This document shows, piece by piece, positions 1 through 64,000 of a stretch of DNA of 64,000 nt (its first letter is position 1; the number at the start of each line of letters is the position of its first letter). Below the pieces are notes generated by a model. The model was not told the DNA's origin. It made no database searches and worked only from the letters and a program-made list of their open reading frames with translations. Made by a program: the position numbers and the translations under genes. The DNA is taken from assembly GCA_013416795.1 (NCBI GenBank), contig RQSC01000757.1:179087-243086 (forward strand). The letters are read 5' to 3'. This DNA comes from Prasinococcaceae sp. CCMP 1430 (taxonomy: Eukaryota; Plantae; Prasinodermophyta).

Positions 1-2
1 TG

Positions 3-2206
3 CACGTGGTCAACGGCAGCGCTGTGCGTGCCGCCGAGACGACCACGTCCTATTACGACGAGTCCAGTGGCATGACAGAAGAGCTCGCGGAAGGCTTCGC
101 GCTGGGCTGGGACGTAGAGGTACTATTAGACAGCGGCACGACGGTGTCCGTGGACGTACCGGTGGGGGCAATTGTCGACCCCGCCGGTAACGCCAACCAG
201 GTGGCATCCAACACGGCCACTCTGCGGCAGTACGTGGCGATGGGCGAAGCCGAGGTCGCCGCTACTATCTCAGCGGCTGCAGCGACAACAGTAGCCTTGT
301 CTGTTGGCACCTCGGTGGTTACATCGGTGGGGAGCTCCGTGGTGGCTTCGGCGGCGGCCTCGAGCGCCACTGCGGCACTGGGGACAAGCAGCATAGGGCT
401 GAGCAGCGCGCTGGGCTCGGCAGTCAGCGTGATTGGTGCCGTGCAGACGCTCGCTCTGTCGGCGTCGCTAGCAATAGAGCTGCCCCCAATGTATCAGCTT
501 GCCACCGACAGCGTCCAGTGGGCAATACTCGCGCAGCCCGCTGGCTCGACGCTCGAGTCCGGGGCGGTCGTCGCTACCGAGACTGCCGCCGGGAGGCGCA
601 GGCTGGTGGAAGCTGGCTTCGAGTCCTCGGGCGTATCCAACGTCACGGGGACAGCCGACGGCGCTTTGGATTCGCTGGTCCTGAGCTTGAGCTCGCTGAG
701 CACGCGTGATGAGCTCAGGCTGGTCGGGCTGGGTGCGCTTGGCATCGTCGTCGGCCTCACACCTCTGCACATGTGCGCCCTTGCAGCTTGGCGTCGCCTG
801 CTCAAAGCCGACCCGCCCAGAGTGATGGCGCTCGGGAGGATTGAAATGATGGCAGTGGCGGGGGCTCTCGTACCCATCACGAATAAGGCTGCCACGCTTG
901 CGGCCTCCGGCGTAAGCTCAGACGCTGCCGTGGGCGCGGGAGTGCTCGGCCTGGTCGGAATCATCCTCTGTTGCTTGCTGTACGTCATAGTCGTGAATCT
1001 TGTCCTGGAGGACACGCGCGCGGTCGTGTTTGTGCGCAAAGTGGACGATGGCAAGACCGCGCTCGCACCACTCAAAAAGACACCCCTGCGCCGCATCTCG
1101 ACCTTCTTCGCTGGGCGCATCGACGGCTCGCCCGCGGACTACGAATGGCGCGTGGCTGACGAGCGCAGAGGAAAGTACTTCCACAGGTAGGGTGCTCGCG
1201 CTTTGTTGGTACCCACGTAGGCGTGCTTGTGCGCACGGCTGACGTGCCCCCCGCTATTGCGCATGCGCGTACGCCCCGGCGTGCGCGTACACAATAGTGT
1301 TTTTGCATTTCTCTACGAGCAGACCGTGGGGCATGGCGCCCCGAACCAGACTCAGGCGCTGCGACCCGCAGATGATGCATCTCCGCGCGCCACGGACACG
1401 GCGTCCACGCGTCTGCCGCTGCAAGTGCGCAACGCATCGGAGCGCGTTGCGGCGTACGTGCGAGTGTTGTTCGCTCCATGTGCCCTGCTGGTGCTACCAG
1501 TGCTACAAGCGGCGGCGTACGGCGCCTACAGCACCACAAGCTTTCTTCTAAGCTCGATCGACCCCGCCGAGGACAGCAACAACACATTCAACCAGATTTA
1601 CATGGTGCTCAGCGTGTTTGCCACACAGCTGGTGTGGCTCTGTCTCACGAGCCCGTACATACACAAACTAAACCAAATGCTCCGAATGCTGGGCCTGCTC
1701 TGCGAGACTGCGGTTGTGCTCGTGGCGCTACGACTCGCTCTCCTGAGCGATCGCGTCACACCCGAGGAACAGGACACTGCAGGCGTGCTGCTGCTGGTCT
1801 TCGGGGCTCTGGGTGTCGTGCTCCCGCTCTCATACCACGCCATCATCACCATGCTGCAGGTGCGAGTGTTTTGGCAGCCCTTTCGCTGGAAGGTGCGCAG
1901 CCTGCGCAAGCGCGCGCTCCAGGTGAGGGCCATGCAGGATGGACCGGACGATGAAGCGCCTGCCCCGCCAGTGGAGCCGCCGCCGCCGCTGGCTACGTGG
2001 TTTGGCAACGGCACCGTGGGTGTCTCAAAGGTCAAGCCGGCGAGGGAGTGGCATGGTGCGGAAGAGGAGGTCGTCGGCATACAGGCTCGTATTCACCAGA
2101 CAAGTGCGGCCGTGGTGACGCCAGCACCGAGCGGCAGTGAGCTGCCGGCGTCCTTCCACCGCACTGTTGAGGGCAGGCTGGTGGACTCACAGAAGGCCGA
2201 GACGGC

Positions 2207-2287
<81 letters not shown>

Positions 2288-2429
2288 TCATCTGAATCAC
2301 ATTTCCGTGCCCCCAACGACGCCCCCCGCCCGAGGGTGGGCGCGGCACGTCACCTCGGTGCTCGCGCTCGCCCGCGGCCACGCGGGGACTCCCACCGGCA
2401 ACGGCTTTGGCTCGACGCCCCGATTCTGA
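3..2429 (+). CDS. 3' part of a large cell-surface multi-pass membrane protein (Ig-like repeat end, Ser/Ala-rich linker, several TM helices, PE-repeat tail); 5' end outside window; exons <3..1186 and 1298..2429
   Basis: ORFs 6..1190 and 1227..2429 join in frame across a GT-AG intron 1187..1297 (CAG|GTAGGG...AATAG|T), giving KYFH-S-VFAFLYEQ. Motif VPVGAIVDPAGNAN resembles bacterial Ig-like repeats; many hydrophobic segments follow. Confidence 0.65.
2208..2288 (+). repeat. (CCCGAG)n coding microsatellite encoding about 13 Pro-Glu repeats
   Basis: Perfect hexamer tandem seen directly; translates to PEPEPE... in the C-terminal tail. Confidence 0.95.
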
Positions 2430-2778
2430 GGGGGGCGCGGGACCCCCCTGGCTGAACCTGATGGCGCCACACGCATTCACATTGGTCATTAAATTAATAT
2501 CATTGTATCATGTACCCACGGGCGACACATCCAAGCAAATGCGAACGCCGCAACCCGATCCGGCCGATCCGGGCTCGCGATGTGGGGGGGCCACAGCGTG
2601 TGCGCGGAGCAGGGTTGACGGCATCCCCCTCCCCCCCCCTTCCCCCCCCCCCTTTCCCCGCCGGTTGTAGCCACGTCCGAGCTGTGTGCGCCCTGCGACT
2701 CCCACCCCGCCGCCTCTTCCTCCCCCCCCTCTGCCACGCTCGCGCGCGCACAGCCGAGGTTGGGCGTAGAGCGCGGCG

Positions 2779-3669
2779 ATGCTGGTGGGGAAGGCCCGCG
2801 CGGCCGCGGCGCGGCGCCCCGGCGACGGGTGTCGCCGCGGGGTGCCCGCGCCTGCGCCGAGGGAAGGGCGGCATGGGAGCGCGGGCGGGGCGCGGGACGG
2901 GCGGTGGAGGTGCGCTCGCGGAGCGGGCGGGGGCGAGGGCGCGCCCGACCAGGCCGAAAAGCTGGCCTCGGAGCGCCTGGAGCGGCTCGAGAAGCTGCTC
3001 GGGTCGGCAACCGCCGAGGGCGAGTCAGAGGGGGACGTGCGCTCGCGCGGGCGGGCGGACGCAGCACTCGACGCAGCGCCTCCGGCTGACGATGGGAGAA
3101 GGGACACCGGCGCGAGCTCGCTGCTTGGGGGCGTGCAGTCGACCCTGCGCACGGCGCTTCTGAGCGCTCGCAGCGCGCGCTTGAATGCGGTCGCCGTGGG
3201 GGGCGTGGTTGTTGTAGGCGACCGCGAGCTGCCCGAGCGCGGGCTGTATCGTGCAGCCGTGTACGAAGTCAGGGGAATCTTCTACTTGCGTCGCGGGGCA
3301 GCCCCAGCACTCAATGCCTCCGAAGTTCGCGAGAATCGCCTCGACACCATCGGCGACCAGCGGCGCCCTCCCGACGCCGACTTGTGGCTGGAGCTGTACT
3401 CCGAGAGATTCCACGCCCCCGAAGATGAGCGAGGGGAGGGCGAGAGCGCCAACGGCGGCAGCAAGCGCCGGCAAATCGACCCACTCCTGGGCGCACGCGG
3501 CGGGCCAGACGGCGGCAGGGGCACCCCAGTGTTGTGCCGTGCGTCTGAGCTGGATCTTCGCACGGTCGACGCCGAGATTGCAGAAGCGCTCTCGATCGCA
3601 GTGGTCCCGCTCTCGTTCTGGCTGACGTTCATCGCGCTCGTGCTGGCGTACGGAAATGCGACGCGCTGA
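2779..3669 (+). CDS. hypothetical protein with Arg/Ala-rich transit-peptide-like N-terminus and C-terminal TM helix
   Basis: 296-aa ATG-initiated ORF with host-like codon use; C-terminal hydrophobic stretch IAVVPLSFWLTFIALVLAY. No family recognised. Confidence 0.55.
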   Translation: MLVGKARAAAARRPGDGCRRGVPAPAPREGRHGSAGGARDGRWRCARGAGGGEGAPDQAEKLASERLERLEKLLGSATAEGESEGDVRSRGRADAALDAAPPADDGRRDTGASSLLGGVQSTLRTALLSARSARLNAVAVGGVVVVGDRELPERGLYRAAVYEVRGIFYLRRGAAPALNASEVRENRLDTIGDQRRPPDADLWLELYSERFHAPEDERGEGESANGGSKRRQIDPLLGARGGPDGGRGTPVLCRASELDLRTVDAEIAEALSIAVVPLSFWLTFIALVLAYGNATR

Positions 3670-3845
3670 GTGGACGACGCGCTCGGTGCATGTTCTCGTA
3701 TCATTAGGTGGAATTGTTAATGGTGGCCGTGCCGACACCTGTCCCCCGACCGCCGCGCGCCGACGCAGCGCTGCGCAGAGGGGGAGCACGTGCCTGCAGC
3801 GAGGCGCAAATATTAGATGGGTGGGCGCGCCCGGAGACGCACAGC

Positions 3846-6800
3846 TTAGTGCTGTGCGGTGAAGAATGCCGGAGCGTGCAGAATCCAGTTGTCAATGTCC
3901 GAGGCGGGGCAGGCCACCTCGAGCTCGCAGAGCGCTGCAGATCGGCCGTAATCAAAGTAGAGCGGCACACGCAGCATGGACGTCGAAGTAGACATGTCAG
4001 CGGCGGCATGGCCTCGCGCCACCCACTCGATGGCGCAAGGCGGAGCGGGCGCCAAGTTCGGCGCGTCCGGAGCGACCTCCACCAGCACACCGCCCTGGAT
4101 GGCGGCACCCTCAATGCTGAGGCCCTCGAGCAAGCAGCCGTTGGCAGGCGCCCCGGTCGCGGTGAAGCTCGTCCTCAGTGCGAGGGCCTCGAGCGGCACG
4201 CGCAGCCCGCGGGCCGCCTGCTGCGCCAGCGCCTTGAGGAAGCGCGCCGGGTTGAACAGCTGGCCCAGGTCGAGCGGGCGCGCCAGCAAGGAGCCATCGG
4301 TCGCAGCGCGCTGCCAGCCGTCCAGCGCGCCCGCGAGCCTCGCTGCAGCGCGGCAGTACGCGAGTGGCTCCTTGGGTCCCTCCCAGAGTGTGTCCCAGCT
4401 CGCGGGCACGCAGCTGGCGAGCAACGCCTCGGCGTCGGCCTTGGTTTCTGCCGTGAGCATGTCACGCCCGCGAAGCACCGCCCCGATGGCCGCCAGCGTC
4501 TGATCGATCGCGCGCACCACCTTTCGGCCGTTTGAGCCCTCGAGCTCAACAAAGGCAGCGATGGGCGACAGCTGAGTGTTGGCACCCCTGCCGCCGGCGC
4601 GCTTGAAGCCCTCCCTGAGCTGCGGCGCACCCGTCATGAGCGACTCCCACTGCCGCATAATGGGCCCTAGGCTCACCGCCCAGCGCTCGCGCGAGAAGCC
4701 CGACCCAGCTGTGGACGCCAGCAACGACGCCGAGCGCAGCTCCCGCAGGCGCGAGCGCACGCTGTCGGCGTTCGCCTGCACGACGGTGCGTTGGACGTTG
4801 GGCGACAGCGAGAAAAGCGCGGGTGTGTCGGCGTCGGGCATGCTCGCAATGAGTTCCAAGTAGTCCCTGTGATTCGTACTGGTGGGCAACAGCAAGCCCG
4901 TGCCCGGCATGGGCCTGCCGGAGACCGCCTGCTGGCAGAAGTACCGGCGTAGGTAGGCATTCAACACGCGCACGTCATACGGGTTGTCCACGCGGCCGCC
5001 ATAGATGGCCTGCGCGAGAAGGCCGTGCAGGTACTTCCACTTGATGCCGGATGAGTCCCCGCCCTTGCACGCGATCTCGAGGATGTCCGAGGCGCAGCGC
5101 AGGTCGGCGAAGGAAAATTCGTAGAACTTGGTCCAGCCTTGCACACCGTACGTCCGCCGCTCCTGCACGATCGCGTTGAACCACGCCAGGCAGAAGAGCA
5201 TCTGCGCGCGCGCTACCGAGCCCTGACCAACAAAAGTGGTGGGCCACGCGTCATACGAGCGCTGCAAGTTCTTCTTGATGCCCGGCGGTGACTCATACGA
5301 CACCTTGAGCGAGTTGGCGAGCAGGCCGGCGGGCACACCGTCGTGCTCCTGCGTCGTGCAGAAGAGGCGGAACGACTCGTGCGGCTCCAGCGCGTGGATC
5401 TCCTTCTCGAGAATGGGGAGGAACGAGAGCGACAGGTGCAGGTTCTTGAGACACAGCCAGTCGCCCTTGGCGGCACATTCGCGCAGCAGTGCCAGCGCCG
5501 GCTCCGCCTGGCCCTGGCCCATCGCAACCTGCCTGAAGCGCTCCAATCCTACCATGCGCCCGGCAAACTCCTCGAGCTCCTGCGATGGGTCACTGCCAGT
5601 CGACGTGATGAAGACCACCGGCTCGCTCGATATGCTCTCCGCGTGAAGCCTGGCCAGGCCGCCGCTCGGCGCAGGCAGCGTGCGGCAACCAAGAGCCTCA
5701 CACACGTACGCCTCCATCGCCGCCTGCAGCCTGTCAGGACGAACAGCGTCCACGAGCATGAGCCTCGCAAGCGGACTGGCGCTGCTCCCAGCGACGCCCT
5801 GCGGGAAGGAGGCTTCGCACTGCGGCTGAGCCGCCCACGAGGCCCACTCCTGCCCGGCCTGTGCGCACGCGTGACCAACCTCTGGGAAGGCCGATGCAAG
5901 CGCGGCGAACTTGTGCGCCCGCTCGTTCGGCACCCACGCTGGCGCGCGGCCGTCCGCGCCAGCGCCTCCCTCCATGGCCGCTTGGCCAAGGAAGTGATCC
6001 CACGCGGGGTCGGACATACCCTCCTCAGCGTCCAGCGTGTCGCCGCCGGCCGCCCTGCCAGCGATCGCCTCGGCAGCAATCGCGTGCGCCAGATGCATGC
6101 CAAAGGTGAGTCTGTCCGCCTTGAATAGCGTGCGTACCACGTAGCCGTGCACCAGCGATAACAGCGTGGCCAGCAGCACGCTCATGCGCGCGCCCAAGTC
6201 GTTGGCGGGCGCCTCCGACTCGAGCGCGCGCTCGAAGAGCCGCTGGAATGTCGACTGCGAGAAGCGGTACATATGTGACAGGTGCGAGAGGTCACCGAGC
6301 AGGAAGAACAGTGCAGCACCACGCGACGCGAGAGGCTTGTACACGCTGCGCTGCGCGTCAAGGGTCACCTGCAGCTTGTGCGCCTCCTCGAGGCTCTTCT
6401 CGATGGTCACAGCCTTCACCTTGGTCTCCTCTAGCGAGCTGATGAGCGCGCGATTCTCAAGCAGGTTGCCCTCCGAGGTGGCGAGCGCGTCCAGCAGCGC
6501 CTCCTCGAGCGTGACGAGCTCAAGGCGCAGCTCCTCCTCCTTCTTGAGGAGCTCGCTCTTTTGGCGTTCGAGCTCCGGCTGCTCGTGCGTGATGGCGATA
6601 CCCAGAAGCTGGCTCTCCACCCCGCCGCGCGTCACGTTGCAGTTGATCGACGTCACCAAGTGCCGCGCGTCGGGAGGCAAGCTCGGCGCAGGCGATCGCG
6701 TCACCAGGAAGAGCCTGAAGTCCTCGTTGTAGTCGACCAGCTTGTCGCCGACCTGCACGGCGAGCCGCGGGCCCTGGCGGACGAGGTCCTTACGTAGAAT

Positions 6801-9800
6801 GGGGTATAGGATCGGCTCGATGTGGTCGGCCTCGCGCACCACAATGGTCTTGCCGAAGCGCACGGCGAGCTCCAGCGCGTTGGTGAAGCGCTCCTCGTGC
6901 ATCGCCACGCTTTCCACGCTCGAGCCCGACGAATCGCCCTTGGCGCCCGAGCCGCGCAGGTGCGTTTCAAGCCAGTGCGCGGTGTGGCTCGAGGGGTCCA
7001 CGATGAGCGGCGGCTGCGTCGAATTGAGCACGCAGACGGCGTTGGCCGCGCTCAGAGGGTCTGCCGGCAGGCCCTCGGCCTTCCACAGCAGCATCTCGCT
7101 CTCGCTAGACATGAAGCGCGCCAGGTCGAAGCCTTCCATTCCCATTGCTGACGTCCACTGGCGCGTGTAGTTCGCTCGCATCTCTTCGGCCTGCGGCGCG
7201 AGATAAGTGATGGACGCTGCGGCGAGCATCATCTTCGTCGGCAGGGCAGTGACCTCCTACGAGAGCGAGCGCACCTGTCTCTCCCAGCGGCTCTTCTCGC
7301 CGCCGAGCTTTGAGAGCAGCGACTGAGCCGCACCCAGCTGCTCGGTGGCGCGCTGCAGGCCGAACTTGAGTTGCTCGGCCTCCATGGTGCGCTGCTGGAA
7401 GTCGGCCTTGAGCGCGGCTACGCGGTCGTCGAGCGTTGCGAGCTCCTCCTCGCACGCGCGCAGACGCACCCTGGACTCATCGAGTGATGCGCTCAAGTGG
7501 TCCATCTCGCTCTCGAGCGGCCCAATTTTGGCCAGGATGTACGAATACTGGACGTTGGCCTTCACCCACGCAGCGAGCGGCGCGGCGGCCACGCTGCTCT
7601 TGTAGATGACGGCATGCTCAAAGGAGTTGCCCTTCTGGCGCAGCAGTTTCTCGACGGCGTCGCGCGCCGCCGGGGTAATGTCGTGCGGGTCGAAGTTGAG
7701 GATCTGCTCCTTGACGCCCCGCACGCCCAGGAACTTCTTCATGGCGGTCCACGAGGTGTCCGCGCCGCCGAAGAGGCGGATGACTCCTTCGAGCACGTCG
7801 CGAATGGGGTCCGGCGGCACCTTGAGCGAGCGGATCTCTGTCAGGTTTTCGCTCTTGACTTGCCCCACGGCCGCCCTGGCAGCGTCCACCATGGGTTGGA
7901 TCTCCGCGAGCTCGGAGGCCACCGCGCCCTTGCGCTGCTTGAGTTCGGTCTCTTCCGTGCCCAGGCGCTGCTGCAGCACGGTGACCTCGTTGCGCGAGTC
8001 GCTCGCGCTCTGCATTGCGAGCGTGATCTGCCCCAGCGCCTGCTCCGCCTGCTCCTGCTTCTCCTCGAGCGCGGCGCGCTGACGCTGTGCCTGAACGCTA
8101 AGCTCATCGACTGTCGCCTCGGCTTCGGCGAGCTTCTGCAGGCCACTCGAAGTGGACGCGCGCTGTTTCAGAAGCGAGGCACGCTTCGCGCTGAACAGCG
8201 ACGCGTATGTGGCCACGAAGGCTACGAACTGGCGCGGCGTGGCACCCTCCAGCCGCTGCGTGTCGTGAATCGCTATCATCTGCGCGACGATGCGCTTGCC
8301 ATCGTCCTTGTTGCTCTCGGCAATCACGGCCTTGAGGAGCTTCGCAGGCACAGCCCCCATCCCCGTCGGCGACCATCCGTTGGTCCACAGCAGCGTGCAC
8401 CGCGTGAAAAGCGCCGGGTTGCTGTCGCACCGCAGCGAGTAGCCGTCGGCGGACGGATCCATCGACAGTACGATGCGGAGGTTGGCGCGAACGCGTACGA
8501 CGAAGAACTCGTACAGCGTACGGCACTTGAAGCGGAAGCCGTGCTGCGAGAATGCCTCCCTGAGCGGTCCCAGCGAGGTCTCGAGCTCCTCGTTGCTGAA
8601 GAGGCCGGGTATCTCCCCGCCGCTCAGCAAAGAGTTCAAGCACTCAAGGAATGTGGCCTCACCCAGGTTGTGGTCCTCCACGAAGAGCACGCAAGCCTCG
8701 CCCTCCACGCCGGCGCGCAGCATGGACGCCTTGAGGTCCGCGCGCAGTGCCTTGAGGTCGTAGCCGCGTCCCATCCTGAGCGTGACCATTTCGAGGCGCA
8801 GCGCGTACGCCGCCAGCGTGACCGCCGACCGGCGGCCAACGCCCGAGGGTCCATTGAGCAGAAGGCAGCCGCCCGGGTTGCTGAGCGCGCGTTCAATTCG
8901 CGCGATGCGCTGCACCACATCAGTAAAAAGAAAGATGTTGAGCTGCTTGAACTCGCGCTCGTAGCGCATCAGAAGGTCCTGGACGAGCGGGACGTAGTCA
9001 ACCACGGGCAGGCGAACCAGCTGCGGCGCAGTGGGCACGCTGTCGCCGCCGCCGCCACCCACCGGCGGGGGCACGGTGAGCGTCGTAAAGATGGTGTCGC
9101 GGGAATCGGGCGCCTGGCCCCAGTGGGAACGAAGCTGGTCCGTAAGAATGTCCTCGAAGCGCGCCTCGTCCTCGGCACTCACCATCCGGTCGCCGAAGTG
9201 CCGCCAGGCGGCGTGTGCAACCGCCTCGAGCACGGTACCGGCGCCGCCGCCGACCGCGTCGTAGCGACGCAGCGCCTGCGCCCACGCGGTCAGATCGCGC
9301 GGCGTTAGCTGGTAGTGGCGGTGCGTCTCGGCGCTGAAGGCTTCCCGCATGCCCTCGTACACGTCGAGGATGGTGCCCGCGAGTCTTGCGGCAGGCGCGT
9401 CGCCCGCCCACTGCGCGTCGTTGCCGCCGGTCATTTCCTTCAAGATGGGCACGAGCATGCGAGCGTAGACGTCCGTCAGCTGATCGCGGTCGGGGAAGGA
9501 CATGAAACCGAGCCGAACCACCGCCGTGAGGCGAGTGGTGAGCGCGTGGCGACCAACGGTGGTCTCCGGGTTCATAGTGCACACGATCTGGATGCGCTCG
9601 AGGGTAATGAACTCAAGCGAGTCGTCGTAATAGCCGTTGTACGTAACCAGCTGCTGCAGGAAGGATGAGAGCTGCGACGTGTCATACTTGTCGGGCTTGG
9701 GAAGATTGCACTCGCGCAGATACAGAATGAGGCGCTCGCTGTCGCGGGGCCGCAACACCTTGCCCACGGCAGTAGTGGCCGGCGCGCCACACATCTGCGA

Positions 9801-12800
9801 CAGCTTCTGCAGCACGGCGCGGGTGTCCGTCTGTGCCGAGCAGAAAATGGTCGCCACGCCCGCGCCGCTCAGCCGCTCGAAGCAGTGGGCAAGCAGCGTC
9901 GACTTGCCCGCGCCGTCGGGGCCCGACAGGATGACCGGCTCGCCGCGCTCCAGCCAGGGCATCACCAGTGCCGCATTTGCACGCATATCGTGGGTCGGCA
10001 CGAAGACATGTGCGGCATCATCGTCGCCATCGGCGTCGTCATCCTCATCGCCTTCACGATACGCCTCAGGCGGGCGCAGCAGTTCGTCGGCGAGCACCTC
10101 GCCACTCCAGCGCTCCACCTCTGCGTACAGCTCGTGGCGGGTGTCGAGCGGCAGGTTGGCGCCGAAGCCGCGCGCCACGCCAAGCGCGTAGCCGCGCGGC
10201 GTGGCGTCGTCGGGTCCGGTGGGCAGGCAGCTCAGCGCGTTGGCAATGAGGCCTGCACGCGTGGTGGGCACTGCCGGTGGGTGCGCCTGCGCCCAGTCGA
10301 GTGCCCTGTAAAAGAGGTCGGCGGTCGCACGCTCCGCGACAGGGCGCAGCTCCTCCGGTAGCGTCCCCAGCCACTTTCGCACCAGCAGCTTGGCGTCGAG
10401 GGCTTCCTCGCTCAGCACGATCATGCCCATGCGGCTCACGGTTGCACGGCTGGCGAACTCGAGCGAGTGCGTCTCGAACAGGAAGTTGACGTTGTGCGCG
10501 AACTGGATGCGCTCGCCATTAGGGACTATTCGAGCTCGCGCCGAGCCAGGCAGCGCGGGTGGCGCCTGTCAGCGCCGTGCACGTGCCATCCATACGATGC
10601 GCGGGCGGCGGGGGGAGCTCTCGGACGCAGAGCGCTCGCGAGGCAGAGAGCGCACACAAAACATCGAGCTGCAAGGGGCGTGGCGTCAGCGCACCGCGCC
10701 AGCTGGCACCACGTACGCGTCATGAGCTTGTTGTCGTCGAGCACGCTGTTGAGGCTCTCAATCCACACGGGGTCGACATCGCCGTCGATGACGATCCAAC
10801 TGTGCGTGTCGAGGCTTTCGCGCACAACCTGTCTGGCGGCGGCCACCATGACGCCGTCGTGCATCTCGCGAGTGTCCGGGTCCATGTAACCGAGGAGCTG
10901 CTCGCGTGGGATGGCCTTGGGATTCATGACGTGCAGCTTGGGCGCACCCGCCGGCGTCTTGGCCAGCGCCAGCTCCAGAATGCGCCACAGCGTCGTCTTC
11001 CCGCAGCCCGAGGGCCCGACGACGACCACGCCGATGCGCTGCGACAACGCGACGTGCAGCTGCATGACCTTCTGCACGTGCGCGTCGACCACCTCCAGCC
11101 CCATGTCTGACATCGCCGCGCGGATGGCCGCTTCCATGTTGGCGTCGCCCGAGTCGTCCACGCGCACGCCGACGAACACATCGCCCACGAGCGCGTTGAA
11201 GCGCGCGACGTCCACGTGGGCGAGCTTGGGCAGCGTGCACACCCGCAGCGCGCGCACCAGCAGCTGCGACTCGAGCGACTCGTCAATGACGGATCCCCTC
11301 TCGCGCTCGGCCTGAAGGAGCACCCCGGCGATAGACAGCGCGGTCTTCATGCTGCGTAGGCCCCAGTCGTATTGCACAGCCGCGCTGAGCAGCGCCTTCG
11401 AGGTGTCGAAGACCGCGACCAGTTTGCGCCCGAGCGCGCGCGCGTGCGCGTACCCCTCGCCGAGCAGCATCACCTCCGAGATGAGCTCGTTATTCGGCTT
11501 GGACATGGCTACCTGGCGGAAGAGCGCCTTGAGGTTGTCCGGCAGCTTGGAGCGACCCCCGTAGCCCTTGCCCGCTGGGTTGAGCGTGACGAAGATGCCA
11601 GCATTCTTGTTGACGTCCACGGTCCGCCCCAGGAACTCCATGGTCTCGGCACGCTGCTTGAGCGCGAACTGAATCGTTTGGATCTGCTGAGAGACCGCGC
11701 TGAGCACGTCGGGGAGCAGGCGGTTGAACTCGTCGAAGCAGCCCCACGCGCCGCATTTGGCGAGGCCGACGAAGATGCGCGCCATCGCGTGCATATCGAA
11801 GGCCTCATCGCAATTAAAAACCAGGCACTGTCGGCCGAAGGCCTGCGCCAGCGACTTGACACTCTCTGTCTTGCCGGTGCCTGCGGGCCCGTAGGGGTTG
11901 CCGCCCGCGCCCAGGTGCATGGCGGCCGTCAGCGTCAGATAGCACTTGTCCGTGAGCGGTGTGTACACGAGCTTGGGCGCGTTGCCCTGGTACTCGAACG
12001 TGTAGTCGCCGTAGTACTCGCCCATGGCGCACGCCGCGCCGCCGCCCTTTGTGGCGTAGTACCGCAGTTGGCGATACCACGTGTAGTCGTCGAGCGAGCG
12101 CACGCCAGCGTCGGCCAGCTGATCAACCACGTCGATCAGATGGATGACGTCAAGGACGAGCGCTTTGATCTTGAGGTTGAGCACCTTGTGGCCCGTGACA
12201 TTCAGGCTCGTGTACTCGCGCAGCTGCTCGCTGAGCTTGCCGTGAAGCTGCTTGAGCGTCCCGCCCCTGATGGCCGCCTCGGCCTCCTGTGTGAAGTGCA
12301 CGGCGTCAGCGAGGCCTAGCACCTGGCTAGGGATGGCGTCGTAGTCCTTCTCAGCCAGGCAGCGCTTCAGAAGGCCCTTGAGCGTGCCGACCATCTCCAC
12401 GGAGAGCGCACCGAGCCACTCCTCGACGGAATCCGTCACGGCGACAGGCCGAGCGAGCGGCACGACTTCGCCGGCGGCCGACTGCATGCCCACGATGGCC
12501 TTGTTCTCTGCGCCGAAGCGCACGGTGTGCACGCCCGCAAAGAGCTTTTTGAGGTGGCTCTGGATGACGGTGGGATCCTTGGACTGGCCGAGGATCTGCA
12601 GCAGGTCGTCGTCACCGATGAAGTAGAAGCGGGGAAACATGGAGCGCTTCTGCTCCAAGAAGACGGCCAGGGCCTTCTGGCAGTGTTCGAGCTGCTCCGT
12701 CATCCGGGGCAAGATGTGGAGCAGGCGTGGAAACTCGGAGAACGACACCACCAGCGGGTCGTTCTTCACGGCGCCCATGATGCGGCGGAAGTCGTCGTCG

Positions 12801-15800
12801 ACCTTGCGGAAGCGCGCCTGCTCGTTGGGCAGCGCGCCGCGCCCGAAGATCGGCTGCAGGTAGACCCAGCGTCGCTGCACGCCGTTGAGCTGCGCGAGAG
12901 CATCGGCGAGCGTCGCCAGGCGCCGCCCCCACACGTCCGCCTCGTCCTTGAAGGCCGCAAAGAAGGGCGAGTCCTTGAGCGAGCCCAGAAGCGACTGGTT
13001 GTCGCCAACCTCGGTGAGAAGCTCTTTCCACTCCTTGATGAGCACCGTGCGTCGCACGGGCGCCGTGGCGGTCTCGTGCGGCACCACGGCGAATTGGCGC
13101 TCGAAGCCCCACACCTGCAGCTGCTCGAGCGCCTCGCGCAGCACGGTCTCGCCCTGCGCCTGCGCGTGCAGGTGCTTGAGCTGCTCAACATTGGCGAGCA
13201 GGCGCTGCGCCTTGCCCACGAAGGTGCCCAGGGTGAGCTCATCGACCTTGGTGCTCGTGGGCAGGCCGAGCAGGCTGAACATCTGGGCCCAGTGCGTGGG
13301 CTGGTAGCCGTCACCGCGCACGTACGTGAGCGCCGGCACGGCCTTACGGTAGCCCTCGATTTCGCGCATGAGCATGAGCGCCACGGCGTCCTTGCCCGCC
13401 CCGCCGCGGTCCTTGACGCGCGTCGCCCACCGGGTGAGGAAGTCCTCGAAGTCAAAGAGGCGCGCGCGCACGGAGAACCAGTCCTTGCCCATCTGCTCAC
13501 GCTTTGCCACGTCGAACTCGCCGTACACGGACCACGCCTCCTTCGTGGTCTCGATGTCCTCCTTGCACTCAGCGAGCGTCGTGAAGTCGGGCGGGTCGAG
13601 ATCGAACGCGGCGCAGTTGGACGACAGCCGCGCGGCATCCTCGCCGAGATCCACGAGCGCGGCCGCGTAGTCGTCGATCTTGGAGAGCGTCACCGACGCG
13701 TCGCCCTCGGGCACGCCCTGCGGCTTCAGCTGCAGCCAGCGCTCGCGGAAGGACTCGCACCGCAGCGCGAACTCGCGCAGCTCGCGCTCGATCCGCGACT
13801 TGAGCTGGTCCTTTTGCTCCTCGAGCCGCGCGCCATGCTGCTCGAGCTGCTGGAGGAAGCTGTCCCAGTCGTTGCTCAGGCCGCTCAAGTCGACGAGGTG
13901 CACGCTGGCCCCCTTGCCGCCGCCGCCGGCGTAATGGCGCAGCAGCTTGTTCTTTTCCTCGCAGCGGCGCTTGAGCGTGCCCATCGTGGGGATGTTCTGC
14001 ACGAGCGCCTGCGCCTCGGCGCGCGCCTCGCCGATCTCCTCGAGGCTGGCGGCGTTCGCCTCGAGCATCTGGCGCCCCTTGCGCATCCACTCGTCGATCT
14101 GCTCCTTGTCGGCCTGCGCCTTGCGGCGCAGCGAGCCCAGGAGCGCTTCGTGGACCCCCTTGATCTGCTCGTCGATGGCCGACTTGACGGGCGCCAGGGA
14201 GACCAGGTAGCAGTCCACCTTGAGGCTCGCGGGCACGCGCTCGCTCGCGCGCTGGCGCTCGCGCAGCGACTTGAAGTTGGCGTCGTACTCCTGCACGGTG
14301 TCCACGTGCTCGTCGACGAAGGCCTCCATGTCTTCGACGGTGCCCAGCGCCACCCAGTCCTGCAGGCGCTTGAGCTCGTCCTGCAGGCGCATGAAGAGCG
14401 TCTCCGAGCGCTCGTGCACGCGGGCGATGGCAGCGCCGTAGCCCTCGGTCATGCGCCGGAAGAAGGTCGCCTCCGAGACGCCCCTGAAGGAGCCGGGGAT
14501 GCCCAGGAACTGCTTGACGGACTTGTAGTGCGCCGCGCGCATCTGCTCGAGCGGCGGGTCGAACTGCAGGCGGCGGTGCTTGAAGACCATGCGCACCTCT
14601 GTCTGCGGCATGTGCTCGTTGAGGCACTCGAGGCCCACCTGGTACTGGTACTGCAAGACCTTGAACAGCTGGTAGTCCCAGTGCATGCGCCACTCGCGCG
14701 TGTCGTTTGGGTTCAGCCCCATGCTGCGCTCGATCTTGTCGAAGGACAGGCGCAGGTCCTTGATGCCCTCCTTCCAGCGGTCGCGGGCGCGCACGAGGTC
14801 GACCGACATGAGCGCGGCCACCTTGTCGCGCACGCGCGCGTGGTGCGCGCGCAGGCGGCGGTTCTTCGACGTGAGATTTGAGCAGGCCGCCTGCAGGCGC
14901 CCCACGTAGCCCTCGAGCTCGCTGACGTTGCTCCAGGTGAGCGGGGCGCCCATGGCCGTGCGCCCGTTCTTGATGACTTCCTCGAAGCGCAGCGCGTCCT
15001 CGAGCATGAGGCCCTTCTGACACTGGAGCATCTCGTGCTGGATGTTGTTGTAGAAGTTGGCGACCTGCTTGAGCACCATCGCGTGGCGGTAGAAGCGCGC
15101 GGCGGTTTCCGCCGCCCGCGCGAGGTCGGGCGGCACGGCGAAGCCCAGCGCGCTCAGCTGGCGCACCTCGCGCAGCAGCGTCACCAGCTGGGGCTTGTAG
15201 TGCACCTCTACGTGGCCGTCGACCATGTCGAGCGCCATGATCTTGCCGCTCGTCTCCAGCGAGAAGTCCTCGAGCGTCGCCTGCGTGTCCGCCTTCCACT
15301 CTTCGAAGTCGCGCTGCGAGCTCTCGCGCAGCTCGCGCGCGAGATCCTGCGCCATCAGTCCGAAGTCGGTCGGCGCGCGCTCGCCGCCGCCCCCCAGCAG
15401 AGCCTCGAAGGTCTGCTCCGCCTCGGCCACCTTGGCGCGGCACTGCGCGCTCCACGCGAGCCGGGCCACGCTCGCGGGCGCCAGCCGCCGCCCGCCGCCG
15501 CCGCCGCCGGCCTGGGCGTCCATGTCCGAGCGGATGTTGCTCAGGTGCGACAGCGCGAGCCGCTGCAGCGTCTCCCGCTCCGGCCCGAGCGACGCCGCCA
15601 CGCCGGGCCGGGCCATGAGCCCGCCCAGCCGTCGGAGCTCGCGGAAGACCTGCTGCGGCTGGGCGGCCGCCGCCGCGCCCCTGTCGCCGTGGGCGCCGAC
15701 GGCGGCCGACAGGCTCGGGATGACGACGGACGCGAGATGCTCTCGCAGGCGCTCCCCCACGCGCGCCTCGGCGGGCGCCGCGCCCGCCTCGTACTCCGCG

Positions 15801-16966
15801 CAGGCCGTCGCCCAGGTCGCGTCGGACAGTCCGCCCACGCGCAGGGGCTCGCAGTACCCGCTCGCGAAGGGCGCGAACGCATCGTCCAGGCGCAGCACGC
15901 GGACGTCCTCGGGCCCCAGCAGGCGGCGCATCTCGTGGTGGGCGTCGAGCATCTGCAGGATGGCCTCGCAGCGGCCGCCGAAGGCGCCCACCGCGGACAC
16001 GTCGTACGCGGCGCCCTCCCAGGGGTGCGCTTTGGTCTGCAGCCAGATGCCCTGCGTGAGGTCGCTGACGGCCCTCTCCCAGCGCGCGCTCAGGCGCATC
16101 GCGAAGCGCAGCTCGGAGTCGACGCGCGCGCGGTTCGCGCGGGGAGGCCACACGCCGCCGGCGAGCTTGCCGCGCGTGTACGCGGCGAAGGCCTCGCCGA
16201 CGCAGCCCAGCAGGTGCGCCATGCGCCGCTGCGGGTACGCCTGCTCGCCGAGCCCCCACAGCGCGTCCAGCGCGTCGCGCGTGGCCTCGAGGAGCTCCAA
16301 GACCCCCTCGTGATCGAGCGCGCCCAGGTCGCCGAACTCCGCCCTGATGGGGTCGAACTCGCGGCACACCTCGCCGGCGGCGTCCCTCACGTGCGGCGCC
16401 GAGCGCGCCGAGCCGGCCAGGTCCTCCCAGAAGGACATCTCGTCGGAGGGCGTGGCGATGCCCGCCAGCGGCGCGGTGGCGGGGTCCGCGCGCTTCGACG
16501 AGCCGCCGCCGCGGCGCACGGCCGCGCCCAGCCCCGCCTCGACCTCGCGCACCAGCGCGCTCAGGTCGCCGTCCGCGGCCGCGCCGGCGGCGCCCTCCCG
16601 TTCGGCGTCCGCGCCGCGCTTGCCGCCGCGCGCGCCCACCAGCGGCGCGTAGACGCTCTTCACGCTGCGGTAGAACGCCGCCAGCAGCTGCGACGACGCG
16701 AACGAGCTCACCACCAGCTTGTGCGGCAGGTCGTTCAGCGAGAGCGCGCCCGGCGTCGCCTTGGAGAGGACGATGTGGTACGCGCCGCTGTCGTCGCCCG
16801 CGCTCACGTCGTTGGACAGCGCGATCGGCGCGCAGGCGTCGCCCGCGGCGTCGCCCGCGACGGTCGCCCTGAGCGTGGCCACCGCAGGGTCGTCAAGGAA
16901 GGCCGCGAGCGCCCCCGAGTCGTCGGCGCGCACGCGCACCGCCGCGCGCGCCCTCTCCGGCGCGTC
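3846..16966 (-). CDS. DYNC2H1: cytoplasmic dynein-2 heavy chain (retrograde IFT motor, DHC1b); intron 10526..10716; N-terminus lost in N gap; one in-frame TAG at 7257..7259
   Basis: P-loops GPAGTGKTE (AAA1), GPSGCGKT (AAA2), GPDGAGKS (AAA3), GPSGVGRR (AAA4, dynein-2 type), stalk, AAA5/6 and C-terminus all present. Splicing C|GTACGT...AATAG|TC restores DDNKLMTLPNGERIQF. ORFs 7257..10439 and 3846..7232 are in one frame, separated only by the TAG. Confidence 0.93.
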
Positions 16967-17014
16967 NNNNNNNNNNNNNNNNNNNNNNNNNNNNNNNNNN
17001 NNNNNNNNNNNNNN
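16967..17014. other. assembly gap (48 N)
   Basis: Run of N. The dynein ORF is open up to the gap and its start is not visible on the other side, so the true gap may be longer. Confidence 0.98.
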
Positions 17015-17714
17015 GCGCGATGTGGCACTTCGGAAGCATCAAGGACAACAGCGCAGGCATCGCTGAATTCTTTGACAAGCGGTGGTGACTGGCGGCGGCT
17101 GCAGCAGACGACTGTTCGGGGGAAAACGGGCGGGGGGCGGGACAGGCCGTCATCTCAGCACGGACGGACAGTGCGACGTCTGCGCCGGCCGGCTGGTGCG
17201 CCGCTCGGTGCACCACACATCTGGTGCCCCTCCATCGCTCGCCTGCCCATTCTGCCGTGGCGATCTGGAAATCGGGCGACACATGTTCGCTTTTCTCGCG
17301 AGAGAAAACGCGAGAGAAAACGCGCGAGAGCGCGTGCGCGCGCCCGCCACAGCGCGCGCGGGCCGCGGCAATTGCGCTGCCACCCGCCGTGCGCGAGCGC
17401 CGCGTGTGGCGCACGCGCGCACGACAACCCCCAGCGACCACCCACCCACCCACACAAGCACGTGCACGCACACGCTCGCCTCGCAGCGCGTCGAGCGCGC
17501 GCGCCGGCCGCCAGCCGCCAGCCGCCGGCCGCGAAGTTTTCTACGGAAGTTAATTTAGACACGTCTTAATTCCGCGAAGTCTGCACCATGGGTTATGATA
17601 TATAATCTGTTTGCGGCCTGGCAGGGGTGAATTCGCGGGCGGGAAACTTCAACGCAGCCCGCGGCGGCTGGCGCGCGGCTGGCGGGCTGCGTGTCTCACG
17701 CGAGTGCGTGCGTG

Positions 17715-17715
<1 letters not shown>

Positions 17716-17767
<52 letters not shown>

Positions 17768-17780
17768 GCGCGCGCGCGCG

Positions 17781-17836
<56 letters not shown>
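17716..17836. repeat. compound (CA)n-(CG)n-(CA)n microsatellite
   Basis: Alternating purine-pyrimidine tract seen directly. Confidence 0.95.
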
Positions 17837-17843
<7 letters not shown>

Positions 17844-17884
17844 GGTGAGGGAGGGGCGGCCGCGCGCGCGGGAGTGCCAGCCGC

Positions 17885-17953
17885 CTTGCCGGTGGACGCG
17901 TCCCACACGCGCGCCGTCCCGTCGAAGCTCGCCGACGCCAGGCGCAAGCCGTC
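17885..17953 (-). pseudogene. isolated 23-codon WD40 repeat fragment ([23 protein letters not shown]) flanked by 13-bp direct repeats
   Basis: Translation matches the WD40 consensus (ASASxDxTARVWD). GAGTGCCAGCCGC occurs at 17872..17884 and 17954..17966. Confidence 0.7.
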
Positions 17954-18528
17954 GAGTGCCAGCCGCGCGCAATTTGGCGCCCGCCCCCGCCCCCCTCCCC
18001 GCTTTTCCCTTTGCCGCAGCGCCCTCGCCGCTGCGGCGATCGAGGGCGGCGCGAAAAAAACTCTGCGCAGCAATCCCGGACATGGCGTTTTTGCGGCGAG
18101 GGTTTTTTGTGCGTGTGCATTCTGACGTGACGGCGGCATGCTCCCTCAGGCAAATCCGGATAAAAATCAACATCCCCGGTTAACAACGGGAAGCGCCCGC
18201 GCAGCGGCCATCGATCGCATGAAGCACAGAATTTTTCCGACCAAATTTAGATGTTTGAACTGAACTGAAGCGAATGTGTTTGTAAGTTGATGTGACACAA
18301 CGAAATTGTCCGGCGATCGCCGCGCGGCGCCCCGCCCCCTTTGCGAGGGAAACAGACCCTTGCAGCTTCCGATGTGCCGCCGCACGCGCCCAACGCAGGG
18401 ATCGCCGATAAAGTTGCCCTCCCGTGCCCTCCCCCGACTTGTGGAGGGCGAGGGGGCAGCGCGTGGGGGAAGCGCGGGGCGGGACAAGCGGCGCCACTAC
18501 GCGCGCGGCGGGCGGCCCAAGACCGGCG

Positions 18529-18647
18529 ATGGACTCCGCGCGCATCAGGTACGTGCTCGAGGGTCACAGCCATCGAGTGACCACAGTGTGCTGGAGCCCG
18601 GACGGCTTGCGCCTGGCGTCCGCCAGCACCGACACGCCGGTGCGCGT
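18529..18647 (+). pseudogene. isolated WD40 repeat fragment ([40 protein letters not shown]) running into the tandem array
   Basis: LEGH...V.WSPDG..LASAS.D WD40 consensus; shares an identical 20-mer (18601..18620) in inverted orientation with 17934..17953. Confidence 0.7.
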
Positions 18648-19347
18648 TGCGAGCGGCGCCCACGAGCATCGCCGAGTCGACCGCCCTCGCGTTCCCTCCC
18701 CCCGCTTTTGGCGGCGCGGATGGGTCGCCACGGGCCGTGAGAGCGCTGGTAACGCGCCGGCCGCGTCCGAGGCGCGGTCCATCGCGCACCATTGGGGCGC
18801 CGAAGCGCACGCGCTCTCGATGGCGATTTCATATAAAAATGCATGCGAGCGGCGCCCACGAGCATCGCCGAGTCGACCGCCCTCGCGAGGGCGCCGAAGC
18901 GCACGCGCTCTCGATGGCGAATTTAGATAAAAATGCATGCGAGCGGCGCCCATGAGCATCGCCGAGTCGACCGCCCTCGCGTTCCCTCCCCTCGCTTTTG
19001 GCGGCGCGGATGGGTCGCCACGGGCCGTGAGAGCGCTGGTAACGCGCCGGCCGCGTCCGAGGCGCGGTCCATCGCGCACCATAAGCGCACGCGCTCTCGA
19101 TGGCGATTTCATATAAAAATGCATGCGAGCGGCGCCCACGAGCATCGCCGAGTCGACCGCCCTCGCGTTCCCTCCCCTCGCTTTTGGCGGCGCGGATGGG
19201 TCGCCACGGGCCGTGAGAGCGCTGGTAACGCGCCGGCCGCGTCCGAGGCGCGGTCCATCGCGCACCATTGGGGCGCCGAAGCGCACGCGCTCTCGATGGC
19301 GATTTCATATTAAAATGCATGCGAGCGGCGCCCACGAGCATCGCCGA
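18648..19347. repeat. tandem repeat array, ~196-bp unit, about 4 copies with internal deletions
   Basis: Units start with TGCGAGCGGCGCCCA at 18648, 18844, 18938, 19124 and 19320 (lengths 196, 94, 186, 196, partial). Full units end in ATGGCGA...AAAATGCA. Confidence 0.92.
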
Positions 19348-19586
19348 TGAGGGCAAAAGCGATGTCCGGCCGAGTGGACACGCAGAGGTACTGCAGTGCC
19401 CCGACGACCCTTTAATATCCCATGGGTACATTGAGCGCCGCCGGCCGCGCAGAAATGACCCTCAGAACGATCCATCCGGTCGCTCGCGCCACCGCGGCGC
19501 GTCGTAATAACGGCGGGATCGGGGGGGACGGGGGCGGCATCGCGCGCGGGCGGGCGGGCGATTCCCGATGCGTTTTGATGGGGGTG

Positions 19587-19651
19587 NNNNNNNNNNNNNN
19601 NNNNNNNNNNNNNNNNNNNNNNNNNNNNNNNNNNNNNNNNNNNNNNNNNNN
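19587..19651. other. assembly gap (65 N)
   Basis: Run of N immediately before the partial SulP copy. Confidence 0.98.
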
Positions 19652-21169
19652 GCGGAGGTCCAGCAGCGCGCCTCCGACATTATACTCATCTCAATGCTCG
19701 CGGGTGCGGCGCAGGCGCTGGCGGGCATGCTGCGGCTCGGCATCGTCGTGAACGCGGTGTCGCTGCCCGTGCTCGCCGGGTTCGTGTTCGGCGCGACGGT
19801 CACAATCGCCACGTCGCAGCTGAGCAAGCTCCTAGGATACAGCGGCGTGCACGTGCGGCGGCCCTTCCTGCAGAACGTGTGGGACACCGCTAGCAACCTC
19901 AAGAGCACCGAACCTGCAGCGCTGGCGCTCGGGCTGGCGTGCATCGCGCTCATCCTCGCGATGAAGCACTGGAAGTCGGTGCGACCGCAATCGAGGCTCG
20001 CGGCTGCCATGGGCACGTCGCGCAACGTCGTGGCCGTCGCGCTGGGCATCGGCGTGTGCGCGCTCTTGGTCGCTCTGGGACACGACGTGCTGCCGCGCGT
20101 AGGCGACATGCCGGACGGCCTCCCTGCGCCGCGCCTCCCCGAGCTCAGCTGGGAGCGGGCGCGGCGTCTCGCGCTGCCAGCGGCGTCGGTGGCGCTCATT
20201 GGCTTCGTCGAGGACGTCGCCATTGCCAAGAGCTTTGCCCGCAAGGGCCGATACTCGATCGACCCGAGCCAGGAACTGGTGGCGCTCGGGGCGTGCAACG
20301 TGCTTGGCGGCATTTTCCACGCCATGCCCGTCACTGGCAGCTTCAGCCGCACGGCGGTGAACCATGCGAGCGGCTGCACGTCACCGCTCGCGGGCATCGC
20401 GACCTCGGTGACCGTCTTGGTTGCGATATTCGCGCTGCAGCGGGTGTTTGCGTTCATCCCGCTGTCGGCACTCGCGGCGATCATCATCAGCGCGGTTTTC
20501 ACCATGGTCGACCTGCACGAGCTGCGCGGCCTCTGGAAGGCGTCCAAGCCGGAGTTTCTCTTCGTGTTCCTGCCAACATGCGCTGCTGGCTTCGCGTTCG
20601 GCCTCCAGTATGCGATCTTTGCAGGCATTGTGTGCGCCGTGCCTGTCTACATGGCCACAGCGGGCGTGCCCAATGTGCGTCGAGCAACGGCGCAGCAGGC
20701 GGCGCGCTGCGGCGAAGGGGTCGCACTCCTGCAGCTGGCTGGCGCGGTAGCGTTTCCCTCGAGTGCGAAGCTCGAGGCGGAGGCGGAGGCACTGCGCGAC
20801 AACGGGGTCACCCACGTTGTCATGGACCTCTCCGCGGCGCCAAGAGTTGACTTCTCTGCGGCGGTGGCCGTCCATGACCTCGCCGACTCGTTGATCCAGA
20901 GGGGGGGCATGCTTTACGTGGCAGCAGCGGACAAAAGCGTGCTGAGGATGCTACGAGCAATAGGGAGGCCAGGAGGGGAGCCCGAATACTGCGAGGCCGG
21001 CGTCGAGAGCGCGCTCGAACGCGCCGCGGCGGACATGTCGGCTGCGGTGACAGACGGCGCAGAGGGCGCCAGCGATGCGCGCGGGGCAGCCCATTCGCAC
21101 GCGCAAAGCGGGGAGCGGCGCCGCAGAGCCGCCAGCAAGGACGAAACCTCACCACTCTTGCAGGTCTAG
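19652..21169 (+). CDS. SULTR: SLC26/SulP sulfate transporter, partial upstream copy (5' end in gap)
   Basis: Nearly identical to 21989..23506 (offset 2337 bp); I noticed one synonymous difference (T20224 vs C22561). Confidence 0.8.
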   Translation, partial: AEVQQRASDIILISMLAGAAQALAGMLRLGIVVNAVSLPVLAGFVFGATVTIATSQLSKLLGYSGVHVRRPFLQNVWDTASNLKSTEPAALALGLACIALILAMKHWKSVRPQSRLAAAMGTSRNVVAVALGIGVCALLVALGHDVLPRVGDMPDGLPAPRLPELSWERARRLALPAASVALIGFVEDVAIAKSFARKGRYSIDPSQELVALGACNVLGGIFHAMPVTGSFSRTAVNHASGCTSPLAGIATSVTVLVAIFALQRVFAFIPLSALAAIIISAVFTMVDLHELRGLWKASKPEFLFVFLPTCAAGFAFGLQYAIFAGIVCAVPVYMATAGVPNVRRATAQQAARCGEGVALLQLAGAVAFPSSAKLEAEAEALRDNGVTHVVMDLSAAPRVDFSAAVAVHDLADSLIQRGGMLYVAAADKSVLRMLRAIGRPGGEPEYCEAGVESALERAAADMSAAVTDGAEGASDARGAAHSHAQSGERRRRAASKDETSPLLQV

Positions 21170-21661
21170 CTGGGCCTACCTGCACATACTAATAATACGA
21201 CGCCGCCGGCCACACCCGCGGCTGCGCGCCACTTTCGAACTCCACCTCTCCCCCATCGAACGTAACGGGGCCGCGGGGGCGCCCCGTGCCTTTTTTTGTA
21301 TCAAAACGCACGCGTTTATGGGGAGATTACAAACCCTGTATTCGCGTTTCGGACGTGCATTTCGAGCTGGCGTAACCTCAATGAGGCATCGCGAGGTTGC
21401 GGTTTGTTTGAATTGGAATTGGGAGTCGGGTCGCGGGTCAATAATGCGCGAGTGCGCGCGTCAATTTCCGATGCGGGGCGCGCGCGAGGTGCGTCTTTGT
21501 GTGTAAACTGCGGAAAGGGCGTTTCGAAATCGAATCCGGGACTGGACAGCGTTCCCCGGGCGCGCGCGGGCGCGCGCGCGGGCGGCTGGGCGCGCGGAGC
21601 GCGCGCGCGCCACCCTGGCCCTCGCTCGCAGGCGCGGCCTCGCCGCCGCGACGCGGGCGAC

Positions 21662-23506
21662 ATGATCATCTACAGCAAGCAGCTCTCCGGGATGGCCTCG
21701 ATGGGCGCATGGGCGCGAGGCTGCGTCCCGCCTCTCGGCTGGCTGCCGCGGTACGCGTGGCGCGAGCGCGCGGCGCGCGACGCGGGTGCGGGCGCGATGG
21801 TTGGCGCGGTCGTCGTGCCGCAGGCGCTGGCGTACGCCAGCCTGGCGGGGCTGCCCGAGCAGTACGGGTTGTACGCCGCCTACCTCGCGCCGGCCGTTTA
21901 TGCGCTGCTCGGCACGTCCAATGAGATCACCGTGGGGCCTACGGCCATCATGTCCATCATGGTAGGCGAGTTGGGCACCGGAAGCGGCGCGGAGGTCCAG
22001 CAGCGCGCCTCCGACATTATACTCATCTCAATGCTCGCGGGTGCGGCGCAGGCGCTGGCGGGCATGCTGCGGCTCGGCATCGTCGTGAACGCGGTGTCGC
22101 TGCCCGTGCTCGCCGGGTTCGTGTTCGGCGCGACGGTCACAATCGCCACGTCGCAGCTGAGCAAGCTCCTAGGATACAGCGGCGTGCACGTGCGGCGGCC
22201 CTTCCTGCAGAACGTGTGGGACACCGCTAGCAACCTCAAGAGCACCGAACCTGCAGCGCTGGCGCTCGGGCTGGCGTGCATCGCGCTCATCCTCGCGATG
22301 AAGCACTGGAAGTCGGTGCGACCGCAATCGAGGCTCGCGGCTGCCATGGGCACGTCGCGCAACGTCGTGGCCGTCGCGCTGGGCATCGGCGTGTGCGCGC
22401 TCTTGGTCGCTCTGGGACACGACGTGCTGCCGCGCGTAGGCGACATGCCGGACGGCCTCCCTGCGCCGCGCCTCCCCGAGCTCAGCTGGGAGCGGGCGCG
22501 GCGTCTCGCGCTGCCAGCGGCGTCGGTGGCGCTCATTGGCTTCGTCGAGGACGTCGCCATCGCCAAGAGCTTTGCCCGCAAGGGCCGATACTCGATCGAC
22601 CCGAGCCAGGAACTGGTGGCGCTCGGGGCGTGCAACGTGCTTGGCGGCATTTTCCACGCCATGCCCGTCACTGGCAGCTTCAGCCGCACGGCGGTGAACC
22701 ATGCGAGCGGCTGCACGTCACCGCTCGCGGGCATCGCGACCTCGGTGACCGTCTTGGTTGCGATATTCGCGCTGCAGCGGGTGTTTGCGTTCATCCCGCT
22801 GTCGGCACTCGCGGCGATCATCATCAGCGCGGTTTTCACCATGGTCGACCTGCACGAGCTGCGCGGCCTCTGGAAGGCGTCCAAGCCGGAGTTTCTCTTC
22901 GTGTTCCTGCCAACATGCGCTGCTGGCTTCGCGTTCGGCCTCCAGTATGCGATCTTTGCAGGCATTGTGTGCGCCGTGCCTGTCTACATGGCCACAGCGG
23001 GCGTGCCCAATGTGCGTCGAGCAACGGCGCAGCAGGCGGCGCGCTGCGGCGAAGGGGTCGCACTCCTGCAGCTGGCTGGCGCGGTAGCGTTTCCCTCGAG
23101 TGCGAAGCTCGAGGCGGAGGCGGAGGCACTGCGCGACAACGGGGTCACCCACGTTGTCATGGACCTCTCCGCGGCGCCAAGAGTTGACTTCTCTGCGGCG
23201 GTGGCCGTCCATGACCTCGCCGACTCGTTGATCCAGAGGGGGGGCATGCTTTACGTGGCAGCAGCGGACAAAAGCGTGCTGAGGATGCTACGAGCAATAG
23301 GGAGGCCAGGAGGGGAGCCCGAATACTGCGAGGCCGGCGTCGAGAGCGCGCTCGAACGCGCCGCGGCGGACATGTCGGCTGCGGTGACAGACGGCGCAGA
23401 GGGCGCCAGCGATGCGCGCGGGGCAGCCCATTCGCACGCGCAAAGCGGGGAGCGGCGCCGCAGAGCCGCCAGCAAGGACGAAACCTCACCACTCTTGCAG
23501 GTCTAG
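21662..23506 (+). CDS. SULTR: SLC26/SulP sulfate/anion transporter with C-terminal STAS domain
   Basis: Motifs VVVPQALAYASLAGLPEQYGLY, TVGPTAIMS, QELVALGACN, PVTGSFSRTAVN and STAS VVMDLSAAPRVDFS; intronless ORF from ATG 21662. Confidence 0.92.
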   Translation: MIIYSKQLSGMASMGAWARGCVPPLGWLPRYAWRERAARDAGAGAMVGAVVVPQALAYASLAGLPEQYGLYAAYLAPAVYALLGTSNEITVGPTAIMSIMVGELGTGSGAEVQQRASDIILISMLAGAAQALAGMLRLGIVVNAVSLPVLAGFVFGATVTIATSQLSKLLGYSGVHVRRPFLQNVWDTASNLKSTEPAALALGLACIALILAMKHWKSVRPQSRLAAAMGTSRNVVAVALGIGVCALLVALGHDVLPRVGDMPDGLPAPRLPELSWERARRLALPAASVALIGFVEDVAIAKSFARKGRYSIDPSQELVALGACNVLGGIFHAMPVTGSFSRTAVNHASGCTSPLAGIATSVTVLVAIFALQRVFAFIPLSALAAIIISAVFTMVDLHELRGLWKASKPEFLFVFLPTCAAGFAFGLQYAIFAGIVCAVPVYMATAGVPNVRRATAQQAARCGEGVALLQLAGAVAFPSSAKLEAEAEALRDNGVTHVVMDLSAAPRVDFSAAVAVHDLADSLIQRGGMLYVAAADKSVLRMLRAIGRPGGEPEYCEAGVESALERAAADMSAAVTDGAEGASDARGAAHSHAQSGERRRRAASKDETSPLLQV

Positions 23507-23682
23507 CTGGGCCTACCTGCACATACTAATAATACGACGTGCGCCGCCCCCGCAATGGGCGACGGGGAGCGGCGCCGCAGAGCCGCCAGCAAGGACGAAA
23601 CCTCACCACTCTTGCAGGTCTAGCTGGGCCTACCTGCACATACTAATAATACGACGTGCGCCGCCCCCGCAATGGGCGACGG
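23446..23682. repeat. 117-bp direct tandem duplication of the SULTR 3' end and 3' UTR
   Basis: 23446..23562 repeated at 23563..23679, including the last codons, the stop and the TACTAATAATA motif. Confidence 0.92.
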
Positions 23683-23949
23683 CGGCGCGGCCACCGGCGA
23701 TGGCTTGCTGGGGCCTCATCGCCTTGACAGGGACAAATACACGCGCAATGCGCCGGCCGCGCTCGACCCCATGCTCCCGATAAGGTCGCCGCAGGTGGCC
23801 GAGGACGCCGTCGAGGCCGTGGACGCGACGCCAACGAGCACAGCGCACAGCTCAACGCCACGGCGTCCCTCGCACCACACGCGCGCGCCCTTTTTAATAC
23901 AACGATGATTTCATCCTTAGCAGCCGCGCGCGTCGCTGCTTGCTCGCCC

Positions 23950-25353
23950 TCACTCACAGCTGGCGCGAGTCTCTTCGGTCTTGGCGATGTCCTTGGGGAC
24001 TTTCCCCTCTGCGTTTGCGACCCCCTTGAGAGACGGGAACTCGCCCGCGAGGTAGGTGCACACATCCGCGCGCCCGTTCACGGCTGCGAGGTGCAGTGCA
24101 GTATTTCCACTCGCTTTGATGACGGCGTCTGCGCTGGCGCCGTGGGCGAGGAGGAGCGTGACGAGCTCGAGCTTGCCCCTCTGCGCGGCAAGGTGAAGTG
24201 GCCGCCAGCCACTGCCGTCTGCCGAGTCAGCGGAGGCGCCGTATTTGAGCAGCAGCTTCGCCAGCGCAACTTGGCCGCGGCGCGAGGCACTGTGCAATGG
24301 CGTCCCGCTCATGTCCTTGTTGGAGGCGTCGGCGTGCGCGCCTTTTGCAAGCAGCAGCTCGGCCATCTCCATGTCGCCGACATCGAGCGCGTAATGCAGC
24401 GCTGTCTTCCCGTCGAAGTCGGCCGCGTTGACATTGGCGCCTAGCGCGAGGAGGAGCTCCACCATCGGCGTGTCGCTCGCGTCCACAGCTGTGTGCAGTG
24501 GCGTGCGGTCGTCGTCCATGATGACGCCGTCGTCAGGGTCGGTCATCGCACGGTCGGCACCATCGCTGCCGCCGCCCCTCTTGACCAAGCTCCAGTTGCC
24601 CGTGGCGTACTCGGAGTTCGAGCGGCTCGGCATGTTCATGTCGGCGCCGGCTTCGACCAGAAGCCGCACGAGCTTGCGGTCACCAGATACGACGGCATGG
24701 TGCACTGGCGTGAAGCCGGAGAGGTCCTCCAGCTCGAGCGCCGCGCCGGACAGGAGCAGCGCCGTCACCGCGTCCGTTTTGCCGGCGGCCGCCGCGAGGG
24801 CGAGCGCTGACATTCCGGCTGTGTCGGTGCCGTCGACAGGTTTCCCCGCGGCGATCTCCTCCTGGAGCACGGCCACGTTACCGGCGGATGCGGCCTCGAG
24901 CATGCGTTTGGACGGCCCGCCGAGCATCTCGCGCACCACGTCGTCCTCAGCCATCTCGAAAGGCCTGAGGCCGCTCATGTCGATGACGTCCGGGTTGGCG
25001 CCCGCCTGGAGCAGCAGCGCGACGCACTCCCTGACGTTCCGCTTGCCGCGCGCCGCGAAGTGCAGCGGCACGGTTCCACGCCGATTGGGGAGGTTGGGGT
25101 CGGCGCCGACCTCGAGGAGCGCCCTAATGGCCTCCAGCTGGCCGTGGATGGACGCGATGTGGATGGCTGCCTGCCCCAGCTGGTTGCCCAGGTTAACGGG
25201 GTAGCCACTGGCGACGAGCATTTTGATGTCCTGAGTGTGAGTGTGTGCGCGAGCATGCATTCGCGCGCGCGCGTCAGCGCGGGGGAGCGCGAGCGCGCGT
25301 TCGTGCTCGCGCGCAAGCGCATGTGCATGCGCGTGCGCGCGCTGGAGCGCACG

Positions 25354-25391
<38 letters not shown>

Positions 25392-25517
25392 GTCGCGTGC
25401 GCGCGCGGGGAGCTCGCTTTTCACCTCTGCCTCATTGTCTCGCGCTAAGGTGAGCAGGCTACCAGGCCCGAAGTTGGCCGTCAGGCCCGACGTGGGCCGG
25501 CCCGCGGGCGCTGCCAT
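23950..25517 (-). CDS. ankyrin-repeat protein; exons 25425..25517 and 23950..25230
   Basis: About 8 ANK repeats (GQAAIHIAS, GTVPLHFAA, GFTPVHHAV, RTPLHTAV, GKTALHYAL, GTPLHSAS, GWRPLHLAA, GNTALHLAA); phase-0 GT-AG intron 25231..25424 containing a (GA)n tract. Confidence 0.88.
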
Positions 25518-25978
25518 CGCAGCGGCGGGCGCCCCCACAGGCCGCCCAGATTCCACGCCCGCGCCGGGTGGAGCGCACGCAGCGCGCAGATTCGCGCGGC
25601 GTGGTGGTGCGCCACGTCGGCGCGCAGCGCCGCGCGGACGCCGCCGAGACGCGCAGGCGGCCGCTGAGCGGCGCGAGCGCTGGCGCGGCTGGCGCGGAGC
25701 GGAGCCAGCCACAGTAGCACGCGGTAATACGGGAGCGAGCGCCGCGGCGCCGGCTCGTCACGTTCACGCACATTCGCCGGCGCGCTGGCGCGTGGCCCGG
25801 GCATGCGGCGTCTCGGACAGGTCAGCCCACTCGCCCACAGCGGCGCGCGCGTGCACGCCTGCTCGTGCCTGCAGCGCGGTGGCGAAGGGCTCAGCGAGCG
25901 GCGGCCAGGCAGGGGCACGAAGGGCCGTCCCAAGCTATGGTGAGGGTATTATGCTACTCTAGAGAGAGAGAGTTGTAG

Positions 25979-26863
25979 CTAGCTAGAGGGGGCTGCGGCA
26001 GGAGCCCGCGGGGCCCTGTGCTGTGCGCCGCGCGCCGCACGCGGGGTCAGCGCCGGCGGCGAGGGCACGCGCGGACGTCGAGCTGGGGGCGGCGCCGTCG
26101 CAGCTGCGCCGCGCGGGCGTGATGTGAGGCGGGCGGTAAGTGGTCTGCTCAGAGCCCGAGGGCGATCGCGACCAGCCATATCCGCATCTTGCTCTCGGCT
26201 GCTGTGGCACGGAGTTGTTCGCAGGAACGCGGGCGGGGAGGTTGGAGCCCGGCGCTGCTTTGCCGTGCGCGGCTGGCTGGCGCTCTCTCTAGACGCCCCG
26301 AGGTGTGTGTGTGGGTGTGGTGTGTGTGTGTGTGGTGGTGGGGGGGGAGCGCAGTGTGGCTGGGGGGTAAGGGCGAGCCTGCGCTACGTACCGTCCGCGA
26401 GCCGCGCGTCGCGCGCGCTGTCCGCGCCCACTCAGCCGCGCGTGCTGTCCGGGGCGATGCGGGAGAGGGAGGGAGCGCGAGGAGGGCACGTCAGCGCTCG
26501 CGCGGCGGAGCGCGGGCGAGCGCGCGGGCGCTCCGCGGGCTCAGACTGAAGACCGAAGTACGCGAAGTGAGTCGTCAGCGCCCCGAGGGGCTCGGACTCT
26601 TCCTATCATGATTGCGTATGTTTCATCAGCGCCCGGGGCGCTCTGTGCACGGGCCAGGGCGGCGCGCGCGCTCGGCGCGCTGCGCTGTCCCGCGGCGTGC
26701 GCGCGCCGCATCTATCCCTCACACGCACGCCCCTCTGCTAGCAGCGAGCGGCGCCGGCGTCGCGGCGACGCACCTTCATCTCACGCTCCTGCGACCGCTG
26801 CTGGAGGTCGAGCCCCGAGCGCTCGAGCGTGGCGCCGCCGAACGAGCCGTACTGCCCCGCCAT
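25979..26863 (-). CDS. putative small spliced gene and snoRNA host; tentative exons 26774..26863, 26392..26444, 25979..26288
   Basis: Exon 1 reads MAGQYGSFGGATLERSGLDLQQRSQEREMK followed by donor GTGCGT; branch-like GCTGAC plus pyrimidine tract before acceptor 26445; second donor GTACGT at 26391. The downstream reading frame is uncertain. Confidence 0.35.
26537..26634 (-). ncRNA. C/D box snoRNA with LSU rRNA guide (U49/snoR64 region)
   Basis: Minus strand reads GGGC-gc-TGATGA (C, 26623..26628) ... guide ATGATAGGAAGAG-t-CCGA (D', 26592..26595), hairpin GCCCC/GGGGC, TGACGA (C', 26572..26577) ... CTGA (D, 26541..26544)-GCCC terminal stem. The guide is antisense to the conserved LSU sequence CUCUUCCUAUCAU. 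Confidence 0.85.
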
Positions 26864-27140
26864 GGACGGCGGGCGGACCACCCTGTCGCCGTTGGCGGCG
26901 CACGCCGCCGCCGCGGCGCCCTGTGGCGGGCACACGCTGCCTCCAAGGAACAGGGGACTTTTTTCCCCAGATAATGGACCCCAACAACCGACCAAAATGC
27001 ATCATTTCTCAGTTTGTGAGAGACTTTTTTTTTTGCGGGGATGCGCGCGGTTCCCACCCCACTCAGCCGGGTGCGAGCGGGTGGTGGCACACAGGGCGCG
27101 CCCGGCGCGTCGCGGGGCACGGCTCCGTGGGAGGGGCTCA

Positions 27141-29052
27141 ATGGCGGAGGCGCGCGCGAAGGATGGCGGCGCGAAGACGGGCGGCAAGCGCGGCGGTGGC
27201 CTGCCGCGGCGGCGCACCGACGAGGGCATGGCGCTCCTGCGGCCGCAGCGCGCGCGCTTCATCGCGCCGATGCCGTTCCTCAGCTCGCTGCCGCCTGTGC
27301 CCGCCGAGCCCAAGCTCGTCAAGGTCGGCGCGGGCCCCCGCGAGCTACTCGAGTTCAAACCAAGCCTACTCGACGAGGCGCAGGCGTACAAGCTGCTCGT
27401 GCAGACCGATCTGGGCGCGCCGGTGCGTCGGCTGCGCCACCTAGTGCCCGTGTGGCCGGCGCCGTTCGCTTGGCGCTGGCACTCGCGTGGCTGCGCTCGT
27501 GGGCCGGGGCCGCGCGCGTGAGGGTACACGCGCAACACATCATTTGAGGCGCCGCGAATGCCTGCTGGCGCACCCGCCGTGCGCCCGTCTGTTCGCTTCG
27601 CCTCCCCGCACAGCGCGCGCGAGCCTGCCCCGCCCACGAGCATGCGGACGCGGCACTCCAATCCGCAACCCTAACAGACTGGGTGGGGCGACGCGCTGCT
27701 CGCCGGCGGGGCGGGGGCGCACGAGTCCACGCGACGGATGGCGATCCCGGGCGATCCGTCAAACGCGATGCCCTCTGCGCGCGCGCATGCCTACTGACAC
27801 GCGCGGGGCTTGTCCCTTCCCGCGGCCCACGGGCTCATTTCCAACTCCGCGAACTGCTGGCCACGCGCGTGCCGTCCAGGTCGACCTACTGCATCCGGAG
27901 ATGTATCGCATCCCTGAGGCGCCGCTGCCACTCGACCCGGCGGACGAGGCACTGCTCCGCGACGGCGATGGCGAGGAACACGGCCGGGGCAGCGCTAAGG
28001 CGCGCTCCGTCGCCGCGCTTCCGTGGCTGATGAACACTCAGTACATCTCAAACGATCTGTACACCAAGTCGACAGCGCCGGGTCTGTCGGAGAAGAAGGC
28101 GAAGCAGCTGCGCATGGACGCGCAGGGGGGGCCGGAGGGCGTGCCAGACCTGAGCGATAGGGACAAGCAGATTGTCGCGATCCAGGCGAGCTTCGATGCT
28201 GCAGCAAAGGCCCCCAAGCACGCGACCAAGCGTAGTGTCACCCCGGTCGAGGTCCTGCCTCTGCTGCCCGACTTCGAGCTCTGGGGCCATCAGTTCGTGC
28301 ACGTGCACTTCGACGCGGACCCGCTCGACAAAGTGCCCGCGCGTGTACTCGCGGCCGAGCGCGCCAAGATGGCGGCGGATGCGCTGCTCAAGCAGTACAC
28401 GGTGCAGGGCGAGGACGAGGAGGAGGAACAGAGAATCCTCGCGTACATGGTGCCCGCGCCGGCCAAGGCTGAGGCAGGCGAGAAGCGCGCCCGTGACGGC
28501 GACAATGGCACCGCCGGCGGCAGTGGCGCCGATGGTGAGGCAGAGGCCAAGCGCGCCAAGCGACAGGCACTTCTCGCTGCGGGCCTTCTAGACGACTCGG
28601 ACGAGGACGATGACGAGGAGGGGAAGGGCGGCGAGGCCGGCGGAGGGGGGGCCGCGGGGGGGGCGGCCGGCGAGCAGGGCAGCGGTGCCGGTGGCGAGGA
28701 GGGCGAGGGTTCGGGCTCTGGCGCTGTCGAGTACGCGTGGCTCACCGAGTACAGCAGCAAGCCTGTGCACCGCAAGAGCGACGAGAGCCTCAAGGAGCAG
28801 TACCTGGTCCGCAGCGTTGGGGGCTCGATCCGCTACTCGGATCTCAACACCACGCTCGAGCTCAAGGCTTCCTTCTCCAAGGCTGTGCGCGAGATCCGCC
28901 CGAGCTCCGTGCACGTCACGCGGACGGTTGTGGACGAGCAGAGGCGCGAGGAGCGCCTCGCGCTGCGCGACACGCTGCTCGCGGCCGGCGCGGCGAGCGC
29001 CGGTGTGAGCCCCGACGACGTCGCGCGCGCGGCGATCCCGGAGGCGCGGTAA
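27141..29052 (+). CDS. PAF1: RNA polymerase II-associated factor 1; exons 27141..27422 and 27880..29052
   Basis: SSLPPVPAEPKL...DLGAP|VDLLHPEMY...LDPADEALL...ALPWLMNTQYIS...HATKRSVTPVEVLPLLPDFELW matches the Paf1 family; phase-0 GT-AG intron of 457 nt. Confidence 0.9.
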
Positions 29053-29204
29053 AGCTCTCCGCCGGCGCACTTGGCCGGACTTGTACCACTCGTGGCCACG
29101 CACGGAAATGCACGCAGGGCGGGTGCACACTCGCTACACAAAAAATGTGATGTGTAGTTATGCGTGCCTGGCCTGCCGAGGCGAGCACCGAGCGCGCGCG
29201 CAGC

Positions 29205-30743
29205 TTAGGCCGCGACCTTGGACGATTCCTTGATGCCCTTGATGGCCTCGGCGTAGTCAGGCGCGTTGAAGACAGCCGAGCCAGCCACGATGGCGTTGGC
29301 GCCGGCGTCGATCACCTTGTAGGCGTTCGCCGGGCCGACACCGCCGTCGACCTCAATCCACGGGTCGACGCCCGCCTCGTCGCACATGGCACGGATCGTC
29401 TTGATCTTGTCGACCTGCGACTCGATGAAGCTCTGGCCGCCGAAGCCGGGGTTCACCGACATCACGAGGATGAGGTCGCACATGTCGAGGGCGTAGCGCA
29501 GGACCTCGGGGTCGGTGCCGGGGTTGAGCACGGCGCCCGCCTAAGAGTCCGCATGCGGCGGCGGGAGACGCGGGCGGGGGGCTGTCAGCATTCCGTCCGG
29601 CACGGCGCGAGCGCTGTGCGCGCACTCCCTCGTGCCCTCTCATGCACACGGGACGCGCGCACGGACGTGCACGCTCACGAACTCAACACGCGCCCTGTCG
29701 CCCGAGCAGTCGGCATGGCACACGGCGCGCGGTGGCATGAGGTGGCACCGGGCGCGCGACCATTCTCGTCGCCGCCGGCTTTCCCACGCACCTTGCAGCC
29801 GAGGTCCTTGATCTGGCCGAGCGTGCGGTGCAGGTGGATGGTGGAAGTGTGCTCGGCGTGCACCGAGATGATGTCGGCACCGGCCTTGGCGAAGTCGGCG
29901 ACGCGCTGCTCGGGCTCCACGATCATGAGGTGGCAGTCGAGCACCTTGTCGGTGACCGGGCGGAGGGCGTCGACAATCATCGGGCCGATGGTGATGTTGG
30001 GCACGAAGCGGCCGTCCATCACATCGATGTGGATCCAGTCGGCGCCGGCCTCGTCGACGGCCTTCACGTCGGCACCCAGGTTGGCGAAGTCGGCCGACAG
30101 GATCGAGGGCGACACAATGATGTCCTTCTTGGAGCACGCGTCCACCCTCGCGGTCGCCTTGGCGGCGACGCGGCGAGTGGAGCGCAGCGGCGCGGTGCGC
30201 GCGGCGACGCCTGTTCTCGCGCAGCGAAGAAGAGCGGGGTGGGGGCGCAGGCGACCGAGCGCGGAGCGAGTGTCAGCGACGCACCCTGCGGGGGCAGCGC
30301 CTGGCGGGGGTCGCGGGAGGGAAGCGTCTAGTACGTGCGGTGCTGTGCGATGAGACTTGGGTCTCCGGCGGGTGGCCTAGGACGCCTCGCCCGGCGCCGC
30401 CCCACGGCCGCTAGTGGATAGGGGTGGAACCGCTCCCGTCCACACAAGCGGAGCGGTACCGCTCTGCGCTCCGGTCGCGCGCACAGCCGCAGGTTTCGCA
30501 CATCCTCCCGCATACCCTTCCGCCGCATCACCCACAACGAAATCACTTGCGGAAAATTCCCGCGCGGCCCAAACGGCGCGCGCGGGTGCGCACGCGCGCG
30601 CGCGCGGCAGGGCGACGCGCGACGCTCTCTCTCCCTCCCCACACCCGCCCCGCACACGCGCGCCAGCGAGATCTCGCGCCTCCCCTTCGCGTCAAGCGCG
30701 CCGCGCGCGCGGACGCACCGGCGGACATCGAGAGGGCGGCCAT
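29205..30743 (-). CDS. RPE: chloroplast ribulose-phosphate 3-epimerase; exons 30719..30743, 29792..30210, 29205..29540
   Basis: [46 protein letters not shown]; the spliced N-terminus [31 protein letters not shown] is a typical transit peptide. Confidence 0.95.
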
Positions 30744-31063
30744 GGCGGCTGTCGGGGGGGGGGGGGAGAGGCACGCGGTGTGGCGGCGTGGGCCCCCGCG
30801 CGAGGTCCGGCGCGGCGGCCGGCAGCCGCCGCGTGGCGCGACGCCGGCCGCGGACGGACCCAGCCTCGATCGATCGATCGAATCGGCCGCGACCGGCGCC
30901 GACACCGAGCGACACCGACGACGAGCGAGCGTGGGAGGCATCCGCAGGCCCAGCCAGTCCCGAGTCCCGACACCTCGCGGCAAGCAAGATCCCAACCAAC
31001 ACCAACCCAGCCAACCACCAGCCACAGCCAGGCCATCCAAGCCGCGGCCTGCAATCTCGTGTG

Positions 31064-31092
31064 AAACCCTAATTTTCGTTTGGGTAGGGTTT
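31064..31092. promoter_or_regulatory. inverted pair of telo-box-like motifs in the divergent RPE/TatC promoter
   Basis: AAACCCTA at 31064..31071 and TAGGGTTT at 31085..31092, between ATG 30743 (-) and ATG 31141 (+). Confidence 0.45.
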
Positions 31093-31140
31093 ACAGTACG
31101 GATAGAGTACGACGTCTCGGCGCGGCGTCGGTCGGCTGGG

Positions 31141-32506
31141 ATGCGGATGCGGCGGGGGGTTTGGCGGGCGGCCGCCGTCGCGCCGGCTCGGGGCGGGGAA
31201 GGCCCGCGGCCGATCCGGGTTTTCTTGGCGGGGCTGCGCGGGGCGGGGGGCNCGAGGAGAGGGAGCGCCGGCGGCAGGGAGGGGACGCAGCGGCGGGAGA
31301 GGGAGGCCACGCCCAGCAGCAGACGCAGCAGCCGCACGGGGATGAAGAGCCGAGGGGCGAGACCACGCCCGAGGCCGAGGCCGAGAGCAAATCCGAGGCC
31401 GGGGGCCAGGGGGAAAAGACCGCGGCCGAGCCCGCGGCCGTGCCCGCGCCGCTGGCGGCGCGCGACGTCGCCCTGGGCGTGGAGGAGGAGGAGGACCGCA
31501 CCGCGCTGTCGAAGTTCCTCTTTCCAGACAAGGAGGAGCTCCCCGACGATGTTGAGATGTCTGTGTGGGATCACCTCGACGAGCTGCGCGAGCGCGTCAT
31601 CATCACCGCGCTCTTCTCAGTGCTCGCCATGGGCGGCTGCTTTGTGTTCGCCAAGCCGCTCATCGTCTTCCTGGAGGCGCCCGTGTTGACCACCGGCGTG
31701 CGCTTCCTTCAGCTGTCGCCGGGCGAGTTCTGTGCGTGCGCGTGCACGTGCGGCTTTCGCAACGCGCGAGGCGCGCGCGCGGCGCGCCTCGCTCCCCTCC
31801 CCCCCCCTTTCCCCCGGTCGCGCGCGCGCGCGCGCGCGCGCGACCTCGAGCGCGCGCGCGAGCGTCTGCGTGCCCGTGCCTGGCATTCTCTGACCGGTGG
31901 CTCGCCGCGCGGCGTCGCACGTCCGCCTCCTGTCCCGACCCGACTCTTGCCCGCTTTGGCCGGTCGCGCGCAGTCTTCACGAGCCTGAAGACCGCGGGCT
32001 ACTGCGGCATCCTGCTGGGCTCGCCCGTGATCCTGTACGAGGCGATCAGCTACATCGTGCCTGGGCTGACGGTGAAGGAGCGCCAGTTCCTGGGGCCGAT
32101 CGTGCTGGGATCGAGCGTGCTATTCTACGTCGGCGTGTGCTTCGCGTACGCCATCCTCACGCCCGCGGCGCTCAACTTCTTCATCAGCTACGCGGACGGC
32201 GCGGTCGAGTCTCTGTGGTCCATCGACCAGTACTTCGAGTTCGTCCTGGTGCTGCTCTTCTCGACGGGGCTGTCGTTCCAGGTGCCCGTCGTGCAGGTGT
32301 TGCTGGGCTCCACGGGTGTCGTGAGCTCGGAGACCATGCTCTCCGTTTGGCGCTACGTCATCGTGGGCGCCGTCACTGCCGCGGCGGTCCTCACCCCCAG
32401 CACCGACCCGCTCACGCAGTGCCTGCTCGCAGGGCCGCTCATCGGCCTGTACTTCGGCGGCGCCTACGCGGTCAAGGCGCTGGAGGCGCAGCGCGGGACG
32501 GCGTGA
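31141..32506 (+). CDS. tatC: chloroplast twin-arginine translocase TatC; intron 31732..31973; frame discontinuity at N31252
   Basis: [34 protein letters not shown]|[41 protein letters not shown]. The transit-like ATG 31141 is out of frame with the downstream part across the single N. Confidence 0.92.
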
Positions 32507-32636
32507 GCGCGAGGCACGCCAAAAAAATTGTTAATGAGACGCCCGCGGCGGTGGGCGATTTGTGTTCCGCGACGCCCGCTCGCGCCATGCGCGCGAAGGG
32601 CCGCGCGAGCCACGCCGACCCTGCGATGCGCCCTCG

Positions 32637-33569
32637 CTACGCCTCCTCGGCGGCGAGCTCCTTCATGAGCCGCCGCTTGCCGAGGCATAGCGCGACGCTG
32701 ACTGTGCCGGACCGGAGCGTCCCCTCCGGCAGCGCATTCGTGGCCAGCTTCACGCCTTCTGGGAGACGCGCCACCAGGTCGTCCAGCAGAAACTTCTGGC
32801 CGATGCGGCATTTCGACACGTCCAGCGTGACGTACGGCGGCAAGTCCTCAACCTTGCACGTGAGCTTGATCGTTTTCTCAACCACGTGGATGTAGGCGCC
32901 GCGCCGCAGCGTCAGGGAGTCCTCCTCGCCCAACAGACGCAGCGGGACGGGCTTGGTCACCACCAGGCCGTCGGGCGCGTGCATGAACTCCACGTTGCGG
33001 ATGCGGTCAGACCACGGTTCGCGGTCGACCCTCTGCACAAGCACGGGCAAGGTTTCCCGCGGAGCGTTGCTGTCGTCCTCAGGCGCCGGCGCGCTCGCGC
33101 CGGCGCGCGGGCCACCCACCGAGAGCATCACCCTGCGCGTCGTGATGCTCCTGAATCCCGCCGCGCGCTGCAGGTCATCCACGTCGCGCTGTAATAGCTC
33201 GAGATTTGTGTAGACGCCCTCGCCGCAGCCCGGCGGCGCGGCGCGCCCCCCCGCCCCGTACCCGAGGTACGCGGGCACCCATCCGAGCTCCTTCGCCTGC
33301 GCTGCGCGCCGCGAGCCCAGCCACTCGCGGCGCCGCGCCTGCACGAGCAACATGCAGCCGTCCTCGGTGCGGGCGTGCGCCCACGGCTCCTTGGCCGCCT
33401 TGCGCACGCCGTGGCCCGGCAGCATCTCAGCGAGCGGCGCCGTGCCCGCGGCAGCGCCGCGCCGCCCTAATCGCGAGCCAACCGCCGAGGCGCCCCACAT
33501 GGCGGCGGCAGGCGCGGCGGACACGCGTGCGGCCGCGGCCGCGGCCACCGCAGCCGTGCGCCTCAGCAT
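32637..33569 (-). CDS. organellar (probably mitochondrial) ribosomal protein bL25/TL5-like
   Basis: Presequence-like MLRRTAAVAAA...; L25 features (RRE.LGSR, GWVPA, VQRVDREPWSDRIRNVEF, PVPLRLLGEE, LPPYVTLDVSKCRIGQKF). Confidence 0.75.
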   Translation of the reverse strand: MLRRTAAVAAAAAARVSAAPAAAMWGASAVGSRLGRRGAAAGTAPLAEMLPGHGVRKAAKEPWAHARTEDGCMLLVQARRREWLGSRRAAQAKELGWVPAYLGYGAGGRAAPPGCGEGVYTNLELLQRDVDDLQRAAGFRSITTRRVMLSVGGPRAGASAPAPEDDSNAPRETLPVLVQRVDREPWSDRIRNVEFMHAPDGLVVTKPVPLRLLGEEDSLTLRRGAYIHVVEKTIKLTCKVEDLPPYVTLDVSKCRIGQKFLLDDLVARLPEGVKLATNALPEGTLRSGTVSVALCLGKRRLMKELAAEEA

Positions 33570-33871
33570 CGCTGCCAACAGCGACACCCACCCGACAGAA
33601 GTGAGAGTGAGGGTGGGGTGGTTGGGTGGGGCACCACCCCGCCGCCGCGCTCTGCGCGCGCGCTCTGGCTGGAGCAGGCAGGCCCCCGCATAGCCGAAAT
33701 CAGCAATGTATCCGCAGGGCATGCTCGCTGTAGGCCACAGCGTACGGGGCGCGCTGGAGGGGGGGGGGGGGATCGAGCTCATGCGCGCGGCTCCGCTGGC
33801 GAGGCGCGCCGTGGCGGCGGGCGCGTCAGCGGTGGCGTTTGCAGGGCGGGCGCCCGGCGCGCGCGCAAGCC

Positions 33872-34726
33872 ATGGCGGGCGCGGAGACGGCGGCGGCGGC
33901 GGCGGCGGGCGCGGGCACCAGCGCCAGCTTCCCTCCGCTTGTGGGCGAGCGCGCGCGCTTCGGCCCGTACGACATCGCGAGCACGCAGGTCTTCCACGTC
34001 ACGGAGCTCAGCTTCGCGCTCGTCAATCTGAAGCCCGTCGTGCCCGGCCACGTGCTCGTCGCGCCGCGCCGCGTTGAGGCGCGCTTCGCGGCGCTGCGAG
34101 CGGATGAGGTTGCGGACCTGTGGGCCACGGCGCAGCTCGTGGGAAAGGCCGTCGAGAGGCACTACGGAGCAGAGGCACTAACGGTGCGAGCGCTGCCGCG
34201 CGAGAGTGCTCGACCCGTGCGCGAGCGGCATGCGCGTGTTGCGCGGGCGGCCCGGCGAGCGCTCCGGCCGCATGCAGGGCAATGGACTGTCCGCGTCTAC
34301 CCCCATCCTGACTCCGAGAGGTCGTGCTGACCCTCCCTGCGAACGATTTGCCGCCGGCGCGTGACCGTGCGCGTGAGCCCACAGCTTGCCATCCAAGATG
34401 GCGCCGCTGCTGGCCAGACTGTGCCACACGTGCACGTGCATGTGTTGCCGAGGCGCCCCGGCGACTTCGAGCCAAACGACGAGGTCTACGATGCCATGGA
34501 CAAGGGCGAGGAGGGCCTCTCCAAGGTGAGCGTCGAATCGCCGCGGACGAGTGCACGGGGCTGCGGCGCCGACCCCGCTCGCGCTTGGCTGACCCCGGCG
34601 CGCTGCGCTCCTGCTTGCGCTCGCGCGCAGGCGCTGGATTCGGAGCGCAAGCCGCGCACCGAGGAGGAGATGGCGGCCGAGGCGCGCGAGCTGTGGCGAG
34701 CCATAGCGGAAGCGCGCGACGCATAG
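33872..34726 (+). CDS. FHIT: bis(5'-adenosyl)-triphosphatase, FHIT-type HIT protein; exons 33872..34183, 34385..34525, 34631..34726
   Basis: [34 protein letters not shown] (HIT motif), [10 protein letters not shown]; two phase-0 GT-AG introns. Confidence 0.92.
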
Positions 34727-34975
34727 GTGGCGTCAGGGCGTGCGTCGTCGAGGCGACTTCGCGTACGTCGCTGCGCGCGAACCACCGCACGCGCGCACGC
34801 TGTCACCGCGGGCAGCACGCTCTCGCCTGTGCCCGCATCCAGTAATAAGCACACGAGTCTTAGTGGTACAGTGTCCGTACAGGTGGCGAGCGCTGTTGCA
34901 GGTTGTCACTGCCGGTGCCTCCTAGCTGGAGGGTCCCGTGTGGGCAGCCAGCCGCACCCCCCGCCGGCGCGGGCA

Positions 34976-35374
34976 TCAATCCGACGGCTTGACGAGCGGT
35001 CCCCTCCCCTCGAAGCCGTCGACGCGCGCGCGCAGAAAGAGCGACTCTGCGCGCGCCTGGCGTAGGTCGCCCTTGGCGCGCCTCAGCGCGTCGACCTCCG
35101 CGAGGGATCGACCCTCAGCCTCATCCACAGCGCGGCGCAGCTCGAGGAGGTCGGCACTAGGCCCCGTCCCGTCGGCAGGGGCAGCAGTGACGGCAACCTC
35201 CACGCCAGCGCCATCAGCGCCCCCCTCGGCCCCACCGGAGGGCTCCGCTCGGCCCTCGTCCCCTTCCACCCTGGCAGCGACCTGCCTAGCCGCCACCGCC
35301 GCCGCCGCCGCGGCGAATGCGTCGGTGGGAGGAGAGTCCTCCAGCCCCCCGACTGCGGCGTGTGCGGACGACAT
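34976..35374 (-). CDS. hypothetical small coiled-coil protein (132 aa)
   Basis: ATG-initiated ORF with heptad-like C-terminal half (LLELRRAVDEAE...LRRAKGDLRQARAESLFLRARV). Confidence 0.55.
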   Translation of the reverse strand: MSSAHAAVGGLEDSPPTDAFAAAAAAVAARQVAARVEGDEGRAEPSGGAEGGADGAGVEVAVTAAPADGTGPSADLLELRRAVDEAEGRSLAEVDALRRAKGDLRQARAESLFLRARVDGFEGRGPLVKPSD

Positions 35375-35665
35375 ATCACCTACTTGCCCACCCGTCCGCC
35401 TCGCCCACCCACCCACCCACCCTCGCGGGCGGGGCACCGCCCTTCCCTCGCCACGCCCAGCGGCGCCCTGCCGCACAGGTGTGGTGACGCGGCGGAGCGG
35501 TCGCCGAAAGCGCCGCCCGCTGCACGAGGCGAAGCAGAAAGAAATGTGCGTGCCACAGCGGGCGCTGCCGCCGCTGCGGCGGCAGCGCAGTGCGGGTCTG
35601 GGAGGGCCGGGTCGCGTGGGCGCGCGCCTGCGGTGAAGGCACGTCAGGGGGCTCAGCGGCCCGCC

Positions 35666-37030
35666 ATGGACGCGGCATGGAAGCCGCCGCCGCCGCCGCC
35701 GCAGCCAGCGCGACCGCCGCCAGCGACAGCGCTCGTGCCCGCACAGGTGCAGCAGCGGTGGCCACAACCGCCAGCAGCGGTGAGCAGCAGCGCACAGCCC
35801 TCTGCCGCCGCCGCACGGCCGCCGGCCGCCGCCTTCACGCTCGGCGAGGCGCCGACGATGGCGGCAGTTGCCGCGGCCGCCCAAGCGCTCTTTGGGGGAA
35901 CGGCCGCGCCTTCGGGGCCCGCAGCGGCAGCTCTCGCGGGAGCGCTCGAGCGCTCGCTCGAAGCGCACAGGGCGAGCGCGGCTGCTGGCGAGGCTGTGCT
36001 CGGGGCTGCGAAGCGCCTGGCAGAGGCAGTGGACGCGTCGTCGCACGTCAATCCAGACTTCGCCACGGCAACCTTCCTCGCCGCGTCAGTGGTCCTCCGC
36101 GCTGCCATCGACGCGGGCGGATTCAGCGCGGCATCTGCGCTACGCGCGCTCGCCATGCTCGACCACGCGCGAATGGACACATCCATCCACCGCAGCGCCG
36201 TGGAGGCAGCGCTGCGCGGCTGCGTTGCCGATCCCTCGCAGGCGGTGGTGGCAGCACAGGACGCCGGCGCGCGGGCGAGGACAGGCGCCGGCGCTGGCGG
36301 GCCCGCAGCAGTCGCGGCGCTCCGGTTCTACCTTGGTGCCACACCTGCGCTTCTGGACGTGCTGCCGGCGGAGGCCGTCGCATCGGACGTGCGCGATATG
36401 ATCGTCGGTGGCATGCGCTGTGCGTCTGATTTGCGGACGCGCCGCGCCGCACAGATGTGCGCCGCCGCCGCGCTCGGCCCTCGGCGTGTGCTCCCGACGT
36501 CGCCTGCCGCCGCCGCAGCCGAGACGCACGCGGGGAGGGTGCTGCTGGAGGCGTACTTCGCCACGTGCCAAAGCCTCCCTGTTGGCATGGTCGATGCCGA
36601 GCTGCACGCGGCGACTGTGGCGGCCGCTGCCGCCGCAACCCCCGCGTCTCACAGTGCAGCACTCCTCGGCGTCCTGTCCACGGCATCGGTGGCGGCTGCA
36701 GCGAGCTCACAGCCTCGAACCTGCCCGCACTTCCGCGCGCTGCTCGCCGCCATGTTGCACGCAGACGTTGACCTCATCCCAGCTCTCTGCGATGCGTGTG
36801 CGCGTGCTGTGAAGGGTATGCGAGCACAGGGTGCTCGGCGCGAGGCGTGCGATGTGCTCGTGTCGGCGTTGCGCGGCAGCGACGACTGCGTGCGCCAGGT
36901 GCCGCTCGCGACCTTCGTACAGAGGCTCACGGCGGAGTGCGCACGAGAAGCCCGCGAAGCCAGGGAAAGAGGAGAGGGCAGGCGAGTAGCTCGGGGCTGG
37001 CAGCTGCCCTGGCCATTTGACTGGAGGTGA
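35666..37030 (+). CDS. hypothetical helical-repeat-like protein with Pro-rich N-terminus; 3' end uncertain
   Basis: 454-codon ORF from ATG 35666. The stop overlaps a possible donor (AG|GTGACC at 37028), so a further exon is possible. Confidence 0.55.
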   Translation: MDAAWKPPPPPPQPARPPPATALVPAQVQQRWPQPPAAVSSSAQPSAAAARPPAAAFTLGEAPTMAAVAAAAQALFGGTAAPSGPAAAALAGALERSLEAHRASAAAGEAVLGAAKRLAEAVDASSHVNPDFATATFLAASVVLRAAIDAGGFSAASALRALAMLDHARMDTSIHRSAVEAALRGCVADPSQAVVAAQDAGARARTGAGAGGPAAVAALRFYLGATPALLDVLPAEAVASDVRDMIVGGMRCASDLRTRRAAQMCAAAALGPRRVLPTSPAAAAAETHAGRVLLEAYFATCQSLPVGMVDAELHAATVAAAAAATPASHSAALLGVLSTASVAAAASSQPRTCPHFRALLAAMLHADVDLIPALCDACARAVKGMRAQGARREACDVLVSALRGSDDCVRQVPLATFVQRLTAECAREAREARERGEGRRVARGWQLPWPFDWR

Positions 37031-37294
37031 CCGGCGGTATCATGCGTGCTCGCGCGCGCAGCGCAAGCGCCCTTGTACACTACGTAGATTATTCCTTCCC
37101 ACCTCGTGCCAGAATGGTATCAGCACTGATCACGGAGCACACACGACTCGGCGCGTTCCATGCCACAAGGCCGCGCACGGTCGCGTCAGCACGCGCTCAG
37201 GTCGAGGGCCTGCGCGGGCGCTCCCCGATTGAGCGTGGTGGCGTACAAAACAACAAAATTACTACAAGTACAACATGGCCGACGCAGTGGAGGC

Positions 37295-38558
37295 TTACTC
37301 ACCCCCAAGCCGCTGCTGCCTCATCTGAAAGAGCTCCGCTAGAGCGATGGCGACGGTGGTGGGCATTGACAGCGATTCTTGCAACCGGCCCATAGGCACC
37401 GTCACGATGGCATCGCACTTCGTGAACTCCTCCTGGAAGAGGCCTGCGTCCTCGCGTCCGAACACGAGACCGAGCCTTGGGGGGGGGAGCATCGCCCCTG
37501 GCTCATCAGACGTCGACGCCGGCGCCCGCGGCGCTTCTGCGAGCGCTGGCCAGTGCTCGGAATGCAGCTCGGCGAGGCTCCCGACGATCGGCATCGTCGC
37601 TGCGTCACCATCAGAGGTCCAGCGCGTGTAGGCCGCAGTTGCGTCCAGATCGGAGACGGCTTCCTCGAAGCTACTATAGATCTTCGCGCCGAGCAGCACG
37701 TCAAGGGCGCCTGCGGCGCCACGACGCGCCCCGCGCTGGGTGTGATCGCAGCGCGGCTTCACCAGCCGCAGCTCGTGGCCTTCGAAGGAATTCAGCAGGC
37801 GCGCGACGGCACCGACGTTGGAGGGGATCTGTGCGGGAGGGGCGCGCCCGCGAGGCAGTGGGCGTCGTCAGCGAGCGCAGCAATGGTGCGAGCAGGGATG
37901 AGCTGCGCGCCCTTGCGTGGGCGTAGCCTTCAGTAGGATCCATTGGTTTTGTACCTCATGGGCGCGGTGTATGTGCCACCGCACCCTCGGAGATTGTTCA
38001 CCGATATCAAATTCATCAACAGACGACCGTCCCAGCGGCGCACGGCGGCGTGGCGCCGCTCGCTGGGCGCGAGCGAGCGCACCGCCTCAGCTCTCAAGCC
38101 GAGGCGGAGCCGCGGCAGAGAGAGCTTGCGCCACACACCTTTGGGCTCACGAGAACCACGGTTGCATCGCCGAGCAAGAGTGGCGAGTCGAGCGCCGCGT
38201 AGGGGTCCCTGCCGAGGCCCTCCTGCTTCCTCCCCTGCGAGGCCCCGTCCTCGTCGGTGCTGGACTCATCCGCTCCCACGTCCTCGGCGCCCCGCGCCAT
38301 CCCATTCTTCCCATAGAAGGCTGCGCGCTCTTCGGTGTACTCGATGCGCAGGCCCTCGCGGAAGCGCTCGCGACGCGCCTCCTTCCATGCTGCCTTCAGT
38401 GCCGAAGGGTTGCGCTCGCGCCCGGCAAGCGGCGCCAGGCCGCCGTGCGCCGCCGCCGCAGCGCGGCGCGGCCCTCTCCCACTAGGGTTGCGGCCGCCGC
38501 GCGAGCGCGAGCCGGCGCCGGCGGCCGCCACCACGCGCGCGGCCATCGCCATCGCCAT
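37295..38558 (-). CDS. SPOUT (TrmH/TrmJ-like) RNA 2'-O-methyltransferase, organelle-targeted; exons 38139..38558 and 37295..37828
   Basis: VVLVSPK|IPSNVGAVARLLNSF, LGLVFGREDAGL, CDAIVTVPM...SLSM match SpoU motifs; phase-0 GT-AG intron 37829..38138. Confidence 0.85.
37926..38025 (-). ncRNA. intronic dual-guide C/D box snoRNA (targets equivalent to yeast 18S Am541 and 25S Um2921)
   Basis: Box C TGATGA 38014..38019; guide GGTGAACAATC then D' CCGA 37988..37991; hairpin GGGTGCGGTG/CACCGCGCCC; C'-like ATGAGGT; guide CCAATGGATCCT then D CTGA 37930..37933; terminal stem GTCT/AGGC. The guides are antisense to conserved LSU GAUUGUUCACC and SSU AGGAUCCAUUGG. Confidence 0.92.
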
Positions 38559-38713
38559 CGTCGGCTGGCCCTCACGCCCGCACCATCTGCTCTCCCGCAC
38601 GAGACCGCCTCCCCCCCGAAGCAAACGCCGGGAGGCCGCGCACCGCGCGCCCTCTGGCACGTCACCTCCGCCTCTCTCGCCCGCACACACGACGCACACG
38701 CNCCCCCGGCGAG

Positions 38714-39941
38714 ATGGGCGCGGGAGAAGACCGCGCCGGCGCGGGTGCGGCGGCGGGGGCCGCGGCGCGCGAGTGCCTGCGCGCGGTGACCCGTACCGCG
38801 GCTGCGTACCGCATGCGGGGGGTCTCGAAATTGGCGTTCGCTACTGGCGTCCTTCACCTTGTCGTGACTACATTCGTGCTCGCCGCCGCGCCCGAGGTGA
38901 GCGCAAGCGCGCACGCACGCGGCGGCTGCACATGCAAGAGCCGCGTGAGAGAATGCCCGATCTGACCCAGTGCACGCTGCTGCTGTTCTGAAGTGGTTCT
39001 GGGTCTGGCAGTCGTGCAAGACCGTCGTGTTGCTTGTAGTGACACTAAAAATCAAGCGCAAGCGCTCCCAAGCTCTGTACCTGTATGACTTCTGCTGGAT
39101 CGCCACGTGGATGAAGGATGCTCTGGCTCTTCTGATGCTGCTCACACACGCGCGCTTGCTGGGCCCCGGGCGCGTGCACAGCTACGTGCTGGCGCTGGCA
39201 AACTCGGCGTGGCTCTTCAGAGGCCTTTTCGCACTCGCAGTCGGCCCTCTCGGTTGGTCGGTGGTGACTGTTGGCAACGCATTGATGTTCCACAGCTTGG
39301 AGATGCACGCTGCCCTCCTCATCCATCTCTCGCCACCGATGACTGCCTGGGCGTTGCGCTGGCATTCGGCTGCGCACACCGCGACCTTCCCCGGGCTCTT
39401 CCTGGGCCTCCCGCAGTCCGAGGCTGAGGCCGCCAGTGTCACCCTGCGCGAATTTTATGCACCGGCGGTCATCATGTATATGTGCTGGTGGGCTGTGTAC
39501 ACGCCTTGGCTCCTGCTCTACGGCCGGCATCAGTCGATCTCTCTCTCGGGGCACGACACGGTGTACAGCAACACGATGGTGAGCAACCCAGCCATCGCCA
39601 AGGCACTGTGCGGCTACGACGACAGCAAGCCCACTGCAGTGCGGCCGGCCTTTGTGTACATGTTAATTCACATGATGGCCTCCCTTTTTGTGCTCCTCCC
39701 TCCGAGCTACCTCATGTGGCGATCATTCGTGGCCCACACGGCTTTCGGTGTTGCCCTGCTCATCGCGGCCGCATGGAACGGAGCCAGCCGATATGAGTAC
39801 ATGCTCGTGAAGAAGAACGTAAAGGTCCTGAAGGCGGTCGTGGAGCGCTATGAGGAGGCCGCTGCCGCCGAAGGAGGCGGGGTTGAGGCGCTTTCGCCGC
39901 CAGCGGCGCGCCCGCGCGCCGTGCACGCAAAGAGGGGCTAA
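38714..39941 (+). CDS. glycerophosphocholine acyltransferase (GPCAT/Gpc1, DUF2838-like); intron 38897..38993
   Basis: KLAFATGV, LYLYDFCW, GPLGWSVVTVGNALMFHSLE...LIHLSP, W.NGASRY motifs; multi-TM; splice gives APE|WFWVW. Confidence 0.8.
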
Positions 39942-40036
39942 GTGAGAGAATAAACCCGATACCCCGTCTCTCACCCTTATCAAAACCCAAACTCACGCAC
40001 GAATCACGCCCCCCTCGGCTCGGCTCGTTCGATTTG

Positions 40037-41605
40037 ATGGCACGGATTTGCCTTCGTGGCGCGGATTCGGCGAGGTGCATTGTGAGTGTTGGGATCGGGA
40101 CCACGAGGTGTGGATTTGAACTCCGCGGGCGTTTTTCCCGCGCGCGCTCGCGAGTTGCGGGTGATGTGAGCGTCACGCGGCAGAGGATTTCGCGCTGGCG
40201 GAGCGGAAAGTCGAGGCGGGGAGCTTTGCGTGGACGACCGACGCCATCGCGCGCGCGCGAGCGCCGCCACGCCACGCCGCGCGCGCTGGCCCACGCCACG
40301 CCTTCCCCCCACCCTTCCACCCCCCTTTCCCGCCCGGGCTGCATCGCATCGCGGTACGGGCTGCGCGCGAGCGTGGGCTCGCGCCCGCCCGCCCGCTCGG
40401 CGTACGTCGGGGGAGGGTGGTGCGCGCCCGCGCGATGGCAACGGCGAGCACGGGGGCGAGAGCTGAGCGGCGCGCGGCCGCGGGCGCGCGCGAGGCGGGT
40501 GGTGGCGGCGGCGAGCTCCTCGATCGACGACGACCCGCCACCGCCCGACCACTACGCTGTGCTCGGCGTGAGGAAGGGCGCGTCGGCATCGGCGCGACGC
40601 GCGGCGTACCGCACGCTCGCACGGACCGAGCACCCAGACGTGAGCGACAAGCCAGACGCGCAGGAGCGCTTCGCCGCCATCGCCGAGGCGTATCGGGTGC
40701 TCGGGGACGAGGCGGCGCTGGAGGAGTGGGAGAAAGACGTGCGCCGCCACGCGCAGCGTTCGGCCGCAAGAAACGCGCCCGTTGACGTGGGTGCGCCACC
40801 CGATGCTGCCGCACTGGACGTGTACGCGTCGGTGTCGCTCACCACCACGGAGGCCAGGGATGGCTGCACCAAGCACATTAAGATGCGGGCCTCACGGAGC
40901 TGCAAAATGTGTTCCGGAAAGGGCTACAGGCCGGGTAGTGCGATGAAGAAGCAGACGTGCGGTGCGTGCAAGGGGAGCGGCAAGGTCCTGGACACGGAGA
41001 GCGGCGACCTCTTCGCGCGGCTGCGGAGCGGCTTCCAGGCGGAATGCGGCAACTGCAACGGACTCGGGTACGTCATGGTCGCCCAGGAAGCGTGCAAGAC
41101 GTGCTCGGGCACGGGATTTTCGAAACAGGCTGTCACACAGAAGCTGCAGTGCCCACCCGGACTCCAGCGGGGCTCGCGGATGAGGGTGCCGGGCCTGGGT
41201 GACTACGCCGGGTCACAGCGGGGTGACCTGTACGTGACTGTTGCTGAAATCACGCCCGACCCGGGCGACCTGAGGCAGCGCTTCTCGCGGGCGACGAAGG
41301 ATGCGAGGGAGGCAGTCAATGCGTCGGGCGAGCGTTTCTCAGCGGCAGCGAAGGAAGCGAAGGATACGGTCGATGCGTCAGGCCAGCGTTTCTCGACTGC
41401 AGCGAAGGATGCGGCCGACTCCGAGGTGGCGTCCATGGCGAGCGAAGGCGTCAAGACCGTCGCAGGGGTCGCTTTCGTCGGCCTTGGCAAGATAGCCATC
41501 TCGGCGCTCGACGCCATCAACGAGGAGCAGAAGGCTGCAAAAGAGCGCAGGGCGCGCAAGCGGGCAGCATCTGAAAGTGACTCTGCATCAGACTCCGCAG
41601 AGTGA
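40037..41605 (+). CDS. DnaJ/Hsp40 with J-domain and four CxxCxGxG zinc motifs, plastid-type; start codon uncertain
   Basis: DHYAVLGV...HPDV...AQERFAAIAEAYRVL; CKMCSGKG, CGACKGSG, CGNCNGLG, CKTCSGTG; G..GDLYVTV. The only in-frame ATG upstream is 40037. Confidence 0.85.
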   Translation: MARICLRGADSARCIVSVGIGTTRCGFELRGRFSRARSRVAGDVSVTRQRISRWRSGKSRRGALRGRPTPSRARERRHATPRALAHATPSPHPSTPLSRPGCIASRYGLRASVGSRPPARSAYVGGGWCAPARWQRRARGRELSGARPRARARRVVAAASSSIDDDPPPPDHYAVLGVRKGASASARRAAYRTLARTEHPDVSDKPDAQERFAAIAEAYRVLGDEAALEEWEKDVRRHAQRSAARNAPVDVGAPPDAAALDVYASVSLTTTEARDGCTKHIKMRASRSCKMCSGKGYRPGSAMKKQTCGACKGSGKVLDTESGDLFARLRSGFQAECGNCNGLGYVMVAQEACKTCSGTGFSKQAVTQKLQCPPGLQRGSRMRVPGLGDYAGSQRGDLYVTVAEITPDPGDLRQRFSRATKDAREAVNASGERFSAAAKEAKDTVDASGQRFSTAAKDAADSEVASMASEGVKTVAGVAFVGLGKIAISALDAINEEQKAAKERRARKRAASESDSASDSAE

Positions 41606-41725
41606 TTGAAATGCCATCTCACCATCCTGTCATGGAGCACAATTTTATGGCGTCTCATCCGTGTGATCCCTCCAGCTCGCTCGCTCCAGCTGCTGCGCTG
41701 CTAGGCCGCCTCGCCGCGTTGCCAC

Positions 41726-43771
41726 TCAGGAGGCTCGGCTCACTGGCGCCATGCCAAAGCTGTACCGCTGGATGGTCTCCTCCGCCACCGCATCCATCCT
41801 CGCACCGACCGACCACGTCTGCTGCTCGGGCGAGTACTTGGTCATGGGGCACAGGCTGCTCGGATCGGTGGCCGCCATGCCACCGACCGTGTACACCACG
41901 CCGCGCAGGCGCGCGCTGGCGCCGTACGAGCGGCTCGAGCCCATGTCCGGCAGCTCGGTCCAGCTCGAGGGCATGCGCAGGTCGAGGCACTCGACCTTGC
42001 TAATGGGCTGGGTGCCGTCAAATCCGCCCGCGACAATGATCGCATCCTCGCCCGTGACGCCGGCGCTGCCGGGAAGGAGCGAAGATGCGCAGGTGTGCCC
42101 TCCGCGCTTGAACAGCAGCGGCGGGCCGGGCTGCCACTTGCCGACGCGGGGATCCAAGAACTCGCATGTGTTGAGGTAGCGCTTGCCGTCGAAGCCGGCC
42201 AAGGCCCACACACATCCGCGCGAGGCGACCATGCTGCTAGCGAAGCGTGTCTCACTCATGTTGCTGGCCCACACCCACTCAGCCGCCCCCGGTTGCAGGA
42301 CCTCACAGGACGACAGCAGCTGAGTTTTTTTGGAGCCGCCACCGGCGGCCACGATGGTGCCATCGTCGAGAGCGGCTGCAACGCCGGAAAATCGAGTGTC
42401 AAGCAATGATGGCGCCTCCACCCACACGTTGTTGATCATATCATAGCGCTCGACCGAGTTGTACCACCTCATTTTCTTGCCGCCGCCGATCGCGTAGACG
42501 CCCAGCCCGTTGCGCGCGTTCACAAGTCCAAAATTCGAGCGCTCGAACGCCATCGGGGCGACCTCCTCGGCGAATCCAGTCGATGGGTCAACAATAGCAA
42601 CCTTGTTGGTTGTCCCGTGCTTGGTAAGGCCGCCGGCGATCATGAGCCGAGCATCCAGCTCCATAGCGTCGACCATCGGCTGCAGGGTTTGCGCCGGCGC
42701 AGGCCCTGCCGCTGGCACCGCTGGCGTCGGTGTCGGCGTGGCTGTTACGGCACGAGCGCCGCCGGCAAGCTGCGCCTTGAGCGCGTCGATCTCAGCTCGC
42801 ATCTCGACATGTTGCCTGTTGAGCTTCGCAATGGCCTCGCTTCCCGCATCGCTGCGCAGGCGGCCCATCTCCTGCTCGGCCTCGCGCTTGAACGCGCGGA
42901 GCGACTCGATCTCCTTGCGCGCTGCGGCAACTGCCGCTGCGCACATCTCCAGCTGGGCCTGCACAGCATCATCGCCCGTGCCCAGGACGACAGCCGGAGC
43001 TTGGTCGCCGCCACCGGCAGGTGCGCCCTCCCGAATTTTCTGGTGGGCGACCGGTGCAGGCTGCTCTGACGGCGGTGGCGGCCGGCCTGCCAGCGCACGG
43101 CGCTGTTGATCGTCCTCTGCGGTGCGTCTGCTCTCCTCCAGCGCCTGCTCAAGAAGCTCCCGCTCGCGCTCCTCGAGCTCAGCTTGTTGCCGCTGCCGCT
43201 CCGTCTCTATGGCAGCAGCGCCTGCCGTCCGCGCATTTGGTCTCCCCTGCAGCTGTTGCTGCTGCTGCGGCTGTGTGTCGTGTTGCTGTTGCCGTGATGG
43301 GCGCACGGCGCTGCCATTCGGATGTGGTGCGGACGTGCCCATCTTCTCGTCGAACTTGGAGTGGATGGCGTCGACTTGCTTCTTCGAGAGAACCGATGGG
43401 AGCCGCGCCCCCTCCATGCTGTCTTCAATAATGTACTTGAATTCGGCCTCCTTGAGAGGGACGCACTTCTCCACGATGGCAACGCGCACCTGCGCAGGGA
43501 AGCGCGTCTTATGCCCACCCGTCGCACTCGTCCACGCCGCCGGGTCGATCTCGTAGGCGCCATCGCTAGCGGCCACAAACTTCCCGATGAGCTGGCGAGT
43601 TCGCATGTTCCAAAGGAGCAATGGCATGCCCTTCCGGATGTGCTGGACGTGCTCCCAGTGCGATCCCGGCGCGCCGAAGAGCTTGTGGTTGATGCACTCT
43701 GCCTGCGTCTCCTTGTTGCAGTGGAATATCACGCCGCCGATGCCGAGGCGGTCGCGGAAGTTGGGCGCCAT
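41726..43771 (-). CDS. DCD (development and cell death) domain plus Kelch-repeat protein
   Basis: GGVIFHCNKETQAEC...LFG...PLLLWN...IDPAAW...RFPAQVRV (DCD), coiled coil, then Kelch repeats (YAIGGG, ALAGFDG, VAGGFDG, YTVGG). Confidence 0.88.
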   Translation of the reverse strand: MAPNFRDRLGIGGVIFHCNKETQAECINHKLFGAPGSHWEHVQHIRKGMPLLLWNMRTRQLIGKFVAASDGAYEIDPAAWTSATGGHKTRFPAQVRVAIVEKCVPLKEAEFKYIIEDSMEGARLPSVLSKKQVDAIHSKFDEKMGTSAPHPNGSAVRPSRQQQHDTQPQQQQQLQGRPNARTAGAAAIETERQRQQAELEERERELLEQALEESRRTAEDDQQRRALAGRPPPPSEQPAPVAHQKIREGAPAGGGDQAPAVVLGTGDDAVQAQLEMCAAAVAAARKEIESLRAFKREAEQEMGRLRSDAGSEAIAKLNRQHVEMRAEIDALKAQLAGGARAVTATPTPTPAVPAAGPAPAQTLQPMVDAMELDARLMIAGGLTKHGTTNKVAIVDPSTGFAEEVAPMAFERSNFGLVNARNGLGVYAIGGGKKMRWYNSVERYDMINNVWVEAPSLLDTRFSGVAAALDDGTIVAAGGGSKKTQLLSSCEVLQPGAAEWVWASNMSETRFASSMVASRGCVWALAGFDGKRYLNTCEFLDPRVGKWQPGPPLLFKRGGHTCASSLLPGSAGVTGEDAIIVAGGFDGTQPISKVECLDLRMPSSWTELPDMGSSRSYGASARLRGVVYTVGGMAATDPSSLCPMTKYSPEQQTWSVGARMDAVAEETIQRYSFGMAPVSRAS

Positions 43772-44181
43772 CGCTGCAAGCCCGGCCGTTTTCTGCACGG
43801 CGTTGCTGGTGCGAAGGGACACGGGGGGCCAGGCGGTGCCGGGGGACGCGTGCGCCCGCGGGCGCGCCCTGCACAAACGCCGGCGCTCCCCGCTCGCCGC
43901 CCTCGATCCCGATCGGAGATGCCCAGCCCCCTGGCCCCGGCGCACCCGCCCCCATTCTGCGCGCGCGCAGTGGCGCACGCGCGGTGCAGCGCCGAGGAAT
44001 GCGCGACGTGCGTGTCACTAATCTGCTTCATCGAGCTGTCACATCGCGAGCCGGATCGCTGCATCGTCGCTCGTGACCGGTCGCCCCACATTGGCCGCCC
44101 GCGGCGCAGCGCCATGCGGCGGCGCCGCCCGCTGGACGTGCCCCCCTCCCCTCCCGCCGCGTCCTGCCTTGGCCGCTCGCG

Positions 44182-45653
44182 ATGCTGCGCATAGAATGGT
44201 TGGCGCTCGCCGCGCTCATGGCCGCAAGCAGCGGCAGCGGCGGCGGCAACAGCGCGCCGCCGCTGCGGCAGGCGAGCGCGTTCCTGTCGTGGCCAGCCTC
44301 GGCGGCGCCCCCAGTGCGTGCAGGTGGGGAGAAGGACGCGGTGGGGGTGGGTACGCTGAGGAAGCATCGGAAGTTCGGGCATATCGTCACGACGGACGCC
44401 AACGTGCGTGCACGCGTCCCTGCGCTGCCGCGGGACAGTGCCCGAACGTGGGCGTACGACGCGCACATGCTGTTGTTGTGCCACTGCTTGGTAGCGTCTG
44501 ACGCTGCCCTTTGCGGCCCTGCGCTCCTCTGCAGCGTCATATTCCTGGCGGCCCTGACCACCACAAGTCCAGCCCTGAGCACCATGGCTCGTTTGACCCT
44601 GTAGGGGAGGCCGGCGCAGAGCATGCGGCGAGGTTTCACGCGCAGCAGAAGCAGCAGCAGCAGCAGGGCGGGGACAGTGTCGGTGGGGGCGGGGATCATT
44701 TCAACGGCGACCTTTACCCATACTTCGACGACGACGGGGCCTGGTCATACGGTGATCAATACGACGAAGGCTACAACGGTGGCTTTAACTCCACGGAGCG
44801 TCTGCTCGAAGTTTTCCCCCTGGCTGACGCAGATGACGATGGCAAGCTGACCAAGTCGGAGTTGGTCGAGTGGACGGTGTCGCAGCACCTCAATGTCAGC
44901 GCGCGCCGCCTAGAACGCGAGCTCCATTGGCAGGACCAGAACGAGGATGGATTGCTGGCGATGAAGGAGTATCTGACGCACACGCTGTACGGCGTGCACG
45001 AGGGCCTCGTTCCTGACAGGCCTGAACAGTACGATCCGACCGCTCTCCGTGTGGCGCTTGGCGAGGCAGCGGAAGGGTACCACTGGCTGGAGAGCATGCA
45101 GCGCCGCTTCAGAGTGGCCGATGCGGACCAAGATGGGCTGCTCTCGCTGGCCGAATTCGCAGACTTTCATCACCCGCAGGACACAACGCGCGAGGAGGTG
45201 CTCGACGCGCTCAAGCTCGAAGAAGTGGAGAGGCACGACACGGATGGCGATGGCTTCGTCGATTGGGACGAGTACAGGCAAATGTACGAGACTGAAATCA
45301 TGTGGGAGCGCCTGCCCTGGGACAGACGGGACGACTCGCAAGCCGATGAGGACGCAAAGGTGCTGTGGCATGCGGTCGACACCGACGGCGATGATAGGAT
45401 TGACGCGCGGGAGATGGGGGCGCTGCTCAGATACGTCGTGCCCAGCGATCGCGACTACGCTGTACGCACGGTGGAAGCGATAATGCAGGACGCCGACGAG
45501 GATGGCGACGGAGCCCTCACCATCGAAGAGATGCTCGCGAATCCGGCCAGTCTGTACTCGTTTCCACACTCCGCCGCGCGCTCCGATCCGTCCTACGCGG
45601 ACTACTTGCACGATTCCTGGGGTCACTACATGCACGGCTACGAGTTCAGGTGA
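44182..45653 (+). CDS. secreted/ER multi-EF-hand protein, CREC (calumenin/reticulocalbin-like); probable intron 44404..44534
   Basis: Signal peptide MLRIEWLALAALMAA; six EF-hand loops (DADDDGKLTKSE, DQNEDGLLAMKE, DADQDGLLSLAE, DTDGDGFVDWDE, DTDGDDRIDARE, DEDGDGALTIEE). Confidence 0.8.
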
Positions 45654-46027
45654 TTCCCTACCGGCCAGAGCTCCAGCCATGCGATGCCCACGCTGCTCCG
45701 CCCTTGGGCGCTCGTGGCCCCGCCCCATTGATTTGAGGGGCTCTCAGAGCTTGTGGCATGCATTTCACCAATTTGGTTCCAGCACTGCATCGTCGACTAG
45801 CTAGTGTAAGCAGCTCTCCATCCCTGCGCGCACGCACCCACGCGCGCACGCTAGCGCGCAGCGTGAGATGCGCCATCGACACCGCGCTCGAGAGTGCGCG
45901 GCGCACGCTGCCGTCGCCTGTTCGTGTGTCGCCAATACGGCCGCATCCGTCCTTACTCCTCACTGTATTCAAAAATTGGGTGCGCGCTAGCCCGTGCATC
46001 GCGCGCAGTGCGTGCTGCGCCGCTCTT

Positions 46028-47816
46028 TCAGAAGCGGCCGGCCACGTCTTTGTAGGCCGGGAACTCGCCGCCGGCGGTCATGGTCACGTAGGTGAGCGGG
46101 GTGGCGAACATCTTCTTGGCGTACGCGGCAACGTTCTTCGAGGACACCTTGTTGAGTTTCTCGATGAAGGTCGACGCCGGCATGCGCTTGCCGTAGGCGA
46201 GCAGCTGGCGGCCGATGTCCTCCGACACCACATTCTTCTTCTCCAGGTTGGTCATCATCGATGAGATCGCCGAGTTGCGCGCGCGCGCAAGCTCCTCGTC
46301 CGAGAACTTGGCGGCGGCGATGTCGGTGAGCTGCGCGGTGAGGATGTCCACCAGGCGGCCCTCGAAGCCAGGCTCGCACGTGCCGCTCACGCCGACGAGG
46401 CCAGTCTTGTCGTACATGTCGCCGTGCACGCTGGCCATGGTCACCTGCGCGTACTGGTTGAGCACGCCAGTGTACAGTCGCGAGTACATGCCCTTGCCCG
46501 GGCCGCCCGAGCTGAACGAGAAGCCGCCGCCCAGCATGGCCTGCAGGACGGTGCACGTGACAGCGCCGTCAACGTCGCTCCAGCCACCCGGGGTCTCGAA
46601 CACCATGTTGACGTGCGACGAGCCGTCAGTTGACTTGCCGGACCACTCGCCACCCACGTAGGGCGCGTCCTCGGACGCGGAGGACTCGACCGACGCCACA
46701 CCCTCGACGTTGCCGCTGAAGGGCTCCACGAGCGACACGAGCTCATCGTGGTCGATGCCGGAGGCCGCGACGACCATGCGGCTCGGCGATGTGAAGTGCT
46801 CCCCCCAGAACTTGGCGACCGCCTGCGGGCTGGACGAGGCCAGCAGGCTGTCGGTCGCCAGCAGCGGGCGGCCAAGGCCCTTGCCAGCGTACGCCACTGA
46901 GTGCATCGCCTCGCCCATCTGGAGAGTGGAGTTCTCAGAGTTCTTCGTGTCCTTGATGGCGCGTTCGATGGCTCCCGCAAGCTCCCAGTCGTGCATCGCG
47001 GGCATGCGTGCACCCTCCATCAGCATCTGCCGGGGCGCGCGGAGGGCGGACGAGGTCAGCGAGCGGAAAGGAAACGGGAATGGCAAAAACGCCAAGCCAG
47101 CGCGGTCACGCTGACGTGTGCAGGCAGCGCCGCGGAGCACATCGAGCATGCCGGGGGCGCAGCGGGCCGCCTGCGCCCCGCAGCGCACATCCGCACCCGC
47201 GCGCCTCAGTCTAAGGCCGGCAGCTCCGCCGCGCGTATGCCCCGCACGCCCCGCCTTGCGGGTGCGCTGGCGGGCAAGAATATGCGCTTTTAGGGTTCGC
47301 ACGAGGTGTGCGCACGCCAAGGCAGAGCAGGCGCAATCGCACCTCGACGAGAGCTGCTTGCGTGCCCTTGACGCCGTCAACGGAGTAGGTGAAGTGCTCG
47401 CGGCCCGCGATGGCCGAAGTGTGCGCGCCGATCACCTCGGCGTCGCGCACGATGCGGAACTGCGAGCGCATCTGCGTGGACGTCCACGCGAGCTTCTCGA
47501 GCGCGTGCGAAGCGCCCGCGGTGCCCGGCGCCGTCTCATGCACAGACCCGGCGCCCACGAAAAGCGAGACGTTGGCGGCGGGGCCAGGCGAGTCCTCGGA
47601 GGCGACAATCATGCCCGAGGGCAGCTTGGTCACCTTTGTCTCTGGCGTGGTCGCCGGGTACTGGGCGAAGGCCTCCGGCACGCCCGGCAGCGGGTCGCAC
47701 ATGAGCGGCATTCCGGCCGCGGTGGCGGCCTGTGTCGCAACAGCGGGCACGCCGGCCGCATACGCGCGCGCCTTGCCGGCGGCGCGGCGCGCGAAGCCCG
47801 CGACGACGGAGGACAT
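46028..47816 (-). CDS. MPPA: mitochondrial processing peptidase alpha subunit; exons 47343..47816 and 46028..47026
   Basis: M16 fold without HxxEH, glycine-rich loop MLGGGFSFSSGGPGKGMYSRLY, EDIGRQLL; mitochondrial presequence; phase-0 intron 47027..47342. Confidence 0.92.
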
Positions 47817-48695
47817 CGCGACTGGGGAGGGACGCCGGGGGGGGGGGGGGAGATGTGCGCGCCCCGCTTCGCGCGCGGTGTGCCGCACAGCCGCGCCCCC
47901 CGCCCCCCTTCATCCTCTCCCTCCCGGGCGCCGCCCGGGCGCCCGCACCCATCGCCTGCACCGCCGCGCGTCCCCGTCGCGATCGCGCGCTACCTCGCGG
48001 CCGCGAGCGCGATTGATCCCAGGCTATGATCCGGAATCGGTGTGTGTGTGTGTGCGCGCGGCACACGCAGCGCGCGCTCGTTCCGATCAAGACCGTACCA
48101 AACGAAGCTTTCACATTTATTTTTCGCGCCTGCTGCGGCCTGGCTGGACGCGGGAATCGGCCGCCCTCGCTTGGTTGGTCGAGTACCTGCTCGCACCCGC
48201 GCGCGCGCGCGCGCCCGCGCCACGCACTGACCGAGAAAATGACTCGAAATGTGGCGCGTCGATCGTCAGAATCGGCGAGACATCCGGCCTGGGGGACTGA
48301 GAAAACGACTGGGGGAGCCGACGCTGTGGCGATGATGCGCGCGGGCCGCCGACCCGCCCGCGTTCCGTGCGGATCTGTCTGTGTGCGTGCGTTCCCCGAC
48401 GCGCCGCCGAATTCGAAACGCGCGCGGGCCGGGCCGGGCCCGCCGCCGCGGCTGCGGGAAGGGGAGGTGTGGGTGGGGCGGGTGGGGTGGGGCGGGGTGG
48501 GGTGGGGTGGGGAGTGGAACCGGCGCAGTGCGGCACAGCGTGCCCGCGCGCGCGCGCGGCGGAGCGGGCAGGAGCGGGGGCGGTCGTGCCACCGGCGCGC
48601 TCGCGCTCCCTTCCCTTCCTCCCCCCCCCCCCCGGGGGGCCTAAACACCCCACCACACTCACCAACGCCCATCCCGCTCCCGCAGAGGGGGCGCG

Positions 48696-51600
48696 ATGGC
48701 GGCGCACGAGGCTGAGCGCGTTGCGCGGCGCAAGATGCGTGCGGTGCTTGGTGACCTGGCGGACAAGGACCTCGCCCCGCGCGCGGCCGCTGCCGCGCGC
48801 GCGTTGCTCGCGCCGCCGCGAACAGGGACGCCGCGTGCGGCGCTCGTGGGTGCCATGCGTGAGGTGGCGGCATCGCTCGCCGACGTGGGCTCGGCGACGG
48901 GCTCTCACGCGCTCGCGTGCGCCGAGCGCATGCGCCTATTCGCATTCGCGGCGCGGGAGAATGGCTTCGTCGCTTCCGCACCGGCACTTGGAGGCGCCAT
49001 GACGGCCGTGCGGCGGGCCCTCGCCAGCGCTGACCCAAAAATCGTCGCTGCCGCAGGGGAGCTCACCGCCGCGCTCTGTGCAGCAGCCGTCGCCGCAGCG
49101 AGCGGCACCGACACGAGTGCACGCGCTTGGGCCCCCGCAGGCGCTCCCCCCGCGTGGATCAGCGAGCTCATGCTCGGCGGGTGTCTCAAGGTGCTGGCGT
49201 CGGGCGACCGCGGCAAGCACGCCGCGGCGGCCCGCGTGGCTGCCACCGCTCTCAAGGCATGCAACGTGCTACAGTGCGCAGCTGCGCGCGCGGCCGTCGC
49301 AGCCACCTGGCGTGAACTGTGCGGTGTGCTCGACACGGACAGCCTGAAGCCTAGTCTCGGAGAGGCCTACCTGCCGCTGGAGGTCTGCGTCACGCTGATG
49401 GCAACGCACAGCGCCAGCGGCGTGGACGACGCTGAGGGCGACGCGCTACTCCTTGTGTACCCGACTGGCGCTGAAGTTAAGGTCAGCGCGAGGGCGGCGC
49501 TGGAGACGCTGCGCGTCGGCAACTGGCACGCCAAGGTCATGGCTTCGGACTTTCTGGGGGCGCTTGTCCGTACCGTTGGCGCGGCGCAGGGCGTTACGGC
49601 CGATTCGCACGAGGCGCTCGCTGCAGATGCTCTGGCGAGCTGCAAGCAGGCCATCGCTGAAGGCCTGGCCATGGCGAAGTACGACAAGATAGGGAACGTG
49701 CGACGGGCTGCATCCAATGCCATGGACAATCTGGCCGCAACGTCACCCATTGCCGCTGGGTCCAAAAGCGACGCCATCCCCATCGGCGCGACCCCGGTCA
49801 TGCACGAAGTGGTCGAGGCCAGACACCGAGCAGCGCGCCGCGCGCGCAGCACGCATCGCCCAGCGCACATCGTCCGCGCTGAGCACATGGAACGCCAGCA
49901 GCACATAGCGAAACAGCATCGCGAGGCGCTACGTCGTAGTGAGGAGCGTGAACACGCGCTGGAGGCCATGAGGCGGATGGGCGCGGCTGGTGCTCGCTTC
50001 GAGCCAACCATCGAGGTCCTCGCGCTCACACCTCCGCCTAACTCGAGCACAGGGAGCGGTGAGCACGATCCGTTTGCCGCAGTGACTGGTGCTCCCGACG
50101 ATCTCGACTTGCTAGACGCCCAGGTGGATGCGGCAGTGGAGAGGGCCGCCGCTGAGGCGGCCGACATCGTGCGGAACATAACATCTGGCGCTCTCGTGCC
50201 CGAGAACACGAGCGGACATGGAGGCGCGACATCTGGGACTGCGCTGGCTGTCGCCGCCGAATTCGATGCTGTAGACACTCCGAGCGCCACACCGGCCATG
50301 AGCGTCAGCGAGCCCGTAGAGCAGGCTTGTTCGAAGGACTCAGATGTGGTGCCAGACTCTGATGGAGGGGACAGCGGCCCTCACGACTCGGGGGCGCAGA
50401 GCACAAGCTCTGGCGCCCAAGGGCGGCCCTCGCCTGCAATGCCCACGGCGTCCGAGGAGGCAGAATCGCCCTTCCCCGCGCAGGCAGCACAGTCGCTTGG
50501 GGAGGCTGAGCAACCAGTAGCGATGCAGTCGAACCCGGCGTTCGAAGAGGACCCGGGTCTCAACCAAGACGATGAAGCTCCGGTCGATAGCAAGTCACCG
50601 GGCGCGTACAGCGGCGCCGCTCTAGGTGACCATCTGGAGCGGATCGATCCTGCGGCGGACGAGGGGCCAGTGGCGTCGCACGCTAACCCGCCCCAGGGCT
50701 CTGATGATCTCGGTTTCCTCGTGGAGAGCCTGGCTTCGGTACGCCGCTCCCAGATAATTGCTCGACGCAGAGCACTGGCTGACGCCGAAGAGCGGAGGCT
50801 GCGCAGCGCCGCTGCCGCCAAAATCACCGCCATCAATGCCCAGATGGAGCGTGACGTGGCCAGCGCACGAGCTACGCACGAGAAAGAGATCGAGGCCGAC
50901 TTCGACATGTTCGTGGCGTCAGTACTGCCCCGGGTGAGGGCAATGCTGGACGGCACTGACGCTTCGAACTCGGTCGCTGCTCGCCTCAAGAGCGTCGCCA
51001 CCTCTCCGCTCTCCGCTTCGCGCGCAACGAACGCAGATGTCCAAGCAGAGGCACCCGAGGATGCAGACAACGCTGTGGCTGCGCCCGCGCAGGCCACCCC
51101 TGATTCAGCGGCGCAGGCGTCCTCTGACGCCTCAGACTTCAAGATGTCATCGCTGCAGAGCACTCCGTCCAATCCCCAGGTCACGACCGACGCCCCCGGC
51201 GCAAGTACGAGCCTCAGCGACATCAGCGACACCGACTTCATGCACAAGCTTCGTGATGTGCTGCGAGGGCCCGGTAGCACGATCCCAGCGAGCAGCATTG
51301 GGTCTCCGACCGAGCAGGCCCAGTCATCCTCTGTCGTCGGCGCGCCAGCTGCCTCGCCGAGCGACGAGGCCGTGGGCGAAGCGGGCGCCTCGCCACCACC
51401 CGCTTTGGCGTGGACTGTGCCCATTGGGCCCGAGCCGTCGCTCGGGGCTGCGTCAGCCGTTGGGGCCGCCGCGCAACAGGCTCCCTCGCCGTCCGTGGGC
51501 GGCGCGCAGTCGACGCATCGGGCCGCCGGTGCGCAGGCGCCCTCGCCAGGAAGCGAAGTGAAAGCCTCATCACAGAGGAGCCTTAGCCTTCGAGCGCACT

Positions 51601-52070
51601 CACTGGGCGGTGGTGCTACCGCACAGCCGATGGACTCTCCGAGGGCGTGGTTCGGTTCGGTGCCGCAACAGAGGGCGTTCGGATCTCCAGCCGTTAGATC
51701 CCCAGTCGCCACTTCCCCTGACGCAGCATCCCCGGCAGCGTCGTCCTCGCCTGCTCCAGGCTCGCCGCCAAACGGTCAGGACAGCGGGAGCTCCACCCCG
51801 ACGACACGCAAAGACGGCCAACTGGGCGAAGAGGGAGGCTCGGCCCCCGACCTCGACCGCGTGTCGACCATTCTTTCATCGATGCCTGCGACAGCTGCTG
51901 ACAACGCAGCCTATGGGGGAGTCAAGGACGACGGCGGCGACAGCGGCGATGGCGGAGGCCAAACCACACCAGAGCGAGCCATCAGCGCGTCCGAGACGCC
52001 CCTCACCCCTGACGAAACCGTCGAAGCCATGCTAATGGGTATGCTTGCTGACGCGCAGACGTACATATAG
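48696..52070 (+). CDS. large protein with N-terminal HEAT/TOG-like region (possibly TORTIFOLIA1/SPIRAL2-like) and long low-complexity tail
   Basis: 1124-aa intronless ORF; AKYDKIGNVRRAA resembles the R/YDK.K.VR motif of TOR1-like HEAT proteins; coiled coil and Ser/Pro-rich C-terminus. Confidence 0.55.
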   Translation: MAAHEAERVARRKMRAVLGDLADKDLAPRAAAAARALLAPPRTGTPRAALVGAMREVAASLADVGSATGSHALACAERMRLFAFAARENGFVASAPALGGAMTAVRRALASADPKIVAAAGELTAALCAAAVAAASGTDTSARAWAPAGAPPAWISELMLGGCLKVLASGDRGKHAAAARVAATALKACNVLQCAAARAAVAATWRELCGVLDTDSLKPSLGEAYLPLEVCVTLMATHSASGVDDAEGDALLLVYPTGAEVKVSARAALETLRVGNWHAKVMASDFLGALVRTVGAAQGVTADSHEALAADALASCKQAIAEGLAMAKYDKIGNVRRAASNAMDNLAATSPIAAGSKSDAIPIGATPVMHEVVEARHRAARRARSTHRPAHIVRAEHMERQQHIAKQHREALRRSEEREHALEAMRRMGAAGARFEPTIEVLALTPPPNSSTGSGEHDPFAAVTGAPDDLDLLDAQVDAAVERAAAEAADIVRNITSGALVPENTSGHGGATSGTALAVAAEFDAVDTPSATPAMSVSEPVEQACSKDSDVVPDSDGGDSGPHDSGAQSTSSGAQGRPSPAMPTASEEAESPFPAQAAQSLGEAEQPVAMQSNPAFEEDPGLNQDDEAPVDSKSPGAYSGAALGDHLERIDPAADEGPVASHANPPQGSDDLGFLVESLASVRRSQIIARRRALADAEERRLRSAAAAKITAINAQMERDVASARATHEKEIEADFDMFVASVLPRVRAMLDGTDASNSVAARLKSVATSPLSASRATNADVQAEAPEDADNAVAAPAQATPDSAAQASSDASDFKMSSLQSTPSNPQVTTDAPGASTSLSDISDTDFMHKLRDVLRGPGSTIPASSIGSPTEQAQSSSVVGAPAASPSDEAVGEAGASPPPALAWTVPIGPEPSLGAASAVGAAAQQAPSPSVGGAQSTHRAAGAQAPSPGSEVKASSQRSLSLRAHSLGGGATAQPMDSPRAWFGSVPQQRAFGSPAVRSPVATSPDAASPAASSSPAPGSPPNGQDSGSSTPTTRKDGQLGEEGGSAPDLDRVSTILSSMPATAADNAAYGGVKDDGGDSGDGGGQTTPERAISASETPLTPDETVEAMLMGMLADAQTYI

Positions 52071-52313
52071 CCGGAGCCCGACGCAGCGGCAGCGGCCAGC
52101 GCGGTGGCGGCCGGTGAGATCGTAACACTTGGGCCTATGTACAAAATTTGCCTTTGTTACGTACAATCGCGAGCGCTCGCGAGGCTCAGAAGGCGGAGAT
52201 GACTGGAGGATGCACCATGCGCGTGCCGTTGGGATTCCCATCAGCTCTGTCCAGGCTTGCGTTGGCACGAACGAACGAGACGAACGCGCCGCGTGCAGAG
52301 CGGGCAGAGGTTG

Positions 52314-54083
52314 TCATGGGGTCCCGGACAGGAACGCGCCCGTGACCTCGTCCGCGGACATGGCGTGGCCGACCCGCCCGCCAGCGGGGCGCACGAGGAG
52401 GCTCGGCGACGCCGACGCTGTCGCCTCAATCACCTTGGCGCTTGCTTCGAAATGATCGCAGAGCTCATGGTGTGCACTGGCGGAGCGCGGCATGCTGCTC
52501 TCCACCCTCGACGCAGTCTCGCTCTTGCGGAGGCTTCTCGCCTTGGTCGGCATTGGCTCGCATGCGCGGGAGTAGAGGCGCAGGCGCATGATACCACCGT
52601 CCGGAAAGATGTGCAGGCGGACGTGCGATATCTTTCCCACGTCCAGCAGCTGCCCCTCGGCCCGCGTGAATGTGTGATTGGTGTCAGGCTTGAGCGGGGT
52701 GCGCTCCAGCAGCGTGCGCCATTCGGCATCACCGCTGAGAATGTCCTCGGTGCTCGCGTGCGGCGAGTAGATGGCCTCGACGGACGCGCTTTCTGGATAG
52801 TTCCCCCTGAAGTGGGCAGTGTCTAAGTGGAGTTCCTCGGCGCCATCGGCGACGGCTGCCAAGCGCAGCACACACCAGTCCGAGGCGCAGTACTCCTCCT
52901 CCTCCTCGGCGATGCTATCGCACGCCATCTGCTCGTTGGCCTCGGCACGCGCTGCCGTCAGGTCCAGCCTCTTGGACATGAGCGCCGGCGCTGAGGCAGA
53001 GCGCGGCATGCCGGGCGGGGCAGGAATGCGCTTGAGGGACTTGGGCGTGGTGAACGACTTGGCTTTGCCGCCCGGGCCGAATATGAGCGGGCGGTGCGGG
53101 TTGCGCGCCGTCTCCCATCCGTCGCCCATGTTCACGCCGCGACCCTCGCGCAGCAGGTTGCGCGGCACGCCGTAGTGCTTATTGGAGCACGCGACGCCAC
53201 GCGCCCCGAGGGCCGCGCTGGCGAGGTTCGCCACGCCGACCGCGGCAATCTCCTTCTCAAAGTGCGCCACGGGCGTGCCCCACACGCGCAGCCGCGCAAT
53301 GCCGCCGTCGGGGTACGAGTTCAGCCGCAAGTGCGTCATGCGCTTGCTTGCCATCGCCGGCGGCACGCGGAAGCGATGCACTGAGTCCCCAACGTAGCCT
53401 GGTCGCAACCGCTCGAGGGCGACGAGCTCGCACCACTCCCCCGCCTTGTGCAAGGCCTCGTCCGCCGCCTGGATTTGCGCCTGGGTCGAGCAGGTGCCCT
53501 GCTCCCCGAGGTCGCCACGCGCGAACTCGGCCGGCAGCCACTCGCCGTCGGCCTCGTCGAGCGAGGCCGCCCAGACGCTGCACGCGGGCACCTGGTTGCC
53601 GGTGAAGTGCGCTGTGTCCACCTCGACGCCGTGCACACAGCCCGCCATGCCTAGTTTGATCACGCACCAGTCGTGGCCGGGCGTGCGCTTGCGGCGCGTC
53701 TCCCAGCCGTCCATGACCTTGCCCTGTGTGCAGAACGCGTTCGGGTCGAACGCGGGCGCGCTCGTCTTGAGCATGTTGCTCGCGACGGCGAACCACTCGT
53801 CGGTGGCGAACTGGACAGCTCCGCCGGAGCGCGCCTCGGCGAGGTCGCACAGCTCGTCCTCCCACTTCTCGGGCGGCACCGTCTCGAACCCCTCGTCCAC
53901 CACGTCGTCCTCCTCCTCGCAGGCCGCGGCCATCGCCCCGGCCATGGCCGCGGCGGCGTTCGAGTCTCCCTCGAACGACACCTTGCGCACACGCGCGCCG
54001 TCGGCGGCGCCGCAGAACGCCTCGGCGACCGCGGGCCCAATGCCGTCCTCGGTCGGGCCGGCGCCCATCGTCCCGGCACCCAT
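52314..54083 (-). CDS. ALLC: allantoicase (allantoate amidinohydrolase), two allantoicase repeats
   Basis: FATDEWFA, DGWETRRKR.PGHDWCVIKLG, DTAHFTGN, PDGGIARLRV; second repeat HYGVPRNLL...GDGWETAR, DTAHFRGNYP, FPDGGIMRLRL. Confidence 0.93.
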   Translation of the reverse strand: MGAGTMGAGPTEDGIGPAVAEAFCGAADGARVRKVSFEGDSNAAAAMAGAMAAACEEEDDVVDEGFETVPPEKWEDELCDLAEARSGGAVQFATDEWFAVASNMLKTSAPAFDPNAFCTQGKVMDGWETRRKRTPGHDWCVIKLGMAGCVHGVEVDTAHFTGNQVPACSVWAASLDEADGEWLPAEFARGDLGEQGTCSTQAQIQAADEALHKAGEWCELVALERLRPGYVGDSVHRFRVPPAMASKRMTHLRLNSYPDGGIARLRVWGTPVAHFEKEIAAVGVANLASAALGARGVACSNKHYGVPRNLLREGRGVNMGDGWETARNPHRPLIFGPGGKAKSFTTPKSLKRIPAPPGMPRSASAPALMSKRLDLTAARAEANEQMACDSIAEEEEEYCASDWCVLRLAAVADGAEELHLDTAHFRGNYPESASVEAIYSPHASTEDILSGDAEWRTLLERTPLKPDTNHTFTRAEGQLLDVGKISHVRLHIFPDGGIMRLRLYSRACEPMPTKARSLRKSETASRVESSMPRSASAHHELCDHFEASAKVIEATASASPSLLVRPAGGRVGHAMSADEVTGAFLSGTP

Positions 54084-54886
54084 CGCCGCGCCGCCGCCGC
54101 CAACACCCGCGCGCGCGCGCGCGCCTCGCCCCACACGCCGCTCCGCCCGCGCCGAAATCCCCTCCCAAACCGCAGATTCGCGGCGCCCCCAGCGCCGCGC
54201 TCCGCATGCGTTCCGCCCTTTCCAACCCCCTACCCCCCCCCCGGGAACCGCGCAACCGCCGGAAAAGAAATGAGAGGAATGCGACTCTGCTGCGGCGCGC
54301 GCGCGAACGCGCGCGCGCGCGCGCGCGCGCGCGCGCGGCGGTCCCAGCCCGGCTCCGCAGCCACAGGCAGCCTCAGATTCAGGTGCAAAAAAGCGTCGAG
54401 CCGCCGCGTGCACGCACGCACGACGCACAACCACAACGCACACACAAACAGACGCGCTTCGATACATCAATCGGTCGGAGGCGCGCCCATGCCTGCCTCC
54501 CAAAAACGAAACCGCGACTGAAATGATACAGTACATCAAATAGTGACTAGTCCTACTGTCAGGTTGAAGTGAATTTGTGTGTCTGTGATGCATTCAAAAC
54601 GCCATCAAAATTGGAGTGAGTTTCTTTGATTCCCGCGCTTCGGGCCATCATTTTGAATGATCTGCAGACCCTGATTTTGCGCCGTTTGGGGGGTGGCGGA
54701 TGGATGCGGATCTCCACCGCGGACGCCGGGGAGGTCGGTCGCGCGCGTGGCGGCGGCGCGGCCTTTACGACCTGCGTTCCCCCCCACGCACGCGCGCACG
54801 CACCCCTCCACACGCGCACGCGCGCTCGCGCCCCCAGGCGACCCGCCCGCCTCGCCGGCGCCCATTCAGGCGTCCTGAGCAGGTGG

Positions 54887-56862
54887 ATGGGGGGGGCTCA
54901 CCGAGGGCCGCGATGAGCGCGGCATCGTCGATCTTGGGATCATGGCTGAGCGTCACCACCGCTGTGGCGGGATCCGGCTGCAGCGCGGTCACGGCTTCGT
55001 CTGGCCAGCGGTCGTCGAGCATCACCCCGGGAAACCGTTCAGCGGTCAAAAATCTCCCGCGCGGATCGATGACCGTCGTCGAGATGCCCAGTTCGCGGGC
55101 AAGGCCGGCAAGCGTCTGGGCGATCTGCACCGCCCCGACGATCAGCAGCCGGCGCGGCGGATCATAGCGGTTGACGAACGCCCCCGGCCCCTCGGCCGAA
55201 AGTCCGCTGGCCAGGTCCGTGCCGACGTCCAGCGTCTCGCCCCGGCTCCGCGCCGCATCGATCGCGTCGAACAGGGCAGGGGGAAAGCCGGCCTCGGAGA
55301 CCGGCTGCACCAGCACCGAGATCTGGCCACCACAGGGTAGCCCGACTTCCCAGGCGGCAGGATCGGCGACGCCATAGGTCTTCACCACCGGGGGCGACCC
55401 CGCGATCACCTCGGCGGCGGCCTGCAGGATATCGGTCTCGACACAGCCGCCAGAGACGGAGCCCGCGAACCGCCCGTCCGCATGGACGAGCATATGGCTG
55501 CCGCGCGGGCGCGATGGCGACAGCAAGCAGAGCTGCGAGGAGACCGCGGGTTGTGCCTACGAAGGCGGCGGCAGCGGTGGCGGCGGCGGTCCCGCCGGGC
55601 GGCAGGGCGGCGAGTTCGACGCGGTGGTCATCGGCGGGGGGCCGGCGGGCGCGTTTGCGGTGGCGGCGCTCGCGCACAAGTCGCTCTCAGTCGGGTGGGT
55701 TGACGCGAGCGGCCACGACGCTGGAGCGCTGTCGCAGCTCGTGGGCGTGCCCGCCAACACCCACGGCGCGCGCGTACGGGCGTGGTTCCAGGGCGGCTTC
55801 CTCGATGACGCACCGGCGTTCGCGGCTGATGCCCGCGTGAGACGGGCGAAGCTGTTGCGGGACGATGAGTTTCCACCGCTGGGCGTCCTCGCAGGTGCGG
55901 TGCGCGCGCTCACGGAGCACTGCGGGACAGCTTTGCCAGGGGTCACACCCATACGAGCACGTGCGACGTCCCTTGACCGAGACGACGAGAGCGGCAGGCT
56001 GGTCGTTGGAATACACAGTGCCGCAGGCGCCGGCAGCTTTCTGCGCGCCCGCGGTGGTGTCGTGCTCTGCACAGGCGCAGCACCGCGCGCGCCGCCGTGC
56101 GAGCTCACCTCTGCGCTCGCCGCCGCACAGCGGCACGTCGCGCTTATAGACATGACGACAGCGCTTGACCCCGAGCGAATGCGCGGAGAACTGGACAGGC
56201 TGGGTGCGCAGCGAGTGGGCGTCATTGGACGCAGCCACAGCGGCGTCTTGGCCGCCAGAAATGTGCACCTCGCGCGGGGAGGTGGCGCATGCGTGCTCTA
56301 TCACGACGCCAAACCGATTAAGATTGCAGTGCCCCTCGGCGATCACTACATACACGACTTCACGGGACTGAAGGGCAAGGCAGCAGACTTTGCTGTCGAG
56401 CATCTGATTGATGATGAGATCCTCCCCGGCGGCGCCCCTGACGGCGCGGAGCACGCAGCCGTGGAGCAGCGCGCATACACTTCGCTGCTTGCGCGCGGCG
56501 CCGTCGATGCCGCCGAGCTCGATGCCGTCGTTGTATGCACCGGCTTCGATCGCAGAGCGCCTGTTGAAAGTGTGAACGGCGTGCCGCTCTCCGTCGAGGC
56601 GGTACGAGCGCTCGACGTCGATTCACGATCATTTGAGCTCGTCGCTCCGTCTTCAAGTGACACCGACCCTCGCGCAGGTGGCGGCTCCGATTCTGCGAGT
56701 GTGTGGGCGGGGCTCGGACTTCACGGGTTGTACGGCACAGGGATCGGCTTCGCGCCACTGCACCGAGCATACTACGGCAACGAGCGCGCGATAGGCGTCG
56801 GAATCTTTCGTACCGCCGCTGAAGCCATCGCTGAGGGTATCGCGGCCAGGTGTGTTGCGTAG
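54887..56862 (+). CDS. FAD/NAD(P)-dependent oxidoreductase (pyridine nucleotide-disulfide type), apparently split near its start by the xdhC insert (54887..54901 joined to 55513..56862)
   Basis: Rossmann motif FDAVVIGGGPAG, second motif VGVIGRSHSG, GLKGKAADFA, VVVCTGF. The frame is open from 55513 and joins ATG 54887 (MGGAH) when 611 nt are removed. Confidence 0.7.
54902..55512 (-). pseudogene. xdhC: internal fragment of bacterial XdhC/CoxI (xanthine dehydrogenase accessory protein), truncated at both ends
   Basis: RPRGSHMLVHADGRFAGSVSGGCVE...EVGLPCGGQISVLV...PPRRLLIVGAVQIAQTLAGLA...TVIDPR...AVVTLSHDPKIDDAAL matches XdhC motifs. The N-terminal ATVV/WGS part and C-terminal YIGALGS...TPAEIA part are absent; no introns. 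Confidence 0.9.
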
Positions 56863-56948
56863 TACTGGTGTTGTATAATAACATTTGTTGGATTATGGTA
56901 ACAATTATCGATATGTGACAAGGGAGCGTAAGGAAGGCTCACGGCGCC

Positions 56949-59900
56949 TTACTCGGCAGCGGCCTCAGGCTCGGCGGCGGCCTCAGGCTCGGCGGCGGTC
57001 TCAGGCTCAGAGGTGGCCGCCGCCGCCTTGAGTCCCTCCACCTCCTTGCGTGCAGCCCTTCCACGCACGACGGCCTGGATCTTGAGCGCGGCGGCGTCCT
57101 CTGCTGCGTCCTGCTTCTTCGCCGCCACTCGCTTGCGCGCGAGATGACCGCGCGCGGCGCTCTGCACCTTCACCAGGCGGGCCTGATCCTCGGCGCTCAA
57201 GTCGGGCAGCTCCAGCAGATCTTCAGTGGCTGCCAGGGCGGCTGCCAGGGCGGCATCGGCGGCCATGGTCTCCTCTGGCGTCAAGTCGGGCAGCTCCGGC
57301 AGATCCTCTGTGGCTGCTAGGGCGGCCTCCAGGGCGGCGTCGGCGGCCATGTTCTCCTCTGCCTCTTTCTCCTCCTCTTTTGCCGCCTCTCGGGCAAGCT
57401 CCTCGTCTGCCACAATCTGGACTCCCGAGTCAGCAAGAATCGACGCGAGCGCCTCATCTGCGAGCAGGCTCGCACCAGCCTGCGCCATGAAGGCAGAGCC
57501 GGGCGACATTGGCCTGACACCGGGCTCGAGGTCCTCCATAGCGGCCTCTGCCTTCTCGAGGGCAACGGCGCTGAGCTCGCTCACGAGCTCCGCGACGGTG
57601 TCATCGGCAGCATCCTGATCGGTGAAGAGAGACTCCAACACCACACCGCGCACGAGCTCGGCAGTCACCTCGCGTGCCATGGCCTTGGCCTCGGTGGCGG
57701 TGATGGCGTCCTCCTCGACAGGCCGCCGTGCGACAGCAGGCGTCTGTGGCTGCGACGCAGGGCCCACCGAGTGGGCATCAGGCGCACTGCCAATCGCTGC
57801 GACCATTGCCTCCTTCGCCGCCGCCTCCATCGCCGCCGCCGCGCTCGCCGCCTCGCTCGCCGCTTCTTCCGCCGCTTTTGTTCGTCGCGCCTGCGCGTCC
57901 GCACGCGCCTTGCGACCGCGTTGGACCGACTGAATACGCAGCGCGGCGGCATCCTCAGTCATGCCGCCGTCATCGTAGGTGTCTTGCTTGGGCTCCACCA
58001 GTATGGCGCTGGCGTCTACATCGCCAGCGCCGGCGAGCGCCATGAGCAGCTGCGCCACCGTTTCGCCGAGCGTCTTCTCGGCGGCCTGCGCGTCCGCTGA
58101 CAGCGCCGGATCGGCGTAGGTTGGCCGGGGCGTGTAGAGCTCGCGGATCAGCGCCGAGCGGCGCTCCTTGCCCTCGTGCATGGCGTTCTGCGCCGCACGG
58201 CCGCGAAGCAGGCGCTGAAGCAGGCGAACAGCGCCCACTACGCGCGCGTTGTCCCCCTCGGGCGCCTCGAACGTTGGCGTCACTGGGCGCTCGCCAAGCC
58301 CCTTGCTGGCGCGGCGACGCAAGGTCGCCTTGGGCGCCTTGCCCACGCTGACCTCGTTGGGGCGCGGCCAGGCGTCGCCGTGGCCGCGTCCGCCCTCCGC
58401 TTTGGACGTCTCGAGCAGCTCTGAAATGTGCTCGAGGCGCGCTGCGATGGCTGCCGCCTGGCGCTGCGCGGAGTCCTTCGGCACCCGCTCCGACAGTGGG
58501 GTTGGGGCCTCCACTGTGGGGAAAACCGCCTTGCGCGGCAACGAGGACTCGAGTCTGTTCACACCCTGCAGGTCCGCGGGCACGAAGGGCTCGGGGTTGA
58601 TCTCTTTGCCCTGCATTGGTTTGTCCGTGAAAACGCCGTTGCGTGTGAGCGGTGCGTACACCTCAGACGAGCCCTCGGCATACTCGCGGATGACGTCGCG
58701 CTTGAGATGACTACGACCGCTAGTAGGCACGGACTGCCCCGTCTTTCGGCGCTGCCCGGCGAGCTTGCGCATGTTGGTGTTGCGGCGTCGCTGGATGTTG
58801 GCGAAGGCCTTGCGCGTCTCCTCGAGCTTGGTGCGCTTGAGCACATCCAGACGTTCGGCATGGTACCGCTCGCGTCCGTCCTCGCGCGCGGCCAACTGCT
58901 TGCGCATGACGTTGAGGCGCTCCTCCTGCAGCTTGGCGAGCTCAGCCTCGCGCTCCGCAAACTCTTTGGCCTCCCACGCCTCCATCATGCGCTTGCGTAG
59001 CGGCAGGTTTTTGAGGTCGTTTGGGGCAGGCAAGGACGCTTCGAACGCGGCCTTTTCACGCGCCTTTTCGACCATCACTACCTCCGGCAGCCCACCCGGT
59101 AGGCCCTGTCCGAACTTCAAGCCGGCGAGCATCAGCACCTCTGGGTTGGGCTCTTCCTCGGTAAGGACATAGTCTGGCGAGTACGGCATGGTCTGCGCCT
59201 CGGACTCACGGTAGTCCGACTGCGTGCCAATGGTCACGCCGCCGCCCGGCTCTTCCGTCGCGTCCATGGCCTCGGCGTCCTGCTCACTGGCCGAGTTCTC
59301 CATGTGGCCCACGTAGTCCGCAAGCTGCACGCCGGCGACAGAGGTGGGCAGCGGCATCAACTCGGGCAGTTTGGTCACATACTGCGGGCGCCGGAAGAAC
59401 TTGAATCGATTAGAGCCCGTCACGTTGGTCCACTTCGACTTGGCCTGGCGGTCTGCTGCGCTGGATTGCTGCGGAACGAACTCGCGATCGACGAACGGCG
59501 GCAGCTTGTCATTGTGCTTGAAGCGGTACGTCTGCGACGGGTGGGTTGGCAGCTCACTGAAGAAGTTGCGAAACTCCGCCACGCGCTCTATCTGGAAGCC
59601 CGACGCACGGCTCTGCTCGCGGAAGTGGTCGCGCGCGCCCGACACCGTGTAGACGGTATCTGCGTGGCGCGGGTTCGGCACGCGCGTGCGTGCCAAGGAG
59701 CGTCAGCGACAAAGCGGCGTGCGGCGGCGAGGGGGCCGAATGGCGTGCTGCGCCACGTAGCGCGCGGCGTCCCACGCGCACAGGGGCGAGAGGCACACGA
59801 CGCGCAGGGGCGTTCGCGCTGATGCCGGCCCAAGGCTGGCGCAGTCACGGCGCCCATTGATTTCCGCTCCGCGAGTGGAAACGCGGGCACCGCAGCGTGC

Positions 59901-60370
59901 TCCTCGCCCCCCACACCGCCGGCAGCGTCCGTCGCACGCTCGCGCAGCACCTCCGCCGAGCGCGCTGATGAGCTCGGCGCCTGGGGGAAAATATAAAACG
60001 CGCGCGCGCGGGGAGCTTGCGGGTGCCACGCGCCCAGCGCTTCCCATGGCGCAATCGATGCTCCACACCCCCAAATGCGAGCGGTGAGGGGAGGAAAGCA
60101 AGTCTCTCCCTCGTCGACACGCTCCGGCGCTCCACCGCGCACCCACGCGCCCGCGGACAGGGGGGTTGACCGGCGCGCTCCGCGCGCGCGCGCGCGTCCT
60201 CAATCTGCTCCATTTCCCCTACGGGTCGCTGCACCGCTGGTTCGGGCCACCCGCGCCGCGCGCCGCGCTGCTCCCACCGTCCGCCCGGCCCCGCCCCCGT
60301 CCCCTCGCCGCGCACATGCGAACGCACCGTAGAGCGAGTCGAACGCGCGCGCCTCGGACAGCCCTGCCAT
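56949..60370 (-). CDS. CFAP91: cilia/flagella-associated protein 91 (FAP91/MAATS1) with IQ motifs; exons 60328..60370 and 56949..59659
   Basis: Splice gives MAGLSEARAFDSLY-D-TVYTVSGARDHFRE; TIGTQSDYRESEAQTMPYSPDYV and GLPGGLPEVVMVEKAREK; IQ motifs LQRLLRGRAAQN, IQSVQRGRKAR, VQSAARGHLAR, IQAVVRGRAAR; internal 84-bp coding repeat at 57198/57282. Confidence 0.9.
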
Positions 60371-60517
60371 CGCCGCCGCGCGCAGGGCGCGCGGTACTCG
60401 GGGCCTGGCACAGGCGTGGCGTCGTTGAGAGTGTGCATCTCAAGCGCGGCGCGGCGCGCGCTGTGGGCTGTGCGCCCGCCCGCGCGCCCGCTTCCCACGC
60501 TCTCGCCAGGCGCGGCC

Positions 60518-60521
<4 letters not shown>

Positions 60522-60548
<27 letters not shown>

Positions 60549-60734
60549 CGGGACGCTTTGGGCCTGACTGCCCGCGCCCGAGCGGAGCGCACGCACGTCA
60601 TTTCGAATGCAGCAGAGGCGAATTCGAATCCGTCGTTTTGGCGATGTGGTCGCATCGAACGTCCTCGGGGGCGCTCGCGCGCGGCGCGCCCCCGCGAAGC
60701 GCCGGCGAAAACGAACGCGCGAGTCTCGCGCGCC

Positions 60735-60769
<35 letters not shown>
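60522..60769. repeat. homopolymer tracts A27 (60522..60548) and G31 (60739..60769) in the divergent CFAP91/AKR intergenic region
   Basis: Seen directly. Confidence 0.9.
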
Positions 60770-60770
<1 letters not shown>

Positions 60771-60818
60771 TTCGCGGGGACGGACGCGCGACCGAACGGC
60801 GGAAGATTTTAGGCCGCC

Positions 60819-61981
60819 ATGGCCGCGCGCGCCCCCACCCGTGCCGCGGCGCGCGCGAGCGCGGCGACTGCCGGGAGGGGGAGGGTGCGGGCGCCCGCCG
60901 CCTGCGTGGCCGCGGGGGGCGCGGACGGGGGCAACAGCGAGGGGCTCAGGGGCAAGATCGAATGGTCGGCGCTGCCGGAGGTGGGAGTGGGCACCATCGC
61001 GTGGGGCGATGACTCGTACGGCTTCGGAAATGCCTTCCGCGAGCCCGACGTGCGGGCGGCGTTTGACGCCGCACGCGATGCAGGCATTGCGTTCTTCGAC
61101 ACTGCCGAGGTGTACGGCTACAAGAGTGGCAAGTACGAGCAGAGTGCGGAGCACCTGCTGGGCCACTTTTGCAACGAGGCTGCACAGGGCGCCGGCGATG
61201 GCAGCGATGGCGTTTTTGTCGGGAGCAAGGTCTTCACGATCCCGTGGACCAACGCCATCATGGGGGGGGGCTTCCGGACTGGCCGGGAGCAACTGGTCGC
61301 CGCGTGCCGCGACTCGGTGGCCCGGCTGGGGGGCAGGCAGCTTGACCTCTGGTCCATTCACTTTCCGTTCCCGACTTTCAAGCAAGCGGTGCTCATGGAC
61401 GCGCTGGAGGAGGCGATGGACCTCGGACTCGTCAAGGCCGTCGGCGTGTCCAATTACGACGCCGGCCAGCTCGAGGAGGCGCACGAGCTGCTGGAGCGGC
61501 GCGGCATCCAGCTCTCGTCCAACCAGGTAAAGTATTCGCTCCTCGCGCGCGAGCCGGAGAGCTCGGGCCTGCTCTTGAAGTGCGCGGAGCGCGGTGTCAA
61601 GCTCGTGGCCTACAGCCCGCTGGACGGTGGCAAGCTGGCGAAGGGCGACACTGCGAGCGATGCAAAGGTGAGCGGCTGCGCGATCGCTCGATGCTCCCCG
61701 CGCACACGCGTCGGTCGTCACTGCCGCTGACGTGTGCGGCGCGCTCGCGCATGTTTCAGGTGGCGGAGCTCATGAAGTTGCTGTCCTTCATCGGGGCCAT
61801 CAACGGCGGCAAGACGCCTTCCCAGGTGGCGCTCAACTACCTCGTCGCCAGGGGCGCGCTACCCATCCCCGGCTGCAAGACGGCCTCGCAGGTCCAGGAA
61901 CACGCCGGCGCCACCGGCTGGAGGCTCGACGACAACGAGGTGGAAACCATCGCCGAGAAGCTCGACTACCTCAAGCTCTGA
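60819..61981 (+). CDS. plastid-targeted aldo-keto reductase (pyridoxal reductase-like); intron 61668..61759
   Basis: GVGTIAWGD, FFDTAEVYG, AVGVSNY, SNQVKYSLL, VAYSPL, ALPIPGCKT; transit peptide. Confidence 0.88.
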
Positions 61982-62143
61982 AGAAAAGGCGCCGACACAC
62001 TCCATGCGCGCTGCGGTGATAGTTGGTGACATTGATTGTGCAGCATGGCGCAGTGGCACTGTCTGTAGTAAGAGTGTCTGTTACGTTTCCTTTGATACAC
62101 CAGAGCCGCGTTTTGAGAGAAAATACTCAAGTGTAGTGCATAG

Positions 62144-63610
62144 CTACGACGCTGCCTTCGCGCTAAGCGGTGACACCGGCTTGGCCAGCGGGGGCGTGCG
62201 CACCTGCGCCGGCCGCGACTCCTCGAGCTGCTGCGCGCTCGCCTGAGCCAGCGCCGTGAGCGCCTGCATGGCCGAGGTCGCCGCCTTGTCCGCAGCGACA
62301 GTCGCGTTCGCCTTGGGATTTGACGCGGTCGGCGGCGCAAAGCCAACGCTCGTCTTCGCCGCCTGCGCGGGCACCGCCTTGGCAGGCACTTCCTCTGCCG
62401 CCGGCGTCTCACCCGCCGCCGCGCCGCCGGCCGGGGCAGGCGTGGCCACCGCCACTTGCACGTTTGGCGCAACGGGATTCCCGCCCTGCGCCGCCGCCAC
62501 GGGCGCCTGGTAGGCACCGAAGCCACCAAGCGCGCCAGCCGCGCCCACGCCCAGCGCAGGCTTGGGCACCCCCTGGACGGCGCCCTGAGCCTGCTGCTGC
62601 CCTGCCATGCCGCCCGGCGCCCCGCCCACACCTGCGCACTGCTGCTGGGCCTGCATGTAGGCCAGCAGATTGTTCATGTAAGCGCTGCCAGCGTGCGTCG
62701 GTGCCGGTGCCGCGTCCTGGCTCGCCGGGGCGCCGCCCGCGCGCGCCGCCAGCTGCGCCAGGGCTGCCATGGACATAAGCTCCTGCTGCTGCTGCTGCTG
62801 CGCCTTGGCCAGCTCCACCGGCTGGCCAGGCGCGACGCCCGCGCCCCCGAAGCCGCCGAGCGCCTGCCCGGCCAGGATCGCCTGGACCTGCAACTGGTGC
62901 ATGGACAGCTGCTGCAGGGCGGCCACCGATTGCGCCTTCTCCTCCTCGTGCCGGCGCGCCTGGGCCTGCTGTTGCGCGGCGAGGTACGCGCGCTGCTGGG
63001 ACAAGTACATCATGAGCGGGTTGGCCACCACGGTGTGCGTCGCCACGCCGCTGGGGGTCGCAATGCCGGCGGCGAGATTTGCCTGCGCGTCGAAGGCGCC
63101 CAGCTGCTGCGCGGCGAGGGTCTGGACGGCGAAAGTCTGGGCTGCGCCGGCGCCGGCGCCGGCCTTGGCGGCGGCGGCCTTGGGCGGCGAGGCACGCCGC
63201 CGCTTGCCCGCGCGGGGAGCAGCCTCACCATCGGCGCCGTGCTTTCCACCCTCGAGCCCCGCGTCCTTCTCCCCGGCAGGCGCGCGCGGGCCGACGGTGC
63301 GCTGCGGCGGGATGAGCACCGACCCGTACTTGCGCAGCAGCGTCGAGTTCCAGTGGTTCTTGACGGCGTTGTCCGTCCGGCCGGAGAGCTTCTTGGCGAT
63401 GGACGCCCACCTGTTGCCGTAGACCTTGTGCCAGCGGATGATGATCATGTCCTCCTCCTCGGTGAACGGGTGCTTGTTCACCGCGGGGTTGAGCTGGTTG
63501 CACCAGCGCAGCCGGCAGCTCTTCGACGAGCGGTCGTCGAAGTGCTTGGCGATCATCGACCAGTTGCGCGCCCCGAAGCGAGCCACGAGGTCGCGCAGCT
63601 GCTCATCCTC
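62144..63610 (-). CDS. R2R3-MYB transcription factor; first exon not found in window
   Basis: EDEQLRDLV..FGARNWSMIA...RSSKSCRLRWCNQLNP...FTEEEDMII...GNRWASIAKKLSGRTDNAVKNHWNSTL; acceptor GCAG| at 63611; Gln/Ala-rich C-terminus. Confidence 0.9.
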   Translation of the reverse strand, partial: EDEQLRDLVARFGARNWSMIAKHFDDRSSKSCRLRWCNQLNPAVNKHPFTEEEDMIIIRWHKVYGNRWASIAKKLSGRTDNAVKNHWNSTLLRKYGSVLIPPQRTVGPRAPAGEKDAGLEGGKHGADGEAAPRAGKRRRASPPKAAAAKAGAGAGAAQTFAVQTLAAQQLGAFDAQANLAAGIATPSGVATHTVVANPLMMYLSQQRAYLAAQQQAQARRHEEEKAQSVAALQQLSMHQLQVQAILAGQALGGFGGAGVAPGQPVELAKAQQQQQQELMSMAALAQLAARAGGAPASQDAAPAPTHAGSAYMNNLLAYMQAQQQCAGVGGAPGGMAGQQQAQGAVQGVPKPALGVGAAGALGGFGAYQAPVAAAQGGNPVAPNVQVAVATPAPAGGAAAGETPAAEEVPAKAVPAQAAKTSVGFAPPTASNPKANATVAADKAATSAMQALTALAQASAQQLEESRPAQVRTPPLAKPVSPLSAKAAS

Positions 63611-63716
63611 CTGCGAGCGAGCGGGCCGGGGGGGGAACACACGCACGGGTCAGTCAGAGACGCCTCCCTTCCCCTCTTTCGCGCGCGCGTCCCTCCTCGG
63701 TGGGCGGGGTGAGGGG

Positions 63717-63748
<32 letters not shown>

Positions 63749-63840
63749 TGCGTGCGCGCGCCCCCGCGCCGCGTCTCGAAACCGCGCCGCGCGCGTCCGG
63801 CGCGCGTCCGATCGGGATCGAATCGGATCGCGGCCGCGTT

Positions 63841-63841
<1 letters not shown>

Positions 63842-63874
<33 letters not shown>
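63842..63874. repeat. A33 homopolymer
   Basis: Seen directly, upstream of the MYB exon. Confidence 0.9.
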
Positions 63875-63877
<3 letters not shown>

Positions 63878-64000
63878 GGGGCGAAGCGACGGACGTCCGG
63901 GACGGACGCCTTCGGGGAGATGGCGCTTCCGGAAGCGCGCCCGCGCGCGCCGCGGGCGCACCACCGAAAGGGCAGGAAACACGCGCGGGGGGAAAAAAAA

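Follow-up and report, generated by a model that had tools for sequence, protein, structure and literature searches.

A Sphingomonas xdhC fragment across the start of an algal oxidoreductase gene is very likely a contaminant-bridged mis-assembly

A fragment of a bacterial XdhC gene lies across the first codons of an oxidoreductase gene in the stretch of Prasinococcaceae sp. CCMP 1430 DNA analyzed here (64,000 nt of contig RQSC01000757.1, hereafter the window). Our comparisons make it very likely that this fragment is a contaminant-bridged mis-assembly, that it does not belong to the algal chromosome, and that it would record no gene transfer. Mis-assembly is favored because the fragment shows zero divergence from its bacterial source, replaces native sequence rather than adding to it, belongs to a composite fill, is absent from two relatives, adjoins an intact open reading frame (ORF), and sits in a window that contains gaps. 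A sequence-only reading of this DNA had proposed either a recent capture of bacterial DNA that disrupts a nuclear gene or an assembly join that is chimeric or contaminant-derived. The first of these is disfavored by the evidence below, and the second fits it.

Results

The region around the fragment is made up of the following features, given in window coordinates.

52314..54083, minus strand: algal allantoicase gene (Pfam Allantoicase, 2.8e-84)
54879..54923, plus strand: native 5' leader and start of the algal oxidoreductase gene (45/45 nt to L007:379-423; present in L006)
54903..54923, no strand assigned: 21-nt match between the alga and Sphingomonas XdhC (from the anchor comparison of the window, L007, L006, and L001/L002)
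54924..55513, minus strand: Sphingomonas-only XdhC part, 590 nt (with 54903-54923, the 611-nt identity block)
55514..55573, no strand assigned: 60-nt filler, absent from L007, L006, and L003, ending in a GGC run
55574..56862, plus strand: FAD/NAD(P)-binding oxidoreductase body, collinear again with the wild relatives

Identity and donor of the fragment

The minus-strand ORF at 54765-55526 has partial Pfam matches: XdhC_CoxI at E 2.6e-14 over profile positions 21-68 of 68, and XdhC_C at E 1.1e-13 over no more than positions 1-75 of 125. NCBIfam XdhC models, including XdhC_rel_AOR, match this ORF too, and the internal XdhC/CoxI piece recognized on this strand from the sequence alone is thus borne out. 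That piece had been described as lacking both its start and its end, and this proved correct as well: window 54903-55513 (minus strand, 611 nt) corresponds to codons 32-235 of a 303-codon Sphingomonas XdhC gene, without codons 1-31 and 236-303 and with neither start nor stop. The coordinates first given, 54902..55512, were right in substance and one base off. By its domains, the window copy is a piece of a member of the PF02625 + PF13478 chaperone family and cannot encode a working chaperone.

Over these 611 nt the window is identical at every position to a Logan contig from run SRR32573216 (L002:135-745), and it matches the chromosome of Sphingomonas sp. NIBR02145 (CP114791.1, L001:10095-10705) at 610 of 611 nt, the sole mismatch falling at window position 55392. 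With zero differences to one sequence and one to the other, there is no trace of amelioration or host adaptation. The alphaproteobacterial origin suggested earlier can therefore be narrowed to Sphingomonas, at 100% and 99.8% nucleotide identity. A protein search returned thousands of Sphingomonas XdhC matches, and the best of them, at 99% amino acid identity, was the NIBR02145 protein (P0001). The window copy resembles P0001 in both Pfam domains and in 99% of amino acids over codons 32-235, but P0001 comes from a complete gene, whereas the window copy lacks both ends along with start and stop. Because NIBR02145 was isolated from soil in Korea (PMC10353387), the nearest sequenced relative of the donor is a soil bacterium, whereas the nearest relatives of the host are oceanic.

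Identity of this degree bears directly on the idea that a true algal XdhC-like gene, bacterial by old descent and linked to purine breakdown through the neighboring allantoicase, has this fragment as one of its exons. XdhC and allantoicase are indeed both part of purine catabolism, and ~0.8 kb separates them on the same strand. However, an old acquisition is hard to reconcile with 100% nucleotide identity to Sphingomonas over 611 nt and no amelioration. The fragment also has no splice-like boundaries and no further exons, it overlaps the oxidoreductase start codon on the opposite strand, and no such sequence is found in the native allele of the relatives described below. A host exon of this kind is scarcely credible, and we regard it as refuted by the identity to Sphingomonas DNA together with the native allele.

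No terminal inverted repeats or target-site duplication were found at the ends of the fragment, as had been noted before, and on this ground a transposable element or insertion sequence was rejected as its source. In a 5-mer log-odds scan of the window (Sphingomonas vs. host), the XdhC piece was the top peak, and no second embedded bacterial piece was found. The next peaks, at 29.2-30.1 kb, belong to a normal intron-containing algal ribulose-phosphate epimerase gene and not to a Sphingomonas-like insert.

The native locus in wild relatives

The closest public sequences to the host were TARA Oceans scaffolds, at 98-99% nucleotide identity, and a Logan contig, at 99.5%. Two of the TARA scaffolds, which come from different samples and were reached through cluster members of two host proteins, give the native structure of the locus. 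L006 (scaffold_10059) spans the allantoicase plus 1.1 kb on its upstream side, and L007 (scaffold_24595) carries a 458-aa oxidoreductase (P0250) and 412 nt upstream. L006 matches the window at 98.8% over 48608-54125 and at 93.3% over 54108-54923. L007 matches it over 54283-54540, then over 54879-54923 (45/45 nt), and then over 55568-60504 (~98%). The two scaffolds also agree with each other, at 95% between L006:6-84 and L007:455-379.

The XdhC fragment is absent from both of these native alleles, which belong to strains 1-2% divergent from the one sequenced and so leave room for a strain-specific event. A search of relatives for an empty site had been proposed as a check, and L006 and L007 accordingly supply a native allele without the fragment. 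After 54923, L007 continues with 77 nt of a GCG/GCGGCCGCG-type repeat at 91% GC and then rejoins the window at 55574, and L006 enters a GCG/GCGGCCGCG-type run with extra copies of a GGCGGGCGC unit that extends to the end of the scaffold. Between the same two anchors, the window holds 650 nt (54924-55573) against the 77 native nt of L007, and these 650 nt comprise the 590 found only in Sphingomonas and 60 of a different make-up. The site is a replacement of native sequence and not a clean insertion.

A third TARA scaffold, L003 (scaffold_26623), is native 3' of the GGC run and has ~142 nt of unrelated sequence (L003:1-142) on its 5' side, and it is probably a chimeric metagenome scaffold. Since unrelated sequence has been joined there at the very same GGC run, independent short-read assemblies also break at this point. 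Such a scaffold invites the converse explanation, in which the chimeric joins lie in the TARA sequences and it is the window that shows how the species is really arranged. Chimeras do occur among metagenome scaffolds, and L003 clearly looks like one here. Still, L006 and L007, besides their separate samples, were reached from opposite sides of the locus (allantoicase and oxidoreductase, respectively) and are mutually consistent. L007 moreover contains a clean ATG-initiated ORF of 458 aa, whereas the gene in the window has no usable start. We therefore consider it very improbable that the TARA scaffolds are the ones in error.

The divergent intergenic region between the two genes (54084-54878) is native. 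Within this allantoicase-oxidoreductase interval, L007:260-378 is unrelated to window 54541-54878 (119 vs. 338 nt), and L006 keeps the window version at 93%. The leader at 54879-54923 is 100% conserved in L007 although the intergenic DNA upstream of it in that scaffold is otherwise unrelated. On the allantoicase side, a Logan contig (L005, run SRR22824306) matches window 54042-52136 at 99.5%, with 10 scattered base substitutions. Its first 30 nt (L005:1-30) were not found anywhere in the window and may represent an upstream exon, variation between strains, or an artifact of the contig. The only literature found for the two SRA runs and for Prasinoderma together with Sphingomonas was the NIBR02145 genome announcement.

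The oxidoreductase gene

The native start codon of the oxidoreductase is ATG 54913-54915, where the called gene for P0250 also begins in L007, and the protein opens with MSAAAAGAADAARG (MSAAAAG...). From this ATG, the native gene reads MSAAAAGAADAARGAAAANARGGAPGRRGGGGGGGPAGR.GGEFDAVVIGGGPAG. The ATG at 54887 instead begins an upstream ORF of nine codons (MGGAHRGPR, stop), and the TGA of this ORF shares bases with the true start (ATGA). This overlap of stop and start may represent a termination-reinitiation arrangement.

These positions overturn part of the sequence-only reading, which had joined ATG 54887 to the oxidoreductase frame by deleting 611 nt. The arithmetic of that frame-restoring deletion holds, but its biology does not, because the native start at 54913 lies inside the supposed insert. 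The predicted native N terminus, MGGAHDGD (MGGAH-DGDSK), was mistaken: MGGAH belongs to the upstream ORF. In the same way, DGDSKQSCEETAGCAYE had been taken for native oxidoreductase sequence, but it derives from the 60-nt filler at 55514-55573, which the native allele does not have.

Beyond the filler, the oxidoreductase body carries the GxGxxG motif VIGGGPAG at ~55630 and is 98.1-98.5% identical to L007 and L003 in nucleotides and 99% identical to P0121 in amino acids. The full-length native protein P0250 matches Pfam Pyr_redox_2 at 27.7 bits. The downstream ORF is intact in the window, with 99% protein identity to the wild relatives, and it is the start that the window gene lacks in usable form; the gene is probably intact in the living alga. 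Among 1.8 billion representatives, 167 weak relatives were found at E up to 0.001, just one of them beyond 1e-30, and a 5.8-billion-protein index held only two close relatives. Comparison with the PDB gave Rossmann-motif matches only. The oxidoreductase belongs to a small, poorly characterized group of two-dinucleotide-binding flavoproteins.

An upstream exon with an intron ending near 55563, as L003 and L004 had seemed to indicate, was dropped because the ORF in L007 is continuous from its ATG. Farther downstream, 50 nt of the window (60394-60443) with GT...AG-like ends are absent from L003 and L007. This segment may be a small intron that is polymorphic for presence or absence, or else a further small filler.

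The junctions and the filler

Since the TARA scaffolds match the window up to 54923, the stretch 54903-54923 is common to alga and bacterium. This 21-mer is found without mismatch in Sphingomonas XdhC as well as at the native locus of the alga, and 24 of 25 nt match when the preceding CAC is counted. Given that L006 and L007 are identical to the window until 54923, the junction falls inside this exact alga/Sphingomonas match, that is, within a k-mer common to both sources, as would be expected of a chimera.

A shared 21-mer between these two organisms is not surprising. We estimated chance sharing by counting k-mers common to 20 kb of Sphingomonas DNA and the window, which is ~68% GC throughout, for k = 10-18 and extrapolating with a per-base match probability of 0.33. 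By this estimate, a 5.0-Mb Sphingomonas genome and a 25-Mb alga of such composition should have ~6,400 21-mer matches by chance alone. A k-mer-based assembler or gap closer would therefore meet many points at which to jump from one genome to the other. The host-side junction pattern had no match in JGI metagenomes, and neither the chimeric ORF nor the 1124-aa ORF of the window is on record in public assemblies.

On the right side, the 60-nt filler sits between the Sphingomonas piece and the point at which the native gene resumes, and its terminal GGC run meets the native GGC/GGT run. It was not found in the 20.9 kb of Sphingomonas DNA compared (L001), and no exact 27-28-mers from it occur in GTDB genomes or JGI metagenomes. 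As the filler comes from neither the native allele nor L001, the fill between the two anchors is composite. The filler reads like the start of another GC-rich gene (ATG GCG ACA GCA..., MATASRAARRPRVVPTKAAAA).

Signs of gap closing

The window contains N runs of 48 nt (16967-17014) and 65 nt (19587-19651) and single Ns at 31252 and 38702. Such runs are typical leftovers of an assembly that has been scaffolded and gap-closed, which we take this one to be, and the sequence adjoining all four of these positions may be unreliable too. The type of assembly matters here, as bridging by contaminant reads would be difficult to account for if the window came from a high-coverage long-read consensus. The only published Prasinoderma coloniale genome is a PacBio assembly made with NextDenovo, with 22 chromosomes, and was screened for contamination only at the contig level (PMC7455551); the window may derive from a different assembly. 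Only 82.6% of that genome was callable from Illumina reads, a shortfall that its authors did not attribute to GC content (PMC11884799) and that we read as a sign of uneven short-read coverage of a GC-rich genome.

Discussion

How could a piece of Sphingomonas come to stand in an algal gene? The 77-nt, 91%-GC, GCG-type repeat corresponds to the first ~26 codons after the start, and it would have been poorly read, leaving a hole in the assembly because short reads cover such a repeat poorly. What is missing from the window is thus native sequence of a kind that is hard to sequence. The hole would then have been bridged with contaminating Sphingomonas reads, along a path that left the alga through the chance-shared 21-nt stretch. 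This path would have followed the bacterial XdhC gene for 590 nt, passed next through the 60-nt filler, and returned to the algal gene at the low-complexity GGC run. The step responsible was presumably a de Bruijn path or a gap closer, and we infer that Sphingomonas reads were present in the libraries. Sphingomonas is a common laboratory contaminant genus. The contaminant join that the sequence-only reading had offered as its fallback accommodates the shared 21-mer, the missing 91%-GC sequence, the second filler, the gaps, and the relatives without the piece.

The main competitor is a real capture that took place very recently, in the strain or culture that was sequenced, when a break in the GC-rich 5' repeat was repaired with stray Sphingomonas DNA. 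Such an event would have removed the 77 nt, inserted the 60-nt filler, and inactivated the oxidoreductase. Repair by end joining does leave small deletions and composite fillers behind in some cases, and no N separates the fragment from its collinear host flanks. A homology-assisted capture could just as well have been guided by the 21 nt shared at the left junction, zero divergence fits an event in culture, and the relatives compared are diverged strains (by 1-2%). Nevertheless, both wild relatives lack the fragment, and neither relatives nor other assemblies gave any support for the junction. Nor was there the divergence from the donor or the adaptation to the host that would speak for a transfer. 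Soil-related Sphingomonas DNA would further have had to enter a marine picoalga's nucleus, and the site coincides exactly with a short-read-refractory sequence and with the break in another assembly (L003), in a window that shows gap-closing leftovers. On balance, we consider a recent capture unlikely. We place a shade less belief in its more specific form, a real fragment of naked Sphingomonas DNA captured through the 21-nt homology at the GC-rich first codons of the oxidoreductase. If true, however, naked-DNA capture would be a candidate ongoing route of bacterial DNA uptake at the fragile GC-rich promoters of a picoalga.

Genuine captures of foreign DNA at chromosome breaks are known, both as organelle-to-nucleus inserts and as bacterial inserts in some eukaryotes. 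The XdhC piece resembles them in that it is short and non-mobile, lacks inverted repeats and a target duplication, and shows homology at one junction. It differs in that genuine captures are supported by reads and are usually present in relatives or diverged from the donor, whereas in the window native sequence has been replaced just where sequencing fails. Contaminant chimeras in draft eukaryotic genomes offer a closer parallel. In the tardigrade Hypsibius, false calls of horizontal transfer reportedly collapsed once the reads were re-examined. The likeness lies in DNA nearly 100% identical to that of a living bacterium within a eukaryotic scaffold, in a donor of the Sphingomonas type, and in relatives that lack it. 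By contrast with that case, the foreign DNA here is not a whole contig but a 611-nt bridge inside a gene, entered through a chance-shared 21-mer. A contaminant of this form would be missed by contig-level screens such as the one applied to Prasinoderma coloniale (PMC7455551).

Contaminant bridging, our preferred explanation, leaves the XdhC piece most likely without importance as biology, for there would have been no gene transfer. Its significance is rather one of quality control. Failed GC-rich stretches seem to be masked in this assembly by contaminant or misplaced sequence, and no Ns mark them. Hidden fills of this kind would lead to spurious gene disruptions and bacterial fragments and to gene models that are cut short. 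Claims of horizontal transfer or gene loss made from this assembly thus need to be checked beforehand against reads or against scaffolds from wild relatives.
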